NCBI GenBank assembly: GCA_965369305.1
Contig: CBDUQG010000002.1
Location: 1-33,631, forward strand
Source: an uncultured bacterium
Lineage (GTDB): Bacteria > Patescibacteriota > Gracilibacteria > UM-FILTER-43-11
Length of the DNA stretch: 33,631 bases
Direction: 5' to 3'
Shown here: one piece after another, positions 1 to 33,631 of the stretch
Position numbering within the stretch: the first letter of the stretch is position 1
Layout: each line of letters opens with the position of its first letter
Made by a program: the position numbers and the translations under genes
The notes under the pieces: model-generated
The model's database searches: none
Told to the model about the DNA's origin: nothing
The model's input: only the letters and a program-made list of their open reading frames with translations

Positions 1-23
1 CTTTTTGTTCGCTCTTCACAGAC

Positions 24-1850
24 TTATTGGTTTATAACTCTAAATAGCTCATCCAGAGTTGTTCTCCCTTCAAAAACCTTGTTGAGACCGTCTTCCAGAA
101 TGGTTGTCATATGATTTTTGATGGCAGCCTGCTCAATATCATCCTGTGAAGCTTCGGCAATTATCAGGTCCCTGATTTCGTTGTTCATTTCCATGACTTC
201 AGCCACAACTGTTCTGCCTTTGAAACCAGAATGGCTACATTCCTCACAACCCTTCCCCTTAAAAAGTCTCGGCGATGCACTGCGTTTTTCGCTGAAGTAC
301 TTTGAAAAGATTTTTTGATCATGCTCACTTGAAATGAACTTATCCCGAATATCTTTCAATTCCTCAGGCTCAAGCTGGTAGGTAACACGGCAAGAGGTGC
401 AAACTGTACGTGTTAGACGCTGAGCTATGATCACATTGAGCGTGGAAACAATGGAATAAGGGTCTAGCCCCATTTTCACCAAACGAAGTGGCGCAAGAGC
501 AGCGCTACTTGTATGGAGGGTACTTAGAATCAAGTGACCGGTCAGCGCAGAATGGGCTGATATTCTGGCAGTATCAAGATCACGAATCTCACCAATCATG
601 AGTATGTCAGGATCCTGGCGTAAAAGAGATCTAAGACCATCTGCAAAAGTCAGGTTTGTTTTAGTATTTACTTGAACTTGATTTACGCCATAAAGACCGT
701 ACTCAATTGGGTCTTCGATGGTCGAAATGTTAACCCCTTCTCGATTTAAACTCGTAAGCACGGAATACAGTGTGGTTGTTTTACCACTACCGGTTGGTCC
801 CGTAATCAGAATCATCCCCTGGGTTTTTTGGATGTTTCGCTCAATAATCTTAATGTCATTGGCGCTGTACCCCAGATCTTCAAGGCTCATCTGCTGAGAC
901 TCAGAACTAAGGAGGCGGAGAACAACTTTCTCACCGTAATAGGAAGGAAGGATCGAGACTCTGAAGTTAATCTTTGAGTTGTCATAAGTCACTTTGAAGC
1001 GTCCGTCCTGAGAAGAGCTGTGCTCGTCGGTACGCAGTTTTGAAAGCACTTTGATGTGATTGACCATGGTTTCCAAAAAATGAGATGGAAGCTGGGCCAC
1101 ATTACTCAGAACCCCATCAATACGAAGACGAATTCTGATTTCATCTTCAAAAGGTTCAATATGAATATCTGAAGCATTCCGGTAGTAAGCCATTAAAACA
1201 ACGGTATCAAAAATAGTGGAAATATTGTTCAGTGTTTCAAGCTTATTGATATTCACCGTTGCCCTGTCGATGAGATATTGAAAACCCTTCAGGGTGTCTT
1301 GGCGGTAAATCTGCTGAGAATCTTTGATTTCGGAGGGGGTTGAAAAATGCGGAACGGCTTTTTTACCCGTCTTCTTTTCAAGCATATGAAGAAAATGCTG
1401 ATTAGAGGGGTTAACCATTGCAACGAATATCTTGTTTTGATCCTCGGTATAAGAAATAACACCTTCACTTTTCGAAACAGCTTCAGGGATAAGAAGGGCG
1501 GCATCCGGAGAAACTCTGGTGTTTTTGAGGTTAACGTAGGGCACCTTAAAGTACTCAGCAACGGCGCGCCCCACTTCAATAGGCTTCATGATGTCGAGGG
1601 TGATAAGCACATCAAGGATGTTCTCACCTGCCTTCTGATGCTGTGCAACAACAGATTTTTTCTGCTCTGGGGTAATTAAGCCCAAGGACTCAAGATGCTT
1701 CAGAATCTTCTGGTTTAAAGCATCATTATAGTGAGCAGCTTCTTCACCTAGATGTTTTATCGTCCACTGAGGAGCAAGGTCCTTTTCTGGGGTTTTTGCA
1801 TTGTCTGTCTTCTTCGCTTTTTGTTTCGTTTTAGGAGAGGGCTTAGGCAT
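24..1850 (-). CDS. pilB: Type IV pilus / type II secretion assembly ATPase (GspE/PilB family)
   Basis: 608-aa ORF with Walker A GPTGSGKTT and a conserved GspE core (LRQDPDILMIGEIRD). It has a C-terminal tetracysteine CTSC...CEEC and an N-terminal T2SSE_N-like domain behind a Lys-rich tail. Confidence 0.85.
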   Translation of the reverse strand: MPKPSPKTKQKAKKTDNAKTPEKDLAPQWTIKHLGEEAAHYNDALNQKILKHLESLGLITPEQKKSVVAQHQKAGENILDVLITLDIMKPIEVGRAVAEYFKVPYVNLKNTRVSPDAALLIPEAVSKSEGVISYTEDQNKIFVAMVNPSNQHFLHMLEKKTGKKAVPHFSTPSEIKDSQQIYRQDTLKGFQYLIDRATVNINKLETLNNISTIFDTVVLMAYYRNASDIHIEPFEDEIRIRLRIDGVLSNVAQLPSHFLETMVNHIKVLSKLRTDEHSSSQDGRFKVTYDNSKINFRVSILPSYYGEKVVLRLLSSESQQMSLEDLGYSANDIKIIERNIQKTQGMILITGPTGSGKTTTLYSVLTSLNREGVNISTIEDPIEYGLYGVNQVQVNTKTNLTFADGLRSLLRQDPDILMIGEIRDLDTARISAHSALTGHLILSTLHTSSAALAPLRLVKMGLDPYSIVSTLNVIIAQRLTRTVCTSCRVTYQLEPEELKDIRDKFISSEHDQKIFSKYFSEKRSASPRLFKGKGCEECSHSGFKGRTVVAEVMEMNNEIRDLIIAEASQDDIEQAAIKNHMTTILEDGLNKVFEGRTTLDELFRVINQ

Positions 1851-1879
1851 GGTTTATTCACACATTAATAAATCTTTAT

Positions 1880-1888
1880 ATTATAGCA
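1880..1888 (-). promoter_or_regulatory. Possible extended -10 promoter (TGcTATAAT) for pilB
   Basis: The reverse complement reads ttgTGcTATAAT and ends about 30 nt upstream of the pilB ATG. The -35 is weak. Confidence 0.3.
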
Positions 1889-1939
1889 CAAATAAGCTAA
1901 AAAATAAAGACCCTAAACCCCTAAAACACAAGGAAATAA

Positions 1940-3001
1940 TTAGACCTCTCCTCCGCCCACCTGATCCAGAATTTCTCTGGCTCGCTCTTTGATATGCCGA
2001 GCGATTGGCTGAGTCGCATTATTAGCCTCCCAGGCCTCAGTAGCCTTATTAATCGAGTCATTTGCCTTCTGGGCCGCAGCATCATTCTGCCCCTGAATAC
2101 CCAGAATAAATGAATCAACAAGCCAATCGTAAGCACGCGCGATTTTGGCAGCACCCAGCACAACGTTGTTATCAGGCATATTCTTGTAAGCTTGTTGGGT
2201 CAGATCAACAGCCAAGTCCGAAGCACTTTTAGCATTAGCCACCATATTTGCTGCAATATAAACCTCAATCTGAGCCATTTCAGATTCAGCCCGAGTCAGC
2301 AAGAACTGAGTATCATCCCCCTTTCTGATGATTGAAAGTAGGTAGAGCATATCCATGACCTCACCACGCGTAAGCGGTTTGGCAGCATCTACGTTTCCAT
2401 TGCTATCTCGTGTGGCAATTCCAAGTGCCACTGCGTAATTTACATAATTAGCATACCAGGCATCCGTTGGGATATTTGGAACGACTTGCTGTCCTTCAAA
2501 GCTAGAAACATCAATATTACTAGCTGTAAGCAGCATTTTAAGGAATTCAGCAATGTTAACCTGTCGCCCTGGAGCAAAAGTGCCATCCGTATCATTTCCT
2601 TTCACAAACCCAAGTGCACGAGCCTTCATGACAAAAGGGGCAAACCAATCACCTTCTCCAACATCAGGAAAATGACCTCCAAAAACCTCATCTGCTTCAA
2701 TTCCTGAACCCTTTAGGATAATTTTCAAGACTTCGGCACGATTAATGGAGTTTTCTGGCTTAAAACTGCCATCAGCATAGCCACCCACAACCCCATTCTG
2801 ACTGAGGTAAGTAATAGCTGTGTAACTTGGATGAGTTCGATTAACATCGCTAAAACCAGTGCTTACAACCTGGGTTCCTGAGGTGGTTGAGGCAACTGTT
2901 TCAGCCAAAACTGAAGGGGTGCCCATAGCCAAAAAAAGGAACAGCCCCAAGGCTGAGCTAATACCTTTCAAATAACCTGTTTTTCGCTTCTTTGTAAACA
3001 T
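1940..3001 (-). CDS. Secreted SLH-domain (S-layer homology) surface protein
   Basis: 353-aa ORF with an N-terminal signal peptide (LGLFLFLAMGTPSVLAE). It has three SLH-like repeats (FSDV...YADGSFKPENSINRAEVLKIILK, FPDV...GTFAPGRQVNIAEFLKML, IPTDAWYANYV...LTRGEVMDMLY) and a helical C-terminal half. Confidence 0.7.
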   Translation of the reverse strand: MFTKKRKTGYLKGISSALGLFLFLAMGTPSVLAETVASTTSGTQVVSTGFSDVNRTHPSYTAITYLSQNGVVGGYADGSFKPENSINRAEVLKIILKGSGIEADEVFGGHFPDVGEGDWFAPFVMKARALGFVKGNDTDGTFAPGRQVNIAEFLKMLLTASNIDVSSFEGQQVVPNIPTDAWYANYVNYAVALGIATRDSNGNVDAAKPLTRGEVMDMLYLLSIIRKGDDTQFLLTRAESEMAQIEVYIAANMVANAKSASDLAVDLTQQAYKNMPDNNVVLGAAKIARAYDWLVDSFILGIQGQNDAAAQKANDSINKATEAWEANNATQPIARHIKERAREILDQVGGGEV

Positions 3002-3064
3002 GATGGTTTATTTTTATTTTTGCGTAAAAAACATAGCATATTTACCAGGGCAAAGCAAACTTGC

Positions 3065-3529
3065 TTAACGTCTGCTGTAGCGGGCTAAGTGGGCAAATGC
3101 CTTGTTAGCAGCAGCCATACGATGAACGTCTTCACGCTTCTTGAAGGCAGCTCCGGATTCCTTGCTGGCTTCAAGCAGTTCTGCAGCCAGTTTATCAGCC
3201 ATAGGCTTACCCTTTTTAGAGCGGCAGGCACCAATGATCCAGCGAATGGAAAGGGCCAGCTGACGCTTTGGCTTAACTTCTACAGGAATTTGGTAAACAC
3301 TACCACCAACACGGCGAGCGCGTACTTCCATATTAGGCATCACATTGCGAATGGCCTTTTCAAAGACCTCTTCAGGAGTCTTGATTCCTTGATCACGCAT
3401 GATTTTCATAGCACTTCCGAAAATAGCGCGTGAAGTAGACTTCTTACCACGCTGCATCATGCAGTTAATGAACTTCTCTTGCCACTCAGTGGACCCTTCT
3501 GGGATGAAATTAGCTTTGGCTTTACTCAT
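3065..3529 (-). CDS. rpsG: 30S ribosomal protein S7
   Basis: 154-aa ORF with full-length similarity to bacterial S7 (NVMPNMEVRARRVGGSVYQIPVEV...). Confidence 0.95.
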   Translation of the reverse strand: MSKAKANFIPEGSTEWQEKFINCMMQRGKKSTSRAIFGSAMKIMRDQGIKTPEEVFEKAIRNVMPNMEVRARRVGGSVYQIPVEVKPKRQLALSIRWIIGACRSKKGKPMADKLAAELLEASKESGAAFKKREDVHRMAAANKAFAHLARYSRR

Positions 3530-3558
3530 AACTATAACTCGTAACGAATATTTAAAAA

Positions 3559-3978
3559 TTAGGATTTAGGCTTCTTAGCACCGTAACGGCTTCGGCCCTG
3601 CTTTCGATCTTGAACCCCCTGACAATCAAGCACACCACGAACAATGTGGTAAGGCACACCAGGCAGGTCCTTCACTCTTCCACCGTAAATAGTCACCACG
3701 GAGTGTTCTTGCAGATTGTGACCTTCACCCATGATATAAGCGTTTACCTCTTTACCATTGGTCAAACGAACACGAGCGATCTTACGAAGCGCAGAGTTAG
3801 GCTTTTTAGGCGTCATAGTCGTTACCTTCACACAAACACCGCGTTTCTGAGGAGCACCCTTCTTAAGGCCAACGTTCTTATTCTTAAGAGAGTTAAAGGT
3901 ATACTGAAGCGCTGGAGCCTTGCTCTTCTTTTTTGGAGTTCGCCTGCTTTTTCGTACTAACTGATTAATGGTTGGCAT
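3559..3978 (-). CDS. rpsL: 30S ribosomal protein S12
   Basis: 139-aa ORF starting [10 protein letters not shown] with [10 protein letters not shown]...RLTNG...[13 protein letters not shown]. This is canonical S12 with a short basic C-terminal extension. Confidence 0.95.
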
Positions 3979-4011
3979 AGAAATTGGAAGTCTTTAAAAA
4001 AATTAAACGGC

Positions 4012-7000
4012 TTATTCTTGCTCTTTATTTTCGTATTGGGTCTTATAAATGTGACCAGCGGGGATGAGTTTACCAATAATTACGTTTTCTTTCAAGCCCT
4101 TTAGGTTATCAATTTTTCGGGTTGTAGCAGCTTCTACAAGCACACGAATTGTTTCCTGGAAGGACGCAGCAGATAGCCAGCTGTTGGTAGTAATCGCCAC
4201 ACGGGAAATACCAAGCAGTAGGCGGTCCCCATGAGCAATGTTCTTTTTGGCTTTCCTAAGCTCTTCATTAGCATTTTCAAATTGCTCAGCATTAATGAGT
4301 TCACCCGGCAGGAAGTTGGAATCCCCAGGGTTAATAATGCGCACCTTAGAGAACATTTGCTTAACGATAATTTCAATGTGCTTATCGTTAATGGTTTGTC
4401 CCTGAGAGGCATAAATATGCTGTACATCAGTCATGATGTACTTCTGAGCCGTGTAAACATCAGTAGACTCCATCAAGTCTTGCAGGTTCAGGTGACCTCG
4501 ATTAATTGGGGTTCCTTTAGCCACAAGGTCATTATTTTTGACCAGAAGCTTCTCTTTCGCCTCAAAGTTGTAGACCTTGCTGTGTTTTTCGGTGTGCTTC
4601 GTTACAATTTGGCTAGCTGACACAGAAATAACCTTACCTTCATCGGTTGCCTTAAGAGAGTGTTTTTCAGTCTTAGAGCGAGCAATAATCTGCTTTACCT
4701 TAACTTGATCACCCTTCTTAACAACTGGCTCAAAGTCAGGTGGAATCGCGTAGCTATCTTCTCCGAGTTCCTGAGCAGTAAGAATCACCTCGGTCTGACC
4801 TTTGTGAGTTTTAACGGCTGCTTTACCGGAAATTTCAGCAAGAACGGCAGCACCCTTAGGATTGCGGGCTTCAAAGAGTTCTTCCACACGAGTTAGACCC
4901 TGTGTGATATCGCTTCCTTCAGCCACACCTCCCATATGGAAGGTACGCATGGTCAGCTGTGTACCCGGCTCACCAATAGACTGAGCGGCTATAATACCAA
5001 CAGCAGTTCCAAGGTCAACAAGAGCATTAGTTCCAAGGTCAAAGCCATAACACTGCTGACAGATACCGTTTTCAACCTTACAGGTCATAATAGCCCTTAC
5101 CAGCACCTCCTCAACCTGAGCCTTCTTGATGGCGGCAGCAATGTCGTTGTCGATTTGCACCCCCTTCTTGGCAATGAGCTCGCCAGTCTTCGGATCAGCG
5201 ATATTAGCAGCAATGGTGCGTCCAAAAATACGCTTTTCGAAGTCTTCCCCAATCTTATTACTTTCCTCACGGGTAATGGAGTGCTCTTGCTTGTTGCCGC
5301 AATCAGCCTCCTTAATAACAATGTCCTGAACAGCATCTACAAGACGACGTGTGAGGTAACCCGCTTCGGCCGTTTTAAGCGCCGTGTCAGACTTACCTTT
5401 ACGTCCACCATGCGTCGCAATGAAGTACTCAAGAATCGAGAAGCCATCCTTAAGGTTGGACTTAATAGGTAGCTCAATGGTTTTACCGGATGGATTAGCT
5501 ACAAGCCCCTTCATGCCACAAAGCTGTGTGATCTGCCCCCAGTTACCACGAGCTCCTGAGTCGATCATGTAATAGATATTGTTTTCAGGGTTTCCTTCAA
5601 ATTTTTCGATCATCTTACCTGTCACATCACTCTTGAGGAATGACCATAGGCGAATCGCGTGATTGTAGCGCTCTTCTTCGGTAATCCAACCTTTCCAATA
5701 CTGGTTGTTGATCTTACGAACTGTTTCATCAGCGGCAGCAATAAGCTCTTCACGTTCTTCAGGAGCAAGCATGTCGAAGACAGAAATGGTGATACCGGAT
5801 TTGGTCGCAAATTTGAATCCAATGCGCTTGAATTCGTCTGCCACCTTAGCGGTCGTTTCAGGACCACAGGTGTCAAGAATCTGAGCAAGAAGTGCCTTAA
5901 GACCGTTCTTACCAACTGTCTCATTAACATAATCGATTTCCTCAGGAAGGAAGGTATTGAAGATCATGCGACCAACTGTCGTCTTTTCCTGGATCTTTCC
6001 TTTGGCACGACCAGTGATGAAGGCCTGAAGATCTACAAAGCGCTGACGATAGGCGTTAATAGCTTCATTTTCGTCAGCGAAAACCATACCTTCACCAGTC
6101 TTATTATCGAACCCCTGAGTGAGGTAGTAAACCCCAAGTACCATGTCTTGAGAAGGTGTGATAATCGGTTCACCAGCAGATGGCTTAAGAAGGTTGGTAG
6201 TGGCAAGCATGAGTTCACGAGCCTCGTTCTGAGCTTTCTCAGAAAGAGGGAGGTGAACCGCCATTTGGTCACCATCAAAGTCAGCATTAAAGGCGGCACA
6301 AACAAGTGGGTGAATCTGGATGGCCTTACCGTCAATCAAAACTGGCTTGAAAGCCTGGATACCAAGACGGTGAAGTGTTGGTGCACGATTGAGAAGTACC
6401 AGGCGCTTAGACGTTTCATTTTCAAGAATATCCCATACTTCCTTTTTACCATCGTCAATCAGACGCTCTGCGCCCTTCACGTTATGGGCAAGTTCCTGGC
6501 GAATAAGCTCACCAACCACAAATGGCTTAAAGAGCTTAAGGGCCATTTCTTTAGGAATTCCACATTCAGAAAGCTTGAGCTGCGGACCAACTACAATTAC
6601 AGAACGACCAGAGTAGTCCACACGCTTACCAAGGAGATTTTGGCGGAAGCGACCCTGCTTACCCTTAAGCATGTCTGAAAGAGAGCGAAGTTTTCGCTTA
6701 TCGCCAGCTGTGAAGACGGCGCGACCTGCACGGGCAGCATTGTTAAATAGGGTATCAACAGCTTCCTGTAGCATGCGCTTTTCATTTCGGCAGATCACTT
6801 CAGGAGCACCGATAGCCATCAGTCTTTTAAGACGATTGTTACGGTTAATGACACGACGGTATAGGTCATTCAGGTCAGAAGCGGCAAAACGACCACCATC
6901 AAGCTGTACCATTGGACGAAGATCCGGTGGAATAACAGGCAGTTGATTGATCACCATCCACTCAGGACGGATGTCTGCCTTCAGAAGTGCAGAAGCAAGG

Positions 7001-7911
7001 CGAATACGGCGTAGCAGCTTCTTATATTTTTGACCGGTTGCCTTCTTTCGTTCTGCTTCAAGCTCCTTGATGAAAGCCTTGATATCAAGTTGCTCAAGGA
7101 TTTTACGAATGGACTCGGCACCAGTTCCCGCATGGAAAACATGACCAAACTTCATGGAGAGCTCTCGGTATTCGATTTCACCGATCACCTTACCAACAGA
7201 AAGGGTCTCAAGATCCTCCTTAGCCTGATTGTGCTGCATGGTGAGCTCTTCGATCTTAGCGGCATAAGAATCCTCAGCCTGCATCAATTCACCAACTTCA
7301 GTATCGTCTTCAGAAAGCTCCTCAACAACCTCATCACTGACTTTTTTGTCCTTCTTGGAGCGCTTTTTGATCTTCAGGTCGTTAGACTTGGTCTTAAATT
7401 CATCCTGAATCTGCTTCTTGTACATCTGGAAGTCCTTATCGAGATTCTCAAGGGCTTCTTTTTTGGCATCCTGATCAACACTGGTGATAATGTAAGCAGC
7501 AAAGTAAATGACTTGTTCAATGGCCTTAATAGGCAAATTCAGAATAAGACCAAGGCGGCTAGGAGTAGATCGAAGGAACCAAATATGAGTCACAGGAACA
7601 GCCAAGCTGATATGCCCCATACGTTCACGACGGACAATGCTGCGGGTTACCTCAACGCCACACTTCTCACAAACCACACCTTTGTAGCGAATGCGTTTAT
7701 ATTTACCACAGTAACATTCCCAGTTCTTGGTGGGTCCGAATATCTTTTCACAAAACAGTCCGTCTCTCTCGGGTTTCTGCGTGCGGTAGTTGATGGTTTC
7801 CGGCTTCGTTACTTCACCGTGAGACCATTCCAGTACCGCGTCAGGACTGGCAACAGAAAGACTAATGGAATCAAAGTCTTCATGTCTTCTTGGACCTTTT
7901 AGTTGGCTCAT
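4012..7911 (-). CDS. rpoC: DNA-directed RNA polymerase subunit beta'
   Basis: 1299-aa ORF with the Zn finger [23 protein letters not shown], the catalytic [12 protein letters not shown] motif, and bridge-helix and trigger-loop regions. Confidence 0.97.
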
Positions 7912-7939
7912 AATAGTTTAGTTAGAGATAAACTCTTAA

Positions 7940-8359
7940 TTAATTATTCATGTCAGGTGAGGGTTCAAATCCCTCTTGATCTTCTCCAGGGAGGAATGCA
8001 TCAAATTCATCCTCTCCCCCTTCTTTTGGCTTCTTATCAAGCATGATCATGTCAGTCGCAACAATCTCTGTGCGAAAGATTTTCACTCCTTCAGGACTGT
8101 CCCACGATCGGGTCTTGAGGTAGCCCTCGATATAAACGAGCTTTCCTTTTTTGAGATATTGCCCGCAGATTTCCGCGAGCGTGCCCCAGGCAGCAATATT
8201 GTGATACTCCGCAAGGGATTTTTTCTCTCTGTCTCCCGTCACCCACTCCCGATTAGTCGCGAGACCAAAGGTGACAATGGATTGCCCGTTCGTCGTCTGT
8301 TTGAGCTCAGGATCACGTGTGAGGTTTCCAACCAGGATAACCTTATTAACACTTCTCAT
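7940..8359 (-). CDS. ssb: Single-stranded DNA-binding protein (OB fold) with a non-canonical acidic C-terminus
   Basis: 139-aa ORF. NKVILVGNLTRDPELK...EYHNIAAWGTLAEICGQYLKKGKLVYIEGYLKTRSW matches bacterial SSB. The acidic tail ends ...EDEFDAFLPGEDQEGFEPSPDMNN rather than DDDIPF. Confidence 0.85.
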   Translation of the reverse strand: MRSVNKVILVGNLTRDPELKQTTNGQSIVTFGLATNREWVTGDREKKSLAEYHNIAAWGTLAEICGQYLKKGKLVYIEGYLKTRSWDSPEGVKIFRTEIVATDMIMLDKKPKEGGEDEFDAFLPGEDQEGFEPSPDMNN

Positions 8360-8367
8360 AGTCTAAA

Positions 8368-11300
8368 TTACTTATTCTTCTTATCAGCTTTTTCTTCAAC
8401 AGTGTCTTCAATCTTTTCGATGTCTTCATCAGAAACCACCGCATCAGATCCACCGTCGTCGGTGAGCTCATCTTCCAGTTCTTCAATCGCCTCTTTCTTG
8501 CCGAGGTTTTCACCTTCGAGCTCCTCTTCAACCTGTTCGTCAGCTTCTTTTCCTTCCTCTAGATCACTGATCTTGTCAGCCTCTGGAATAACTGCTTCAT
8601 CATCATCTTCATGGTCGATCACCTCTTCGAGTTCAACCTCTTCGAGTTCATCACCCTTAGATTTAAGCAGTTCAACGTCCAGACAAAGAGACTTAAGCTC
8701 TTTCACAAGTACATTGAAGGATTCCGGAACACTTGGTGTCTTGATAGACTCACCTTTAACGATAGCCTCGTAGGCTTTCGCACGTCCAACCACATCGTCG
8801 GACTTAACCGTGAGCATTTCCTGAAGTGTGTAAGCGGCGCCGTACGCTTCAAGTGCCCACACCTCCATTTCACCAAAGCGCTGTCCACCATGCTGGGCTT
8901 TACCTCCGAGAGGCTGCTGTGTAACAAGAGAGTAAGGACCAACGGAACGTGCGTGCAGCTTGTCTTCAACCAAGTGGAGAAGTTTAAGCATGTACACCTT
9001 CCCAACAACCGTTGGATACTGGAATGGCTCACCGGTTCTTCCATCATAAAGCTGCATCTTACCATCGCTCGGCAGACCAGCCTCTTCCATCAGGGCAGCG
9101 ATTTTTTCAAGTTCAATACCGTTCAAAGCTGGAGTCGCTACCTTAATACCCAGCTCATCAGCAGCCCAACCCAAATGGGTTTCAAGGATCTGACCGATAT
9201 TCATACGACTGGATACACCAAGCGGATTCAAGATGATATCAACAGGTGTTCCATCCTCCATGTAAGGCATGTCTTCCGAAGGCACGATGCGAGAAATAAC
9301 ACCCTTGTTACCATGACGACCTGCCATCTTATCTCCAACCTGAATCTTACGAGTCTGAGAAACGTAAACTTTGATCTGGCGGATCACACCGGTTGGAAGT
9401 TCATCGCCTTCCTGGCGTGAGAAAATCTGAACATCAACAACCTTACCTCCTTCTCCACCAGGAAGACGGAGTGAAGTATCTTTAACATCCTTCGCTTTGT
9501 CACCAAAAATGGCTTGAAGAAGACGTTCTTCAGCAGTGAGCTCAGTTTCACCCTTAGGGGTAATTTTACCAACAAGAATATCACCTTCGTGAACGGTGGC
9601 ACCAATTCGGACAATACCGTCGACATCTAAGTCTTTCAGTCGTGCCTCACCTACATTCGGGATATCACGAGTAACGATTTCAGGCCCAAGCTTGGTATCT
9701 CGAACGTCTACGGTGAAGGATTCGATATGAACAGAATCGTAGAATCCTTTACGAGCTACGCGATCAGAAATAATGATCGCATCTTCGTAGTTAAATCCAC
9801 CCCAAGACATATAAGCCACCATGAGGTTACGACCAAGAGCCAGTTCACCTTCTTCAACAGCGGCACCGTCAACAAGCACATCGCCTTTTTTAACTTTCTG
9901 CCCCTTAGTTACTGCAGGGCGCATGTTAATAGCTGTCGCCTGGTTAGAACGTTGGAAGCTGAGAATTGGGTACTCTTCTTTCTTACCGTCACTATATTTA
10001 ACAACAACATGGTCAGCATCCACTGCTTCAACGGCTCCACTTCCTCGGGCTACAACAGCCTGACCGGAGCTTTCAGCCGTAAGACCTTCCATACCGGTAC
10101 CTACAATAGGTGCTTCCGGGGAAAGTAGAGAAACAGCCTGGCGTTGCATGTTAGAACCCATAGACGCACGAGTATTATCATCGTGCTCTAGGAACGGAAT
10201 GAGTGAAGTTGTCACAGAAACAATCTGCTTTGGAGCAATATCCATGTGGGTGAGATCACGCACATGAACAAAATTCGGATCACCACGACGTCGGGCTGCA
10301 ACACGAGAGTTTACAAACTGACCATTGTCATCCATTTCTGCATTGGTTTCAGCAACCACAAAGTGCCTTTCACTGTCCGCATCGTAGTAGGTAACTTCAT
10401 CACTGACATAAGCTCGAACCTTAACTTGGTTCTGCGGCTTTTCCTGAACCTTCACAGAGCTTGTTTTCTTGTCAGCCACAATTTGCTTGGCAACAGTTAC
10501 ATCAATTTCTTCGCCTTTTTTGAGAACAGTCTTTCGTCCAATTTTCACATCTTGTGCAGAAAGCTTCCCAATAAGCTGAGTAGCAATTGGATCTTTAATG
10601 GTTTCGGCAGGAGGTGTTTTGATGGCCTTTTTAATCTTAGCCACCTTACTCGCCTGCTCCTTCGTGAGCCTGTCTCCGATCTTGGCAACAACTTTGCGAC
10701 CATCTTTAATTTCTTCATCAATCACAAAACCAGTGATATCGGACGCATTTGGCTGTCTGAAATGCTCAACCTTACGGTATGGTGTTTCGATAAAACCGTA
10801 TTGGTTCACACGACCATAGGTAGCCAGGTGAACAACCAAACCAATGTTCGGTCCTTCCGGTGTGGCAATAGGACAAATGCGGCCATAGTGAGAAGCGTGT
10901 ACGTCACGTACGTCAAACGAAGCACGCTCACGGGAAAGTCCACCAGGACCCATCGCAGAAATACGACGCTTGTGAGCAAGCTCAGAAAGCGGGTTGGTCT
11001 GGTCCATGAACTGAGAAAGCTGCGAGCTCGCAAAGAATTCTCGGAGTGCCGCAGTGATAGGACGACAGTTGATGAGCTGAGTCGGTGTCGCCGTTTCCAG
11101 ATCCATGATAGTCATACGATCCTTGGCAATACGGTCGGTGCGGAGCAGACCCATACGGAATTTATTTTGAACAAGTTCACCAACAGAACGGATACGCCTA
11201 TTAGATAGGTGATCAATATCATCCTCCTCTCCTTCTCCATTATTGAGTTCAATCAGGCCTTTTAGAATGTTCACGAAGTCTTCAGTCTGGAAGACCCGAT

Positions 11301-12201
11301 TTTTCATGTCAGAAGGAATGTTGGTTCCAAAGCGCTTATTGAGCTTGTAGCGGGCAATAAGGCCCATGTCGTAGCGTTTGAAGTCAAAGAAGAGACCCTC
11401 GATGAGCTGCTTAGCATTTTCTGGAGTAGCTAGATCACCGGGACGAATCTTCTTATATATAGACTGATATGCCTCGTCCGTAGTTCGAGCTGCATCCTTT
11501 TCAAGGGTGTTCTGAATGTAATCGTTGTTGAGATCCACATTCACCTCCTTGAAAGCATCAAGCATCTCAGAATCCTTTTGATATCCGAAAATACGCAGAA
11601 GCTGAGTCACTGGAATCTTACGCTTACGGTCGATCTTAACAGAAATCACGCCCTTTTTATCGGTTTCAAGCTCAAGCCAGGCACCACGCTTAGGAATGAT
11701 CTTAGCATTAAAAAAACGTGGATTAGCTGAGCTTCTGGAATAAAAAACTCCGGGACTACGTACAATCTGATTAACAACGACACGTTCGATACCATTAATA
11801 ATGAAGGTACCCTTGTCTGTCATCAGAGGCACTGAACCCAGGAAGATATCCTGCTCCTTAATTTCACCTGTTTCCTTATTAATGAGCTGCACGTGAGCCT
11901 TCAGAGAAGCCTCAAAAGTGAGGTTCTTGCGCTTAGCAGTCAGTGGATCATGCTTTGGCTTATCAAGAGAATGACTCAAAAAGTGAAGCTCCATTTTCTT
12001 ACCGGAAAAGTCAGTGATCGGAGAAATCTCCTGAAGGAGCTCCTTGAGACCATCAGTTAAAAACCACTGATACGAATTGAGCTGAATCTCAATCAGCGGT
12101 GGTAGTTTGAAACCATCTTCCGTCTCTGTAAAAAAATGTCGTCCGTTAATGACCTTGGTCGGTTTTAGAGACGACTTGGGAGCGGTTTTAGTTTTGGCCA
12201 T
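8368..12201 (-). CDS. rpoB: DNA-directed RNA polymerase subunit beta, with an internal lineage-specific insertion and an acidic C-terminal extension
   Basis: 1277-aa ORF with conserved beta motifs (RRISAMGPGGLSRERA, LIPFLEHDDNTRA, GDKMAGRHGNKGV, PESFNVLVKELKSL). About 105 extra acidic residues follow the usual C-terminus. Confidence 0.97.
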   Translation of the reverse strand: MAKTKTAPKSSLKPTKVINGRHFFTETEDGFKLPPLIEIQLNSYQWFLTDGLKELLQEISPITDFSGKKMELHFLSHSLDKPKHDPLTAKRKNLTFEASLKAHVQLINKETGEIKEQDIFLGSVPLMTDKGTFIINGIERVVVNQIVRSPGVFYSRSSANPRFFNAKIIPKRGAWLELETDKKGVISVKIDRKRKIPVTQLLRIFGYQKDSEMLDAFKEVNVDLNNDYIQNTLEKDAARTTDEAYQSIYKKIRPGDLATPENAKQLIEGLFFDFKRYDMGLIARYKLNKRFGTNIPSDMKNRVFQTEDFVNILKGLIELNNGEGEEDDIDHLSNRRIRSVGELVQNKFRMGLLRTDRIAKDRMTIMDLETATPTQLINCRPITAALREFFASSQLSQFMDQTNPLSELAHKRRISAMGPGGLSRERASFDVRDVHASHYGRICPIATPEGPNIGLVVHLATYGRVNQYGFIETPYRKVEHFRQPNASDITGFVIDEEIKDGRKVVAKIGDRLTKEQASKVAKIKKAIKTPPAETIKDPIATQLIGKLSAQDVKIGRKTVLKKGEEIDVTVAKQIVADKKTSSVKVQEKPQNQVKVRAYVSDEVTYYDADSERHFVVAETNAEMDDNGQFVNSRVAARRRGDPNFVHVRDLTHMDIAPKQIVSVTTSLIPFLEHDDNTRASMGSNMQRQAVSLLSPEAPIVGTGMEGLTAESSGQAVVARGSGAVEAVDADHVVVKYSDGKKEEYPILSFQRSNQATAINMRPAVTKGQKVKKGDVLVDGAAVEEGELALGRNLMVAYMSWGGFNYEDAIIISDRVARKGFYDSVHIESFTVDVRDTKLGPEIVTRDIPNVGEARLKDLDVDGIVRIGATVHEGDILVGKITPKGETELTAEERLLQAIFGDKAKDVKDTSLRLPGGEGGKVVDVQIFSRQEGDELPTGVIRQIKVYVSQTRKIQVGDKMAGRHGNKGVISRIVPSEDMPYMEDGTPVDIILNPLGVSSRMNIGQILETHLGWAADELGIKVATPALNGIELEKIAALMEEAGLPSDGKMQLYDGRTGEPFQYPTVVGKVYMLKLLHLVEDKLHARSVGPYSLVTQQPLGGKAQHGGQRFGEMEVWALEAYGAAYTLQEMLTVKSDDVVGRAKAYEAIVKGESIKTPSVPESFNVLVKELKSLCLDVELLKSKGDELEEVELEEVIDHEDDDEAVIPEADKISDLEEGKEADEQVEEELEGENLGKKEAIEELEDELTDDGGSDAVVSDEDIEKIEDTVEEKADKKNK
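8621..8650. repeat. Perfect 15-bp tandem duplication (acctcttcgagttca x2) inside the rpoB acidic tail
   Basis: Read directly from the sequence: 8621-8635 equals 8636-8650. It encodes ELEEV-ELEEV in frame. Confidence 0.9.
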
Positions 12202-12298
12202 AGATGAAAAGGATTGTGATTAAAGGCTTGCTAAGGTCCATTCTGGACAACGCAGTCGCAACCACAACACAATCGTAAGCGCTTAAATTAGCCGATTA

Positions 12299-12326
12299 AT
12301 TATAGACAAATGTCCAATATAGTCAA
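12299..12326 (-). promoter_or_regulatory. Sigma70-type promoter upstream of rpoB (TTGACT-16 nt-TATAAT)
   Basis: The reverse complement of 12299-12326 reads TTGACTatattggacatttgtcTATAAT. The predicted leader to the rpoB ATG is about 90 nt. Confidence 0.55.
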
Positions 12327-12361
12327 CATGTCTATTAAAAAACGCTTGACATACTGTCCAT

Positions 12362-12805
12362 TTATTTTTTTGAGAAAATTTTCTGCAAATTGACGAGAGT
12401 GATCCAATCTTTATCAGAGATCTCGGACAGAGGTTTTTTGAAGTAGTATTCAGAAGCTGCTTCAAGACCGATGATACCTTCCCCGAAATCAAGAAGATTC
12501 ATTTCAAGCGCCAGCTTTTCAGAAGCATCCATCAATTTTTCCTGACGTAGGCCGAGCACACCAAATACAAGCCGGCTACCGGGACGCTCATCACCCTCGT
12601 AGGTACCATCTACTTCTACTTTGTTATCGGTCAGGAATTGCTCAACGTTTGCAGGAATCATGGCAGCACTTAAAAACTGGGTATTATCGACTGCTAAAGA
12701 AAGAAGTTTGTGAGCCGGGGTGACAAAAAGAGATAGCAGAATAAGGTGACCAACCAGAAGTGATATCAAAAGAAAGGCGCCTGCTAGTTTTAAGATTGCC
12801 CTCAT
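12362..12805 (-). CDS. Membrane-anchored GT51 (peptidoglycan glycosyltransferase)-like fragment, apparently degenerate
   Basis: 147-aa ORF with an N-terminal TM helix. The C-terminal GLEAASEYYFKKPLSEIS...WITLVNL resembles the GT51 'G.eaAa..YFgK...dLt..e.a.La' region. The catalytic EDxxFxxHxG and GGSTITQQ motifs are absent. Confidence 0.4.
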   Translation of the reverse strand: MRAILKLAGAFLLISLLVGHLILLSLFVTPAHKLLSLAVDNTQFLSAAMIPANVEQFLTDNKVEVDGTYEGDERPGSRLVFGVLGLRQEKLMDASEKLALEMNLLDFGEGIIGLEAASEYYFKKPLSEISDKDWITLVNLQKIFSKK

Positions 12806-12825
12806 TAAAAGGAGTTAAGGAAACT

Positions 12826-12854
12826 ATTTTATTAGATTTTAAAAAAGGAGTAAA
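12826..12854 (-). promoter_or_regulatory. Possible promoter (TTTACT-17 nt-TAAAAT) for the GT51-like gene
   Basis: Read from the reverse complement; the match to consensus is moderate. Confidence 0.3.
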
Positions 12855-12885
12855 CTGATAGCAATTTAGCCAATAAAAATCTCCA

Positions 12886-14022
12886 ATGAAAAAAGTCATC
12901 TCTTCGATACTGCTAATTGCCATGCTGGTCATGCCGGGCAACGCTTTATTTGCTCAGGCAAACAATGCTTCATTTTTTGGAGCCTTAAGCAATTTTGGCA
13001 AGCTGGAGGACTATAAGCTGATTCAATCTTTCTACGGCAAGCTGAACTTTGAAGAATTTGGCGATCACATCAGCGCTGAATACAGGCTAACAATTAATAG
13101 TATCGTAGATGAAGACAGGGACAGTAGCTTTAACAGAGTCAGTGCCTTCGTGAAGTTCTACAATCACAAAGAGGTAAATGATTCAACGCCGTTTAAAGAA
13201 ATGACTATTCAGGCCAACGGAGAAATGATTGCTGACAGTCAGGAAGATCTGTATTTCAAATTAGTGAACTTTAATATTGGACTGGTCGAGCCAGAGCCGT
13301 TTGCGGTACTGGATGTAGAACAAATGATGGCATCAAGCGACCTTTATAAAGGTACCTGGTACCATATGAGCGCCTCGGATTTGGGAGATACAAATGGCGA
13401 AGAAATTGAAGTTGAGGAATACCTTGAGTTTGAAAATCAATTCAAAAAGGAGCCCAAGAAGGCGATTCTAGGAATCACAGAACAGGCGTTGATAGATTCG
13501 GATGAAAGTTTCATGGAAGATGAGATTGAGGAAATTATGCAGGCAGTCGCCTTGGGATTAGAAACTAAGTTATTCATGGAACGCGATGTAGTTGCCGGCC
13601 GAAATGAGGGGTTTAAGTTCTTTAATATGAATAAGAGCGCCATCATTAATTTCTTTGTGGAACTGGGTGAGCTACTTGATGAAGAGCTCACAGCCAATGA
13701 CATCAGTGAAATTCGATCAGCCCTAAGTCATGTGAGTGTTTCAGGTATTTATCGAATTGAGAATGTTCACGGAATTATCGACAACCTACTTGTAAGATTC
13801 AAGCTAAGCGATGTGGAACCGGTAAACAACTTAGAGCTGAATTATCGCTACAAGCTTTCAGACATGAACAAGGACAATAAAGTGACTCCGCCTGCGAACT
13901 ACGAGGAATGGTATATAGGTGATCTGTGGGGAGATGAATGGGACGAGGAGTGGGATGATGAGTGGTACCTTGAGGATGAAGACTGGGGTGATGAATGGCC
14001 TGAACTTGAAGAGGAGTTCTAA
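12886..14022 (+). CDS. Secreted acidic hypothetical protein with a Trp/Asp/Glu-rich C-terminal tail
   Basis: 378-aa ORF with a signal peptide (ILLIAMLVMPGNALFAQA). I recognise no domain. The last ~40 aa read YEEWYIGDLWGDEWDEEWDDEWYLEDEDWGDEWPELEEEF. Confidence 0.6.
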   Translation: MKKVISSILLIAMLVMPGNALFAQANNASFFGALSNFGKLEDYKLIQSFYGKLNFEEFGDHISAEYRLTINSIVDEDRDSSFNRVSAFVKFYNHKEVNDSTPFKEMTIQANGEMIADSQEDLYFKLVNFNIGLVEPEPFAVLDVEQMMASSDLYKGTWYHMSASDLGDTNGEEIEVEEYLEFENQFKKEPKKAILGITEQALIDSDESFMEDEIEEIMQAVALGLETKLFMERDVVAGRNEGFKFFNMNKSAIINFFVELGELLDEELTANDISEIRSALSHVSVSGIYRIENVHGIIDNLLVRFKLSDVEPVNNLELNYRYKLSDMNKDNKVTPPANYEEWYIGDLWGDEWDEEWDDEWYLEDEDWGDEWPELEEEF

Positions 14023-14052
14023 ATTGACAAAATAATAATTTTGTTTTAAAAT

Positions 14053-14079
14053 AATCCTCCAGACTTAGTATGGAGGATT
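14053..14079 (+). terminator. Hairpin downstream of the 378-aa gene (AATCCTCCA-9 nt-TGGAGGATT)
   Basis: A perfect 9-bp stem 30 nt after the stop codon, followed by atgccTTTTa. The T-tract is weak. Confidence 0.45.
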
Positions 14080-14152
14080 ATGCCTTTTAGGCGTAGCCCT
14101 CCTCGAAAGTCTTGGTCTTACACATCGCCAACCCAAACCAAGGAGAAAAACC

Positions 14153-15082
14153 ATGAAGCAATTGCTTCCCCTTTTCACGACTCTGTTGACCCTTTTGCTC
14201 ACCGCCTGCGGTGATGATCCGATTCCCGATCCACCTGAACGCGGCTATGTCTGCGTGACGGCTCTGGATCAAGATGACCAGCCCATGATGGGCTGCGAAT
14301 TCGAGTACGAAACGCCAGACTCCATCTTCGATGAGGAGGTGGACTACAACGAAATGTACGGCGACCCTGGCACCTTCGGCCACCCCGAAGATGCTTGCAA
14401 AGCCGATCCAAATGACGAGAACAGTTTCGACAAACTCCTCGTCTACAACAAGCCTGGTCGCCATGTGATCCCAACTCGTTGCGGAACACTGACCGGCTAC
14501 CTCGACGTGGACCTCGATGAAGGTGAGAATGAAGACTACTCAAGCCGAGTGATCGACAGCTTCTGCACCGACGGTGTCACCTTCGAAACGGACTACCATC
14601 ACAACACGGTAGAGCTGCAGGACCACCTGGGGTTCAGTACGGACCTCATGTGTTCCAACTGGCTCACGGAGCCCGAGCGTCTCAAGACCGAAGTGGTCAA
14701 GATGTCGCTCGACTGCAGCAATCCAACGGATTGCGACGGACTCACAGCAGAAGACCTGCTGGAGATCGAGAAACCCGAAGTCGGCTGGACGAGTCAGGGG
14801 GTAGCCCAATGGCTCAAGCTTACGGCCCAGACACACCTGGTGCCCGACGGCGAAGAGCGCACAGTCATCATCACGATCCGTCAGGAGAGCGGACCACAGC
14901 AGGAAATGGACATTCCGATTCTGATCCATGCTCCTATGTGTGGAAACGGAATCATCGAGTATCGCGAGGACTGCGAAGGTGAAGTCCCCAACGGACTGAG
15001 CTGCGAGTACTACGGCTTCGACGGAGGTTCGCTTTCCTGCGACCAGTGCCAGGTGAACAAGGACAGTTGCTACTTCAACTGA
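14153..15082 (+). CDS. Acidic lipoprotein with a C-terminal CGNG...C-rich (Myxococcus-type cysteine-rich repeat-like) module, encoded on a GC-rich island
   Basis: 309-aa ORF with a signal peptide and lipobox LLTAC. The C-terminus reads CGNGIIEYREDCEGEVPNGLSCEYYGFDGGSLSCDQCQVNKDSC. A canonical AAGGAG SD lies 7 nt upstream (14140-14145), and codons mostly end in G/C. Confidence 0.7.
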   Translation: MKQLLPLFTTLLTLLLTACGDDPIPDPPERGYVCVTALDQDDQPMMGCEFEYETPDSIFDEEVDYNEMYGDPGTFGHPEDACKADPNDENSFDKLLVYNKPGRHVIPTRCGTLTGYLDVDLDEGENEDYSSRVIDSFCTDGVTFETDYHHNTVELQDHLGFSTDLMCSNWLTEPERLKTEVVKMSLDCSNPTDCDGLTAEDLLEIEKPEVGWTSQGVAQWLKLTAQTHLVPDGEERTVIITIRQESGPQQEMDIPILIHAPMCGNGIIEYREDCEGEVPNGLSCEYYGFDGGSLSCDQCQVNKDSCYFN

Positions 15083-15109
15083 TTTAGGTTCACTGGGTTG
15101 GCGATAATG

Positions 15110-15137
15110 GTCCCGGTCCGAGAAATCGGATCGGGAC
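15110..15137. terminator. GC-rich hairpin between the convergent lipoprotein gene and dprA
   Basis: GTCCCGGTCC-8 nt-GGATCGGGAC forms a 10-bp stem with one G-U pair. It sits in the 61-nt gap between the two stop codons, and no clear T-tract follows. Confidence 0.4.
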
Positions 15138-15143
15138 TTAGCC

Positions 15144-16211
15144 TTATGCAATAGACCATCTAAGACCATGTTTGACGATGGCTTTTTTAAGCTCCAAATA
15201 AACAATCAGCTCTGAAAGCTTAGGAATATCATATATCGTTTCGGAAATAAGCTCGTCCATAGTTTTGGGGCCAGCAGCCAAACGCTCCATCAGAGTTCGT
15301 TCCTCATGAGTGAATTCAATTTCCTGTCGCATGATCTTAGATTCCATTCGAAGATCTTCAAGGATGTGATCGATATTATCAACCAGCTTAGCCTGACTAC
15401 TGCGAATCAGATGGTTAGTACCGCTCAAGGCATATTTATTGATGTTATTAGGCACAGCAAAAACCTCGCGGCCTTGTTCGTGGGCCTGGCGGGCAGTAAT
15501 AAGTGCCCCGGAATGCAGGCCGCCTTCTGTTACGAGAGTCCCCTGGCACAGACCTGAAATAATTGAGTTTCGCTCTGGAAAATGATGCTTAAGGGCTGGT
15601 GTACCAAGTGGATAAGCTGAAATGACCGCCCCACCAGATTGAATGATATTTTGGGCCAAACGATAGTTGGTAGCTGGAGTGATTTTATCGACACCGGAAC
15701 CAAGAACTGCAACAGTCGTGCCGTTGTTTTCCAGGGTTGTTTTGTGAGCAACACTATCAATACCAAGAGCCAACCCACTGACAACCACAAAGCCATGGCG
15801 AACCAGATCAGCTGTAAACTTTTGAGTCACCAAGGTCCCGTAATCGGTCACCTGGCGGGTACCAACAATAGCCATAGACTTATGAAAAGCGGGCAACTTA
15901 CCACGAACAAATAAAAATGCTGGCGCTCCTGGAACTTGCCTAAGTGGCTCTGGATAAGTTTCTTCATCTATATAAAAGATAGAAACTTCAAGCTGTCTTA
16001 TGAGCCCCGATAAATTTTCAAATGAAATCTGCTCACGGAATTTTAGAACCCGCCCAGCCTTTTTGGGACTAATATTTAACTGCTCAAGATCGGATTGGCT
16101 CATTTTCTGCCAAGCTTCTTTAAAGGAACCAAATTGGTTCAGAATAATCCGACACTGCTCAGCATTAAAAATGCCCCATTGCGCAAATAGAAAAAGATAT
16201 TCGTCGCTCAT
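15144..16211 (-). CDS. dprA: DNA processing protein DprA/Smf
   Basis: 355-aa ORF with the DprA Rossmann core (GLALGIDSVAHKTTL...VAVLGSGVD...PERNSIISGL...VTEGGLHSGALITARQA) and a C-terminal winged-helix-like domain. Confidence 0.85.
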   Translation of the reverse strand: MSDEYLFLFAQWGIFNAEQCRIILNQFGSFKEAWQKMSQSDLEQLNISPKKAGRVLKFREQISFENLSGLIRQLEVSIFYIDEETYPEPLRQVPGAPAFLFVRGKLPAFHKSMAIVGTRQVTDYGTLVTQKFTADLVRHGFVVVSGLALGIDSVAHKTTLENNGTTVAVLGSGVDKITPATNYRLAQNIIQSGGAVISAYPLGTPALKHHFPERNSIISGLCQGTLVTEGGLHSGALITARQAHEQGREVFAVPNNINKYALSGTNHLIRSSQAKLVDNIDHILEDLRMESKIMRQEIEFTHEERTLMERLAAGPKTMDELISETIYDIPKLSELIVYLELKKAIVKHGLRWSIA

Positions 16212-16238
16212 TAGGATTGATAAATTAAATGTGCCGCC

Positions 16239-16266
16239 AGTTTATCAAGGCTGATAAAAAAGGCAA
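16239..16266 (-). promoter_or_regulatory. Possible dprA promoter (TTGCCT-16 nt-TAAACT)
   Basis: Read from the reverse complement. It ends about 28 nt upstream of the dprA ATG. Confidence 0.35.
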
Positions 16267-16357
16267 ATTCAGGTACAAGGCAGCGAAAATGCCATGGGTA
16301 GCAAACTTTTTAGAAACCCCTGCTACATACTCATTTGGGCCACATTTTTTGATGCAC

Positions 16358-16401
16358 CAAAGTGGCGCCATTTTGGCGCCAACATGGCGCACATCTGGCG
16401 C
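16358..16401. repeat. Four direct 11-bp repeats (CAnnnTGGCGC) with exact 11-bp phasing; candidate operator or iteron-like array
   Basis: TGGCGC starts at 16363, 16374, 16385 and 16396. The array is flanked by GATGC (16351-16355) and GCATC (16400-16404) and is loosely palindromic around GGCGCC. Confidence 0.8.
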
Positions 16402-16493
16402 ATCAGATTTTGTGTGGGTATAGACATTACCCAAGAGGGAAGATACACTTGCTTCTTGATCCAATTGAATTTTTTGTATTTAAAAGAACCATT

Positions 16494-16721
16494 ATGAAAA
16501 GAGTGCACTTTAGAATTTATGATGAGCTGGCTGATCAGATTAGCCAGGCCGTAACACGTTGGGGCTTTCAAAGTCAGGCTGAGTTTTTTCGCTTCTTAGC
16601 CATGGATTTTTTGCGCAAGGAAAAGAAATTCAAAACCACCGATGATGTTTTAAAAGATCATACGAAAGCTATTCGCATGATCAAAAAGACGCAGGTCAAA
16701 ACATTTCAGGATTCCTATTAA
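16494..16721 (+). CDS. Small ribbon-helix-helix (CopG/Arc/MetJ-like) DNA-binding protein
   Basis: An internal ATG of the 16362..16721 ORF gives 75 aa. The N-terminus MKRVHFRIYDELADQISQAV...FQSQAEFFRFLAMDFL fits a beta-strand/helix/helix RHH pattern. The upstream part of the ORF is the stop-free GC-rich repeat array. Confidence 0.5.
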   Translation: MKRVHFRIYDELADQISQAVTRWGFQSQAEFFRFLAMDFLRKEKKFKTTDDVLKDHTKAIRMIKKTQVKTFQDSY

Positions 16722-17752
16722 AACTGAATCTCTTCACCGCCAGTCACGTAACCAATGACTTGGGCTTCAAGCCCTTCTTTTGAAAGTGATTCCAAGAGAT
16801 CATCAGCTTCATCAGGACCAACAACAACCATCATACCAACCCCCATATTCCAGGTCTTGTAGGCCTCTTCGACACTTACATCTCCAAGTTCCATGAGCTT
16901 AAGCATAAAACCATGAGGTTCAATCAGTGAGTCCAACTTGGCACCCAGTCCGTGTTTTTTGAGCAGGCGTGGCAGGTTACCCCGAATTCCCCCACCAGTG
17001 TTGTGGACCATTCCCTTAATAGCATGTGCCTTACTTTCACCATAACGCCCCATAATATTGAGTAGGGCTGCATGGTAAATCTTTGAAGGCGCAAGAATCA
17101 CATCACCCCAGACCTGAGAACTGTCATACTTCTCTTCAGTCCAATTTTCACCAAATGCATCAGTCAGAATTTTACGAGCCAAGCTGAGTCCATTTGATCG
17201 AATGCCGGCCGACCTCAATCCCACTATTGCATCACCCACCTGAATCCCGTCACCCCTCAGAACCTTGTCTTTACCCACAACGCCAACCGCAGTGGCATTC
17301 CAAACAGCGCCATTCAGAGCAGCACCGAGTTCCGCAAGCTCACCACCTGGCACCACAATCTTCTGCTGAGTCGCTGCTTTTTGTAGACCGTTCATCAAAC
17401 CCTCCACCATAGTTTCATCTAGGCTTGGAGCATCCAGAGTATTAGTAACTGAAATCACCTCGGCCCCCATACAAATAGCATCATCTGCTACCATGGCCAC
17501 TAAATCGTATCCAAGGGTATCGAACTTTTTCATCTTCTCGGCTACTTCAATCTTGGTGCCAACCCCATCATCATTCTGAACCAAGTAAAAATCACCCATA
17601 TCAAGAAGACCGGCAAACCCGCCTTCGTCTTTGACTGGCTCACCAATCATTCCAGCCCGACCAGCGAAGGTTTTTTTAGCTGCCTCGTAAGCTGCCTTTG
17701 AACAGCGATCTCCAAGTTCTACATCTACCCCTGATTCTTTGTAAGTTGCCAT
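16718..17752 (-). CDS. purM: Phosphoribosylformylglycinamidine cyclo-ligase (AIR synthetase, PurM family)
   Basis: 344-aa ORF. YKESGVDVELG...DDGVGTKIEVA...GYDLVAMVADDAICMGAE...GGELAEL...SAGIRSNGLSLARKIL is collinear with E. coli PurM. Confidence 0.8.
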   Translation of the reverse strand: MATYKESGVDVELGDRCSKAAYEAAKKTFAGRAGMIGEPVKDEGGFAGLLDMGDFYLVQNDDGVGTKIEVAEKMKKFDTLGYDLVAMVADDAICMGAEVISVTNTLDAPSLDETMVEGLMNGLQKAATQQKIVVPGGELAELGAALNGAVWNATAVGVVGKDKVLRGDGIQVGDAIVGLRSAGIRSNGLSLARKILTDAFGENWTEEKYDSSQVWGDVILAPSKIYHAALLNIMGRYGESKAHAIKGMVHNTGGGIRGNLPRLLKKHGLGAKLDSLIEPHGFMLKLMELGDVSVEEAYKTWNMGVGMMVVVGPDEADDLLESLSKEGLEAQVIGYVTGGEEIQF

Positions 17753-17754
17753 GA

Positions 17755-18402
17755 TTAATTAATTTTACCTTCTTCAATAGTTAGGCTGCGCCCACCAACC
17801 AGTTCTTTTACAAGCGGATCGTGAGTGGTTAAAAGAACAGTGGCACCTTCTTCATGCAGTGTGGTCAAAAGATCAACAATACCTTTCACATTGGCCTCAT
17901 CAAGATTACCCGTAGGCTCATCAGCAATGATTAGGCGGGGTTGATGAACGAGCGCCCTGGCAATCGCCAGACGTTGCTTTTCACCACCGGAGAGCATATC
18001 CGGGAACTTATCCTGAAAGTGAAGCAAGCCAACTTTTTCGAGAACCTGTGGTACACGGTCATGGATGAGGTCGTCCGGTTCGTTGCAAACTTCCATTGCA
18101 AAAGCCACGTTCTCAAATACTGTTTTTTTGGAAAGCAATTTGTAATCCTGATAAACCACACCAATCTTGCGACGATAAAGCTGAAGGGTGGCGGCATCCA
18201 TATCACTGACAAACATGCCATCCACTTCAACGCTTCCATGAGTCGGCTTCTCAGCGCCAATCAAAAGAGCAATGATTGTAGACTTACCGGCGCCTGAAGC
18301 TCCGCTCAAAACAACGAATTCATTATTCTCAATATCAAAACTCACTCCGTCGAGCACTAAATGCGGGCCGTACTTTTTGGTGACGTTATGAAAACTTATC
18401 AT
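17755..18402 (-). CDS. ftsE: ABC ATPase, FtsE-like (cell-division ATP-binding protein)
   Basis: 215-aa ORF with Walker A GASGAGKST, signature LSGGEKQR and Walker B LIIADEPTGNLD. Overall collinearity with FtsE is high (RRKIGVVYQDYKLL..KTVFENVAF). Confidence 0.7.
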   Translation of the reverse strand: MISFHNVTKKYGPHLVLDGVSFDIENNEFVVLSGASGAGKSTIIALLIGAEKPTHGSVEVDGMFVSDMDAATLQLYRRKIGVVYQDYKLLSKKTVFENVAFAMEVCNEPDDLIHDRVPQVLEKVGLLHFQDKFPDMLSGGEKQRLAIARALVHQPRLIIADEPTGNLDEANVKGIVDLLTTLHEEGATVLLTTHDPLVKELVGGRSLTIEEGKIN

Positions 18403-18427
18403 GGCTTTATTCTAGGGAAGTTTCCGC

Positions 18428-18456
18428 TTGCCATCAATGAATCTTTTTTATATGAT
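18428..18456 (+). promoter_or_regulatory. Sigma70-type promoter for tRNA-Arg (TTGCCA-17 nt-TATGAT)
   Basis: Read directly from the sequence. The -10 ends 13 nt before the mature tRNA 5' end. Confidence 0.6.
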
Positions 18457-18469
18457 AACCAGGCTTTGT

Positions 18470-18546
18470 GCGCCAGTAGCTCAGGGGATTAGAGCGTCCG
18501 GTTGCGGTCCGGGAGGTCGCAGGTTCGATTCCTGCCTGGCGCACCA
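18470..18546 (+). tRNA. tRNA-Arg (anticodon GCG) with encoded CCA
   Basis: Hand-folded cloverleaf: acceptor GCGCCAG/CTGGCGC, D-arm GCTC-AGGGGATTA-GAGC, anticodon arm TCCGG-TTGCGGT-CCGGG, variable loop AGGTC, T-arm GCAGG-TTCGATT-CCTGC, discriminator A, CCA. Confidence 0.85.
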
Positions 18547-18562
18547 CTTATTATCCTGAAAC

Positions 18563-19159
18563 ATGGAACCTTTTTTACAGTCCAATTTATTTATCTATTT
18601 CCTTTTGCCCCTGCTAATTCTTTTGGCAAGAGTTTTAGATGTAACCATTGGAACACTCAGGATCATTTTAGTAGCCAAAGGAAATAAGTTCTATGCGCCC
18701 TTACTTGGCTTCTTTGAAGTATTGGTATGGGTACTGACGCTGGGCGCTATTATGCAAAATTTGACCAACATACCAGCCTACATTGGCTATGCTGCCGGCT
18801 ATGCACTGGGAAACTATGTGGGCATTTTACTAGAAGAAAGACTGGCTATGGGCAACGTCATAGTTCATGTCATTACCAAAGAAAAAGCAGGTGATCTAAC
18901 ACGAATACTAAAAGCACGTCGCTATACAATTACCCATTTCAAAGCGACAGGAAACAACGGTGAAGTATCGGTTATTTACATATTGGTAAAAAGAATAAAC
19001 CTACAACGACTCGTAAGACTAGTTAAGAAAACCCATCCTAAATCCTTCTTCTCGATTGAAGACGTAAGGTACGTGAGCGAAGGCCTAATGCCCCTGAAGC
19101 ACTCCGCTACTCGCAGGAACAGGAGCAATTTTATCAAGGTAGGCCGTCCAGGCAAATAA
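18563..19159 (+). CDS. UPF0316 family membrane protein (DUF5698/DUF2179, B. subtilis YebE-like)
   Basis: 198-aa ORF with three N-terminal TM helices (RVLDVTIGTLRIILVAKG...) and a C-terminal soluble domain. It is collinear with the UPF0316 family and starts 16 nt after the tRNA. Confidence 0.6.
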   Translation: MEPFLQSNLFIYFLLPLLILLARVLDVTIGTLRIILVAKGNKFYAPLLGFFEVLVWVLTLGAIMQNLTNIPAYIGYAAGYALGNYVGILLEERLAMGNVIVHVITKEKAGDLTRILKARRYTITHFKATGNNGEVSVIYILVKRINLQRLVRLVKKTHPKSFFSIEDVRYVSEGLMPLKHSATRRNRSNFIKVGRPGK

Positions 19160-19166
19160 GCAAGAA

Positions 19167-20327
19167 ATGAAAAAAAGAAATCTGAACCTTTTCTATCTGC
19201 ATGAGCTCCTTTTTCAGTTTGCTGACACCATGCTGATATTGGTGTTGCCTATTTTTATATACAAACTGTTTGGCTCAATCAGTGCTGTTTTCATATTCGA
19301 TTTCGTGTGGAACCTCCTTTTTGGACTTCTGCTGATACCTGTATTTGCCCTGGGAATGAAAATGGGTAAGCCTAAATACTTCATGGCCATTGGCATGGTT
19401 TGCTATGTGCTTTCACTTTGGTTTTTGGGAAAAACCACACAGGAATCTATTAACTACATCATCCCTGGCACTCTATTTTTTGTACTGTATGTAAGCTTTT
19501 ACTGGCTAACCAAACATTGGTTTTTTTCAACAAATTCGGACTACACTAAGATGGGTGAGCAAGTCGGAAAAATTGGATTGATCAAAATTCTGGTAAGCTT
19601 CATCGCTCCGATTTTTGGAGGGCTTATGAGTTTTTTTGTTTCGTTTAATGCAACATTCATCATAGGATCCGCGTTGGGATTGATAAGCATCATCCCCATC
19701 ATGCTTTTTAAAGCCCCGGCCATGAAAGATAGTTTTAAACTAAAGGACATCAAGATCATCCTTAAAAAACAGGAGCTTAAAGAAGTAAGGCCAACTCACT
19801 TTTGGGAAGCTATTTCTGCAAAGCTGGTAAGGGACTGCTGGATACTGGCCTTCGCTATTTTTATCGGGAATATTCTGGATTTGGGTATCCTAGTCGGAGT
19901 CACCACACTCGTCACCGCCATCATGATTAAACTAGCTGGGCACTGGTTTGACCGTCGCTCACGCAAAAAGATTTTGACTAAGCTTACCCACATACGAACA
20001 GGGGCTGCCATGTTCTTTAGTCTGGTTTATTTCTTTCCTCAGGCCGTCTTTGTATGGACAGTGCAAACCGCCAACAGCCTTATTAATAGCATGCATGACA
20101 CTGTAGCATTCTCTTATGTATACGCCTACAGCAATAAAATCCACCCGGCCCATTTTCATATTAATCGCGAACTAGCATTGGTGGCCGGTCGCTTTGTTTC
20201 AGCCACAGCACTGATCACTACCTTTCATTTTCTACCGGCAAAATACCTCTTCCTGGCCATTGCCATAGGGGCAATAACGGTAGAAGGGTGGCAATATCTC
20301 AAACGAGCAGACCACCTATTACACTAA
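19167..20327 (+). CDS. Polytopic membrane protein, MFS-like transporter
   Basis: 386-aa ORF with about 10-12 hydrophobic segments. I recognise no specific family signature. Confidence 0.4.
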   Translation: MKKRNLNLFYLHELLFQFADTMLILVLPIFIYKLFGSISAVFIFDFVWNLLFGLLLIPVFALGMKMGKPKYFMAIGMVCYVLSLWFLGKTTQESINYIIPGTLFFVLYVSFYWLTKHWFFSTNSDYTKMGEQVGKIGLIKILVSFIAPIFGGLMSFFVSFNATFIIGSALGLISIIPIMLFKAPAMKDSFKLKDIKIILKKQELKEVRPTHFWEAISAKLVRDCWILAFAIFIGNILDLGILVGVTTLVTAIMIKLAGHWFDRRSRKKILTKLTHIRTGAAMFFSLVYFFPQAVFVWTVQTANSLINSMHDTVAFSYVYAYSNKIHPAHFHINRELALVAGRFVSATALITTFHFLPAKYLFLAIAIGAITVEGWQYLKRADHLLH

Positions 20328-20950
20328 GCACGTAGGCTCGCCACAGCTGCTTCGGGATCGTCAGACTTCAACACAAAGGAACCGGAAACAAGTACATTTG
20401 CTCCGGCTTCGATCGCCAGCTTGGCAGTTTTGTCATTAATCCCACCATCGATTTGGATGTCGAGATTTGGATAATGCTCACGTAGCCATTTAACCTTTTC
20501 AAGGACTTCAGACATGAATGACTGACCTCCCCAACCAGGCACAACCGACATGACTAAAACCATATCGAGCATGGGCAGTACTTTTGAAATCTTGTCGACA
20601 GGCGTATCCGGATTGAGGGCTACACAGGCCTTAACACCAGCGTCTTTGATCTTCTGCACATCATCAGAAAGGTGCAGACTGGCTTCAGCATGAATGGTTA
20701 TAGAATGCGCACCTGCCTTGGCAAACGCTTCGACATAACGATGTGGGTTCTTGATCATCAGATGGCAATCAAGCGGAACATCAGTCTGAATTTTTTCAAC
20801 CACCGGCGGTCCAATCGTCAGATTGTTCACAAAATTTCCATCCATCACATCTACATGGAACATATCTGAAAATGGAGCCAGTTCAGCAAGATGCTCATTC
20901 ATTCGACCGTAGTCGATACCTAAAATGGAAGGGGTGATTTTAATATCCAT
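20324..20950 (-). CDS. rpe: Ribulose-phosphate 3-epimerase
   Basis: 208-aa ORF. PSILGIDYGRM...HVDVMDGNFVNNLTIGP...DCHLMI...DGGIN are typical Rpe motifs. Confidence 0.9.
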   Translation of the reverse strand: MDIKITPSILGIDYGRMNEHLAELAPFSDMFHVDVMDGNFVNNLTIGPPVVEKIQTDVPLDCHLMIKNPHRYVEAFAKAGAHSITIHAEASLHLSDDVQKIKDAGVKACVALNPDTPVDKISKVLPMLDMVLVMSVVPGWGGQSFMSEVLEKVKWLREHYPNLDIQIDGGINDKTAKLAIEAGANVLVSGSFVLKSDDPEAAVASLRA

Positions 20951-21396
20951 TAATTCTTGTTTTCAATATCCATCATTTGTTGTACACGACGGTGGTGGCG
21001 TTCTTCCGTCGAGAAATCAGTCGTCAGAAAGGCTTTAACAATATCCACTTGGTCGTCCATGGTCTCATTTCGACCTGGCACGGCAATCACATTCGCATTG
21101 TTGTGCTCACGAGTACCTTTGGCTGATTCAACACTGTAACCTAGACCAGCACGAACTCCCTTTACCTTGTTTGCTGACATCATAATCCCTTCACCAGAAC
21201 CACAAACAAGTACTCCTTTTAAATCCGGGGTGACCGCTACCTGCTGAGCAACGGCTTCGCCAAATTTTGGATAGTCAACCGAGTCAGCACTATCAGTGCC
21301 AACATCCACAAATTCAAAATCGGAACCAAGTTCTTTCTTGATCTTTTCTTTTACTTCATATCCTGCATGATCAGAGCCAATGACAACTTTTTGCAT
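20950..21396 (-). CDS. rpiB: Ribose-5-phosphate isomerase B (RpiB/LacAB family)
   Basis: 148-aa ORF. VIGSDHAGYEVKEKIK...VCGSGEGIMMSANKVKGVRA...REHNNANVIAVPGR. It overlaps the rpe start by 1 nt. Confidence 0.85.
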   Translation of the reverse strand: MQKVVIGSDHAGYEVKEKIKKELGSDFEFVDVGTDSADSVDYPKFGEAVAQQVAVTPDLKGVLVCGSGEGIMMSANKVKGVRAGLGYSVESAKGTREHNNANVIAVPGRNETMDDQVDIVKAFLTTDFSTEERHHRRVQQMMDIENKN

Positions 21397-21421
21397 TTGA
21401 GTTTATTAGGTTACCTATAGC

Positions 21422-22009
21422 TTACAAGAAAATGTCCTTGGCAATCAACCACGTAAAGTAGCCAATTCCCGCTAAAAATAAGAGCCAGGTAAATACAAAG
21501 AAGGCTTCATGAGCTTTGTCGGTCTGAAAAAAAGTGCGAACTTTAAAATTCTTATTAATCGAAAGACTGAAACCAACAAAAAGACCCGCCAAGCCACCAA
21601 GTAAACCTTGGCCACCAAGAACCGGACCCACGAAATAACCGATAAGACCCACAAAAAGAGTGAACCCAACCACTCGCATAGCTGCTTTTTTAAAGCGATT
21701 TTTGTGAAACTCTTTAAGCTCCACGTCGCGGTGCGCCTCACGCTTGGAAGTATGAGTTGTTTGGAATTTTGGTTCTGTTTCTACCTTCTTTACTTCCTCA
21801 TCCACAACTCCCAACGAAATGTCGTAAGCTTTTCTTGAGTCGGGATCGGAAAGAATTTTGTAAGCCTCAGCGACCTCGTGGAACTTCTGGACTTCTGTTT
21901 CGTCCCCGGAATCCGGGTGATACTTTTTAGCCATCACAAAATAGGCCTTCTTCACCTCTTCGGGTGTCGCAGACTTTTCGATGCCCAGAATTTTATAGTG
22001 GTCGTCCAA
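21422..22009 (-). CDS. J-domain (DnaJ-like) membrane protein
   Basis: 195-aa ORF with an N-terminal J domain carrying HPD (YKILGIEKSATPEEVKKAYFVMAKKYHPD). The G/F and Zn-finger regions are absent, and two C-terminal Gly-rich TM regions are present. Confidence 0.75.
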   Translation of the reverse strand: MDDHYKILGIEKSATPEEVKKAYFVMAKKYHPDSGDETEVQKFHEVAEAYKILSDPDSRKAYDISLGVVDEEVKKVETEPKFQTTHTSKREAHRDVELKEFHKNRFKKAAMRVVGFTLFVGLIGYFVGPVLGGQGLLGGLAGLFVGFSLSINKNFKVRTFFQTDKAHEAFFVFTWLLFLAGIGYFTWLIAKDIFL

Positions 22010-22010
22010 T

Positions 22011-23057
22011 TTAGAATTGCGTTATAAAGCGCAGATCATTTTCAAAGAAAAGCCGTAGATGATTAATTCGATGCTTGATCATCACCATACGATCTAACCC
22101 CATACCAAAGGCAAAACCTGTGTACTTTTTAGGATCGTAACCAACATTTTCAAGTACTTGAGGATGCACCATCCCCGCCCCGGCTATTTCAAGCCAACCA
22201 GTTTGTTTACAAAGTCGGCAGGGAACATTGTCAGAGGTTTTTCCTTCTCCATGACAAATTGGACAAGTACAGTCGACTTCAAGACCAGGCTCTACGAATG
22301 GAAAGTAACTGGTGCGAAAGCGAGTTTTGATTGCAGGATCTTCAAAGATTTGCTGAAGCGCAGCTGTCATCACCGCCTTCAAATTAGCCAGAGAAATGTC
22401 AGTATCAACCATCAAACCCTCGCATTGGTGGAACATAGGCGAGTGGGTGGCATCACTATCTTTTCGGAACGTCTTACCCATACTGATGACTCGGATCGGT
22501 GGCTCATGGGCTTCCATGTGATGGATTTGAACAGGGGAAGTCTGGGTACGAAGCACATGTTTTTTTAGACCTTTAACCCAGAAGGTATCCTGCATATCGC
22601 GCGCCGGATGATCCTCTTCCACATTTAATTGATTAAAGTTGTAGTGCTCAGTTTCGATATCAGGACCTTCTGCTACTGCAAATCCCATACGGCCAAAAAT
22701 CACCTCGAGATCATCAATGAACTTCGAAATCAGGTGACGATGGCCCACCATAGGCTTCACACCCGGGACTGTAACGTCCATCCATTCCTTTTCTGCAATC
22801 ACGTCAAAGGCAGCCATCTCAAGCTCGGCATACTTCTTCTGAAAGTTAGTTTCGAGCTCGATTTTGGTCACGTTGGCCAGCTTTCCGACCGTGCGCTTTT
22901 CTTCATCCGATAGGTCTTTGAGGGAACGCATGATTTCGTTGAAAGCACCACTTCGACCAAGGTACTTTACCTCCAAATCACGCACTTCGGCGTCAGATTT
23001 AGCTTCTTTCAGTGCAGTGAGGGCCTGGGATTTAAGGGTTTCAATTTTCTTCTGCAT
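22011..23057 (-). CDS. pheS: Phenylalanine--tRNA ligase alpha subunit
   Basis: The start is placed at MQKKIETLKSQ (ATG at 23057), giving 348 aa. It has class II aaRS motifs and FRKDSDATHSPMFHQCEG. The 43 upstream codons of the ORF look non-coding and contain a promoter. Confidence 0.88.
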   Translation of the reverse strand: MQKKIETLKSQALTALKEAKSDAEVRDLEVKYLGRSGAFNEIMRSLKDLSDEEKRTVGKLANVTKIELETNFQKKYAELEMAAFDVIAEKEWMDVTVPGVKPMVGHRHLISKFIDDLEVIFGRMGFAVAEGPDIETEHYNFNQLNVEEDHPARDMQDTFWVKGLKKHVLRTQTSPVQIHHMEAHEPPIRVISMGKTFRKDSDATHSPMFHQCEGLMVDTDISLANLKAVMTAALQQIFEDPAIKTRFRTSYFPFVEPGLEVDCTCPICHGEGKTSDNVPCRLCKQTGWLEIAGAGMVHPQVLENVGYDPKKYTGFAFGMGLDRMVMIKHRINHLRLFFENDLRFITQF

Positions 23058-23077
23058 GAGTTTGATTGATCGAAAGT

Positions 23078-23106
23078 ATTTTAACAAAGCCAAAAACCTT
23101 GAGCAA
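23078..23106 (-). promoter_or_regulatory. Probable pheS promoter (TTGCTC-17 nt-TAAAAT)
   Basis: Read from the reverse complement. It ends about 20 nt upstream of the proposed pheS ATG and overlaps the divergent promoter below. Confidence 0.45.
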
Positions 23107-23125
23107 TTGAATATAAGTGTATAAT
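23099..23125 (+). promoter_or_regulatory. Possible promoter (TTGAGC-15 nt-TATAAT) for the 77-aa ORF
   Basis: The -10 hexamer is perfect, but the 15-nt spacer is short. It ends 22 nt upstream of the ATG at 23148. Confidence 0.35.
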
Positions 23126-23147
23126 AGTAACACCTAATTAAAGAATT

Positions 23148-23381
23148 ATGTTTAAAAAAACAGACCCTCTCACTAAACTCATCCACCGCTCCCTAATATC
23201 AGCGCTTGTCGGCCTGGCCTCCGGGCTTGGTCTTGGACTCATCATATGGGGAATAACCTCAGCCCTTTCAAGCGGTCCTGACTTCGGTCTTCCGCCCATC
23301 GAAATGGCTGCCTTCCTAGGGATGGGGGCAGGAACCGTTATCGGTGCTATTCTCGGGGGTGTTTCTGCTTTGAAAGACTAA
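23148..23381 (+). CDS. Small Gly-rich two-TM membrane protein (hypothetical)
   Basis: 77-aa ORF with two hydrophobic GxxxG-rich segments. It fills an otherwise 324-nt gap in a very compact genome, and its stop abuts the murA stop. Confidence 0.45.
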   Translation: MFKKTDPLTKLIHRSLISALVGLASGLGLGLIIWGITSALSSGPDFGLPPIEMAAFLGMGAGTVIGAILGGVSALKD

Positions 23382-24641
23382 TTACTTAAGTCTTTCAATC
23401 TTGGCGCCCAAGCTATTAAGCTTGTCGTCAATTTGAGCGTATCCGCGATCAATGTAATAAATGTCGCTGATTTCAGTTTGTCCTTCAGCAGCCAAGGCGG
23501 CAAGTACAATAGCTGCACCCGCACGGATGTCACAGCTGGCTACGTTAGCACCCTTTAATTGAACAGGTCCTTCGATTTCAGCCTGGTACGGATTGAGGAT
23601 CTTTGGGCGAACCCCCATCTTTTCAAGTTCATATAAATACTGAAGTCGACCATCAAAGAGGGTTTCAAAGATAAAGCTTTTACCTTCAGCTTGGGTGAGC
23701 AAAGTGGTAAATGGCGCCTGAAGATCAGTTGGAAAACTCGGGAAAATAGCTGTCTGAATTTTGGTTGCCCTCATTTTTTTGGTCGGTAGAACGCGCACCA
23801 TGTCTTTGCTTAGTTCAAAGTGCACACCAACTTCGCGTAGCTTCTGCCAAAAGATGTCGAGATGCTCCGGCACAACATCAAGGATGTCGACCGTGCCACC
23901 AGTAATCGCTGCAGCAAGAACGAGTGTACCTGCTTCGAGGTAATCAGAGGTCACCCGATATTCAGTGCCATGCAGCTTGTCGACACCGGTAATTCGAAGG
24001 GTGTGGGTTCCTATACCTTTAATTTTAGCCCCCATAGAATTAAGGAAGTGGCAGAGGTCCTGAACGTGAGGTTCGCTGGCTGCCAATCGAATAGTGGTAT
24101 CTCCTTCAGCCGTTACCGCTGCCATGATGGCATTTTCGGTACCAGTTACACTGGCTTCAGTCATAGTGAATTTGGCACCAATCAGTTTTTTAGTACGCAG
24201 ATGAAGGATTTCCTCCGAATCAACCACTTCAGCACCTAAAGATTTGAGGGCATGTAAATGGGCATCAATCGGACGCTTACCAAGCACGCAGCCACCAGGA
24301 AAAGCCAGACGCACCTCTCCGTTACGAGCCAGAAGTGGGCCCAAGAGTAGGCTGGAACCACGTAACTTGCTAACAAGAGCGTGCTCGATTTCGACATTTG
24401 CCGGGTTCCTAGCAAGTAACTTGAAAGTTTTTCCATCAAAATCCGTTTCAACTCCAATAAAATGGAGGATGTGCTCCATCGTCGCGATGTCGGCAATATC
24501 AGGAACGTTATGGAGTACAACCTCTTCATTAGTAAGCAGAGCAGCTGCAATAATAGGCAGAGCAGCATTCTTAGATCCGCCCACCTGAACGGTTCCTTCG
24601 AGCTTGTTGCCGCCGGTGACTAAAAAACGATGTGTATGCAC
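23382..24641 (-). CDS. murA: UDP-N-acetylglucosamine 1-carboxyvinyltransferase
   Basis: 419-aa ORF with a GTG start. GGNKLEGTVQVGGSKNAALPI... matches MurA, and the active-site Cys is retained in FPGGCVLGKRPID. Confidence 0.92.
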   Translation of the reverse strand: MHTHRFLVTGGNKLEGTVQVGGSKNAALPIIAAALLTNEEVVLHNVPDIADIATMEHILHFIGVETDFDGKTFKLLARNPANVEIEHALVSKLRGSSLLLGPLLARNGEVRLAFPGGCVLGKRPIDAHLHALKSLGAEVVDSEEILHLRTKKLIGAKFTMTEASVTGTENAIMAAVTAEGDTTIRLAASEPHVQDLCHFLNSMGAKIKGIGTHTLRITGVDKLHGTEYRVTSDYLEAGTLVLAAAITGGTVDILDVVPEHLDIFWQKLREVGVHFELSKDMVRVLPTKKMRATKIQTAIFPSFPTDLQAPFTTLLTQAEGKSFIFETLFDGRLQYLYELEKMGVRPKILNPYQAEIEGPVQLKGANVASCDIRAGAAIVLAALAAEGQTEISDIYYIDRGYAQIDDKLNSLGAKIERLK

Positions 24642-24686
24642 AGCCTGGAAAAGTATTTATAATAAAACCCGCAAATAAAACAAAAA

Positions 24687-25706
24687 GTGACTCTATTCTA
24701 TTCAATACTGCTGGCCGCCGCAACCTTTATCTGGGGATGGATCTTCTATAAAAAGGAGTATCACCCGCAACCCAAACGGGTCATCGCTATGAGTTTTCTG
24801 GCGGGAATGTTCGCCATGATCCCTGTATTTGGATACAAGTACGTGTATGTGAACTTCCTTCCGCAACTGTCGGAAATTAGAATTCTGGACCCCCTTTTAA
24901 ACTCAGCTATTCTTAGCGGACTCTTCTACTTCCTTTTAAACATGTTTATCGTGGTTGTGCTCCTGACGAGCATCACCAGCCTTGTATCACTCGTACTGAC
25001 CCGATTCAAACATGGCACACTAGAAAACATCGAAGGCACCCTGCGAGATGACGAGTTTGAGTACGTGACCATGAGCTCCATGATCGCCATTTTGATTTTT
25101 GCTGAGCGACTTCTGGAAAAATTCCTGGACGTTTCCATCATCCACACCATTGTTGGCGTGATCATGTTTCTGGCTATTATTGAAGAATACGTAAAACACC
25201 TAATGGTTAGGTTCATTGATGACAAGCGAATCAAAGACATCGATGATGCCATTACGCTGAGCATTATTGTGGGACTGGCCTTTTCATTCATCGAAACCAT
25301 CATTTATGCCGTAACGGTAGGTGACATGAGCTTAGTTTTGCCAAGAGCCCTGCTAACCATGCCGGTACACGTCATCGCCTCAGGGATTTTTGGCTACTAT
25401 TATGGCCTGTCTCGATTTGCCGAGCCAATATTAGATGCCGAGCACAAAAACAAACGCTATCGAATTAAGTTCAAGCATCTTCATACGGTACTTCGAATGA
25501 AGAAATCAGATATTTATGAAGAAGAGAAAACCGCCCAAGGCCTGGTGCTGGCAACCCTATTCCACACAGTGGCCAATCTACTATTCGAAATGAACCTAGC
25601 CTACATCACTGTGCCGCTTATTGTCGGGGGCATGCTTGTACTTTCGTATTTTTACAAAGAAAGTCATGTTCTATACAGACTGCTGCACAAGCGAACGAAG
25701 AAGTAG
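24687..25706 (+). CDS. PrsW-family intramembrane protease-like protein
   Basis: 339-aa polytopic ORF with a GTG start. The motifs IEEYVKH, FSFIETIIYA, HVIASGIFGYYYG and FHTVANLLFE match the PrsW E-E-x-x-K / F-x-x-x-E / H-x-x-x-x-G / H pattern. Confidence 0.6.
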   Translation: MTLFYSILLAAATFIWGWIFYKKEYHPQPKRVIAMSFLAGMFAMIPVFGYKYVYVNFLPQLSEIRILDPLLNSAILSGLFYFLLNMFIVVVLLTSITSLVSLVLTRFKHGTLENIEGTLRDDEFEYVTMSSMIAILIFAERLLEKFLDVSIIHTIVGVIMFLAIIEEYVKHLMVRFIDDKRIKDIDDAITLSIIVGLAFSFIETIIYAVTVGDMSLVLPRALLTMPVHVIASGIFGYYYGLSRFAEPILDAEHKNKRYRIKFKHLHTVLRMKKSDIYEEEKTAQGLVLATLFHTVANLLFEMNLAYITVPLIVGGMLVLSYFYKESHVLYRLLHKRTKK

Positions 25707-26966
25707 CTAGAATTTTTCCCAGGCAGGCCCCTGACGACAAAGAAGTAATCCAGCCTTGTGCTGATCTTTCATCAAAATTTTGACGAGTCGTTCCATACGA
25801 ACATTGTTCTGAGAGCCTTTAGCTAGAATCAGGTCACCTCGCTTAAGCATTCCTTTAAGCGCGTTACCCGCTGCTTCGGAATCGAAGAAGGTGAAGATAG
25901 CCTCGGGGGCCATTCCAGCCTCAAGGGCACCCTTTTTGATGGTTTGGGCTTCCTTTCCAACTGCAATGAGCAGGCGAGAAGCTTCGGCAGCCTTCTTACC
26001 AAGTTCAATGTGAGCTTCGTGGCTGGCTTCACCGAGCTCATTCATGGTGCCAAGTGCGGCCACTTTTCGCTGAGCTTTTATTTCGGAAAGAAGCTTAAGA
26101 GCAGCTTCCATAGTCTTAGGAGAAGCGTTGTAAGAACTATCAATGATTTGAGTTCCTTCAATGCCTGGAATCGGATTCATACGCCCAGCTGGCAAACGGA
26201 ATTCCGAAAGCGCCTCGGCGCAGTCTTTGAGCCTGAGGCCCATTTGCAAAGCAACAGCGATAGCAGGAAGGAGGACATAAACCTGGAATTCGCCAATGAC
26301 TGGCACTGTGAATTTTTCGACTTTGCCCTTGTAAGACACCTCGAAGCTAAGATGCTTGCTGGTAGCATGAACCTTATCAGCCTTGAGATTGGCGTGCGCT
26401 TTAAGACCATAGGTAAACTTAGCAGCGGGGCTGTCCATCACCCTCACATAAGGATCATCTTCGTTCAAAATAGCCGTACCACCCTTGGGCAAATAGCGGA
26501 CGATGGTTCCCTTTTCCCTAGCGATAGCCTCAAGATTTTTAAATTGCCCTTTGCCTATGTGAACGGGATTCACGTTAGTAACAATGCCAATGTGGGGCGG
26601 TGCTATGCGAACCAACTTACGGATGTCACCAGGCTTATCGGCCCCCATTTCCAGGACAATCTTTCGATAAACCTTCTTCTTTTTGAAAAGCACACGGTAG
26701 AGAATTTTGAGCCAGGCAACGGGAGAGCTGAAACCTGATTGAGTTTCTTGTAAGACGGCCAGACTTAAACCGAATTCAGTATTAAAACTCTTCTGACTGG
26801 AATAGACATCAAAATGCTTACGAAGAATAGCATAAATGGCTTCTTTGCTACTGGTTTTCCCAATACTACCTGTAATTCCAATAACCTGAATATTGTGATT
26901 TTTCAGAAAACGCCGAGCCTTAAAAACAAGGAGGTTACCGATAATGAGACGGAAAAAAGCTTTCAT
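25707..26966 (-). CDS. murF: UDP-N-acetylmuramoyl-tripeptide--D-alanyl-D-alanine ligase (Mur ligase family)
   Basis: 419-aa ORF with the P-loop GITGSIGKTSSKE and the Mur ligase central and C-terminal domains. IDSSYNASPKTMEAAL is the MurF-type motif. Confidence 0.8.
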   Translation of the reverse strand: MKAFFRLIIGNLLVFKARRFLKNHNIQVIGITGSIGKTSSKEAIYAILRKHFDVYSSQKSFNTEFGLSLAVLQETQSGFSSPVAWLKILYRVLFKKKKVYRKIVLEMGADKPGDIRKLVRIAPPHIGIVTNVNPVHIGKGQFKNLEAIAREKGTIVRYLPKGGTAILNEDDPYVRVMDSPAAKFTYGLKAHANLKADKVHATSKHLSFEVSYKGKVEKFTVPVIGEFQVYVLLPAIAVALQMGLRLKDCAEALSEFRLPAGRMNPIPGIEGTQIIDSSYNASPKTMEAALKLLSEIKAQRKVAALGTMNELGEASHEAHIELGKKAAEASRLLIAVGKEAQTIKKGALEAGMAPEAIFTFFDSEAAGNALKGMLKRGDLILAKGSQNNVRMERLVKILMKDQHKAGLLLCRQGPAWEKF

Positions 26967-27926
26967 TTAGCCGCGCATGATGAGGAATATGATGTAAAAA
27001 ACATAACAAGCCAAAAAGAGCCAACCGTCAAAACGACTCACATGATTCTTTTGTCCGGTGAACGCAAAGGCAAAGAGCATGATGGCCGCCCCAAGGTATA
27101 CCAATATATCTGTATTGATTTCCGGGCGGAAAGGGAGGGGTTTGATGGTTGCCGAAAGACCCAGCACCCAGAACACATTAAATAGGTTAGAGCCCACGAC
27201 ATTTCCGATGGCAATATCAGCATTCTTTTTCCAGGCAGCTACAGCCGATGTGGCTAGTTCTGGAAGAGATGTACCTACAGCGACGATAGTCAGGCCGATC
27301 AAAGCTTCACTGATACCGAACTTTGTAGCAATTTCGATCGCACCGTTGACCACCCACTGTCCTCCAAAAGCAAGCCCGAGAATACCAGCCGCTACCATCA
27401 CAAAAGCCTTCGCAATTCCATGTTTTGGCACGGCCCCATTGTTGTGATGTTCAGCTTTGGCAAGACCAATAGTGTAGTAGACAAAAATAATGAAGAAGAG
27501 CATCAGAATGATCCCGTCAATGCGCGTAAGAATAGATGTACTGGCGCCGTCAATAATGGCGTCATTGGCCAGAGCAAGAAGGGCTAAGGCCGCCAGAAAG
27601 TTGAGTGGAATTTCCTTCCAGGTCGTGCTTTTTTTGATGCGAAGCGGATAAATGGCTGCCGCAACACCCAAAATCAGGAAGATGTTGGCGATATTACTAC
27701 CCAAAACGTTACCGATTCCAACATCACCGGCACCCTGAAAACTGGCAATGATATTGACTAAAAGTTCGGGCGCAGAGGTTCCAAAAGAAACAATGGTCAG
27801 TCCGATCACCAACTGAGAAATCCCAACCCTATGGGCCAGAGAGCTACTACCATCAACAAGATAGTCCGCCCCCTTGATCAGGAAAATAAAGCCGAGAGCA
27901 AAAAGAATGTAGGTAAGCATGGGCAT
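26967..27926 (-). CDS. Ca2+/Na+ antiporter (CaCA / YrbG family)
   Basis: The start is placed at MPMLTYILF (ATG at 27926; an alternative ATG is at 27920). Two alpha-repeat motifs are present (GTSAPELLVNI...GNVLGSNIANI and GTSLPELATS...GNVVGSNLFNV). Confidence 0.85.
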   Translation of the reverse strand: MPMLTYILFALGFIFLIKGADYLVDGSSSLAHRVGISQLVIGLTIVSFGTSAPELLVNIIASFQGAGDVGIGNVLGSNIANIFLILGVAAAIYPLRIKKSTTWKEIPLNFLAALALLALANDAIIDGASTSILTRIDGIILMLFFIIFVYYTIGLAKAEHHNNGAVPKHGIAKAFVMVAAGILGLAFGGQWVVNGAIEIATKFGISEALIGLTIVAVGTSLPELATSAVAAWKKNADIAIGNVVGSNLFNVFWVLGLSATIKPLPFRPEINTDILVYLGAAIMLFAFAFTGQKNHVSRFDGWLFLACYVFYIIFLIMRG

Positions 27927-27982
27927 GAAAAATAACTGCAACCATATTAAATATTCAGGCGTATAATGTACATGGCATGTAG

Positions 27983-28011
27983 TTGACAAAAAATGAAATA
28001 TTGGTCATAAT
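27983..28011 (+). promoter_or_regulatory. Sigma70-type promoter (TTGACA-17 nt-CATAAT) for the 533-aa gene
   Basis: Read directly from the sequence. The -10 ends 12 nt before TTG 28024 and 18 nt before ATG 28030, which implies a very short or absent leader. Confidence 0.55.
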
Positions 28012-28023
28012 TAACAGCCATAG

Positions 28024-29625
28024 TTGTCCATGTCACCTAATCAACCCGACAAACCAAAGGAAGAATTCACACCCAGACAATATTTAGAAGTTATTGGGCT
28101 GGGAACTGGCAAAGATTTAGATCGCCGAAAGCTAGTGGAATACCTCAAAAAAAATGGTGGTGAAGTTATTCGGGAAACCCGTAGACTCATCAGGGAGCAT
28201 ACTGGTTTTGAGCCAAATGGACTTAAAGCTAGAAAGGATACAAACGGCATGCCACCAACCTCATCAAGGCTTAATGCAAAGGAGCAAGCAATCAATGCTC
28301 AACTAAAAGCTAAACTTGAGTTTCTCCAAAAATACAAGGAAGAGAAAAGGGAGTCGGGCCTAAGTAGTATGGGCTATGAAGCTGACAAATATATCAGGCA
28401 ACTGATCAGTGATGTTTTTCCAGGTGATGGGTCTGCGTCACTAAACGGAGAAATTGCGAGTTGTAATGATGCAGCCAAATTAGTACTTTGGTCTTTTGAT
28501 GACAGATATGCACCCATAATTAAATTTGAAGCAGCCCGTAAGTTGCTCCTGATGAAATTCATCGCTGAAATTCGTGATTACAGCAAACAAGAGGAGGATA
28601 ACGACAAAGCGCTTCAGTACATGATGGATGTCTTCAACGAAAGAGTGGTCGATCTACCCGAAGGTGGCAGAATTGGTGACACGGTTCCACATTATCTTCT
28701 TTCAACTCATGACCCTGAAGATTATCGTACAGTAGATGCCAAACTCCTAAAGCAAAAGCCTAATAGCATGGAAGGTAATCGTCCCACTCAGCTAACCAAA
28801 CTTCCATGCCGCAGAACAATAGTTATAAACCTTGAGGGGGAGGAAAGAGAAATATTCTTCTACCTCGACCAGCGAGGTAAAACACCTGAATCCAGACTAA
28901 CTAAAACACTAAGGTACGGTTCAAAAATAGGAGAAAAGGATCTGGATCGAAACGGGTTCAAGCTTGTATTTGAAGAACGTGAAGACTGGGAGGATTTCTT
29001 CAGAATGTTCCAGGAGGAGATCAAGAACGAAGTCAAAGATGACTTGTATGACCGGATGGACGTGGCAGAATCTGAAGAAGACCTTGCAAGGTTACAGGCC
29101 CGGATTGACAACATAGATGAATCTATTGAGATTGATGAAAAAGAGTGGAAAGACAGCCTTGATGGAAAGGGCTTTAAAGGAAACGGAAAAGGAAGTTCCG
29201 AAAATCTTAAGGTGCTCAAATTTAAGATGAAAGTAACACGAGGAGACGGTCGCAAACACCAATATGAATTTCAAATCTTTCTACCAGATGGATTTGCTGA
29301 TACGGAATACCGCAAAGGAGTGAGTTGGGATGAGTACCATGCCAAGCGATTCTTCAAAGAAAAGCTTGATGAAGTACTATTTCCACCTGAGCTATATCCA
29401 GATATTGACCGCAAAAAGAGTCAGGAAGAGGCCATGAAGCAGGCACATGAAAAAGTGTGGGGTGATCAGGCCGCTATGATTCAATCCACTCCTCAATCAT
29501 CTGGTTTTTTCGCTTCCATTCTTCCACGAGCCATTCGCGAAGGTGTGCTTCCTGCTTTGCGGGATCGATATTTGGCCCTAAAAGCTCGTTTCTTTTCACT
29601 TCTTGACCGTGTGCGTGGAAAGTAG
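28024..29625 (+). CDS. Hypothetical protein with a putative divergent RelA/SpoT-like nucleotidyltransferase core
   Basis: 533-aa ORF starting at TTG 28024 or ATG 28030. Residues ~265-445 carry, in order: R284-x-K-x3-S-x3-K294 (QRGKTPESRLTK), D308-R-N-G-F-K, a beta-strand LKVLKFKMKV, Y-E415-F-Q-I-F, and WDEYHAKRF. This is the motif order of the RelA/SpoT synthetase fold. The assignment was made by eye only. Confidence 0.35.
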   Translation: MSMSPNQPDKPKEEFTPRQYLEVIGLGTGKDLDRRKLVEYLKKNGGEVIRETRRLIREHTGFEPNGLKARKDTNGMPPTSSRLNAKEQAINAQLKAKLEFLQKYKEEKRESGLSSMGYEADKYIRQLISDVFPGDGSASLNGEIASCNDAAKLVLWSFDDRYAPIIKFEAARKLLLMKFIAEIRDYSKQEEDNDKALQYMMDVFNERVVDLPEGGRIGDTVPHYLLSTHDPEDYRTVDAKLLKQKPNSMEGNRPTQLTKLPCRRTIVINLEGEEREIFFYLDQRGKTPESRLTKTLRYGSKIGEKDLDRNGFKLVFEEREDWEDFFRMFQEEIKNEVKDDLYDRMDVAESEEDLARLQARIDNIDESIEIDEKEWKDSLDGKGFKGNGKGSSENLKVLKFKMKVTRGDGRKHQYEFQIFLPDGFADTEYRKGVSWDEYHAKRFFKEKLDEVLFPPELYPDIDRKKSQEEAMKQAHEKVWGDQAAMIQSTPQSSGFFASILPRAIREGVLPALRDRYLALKARFFSLLDRVRGK

Positions 29626-30403
29626 ATCCGTAAGGATCCTGAGAATTTGGATCCACACTAGAGCCAACTGTCATGTTAAGAATTCGAACTGGCTTATTCA
29701 TGGTTGCAGAAAGGGCGGTCATAAGCCCCCCACTTTTCGGGAAACAGGTGTAAGGCATGGTTTCATGCAGGTCGGGATATTTCTCAGCCATCTTTTCACG
29801 GGACTGAGTTAATCTTTTTTCAGTAGGCCGATGTCCATCAGGAAATATAAAGAGCGAGTCACCTGGTCTGAGTATTTTATCGCAGCCCTGCCTGATATCA
29901 GAAACAGCGGATTCACGATTTTTACGATTGATAGGAATCATCATGTTACCCAGATAGGCAGGCCAGCCTAAAATAGGTGGAAGCATTCTAGGATCATAAA
30001 GCATGCCCTTTTTACCAATGGGCCTGAGGTCAGGACTGAACTTTTTTGCCGCCACGTCACACCAGGACCAAAAGTAAGGATCATTGGGATGGTTAGACAA
30101 AATAATGCCCCGCTCACCCTCCCCAATTTCAGAAAATTCACCGTGTGTTTCCACATCATAATTCATAAAATCCTCAGCATGTGCTGCAGAGTCAGCGGCA
30201 AATCTGGCTGGCAAACCAGGAAAGCTTGGTCGCTCTCGTTTTAGCAAAGCCTTAAGCGCACCTCGATAAATTTCAGCATCATACTTAAAAAGAATCGGCA
30301 GTCCGGTAATGGCAAGAAACTTCTTTCGAATACTGTGTTCTGTAGGCAGCTTAGGCGCCAAAGCAACATCAGTTTTGCTCATTTTTTGAGAATTTTTGGA
30401 CAT
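29474..30403 (-). CDS. YihG / AGPAT3-5-type lysophospholipid (1-acylglycerol-3-phosphate) acyltransferase-like protein
   Basis: 309-aa ORF. An alternative start at 30382 forms an ATGA overlap with the upstream stop. It is collinear with E. coli YihG: ILSNHPNDP (vs NHRSWAD), FIFPDGHRPT (vs FVEGSRFT), CFPKSGGLMTAL (vs LPPKAAGIAMAL), REWLVEEWKRKNQMI (vs QQWLNSLWQEKDRLL). The catalytic box reads H-x2-D, not H-x4-D. Confidence 0.5.
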   Translation of the reverse strand: MSKNSQKMSKTDVALAPKLPTEHSIRKKFLAITGLPILFKYDAEIYRGALKALLKRERPSFPGLPARFAADSAAHAEDFMNYDVETHGEFSEIGEGERGIILSNHPNDPYFWSWCDVAAKKFSPDLRPIGKKGMLYDPRMLPPILGWPAYLGNMMIPINRKNRESAVSDIRQGCDKILRPGDSLFIFPDGHRPTEKRLTQSREKMAEKYPDLHETMPYTCFPKSGGLMTALSATMNKPVRILNMTVGSSVDPNSQDPYGSTFHAHGQEVKRNELLGPNIDPAKQEAHLREWLVEEWKRKNQMIEEWIES

Positions 30404-33360
30404 ACTTTATAAATAACGAGAGGTGATAATAACAGGATTGTCAAAAAAAGCAAAGTGCCACGTCCGCCTCCCTCTTCAGGCTCAACAGTTCTTAAATCAG
30501 CAGTAGCCGGTTCAATGGAGAGAAGACTCTTGAATTGTCCTGACTCATAAACACTGATCTGAACAGGTTTTGAAAAGTCGATAAGCTCTCTGGTCAAAGA
30601 TATATCAACTGGTGAATTTGCATAGGAAACGGTGACTTTTTGGTTAAGATTTAGTTCAAGAGTGAGCTTCTGGTTTTCATCATTCACCTCAGCAACCAGC
30701 CCGGAATAAACTGTAGCCGGAAGATCAGATTGGTAAGAAGTGAGCGGCCGGCTGAAGCGGTGACGAAGTCCCGAAGACTTCTTTTTTGCTTTTTTGGAAC
30801 GTGGCTTGGGCACCCAGTCTCCACCAGTATGACTAAATACTTCATTTGTGTGTGTTTTGTCATAACAGATCTGATCAACCAACATACCCCATGGATCCAG
30901 CAAGTTCACGCAGTCATTACTGTTGTTTAGAGAAAGTTTTGTCTCTTGCTTTCGAAAAGTACGAATAGCACCAGGAGCAATGGCACCACCCGAAATCACA
31001 TGAGGATCTGATCCAACATCAAGATTATCGTCTAAAGACCATCCATATAGACAGATTGTCACCGGACCGGTATTAATGAGCTTTATATATTCAGTAGCCT
31101 CACCTTTTTTTGGAGCTGGCAGGAAGCTATCGATTTTTAGATGTTCTGACGAGCAGTCGGGCCCACTAATAACAGGGGCTTCTGCCTCTTCTGGCAGAAC
31201 TACTTCCTCTTCAACAATCTCTTCTTCAAGGAGGAGTAAGAGTTCTTCATCCAGAACTAATTCTTCTTCAGATTCTTCTTCAAGTAGCTCTAAAAGGAGA
31301 TTCCCGACTTTTTTATTCTGCCAAAGTCCTAATTCTGATTCCTTGGCTTCAGACTCAGCCAGAACAAAATCTTCAAGGTGCGTAAAAGGAAATCGGGTAT
31401 AGGCATGGCCATAGCCTTGGGCCACAATAGAACGGTTAATCATTTCATCACCCAGGTAAACGTAGGCAAGCACGCGACCATATTTATCTATTTTATTCTC
31501 ATCGAACTCCAAGGTCACCCATTGACTGCCAAGCTTTTCGGAAAGAAAGTTTGACGCCTGCTTTCCAAAATATTCGACGGGCTTAAAGGGGTGAACAGTT
31601 TCCGGAGTATCAACTCCAATGAGGCGCACAGTTAGTCGCCTTTCGTCAAAACTCACCACCAAGGTATCTCCGTCAATCGTTCTGACAACCTCGGCCTCCA
31701 TTCCGTTTTTGAGAGCATCAGGATTAAAAAGCCACCGTCCCGAAGCAGATGACTTCCATTTGATTTCATCAATGAAGTTTCCAGTCGCATCAAAAAGGGT
31801 GAGGCTCTCATCAGAGTTATTGAGCGAAACTTTAAAATCCTGACCTACCAAGGTGAGCGAGTCTTCGGGCTGAATGCTGAGGTCCGCCAGCAACTTTTCT
31901 GATCCGCTCGCATCCAGAATCGACCAACCTGCAAGACTGACTGGTTCAAACGTTTTGTTAGAAAGAATGATTTTTTCATTTCCTGAATCCGTGCCTTCAG
32001 GATTGGGCAGTACACTTTCAAAAACCACATCACCTGGCTGATAAGGTTTGGGTGGCGGAGGAAAGTCATTTGGATCACCAGGAGTAAAATTAGGCGTCCA
32101 CTCATAAAGATCACCAGACACTCTAGCATAGGTCCAGTTTTCCTGAGCTTCAGAATACTTTATTTCCTGATTCACATTCTTGTTTGGATCAAGCACCCGC
32201 ACAACGTCTTCTGAATTTTTGAAAGACAAACCTATATCTGGTTCAGAAAAAACCAAATAGGAATCAGGCATGATCACTGTGAAGTCTGGAATTTTATAAG
32301 GCCGGCTTTTACCTTCGGCGTCATCAATGTACCAACCCGAAAGATCAATGCCGAAAGGATTAGGATTATAAAGCTCCACCCACTCATTTTCATCATCCTT
32401 GCCTTCGGGAGAAGGCATGACTTCGTTTATTAGATTGTATATGGGATAGATCTCGTCTTCAGGACCACCGCCTGACCCCTTTGGTTTGGCCTCAAAAGTG
32501 ATTTCCGCCTCACTGAAATCACCGTAAGAATCGGTCACTCTCAATCTAACGATTTTTTCACCCGACTGTTCATAGGTGTATTTCAGAGGGTTCTCACGTT
32601 CATCAAAAACACCCTCTTCAAGCTCCCACAGGAAGGTCAGCTTGTCTCCATCAGGATCATAACTAGATTCCCCTGTCACATTGAGCTTCATGTGCTTGGT
32701 GTCCTTTTGAATTTCAATAACGGCAACCGGAATCTTGTTTGGCTCGATAAAATTCAGCTCACCTGGCGTGGGTGTTTTAAAAACCAGCCACTCTTCATAG
32801 TTTTCAGGGCTTCTACCCCAAGAACGACCTGAACCCTGAGAATCGAATTCAAAGAAATCCATCAATTCACCCTCAGCATTGAATAGGCTAACAGAATCAG
32901 TGTCGTTATTGAGAGTGATTTTAGTTTCAGGACGAAAAAAGACTAAATAGGAATCGGGCTCGAGCACATAATTCAGACTTTCATTGTCAAAAGTATAAAG
33001 TCCGCCATCGGATCTTGCGTCATCCAGCTGCCAACCCAAAAGATCTACCGGCTCAGAACCCATATTGTATAGCTCAATGAATTCATTCTCACTGTCCTTT
33101 TCAGAAGGATCAGCGAGCACCTCATTGATAACAATGGCTGAATCTATTTCTGATTCAGATTCAGATTCAGATTCAGGCTCTGACTCAGGTATCGGTTCTG
33201 GGTCTTCCGGCTCCAACTCAGGGACTTCCGTATCAGAGTCTTCTGGCAAGGATTCTGCTTCCTCAAATGGAGCATCGGGCACTTCATCAGCCAAAGCAAT
33301 GAAGCTAGACTGGAACAGAAACAGCTGTAGGGAGAACAGAAAAGTGAAGATTTTTTTCAT
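30379..33360 (-). CDS. Secreted, C-terminally membrane-anchored multidomain nuclease: LTD - PKD - LTD - LTD - staphylococcal nuclease (SNase) - acidic linker - LTD - TM
   Basis: 993-aa ORF with a signal peptide. It has four lamin-tail-domain signatures (INEVL..EFIELYN..VDLLGWQLDD; INEVM..EWVELYN..IDLSGWYIDD; two more degenerate) and a PKD-like module (SSYDPDGDKLTFLWE). The SNase core has intact catalytic motifs (IDGDTLVV, VRLIGVDTPET, YGRVLAYVY). A C-terminal TM helix reads LLFLTILLLSPLVIY. Confidence 0.8.
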   Translation of the reverse strand: MKKIFTFLFSLQLFLFQSSFIALADEVPDAPFEEAESLPEDSDTEVPELEPEDPEPIPESEPESESESESEIDSAIVINEVLADPSEKDSENEFIELYNMGSEPVDLLGWQLDDARSDGGLYTFDNESLNYVLEPDSYLVFFRPETKITLNNDTDSVSLFNAEGELMDFFEFDSQGSGRSWGRSPENYEEWLVFKTPTPGELNFIEPNKIPVAVIEIQKDTKHMKLNVTGESSYDPDGDKLTFLWELEEGVFDERENPLKYTYEQSGEKIVRLRVTDSYGDFSEAEITFEAKPKGSGGGPEDEIYPIYNLINEVMPSPEGKDDENEWVELYNPNPFGIDLSGWYIDDAEGKSRPYKIPDFTVIMPDSYLVFSEPDIGLSFKNSEDVVRVLDPNKNVNQEIKYSEAQENWTYARVSGDLYEWTPNFTPGDPNDFPPPPKPYQPGDVVFESVLPNPEGTDSGNEKIILSNKTFEPVSLAGWSILDASGSEKLLADLSIQPEDSLTLVGQDFKVSLNNSDESLTLFDATGNFIDEIKWKSSASGRWLFNPDALKNGMEAEVVRTIDGDTLVVSFDERRLTVRLIGVDTPETVHPFKPVEYFGKQASNFLSEKLGSQWVTLEFDENKIDKYGRVLAYVYLGDEMINRSIVAQGYGHAYTRFPFTHLEDFVLAESEAKESELGLWQNKKVGNLLLELLEEESEEELVLDEELLLLLEEEIVEEEVVLPEEAEAPVISGPDCSSEHLKIDSFLPAPKKGEATEYIKLINTGPVTICLYGWSLDDNLDVGSDPHVISGGAIAPGAIRTFRKQETKLSLNNSNDCVNLLDPWGMLVDQICYDKTHTNEVFSHTGGDWVPKPRSKKAKKKSSGLRHRFSRPLTSYQSDLPATVYSGLVAEVNDENQKLTLELNLNQKVTVSYANSPVDISLTRELIDFSKPVQISVYESGQFKSLLSIEPATADLRTVEPEEGGGRGTLLFLTILLLSPLVIYKVCPKILKK
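33152..33175. repeat. Hexanucleotide microsatellite (GATTCA)x4 inside the nuclease N-terminal linker
   Basis: Four perfect tandem copies read directly, with degenerate copies on both sides. They encode the (SE)n tract. Confidence 0.9.
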
Positions 33361-33365
33361 ATTTC

Positions 33366-33450
33366 ATATCGGGAGGGATTACCGATATAAAAATGCCCCA
33401 AATAGATCTCAAAAATTTGCACGATGCAATTGGGTGAGACAACTTGGGGG
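33366..33450 (-). promoter_or_regulatory. Structured 5' leader of the nuclease operon: a terminator-like composite hairpin plus a start-proximal hairpin
   Basis: On the minus strand, CCCCAAg..TCTCA..TTGCA-tcg-TGCAA..TGAGA..tTTGGGG (33396-33450) is followed by cAUUUUUa. ATATCGG-9 nt-CCGATAT (33366-33388) then ends 5 nt before the ATG. Confidence 0.4.
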
Positions 33451-33497
33451 ATCCCGTAATACTTGTTTGGTGCCTAGAGTAAATCCGCAGGCTATGA

Positions 33498-33526
33498 ATA
33501 ATATGATATTTTTTGCATTATGTCAA
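33498..33526 (-). promoter_or_regulatory. Sigma70-type promoter (TTGACA-17 nt-TATTAT) for the nuclease operon
   Basis: Read from the reverse complement. It predicts a ~130-nt leader. Confidence 0.55.
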
Positions 33527-33577
33527 TATAATTCCATAATATACCCCCTCAAACGCTGAATTCTTGGGTTATTACCA

Positions 33578-33606
33578 TTGATTTCTCGGCTTATTTAAGG
33601 TATAAT
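33578..33606 (+). promoter_or_regulatory. Sigma70-type promoter (TTGATT-17 nt-TATAAT) reading out of the window
   Basis: Read directly from the sequence. An ATG at 33629-33631 at the window edge may start the next plus-strand gene. Confidence 0.5.
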
Positions 33607-33631
33607 TATCTAATAACCAAAAAAATAAATG

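Follow-up and report, generated by a model that had tools for sequence, protein, structure and literature searches.

What does the unannotated gene at positions 28024-29625 on the forward strand of our window, a 33,631-nucleotide stretch of DNA from an ultra-small Peregrinibacteria/Patescibacteria bacterium, encode? An earlier note, made from the sequence, had called its product an orphan protein with a cryptic RelA/SpoT-like synthetase core at residues ~265-445, and had offered two functional options, a divergent stringent-type housekeeping enzyme or a toxSAS-like effector. Patescibacteria (the candidate phyla radiation) account for a large share of bacterial diversity, and to our knowledge almost nothing is known about how their growth is regulated. 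We find that the gene product is a highly divergent member of the RSH superfamily, from a family that the Pfam and NCBIfam models miss.

The open reading frame is real, and would yield the 533 residues first ascribed to it if TTG 28024 were the start codon. Most likely, however, translation starts at ATG 28030 and gives a product of 531 residues (P0001), because the gene caller of the protein database begins there and homologues align from that Met. The coding sequence would then be 28030..29625 (+), with its stop codon at 29623-29625, and the residue numbers of the earlier note are therefore the P0001 numbers used here plus 2. A sigma-70-type promoter, TTGACA-17 nt-CATAAT (27983..28011, +), agrees with the consensus at 11 of 12 positions and is followed by a leader of only ~12 nt, as had been described, with no obvious Shine-Dalgarno sequence; its -35 and -10 hexamers are kept 5' of the orthologues in loci L003, L004/L010, L011 and L012. 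Upstream of the gene there is a gap of ~109 bp and then a divergent Na/Ca exchanger gene, while the 3' end is overlapped over 152 nt by a convergent acyltransferase-like ORF (29474-30403), an overlap that recurs in L003. With these flanks, no antitoxin-like small ORF adjoins the gene in the window, just as previously reported, nor in the orthologous loci, and the gene is monocistronic.

Is the product really related to RSH synthetases? Among the checks proposed in the earlier note were a profile search against Pfam RelA_SpoT (PF04607) and a structure search. Searched directly, the query matches no Pfam, NCBIfam, PADLOC or PDB-sequence model, and a profile of 14 close homologues matches nothing in Pfam, NCBIfam or the PDB sequences. 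Among 92 distant relatives, 20 give sub-threshold matches to PF04607 (best E = 3.8e-5), each of them starting with the R-x-K motif at position 1 of the model; the best relative reaches 24.4 bits against the gathering cut-off of 27 bits. When the family profile is compared with PDB sequences, RelQ, RelP and Rel are ranked first, within the top 7, with E from 1.8e-3. Aligning the family with an RSH synthetase alignment by hhalign gives a probability of 95.6% (P = 1.2e-8); the alignment spans 141 columns, keeps the motifs in register and scores 58.4, where reversed and 60 shuffled templates score at most 14.7. A smaller 7-sequence RSH template gives a probability of 88%. Both templates were assembled from PDB alignments; single-sequence E. 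coli RelA gave no result because that template has Neff = 1. The first check thus gives nothing for the query itself and sub-threshold matches for its relatives, and finds support in hhalign. As for the second, we used an AlphaFold (AF2) model of the protein with a pLDDT of 82.9. Its best 16 Foldseek matches in the PDB are all Rel, SpoT or RelA, with probability up to 0.98, and are weak in absolute terms (E ~1e-2, TM 0.2-0.3 over the whole chain); in a viral structure library the best match is annotated 'RelA/SpoT'. At the level of sequence, these comparisons demonstrate homology to the RSH synthetase domain, and the proposed core holds up in profiles and conservation, with the weaker structural matches pointing the same way.

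All the motifs quoted in the earlier note occur in the protein, and their conservation shows that they are no coincidence. The hhalign register also maps the individual motifs, for which we give conservation as counts among 139 family representatives in P0001 numbering. Syn1, R282-G-K284-TPE-S288-RLT-K292-TL-R295 (28873..28914, +), which would stack on the ATP base and bind its phosphates, is matched to G-R-x-K-x3-S-x3-K-x2-R in Rel, RelA, RelP and RelQ; R282 is kept in 127, K284 in 137, K292 in 139 and R295 in 124. This agrees with the earlier comparison of IFFYLDQ-R-G-K-TPE-S-RLT-K with the R-x-K-x3-S-x3-K of RelQ, including the conservation of its R284, K286 and K294; its S290, our S288, is present and aligns with the RSH Ser, but is conserved in just 66. 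Syn2, D306-RN-G309-F-K311-LVF (28945..28971, +), had been read as D-x-x-G-x-R with the metal Asp kept, and indeed falls in register: the putative Mg2+-binding D306, on a beta strand, is found in all 139 and aligns with RelSeq D264, RelA D275 and SaRelP D107, G309 is found in 129, and position 311 is R or K in 76. Residues 394-418 (29209..29283, +) form the strands K-V-L-K397-F-K-M-K-V, at the Syn3 position, and Y-E413-F-Q415-I-F-L, at Syn4, which bears a putative catalytic, Mg2+-binding Glu. The match of Y-E-FQIF to E-x-Q-x-R-T is likewise in register, E413 (136/139) aligning with RelSeq E323, RelA E335 and SaRelP E174; K397 is kept in 126, and conservation of Q415 is moderate. Finally, the Syn5 helix, residues 433-443, W/H433-D-E-Y436-HAK-R440-FF (29326..29358, +), lies at the place of RSH H-x-x-Y-K to which WDEYHAKRF had been assigned, with H in 67 and W in 46 representatives at position 433, Y436 in 105 and R440 in 130. 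The four residues singled out beforehand for a conservation check (R284, K286, D308 and E415, here R282, K284, D306 and E413) accordingly have counts of 127, 137, 139 and 136.

In SaRelP, residues R78, K80, S84, K88 and R91 bind ATP, the ATP/Mg2+ ligands also include D107, R112 and E174, and H190 touches the ATP ribose (PMC5794853). R78/K80/S84/K88/R91/D107/R112/E174 correspond to R282/K284/S288/K292/R295/D306/K311/E413 of the query, and the equivalents of R78, K80, K88, R91, D107 and E174 are kept in 124-139 of the 139 representatives. The predicted ATP/Mg2+ ligand set R282, K284, K292, R295, D306 and E413 is therefore conserved family-wide. What about the acceptor side? In RSH enzymes a G-loop Tyr (SaRelP Y151, RelSeq Y308), followed by S-x-H, stacks on the acceptor guanine. 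The strand that hhalign aligns to Y-x-S-x-H has the sequence V-L-K-F-K and lacks both Tyr and His. The earlier placement of LKVLKFKMKV at this motif thus stands as far as register goes, but a possible counterpart of the aromatic, F382, lies ~10 residues upstream of the strand. It belongs to a putative G-loop at the end of an insert, D375-S-L-D-G-K-G-F382 ... G-S-S, after which there is a 10-residue insertion; 52 representatives have F at this position, 30 have Y and 13 have H (95/139 together), and F382 may be the displaced equivalent of the acceptor-stacking aromatic of the Y-x-S-x-H region. Because Y-x-S-x-H is lost at the aligned strand and because of the insertion by the putative G-loop, a guanine-nucleotide acceptor is not assured.

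The synthetase domain is embedded in a larger protein. Residues 1-95 (28030..28314, +) form a helical extension (model helices 15-22, 32-42, 45-58 and 78-95) limited to close, Peregrinibacteria-type relatives; in most distant homologues the similarity sets in only at about residue 95-140. Residues 96-215 (28315..28674, +) form a helical domain conserved family-wide, with the motif R/K-F-E-A-x-R-K-L (E167 in 125, A168 in 135, R170 in 126 and K171 in 136 of the 139 representatives). Used alone in Foldseek, residues 1-215 find no fold relative and no HD protein (best E = 1.3), so that the ~260-residue N-terminal region that had defied assignment is, over these residues, helical and without a detectable relative. 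Since long RSH enzymes outranked SAS enzymes in Foldseek, we asked whether this region could be a degenerate, RelA-like HD hydrolase domain. Comparison of residues 1-215 and 90-215 with the N-terminal regions of Rel, RelA and SpoT by hhalign gave probabilities below 1%, and with no HD match in Foldseek we reject this idea.

Residues 216-445 (28675..29364, +) comprise a beta-rich lead-in and the divergent RSH synthetase domain, as supported by hhalign, the family profile and Foldseek, and the order beta-alpha-beta-alpha-beta-beta-alpha in the model fits an RSH synthetase. Within it lies the insert, residues 331-393 (29020..29208, +), which is gapped in the hhalign alignment with RSH enzymes, largely helical in the model and acidic, 19 of its 63 residues being Asp/Glu and 10 Lys/Arg, much as the earlier description of a core split by an acidic coiled-coil-like insert had it. 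Its length varies: ~31 residues are missing in P0014 and ~40 are added in P0010/P0012. The domain is followed by a conserved helical segment at residues 446-480 (29365..29469, +) with the motif L-F-P452-x3-Y456 (P452 133/139, Y456 121/139; model helices 446-450 and 461-477), and then by a non-conserved tail at residues 484-531 (29479..29622, +), a disordered stretch (pLDDT <50 at residues 485-507) and an amphipathic helix, which overlaps the acyltransferase-like ORF and is absent from most homologues.

The protein is no orphan. We found 13 close homologues at 39-63% identity and, in an exhaustive search, more distant relatives that form at least 150 clusters when grouped at 50% identity. A profile search of a 5.8-billion-protein index added nothing to the known close homologues, and an alignment-based search for related loci gave only 4 GTDB loci. 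All named relatives are Peregrinibacteria or Patescibacteria MAGs, a range that rests on few named members because the cluster look-up yielded almost no organism names; phage, plasmid and IMG/VR collections gave no relatives. Eight relatives carry a C-terminal NUDIX domain (Pfam; E down to 2.3e-11), although a strict NUDIX-box regular expression matches none of these fusions. In tandem-duplicated relatives copy 1 retains all catalytic residues and copy 2 lacks them, so that the family clearly tolerates copies that look, from their sequences, like pseudo-enzymes. Loss of the ligand set precisely in second copies is the pattern expected if the first copy is catalytic. Separately, the tandem duplicates hint at a dimer.

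The gene keeps steady company. The order pheS, murA-like, PrsW, Mur ligase, Na/Ca exchanger, target, (acyltransferase), LTD-SNase, RNase Y recurs in MAGs in which orthologue and query share only 42-63% identity, and distant members lie among genes for aminoacyl-tRNA synthetases, RecJ, the CCA-adding enzyme, UvrD and TsaD. In the 8 loci examined (the window and 7 relatives) there are no genes typical of defence islands. The gene is thus vertically inherited and stands alone among housekeeping genes; its conserved promoter, too, speaks for a housekeeping role. No canonical Rel was seen in the window, the fetched homologue loci and the E. coli reference loci, ~190 kb in all.

What, then, does the protein do? 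The explanation we favour, and consider probable, is that it is a divergent RSH pyrophosphokinase, a housekeeping synthetase of the alarmone type rather than a toxSAS. The enzyme would bind ATP-Mg2+ and move the beta,gamma-pyrophosphate onto the 3'-OH of an acceptor nucleotide, and the product would be an alarmone resembling (p)ppGpp or (p)ppApp. The N-terminal helix with E167, R170 and K171, together with the basic residues R261, K397 and R440, might aid acceptor binding or regulation, and the whole would be a chromosomally encoded enzyme of growth or stress signalling in reduced genomes. In NUDIX-fused relatives a single protein may both make and degrade the product, much as Rel does by means of its HD domain; a Thermus thermophilus NUDIX enzyme is reported to degrade ppGpp (cited in PMC3153485).

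The intact predicted ATP/Mg site and the RSH homology would also fit a pyrophosphokinase whose acceptor is something other than a free guanine or adenine nucleotide. The Lys-rich strand K-V-L-K-F-K-M-K in place of the canonical Tyr/His acceptor strand and the many conserved basic residues (R170, K171, R261, K397, R440) could be read in this way, as could the aminoacyl-tRNA synthetase and CCA-adding enzyme genes beside several members, since RSH toxins are reported to pyrophosphorylate tRNA (10.1101/2021.04.30.441581, PMC11245113). Yet translation genes dominate tiny-genome neighbourhoods anyway, the NUDIX fusions point to a small product of the nucleoside-diphosphate type, and by sequence and structure the protein comes closest to RelQ, RelP and Rel rather than to CapRel or FaRel2, which leads us to regard such an acceptor as unlikely.

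We think it quite improbable that the protein is a toxic effector, either a CapRel-type single-chain protein, be it a fused toxin-antitoxin or a defence protein, or a toxin exported against host bacteria. Patescibacteria live as epibionts, and an RSH core flanked by extra, potentially auto-inhibitory domains would suit such a role. There are precedents both for exported alarmone synthetases, as reported in PMC12691689, and for fused CapRel-type systems (PMC9712102). However, CapRel (7ztb) is missing from the profile and Foldseek hits, we saw no signal peptide-like N-terminus in the protein, and the loci show a fixed housekeeping position with no defence-island genes. Of the two options first offered, we therefore retain the housekeeping enzyme over the toxSAS-like effector, given the conserved synteny, the lack of a partner gene or PADLOC hit and the absence of relatives from the phage, plasmid and IMG/VR collections. 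Very unlikely, too, is descent from an RSH enzyme with loss of the pyrophosphokinase function, whether to give a nucleotide-binding regulator or pseudo-enzyme or a catalyst of other nucleotidyl- or phospho-transfer chemistry: the extreme divergence with no direct model match, the large insert and extra domains and the tolerance of pseudo-enzyme copies would fit it, but the ATP/Mg ligand set is near-invariant over at least 139 clusters and it is precisely the second tandem copies that have lost it.

If the housekeeping pyrophosphokinase is the right reading, the family is a concrete candidate for nucleotide second-messenger synthesis in Patescibacteria. Our search for literature on RSH or (p)ppGpp systems in these bacteria found nothing relevant, and a perspective paper on their biology contains no mention of (p)ppGpp, the stringent response or alarmones. 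The RSH superfamily gains a branch missed by current Pfam and NCBIfam models, unusual in its novel N-terminal domain, its NUDIX-fused variants and its tandem variants that pair a predicted catalytic copy with a predicted pseudo-enzyme; if the acceptor pocket is as different as its sequence leads one to expect, the enzyme could make a novel signalling nucleotide. More tentatively, we entertain the possibility that the family is the Patescibacteria's own alarmone system, perhaps their sole one: an RSH synthetase with a new sensory N-terminal domain, without ribosome sensing, with an acceptor pocket remodelled possibly for a nucleotide other than (p)ppGpp, and paired in cis with NUDIX in some lineages. 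With that pairing, the bifunctional logic of Rel would have arisen a second time, independently.

How does the protein compare with known systems? With toxSAS and CapRel it would share the RSH synthetase fold in combination with additional non-canonical domains, but it has no conserved bicistronic antitoxin partner, PADLOC match or link to mobile elements, and its gene is inherited vertically in synteny. RelQ and RelP (SAS; PF04607; PDB 6fgk, 6ewz, 5dec) are closer, having by profile-profile alignment a catalytic domain in common with the query and the same motifs in the same order, R-x-K-x3-S-x3-K-x2-R, D-x-x-G-x-R/K, E-x-Q and H/W-x-x-Y, and being likewise encoded by stand-alone chromosomal genes. 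The query is nevertheless far larger, at ~530 residues against ~210-230, with an extra 215-residue helical N-terminal domain, an acidic insert of 45-60 residues between Syn2 and Syn3, and no G-loop Tyr or Y-x-S-x-H in register. It also departs from a strict single-domain SAS in that a conserved 120-215-residue N-terminal domain and the C-terminal segment form part of the family's basic architecture. Over the whole chain, the structures that match best are those of the long RSH proteins Rel, RelA and SpoT (7oiw, 8acu, 7ohg, 6s2u, 5xnx, 7qpr, 5iqr); the synthetase motifs align with RelA 245-356, and the query and these proteins alike are encoded by housekeeping chromosomal genes and have a helical region before the synthetase domain. 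Pfam finds no TGS, helical, ZFD or ACT/RRM C-terminal domain in the query or its close homologues, and the protein ends ~90 residues past the synthetase core. Without TGS, ACT or other C-terminal regulatory domains, the apparatus for sensing ribosomes and deacylated tRNA is therefore missing. In the long enzymes, moreover, the N-terminal domain is HD or pseudo-HD, whereas that of the query is neither; and where Rel has its HD hydrolase in cis, the query has no cis hydrolase domain, and some of its relatives carry NUDIX instead.

Our analysis suggests that the gene product is a cryptic pyrophosphokinase of the RSH (RelA/SpoT-homologue) type, equipped for catalysis, so that the earlier note's proposal of a cryptic RelA/SpoT-like synthetase core appears essentially right. 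The enzyme would most likely move the beta,gamma-pyrophosphate of ATP, in a Mg2+-dependent reaction, onto the 3'-OH of a nucleotide acceptor, whose identity is uncertain because the pocket appears remodelled. The open reading frame spans 28024-29625 (+), with 533 aa counted from a TTG. In the public gene call the start is ATG 28030 and the protein (P0001) has 531 aa; the alignment of the homologues begins at that Met. We number residues on P0001; the earlier note's numbers are two higher.

The protein is not the orphan it was taken for. By word-indexed search we recovered 13 homologues, 39-63% identical to the query; those with names come from Candidatus Peregrinibacteria or 'Patescibacteria group' MAGs. 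When 1.84 billion cluster representatives were searched exhaustively with HMMER, at least 150 clusters matched at E < 1e-3, 90 of them at E < 1e-10. In the latter search matches to distant relatives mostly span residues about 100-480, and thus the first ~95 residues are a lineage-specific extension. The family is unannotated, and all its named members are Patescibacteria. We found no description of an RSH system in Patescibacteria in the literature searched, and Patescibacteria/Peregrinibacteria lineages are unmentioned in the 2011 and 2020 RSH censuses.

Searches of Pfam, NCBIfam, PADLOC and PDB sequences with the protein or a close-homologue profile gave nothing meaningful. While the query itself has no match to RelA_SpoT (PF04607), individual Pfam scans matched 20 of 92 distant members (best E = 3.8e-5), each match opening on the R-x-K-x3-S motif with the first position of the model, and none of the 92 reaching the 27-bit gathering score. 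A profile of these 92 sequences, searched against PDB sequences, had as its seven best hits RelQ/YwaC, RelP, two further small alarmone synthetase (SAS) structures, Mycobacterium Rel and RelA (best E = 1.8e-3). We also ran hhalign on RSH alignments built from E. coli RelA and SpoT and PDB alignment printouts. The C-terminal half of the family matched the RSH synthetase domain with 87.8% probability using 7 templates and 95.6% (P = 1.2e-8) using 10, with scores of 48.3 and 58.4 against maxima of 21.5 and 14.7 for reversed and column-shuffled templates. Moreover, when the AlphaFold2 model (pLDDT 82.9, pTM 0.75) was compared with the PDB by Foldseek, catalytic regions of Rel, SpoT or RelA took each of the first 16 places, at probabilities up to 0.98, and the model's best viral-library match is annotated 'RelA/SpoT'. 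These matches are weak in absolute terms (E ~1e-2, TM 0.2-0.3 over the whole chain), and the structural comparison therefore corroborates the assignment but does not decide it.

The hhalign register, together with numbering checks, places the ligand residues of the reference enzymes RelSeq and SaRelP, with SaRelP roles as assigned in PMC5794853. R282 (RelSeq R241, SaRelP R78) and K311 (R269, R112) align with adenine-stacking residues; K284 (K243, K80), K292 (K251, K88) and R295 (SaRelP R91, RelSeq equivalent not mapped) with phosphate binders; S288 (S247, S84) with an alpha-phosphate binder; and D306 (D264, D107) and E413 (E323, E174) with Mg2+ binders. The four residues singled out earlier (as R284, K286, D308 and E415) are well conserved among 139 family representatives: R282 in 127, K284 in 137, D306 in 139 and E413 in 136. 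K292 is kept in 139 and R295 in 124. In three relatives of 1060-1147 aa (P0066, at locus L015 6001-9183, P0081 and P0107) the whole N-helical plus synthetase module is duplicated in tandem; copy 1 retains all six of the residues just counted, whereas K284, K292 and D306 are gone from copy 2. Catalytic residues in a module that pairs with a second copy would be expected to show such a pattern, copy 2 being, by these losses, a putative built-in pseudo-enzyme partner.

Of the two roles offered earlier, a stringent-type enzyme or a toxSAS-like effector, the second finds no signature in the gene's surroundings. Orthologous loci run pheS, an EPSP-synthase-fold (murA-like) gene, PrsW, a Mur ligase, a Na/Ca exchanger and the target, then sometimes an acyltransferase, an LTD-SNase protein and RNase Y, and this order from pheS to RNase Y is fixed across MAGs whose orthologues are just 42-63% identical to the target. 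Distant members neighbour genes for an aminoacyl-tRNA synthetase, RecJ, the CCA-adding enzyme, UvrD and TsaD. Phage, plasmid and IMG/VR collections hold no relatives, and no PADLOC defence model matches. Such surroundings are typical of a housekeeping gene passed on vertically and do not fit a toxin-antitoxin or defence module. As noted before, no small partner ORF lies beside the target in the window; some distant lineages have unannotated same-strand ORFs of 71-405 aa directly downstream of the family member (L014 7504-8115, L016 2479-2715, L009 7449-9239), which have no counterpart at the window's locus. A 993-aa protein at 30379-33360 (-), kept beside the target in the orthologous loci, has an N-terminal signal-like segment, four lamin-tail domains, one PKD domain and one staphylococcal-nuclease domain; it resembles a nuclease that is secreted or surface-bound, which would fit nucleotide scavenging.

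On one side of the target is the Na/Ca-exchanger gene, divergent to it, and on the other an acyltransferase-like ORF that converges with it. The near-consensus promoter reported earlier, TTGACA-17-CATAAT at 27983-28011 (+), matches at 11/12 positions and is kept upstream of the orthologues. Just upstream of its -35 hexamer is a perfect 8-bp palindrome, ATGTACAT (27966-27973), within a block AATGTACA(T/C)GGC (about 27964-27977) kept in five orthologous intergenic regions (window, L003, L004/L010, L011 and L012); it may serve as an operator or belong to the exchanger gene's divergent promoter. At 340 aa from TTG 27989, the mechanical exchanger ORF (26967-27989 (-)) is probably overextended: its homologues have a called length of 317 aa, and the start near 27920 that this implies would leave a divergent intergenic region of ~109 bp. 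The acyltransferase-like ORF (29474-30403 (-); Pfam Acyltransferase, 21 bits, just below cut-off) overlaps by its 3' end the target's final 152 nt (29474-29625), an overlap that recurs in L003, the closest relative. In other orthologous loci the target's counterpart is ~50 residues shorter at its end and the overlap is 4 nt, or the acyltransferase gene is missing (L004).

How does this protein compare with known RSH enzymes? Where these have a Y-Q-S-x-H strand, the aligned strand here is V-L-K-F-K, and the G-loop tyrosine, described as critical for guanosine binding (PMC5794853), is out of register. A possible displaced equivalent is G-x-G-F382 (F/Y/H in 95/139), which precedes a 10-residue insertion. 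Unlike canonical RSH, the synthetase domain is split by a 63-residue acidic, helical, length-variable segment, much as the earlier note described. Residues 1-215, which it could not assign, are all-helical with an almost invariant E167-A-x-R170-K171 motif; they have no profile similarity to HD domains, and modelled alone (pLDDT 76) they find no structural neighbour. Since the C-terminus moreover lacks the TGS and ACT domains of long RSH enzymes, and given these extra regions, the protein qualifies neither as a long RSH nor as a single-domain SAS.

Eight distant members (P0091, P0122, P0127, P0136, P0140, P0141, P0153 and P0159) carry a C-terminal NUDIX domain (Pfam, E down to 2.3e-11); P0136 (L007 81-2276) has a PRTase-like 'NVLIVDDVGGT' segment between its two domains, with a weak Pfam match (E = 0.016). 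Because ppGpp degradation is known for a NUDIX enzyme (PMC3153485), these fusions argue for a small nucleotide product that would be made and then destroyed, as it is by bifunctional Rel.
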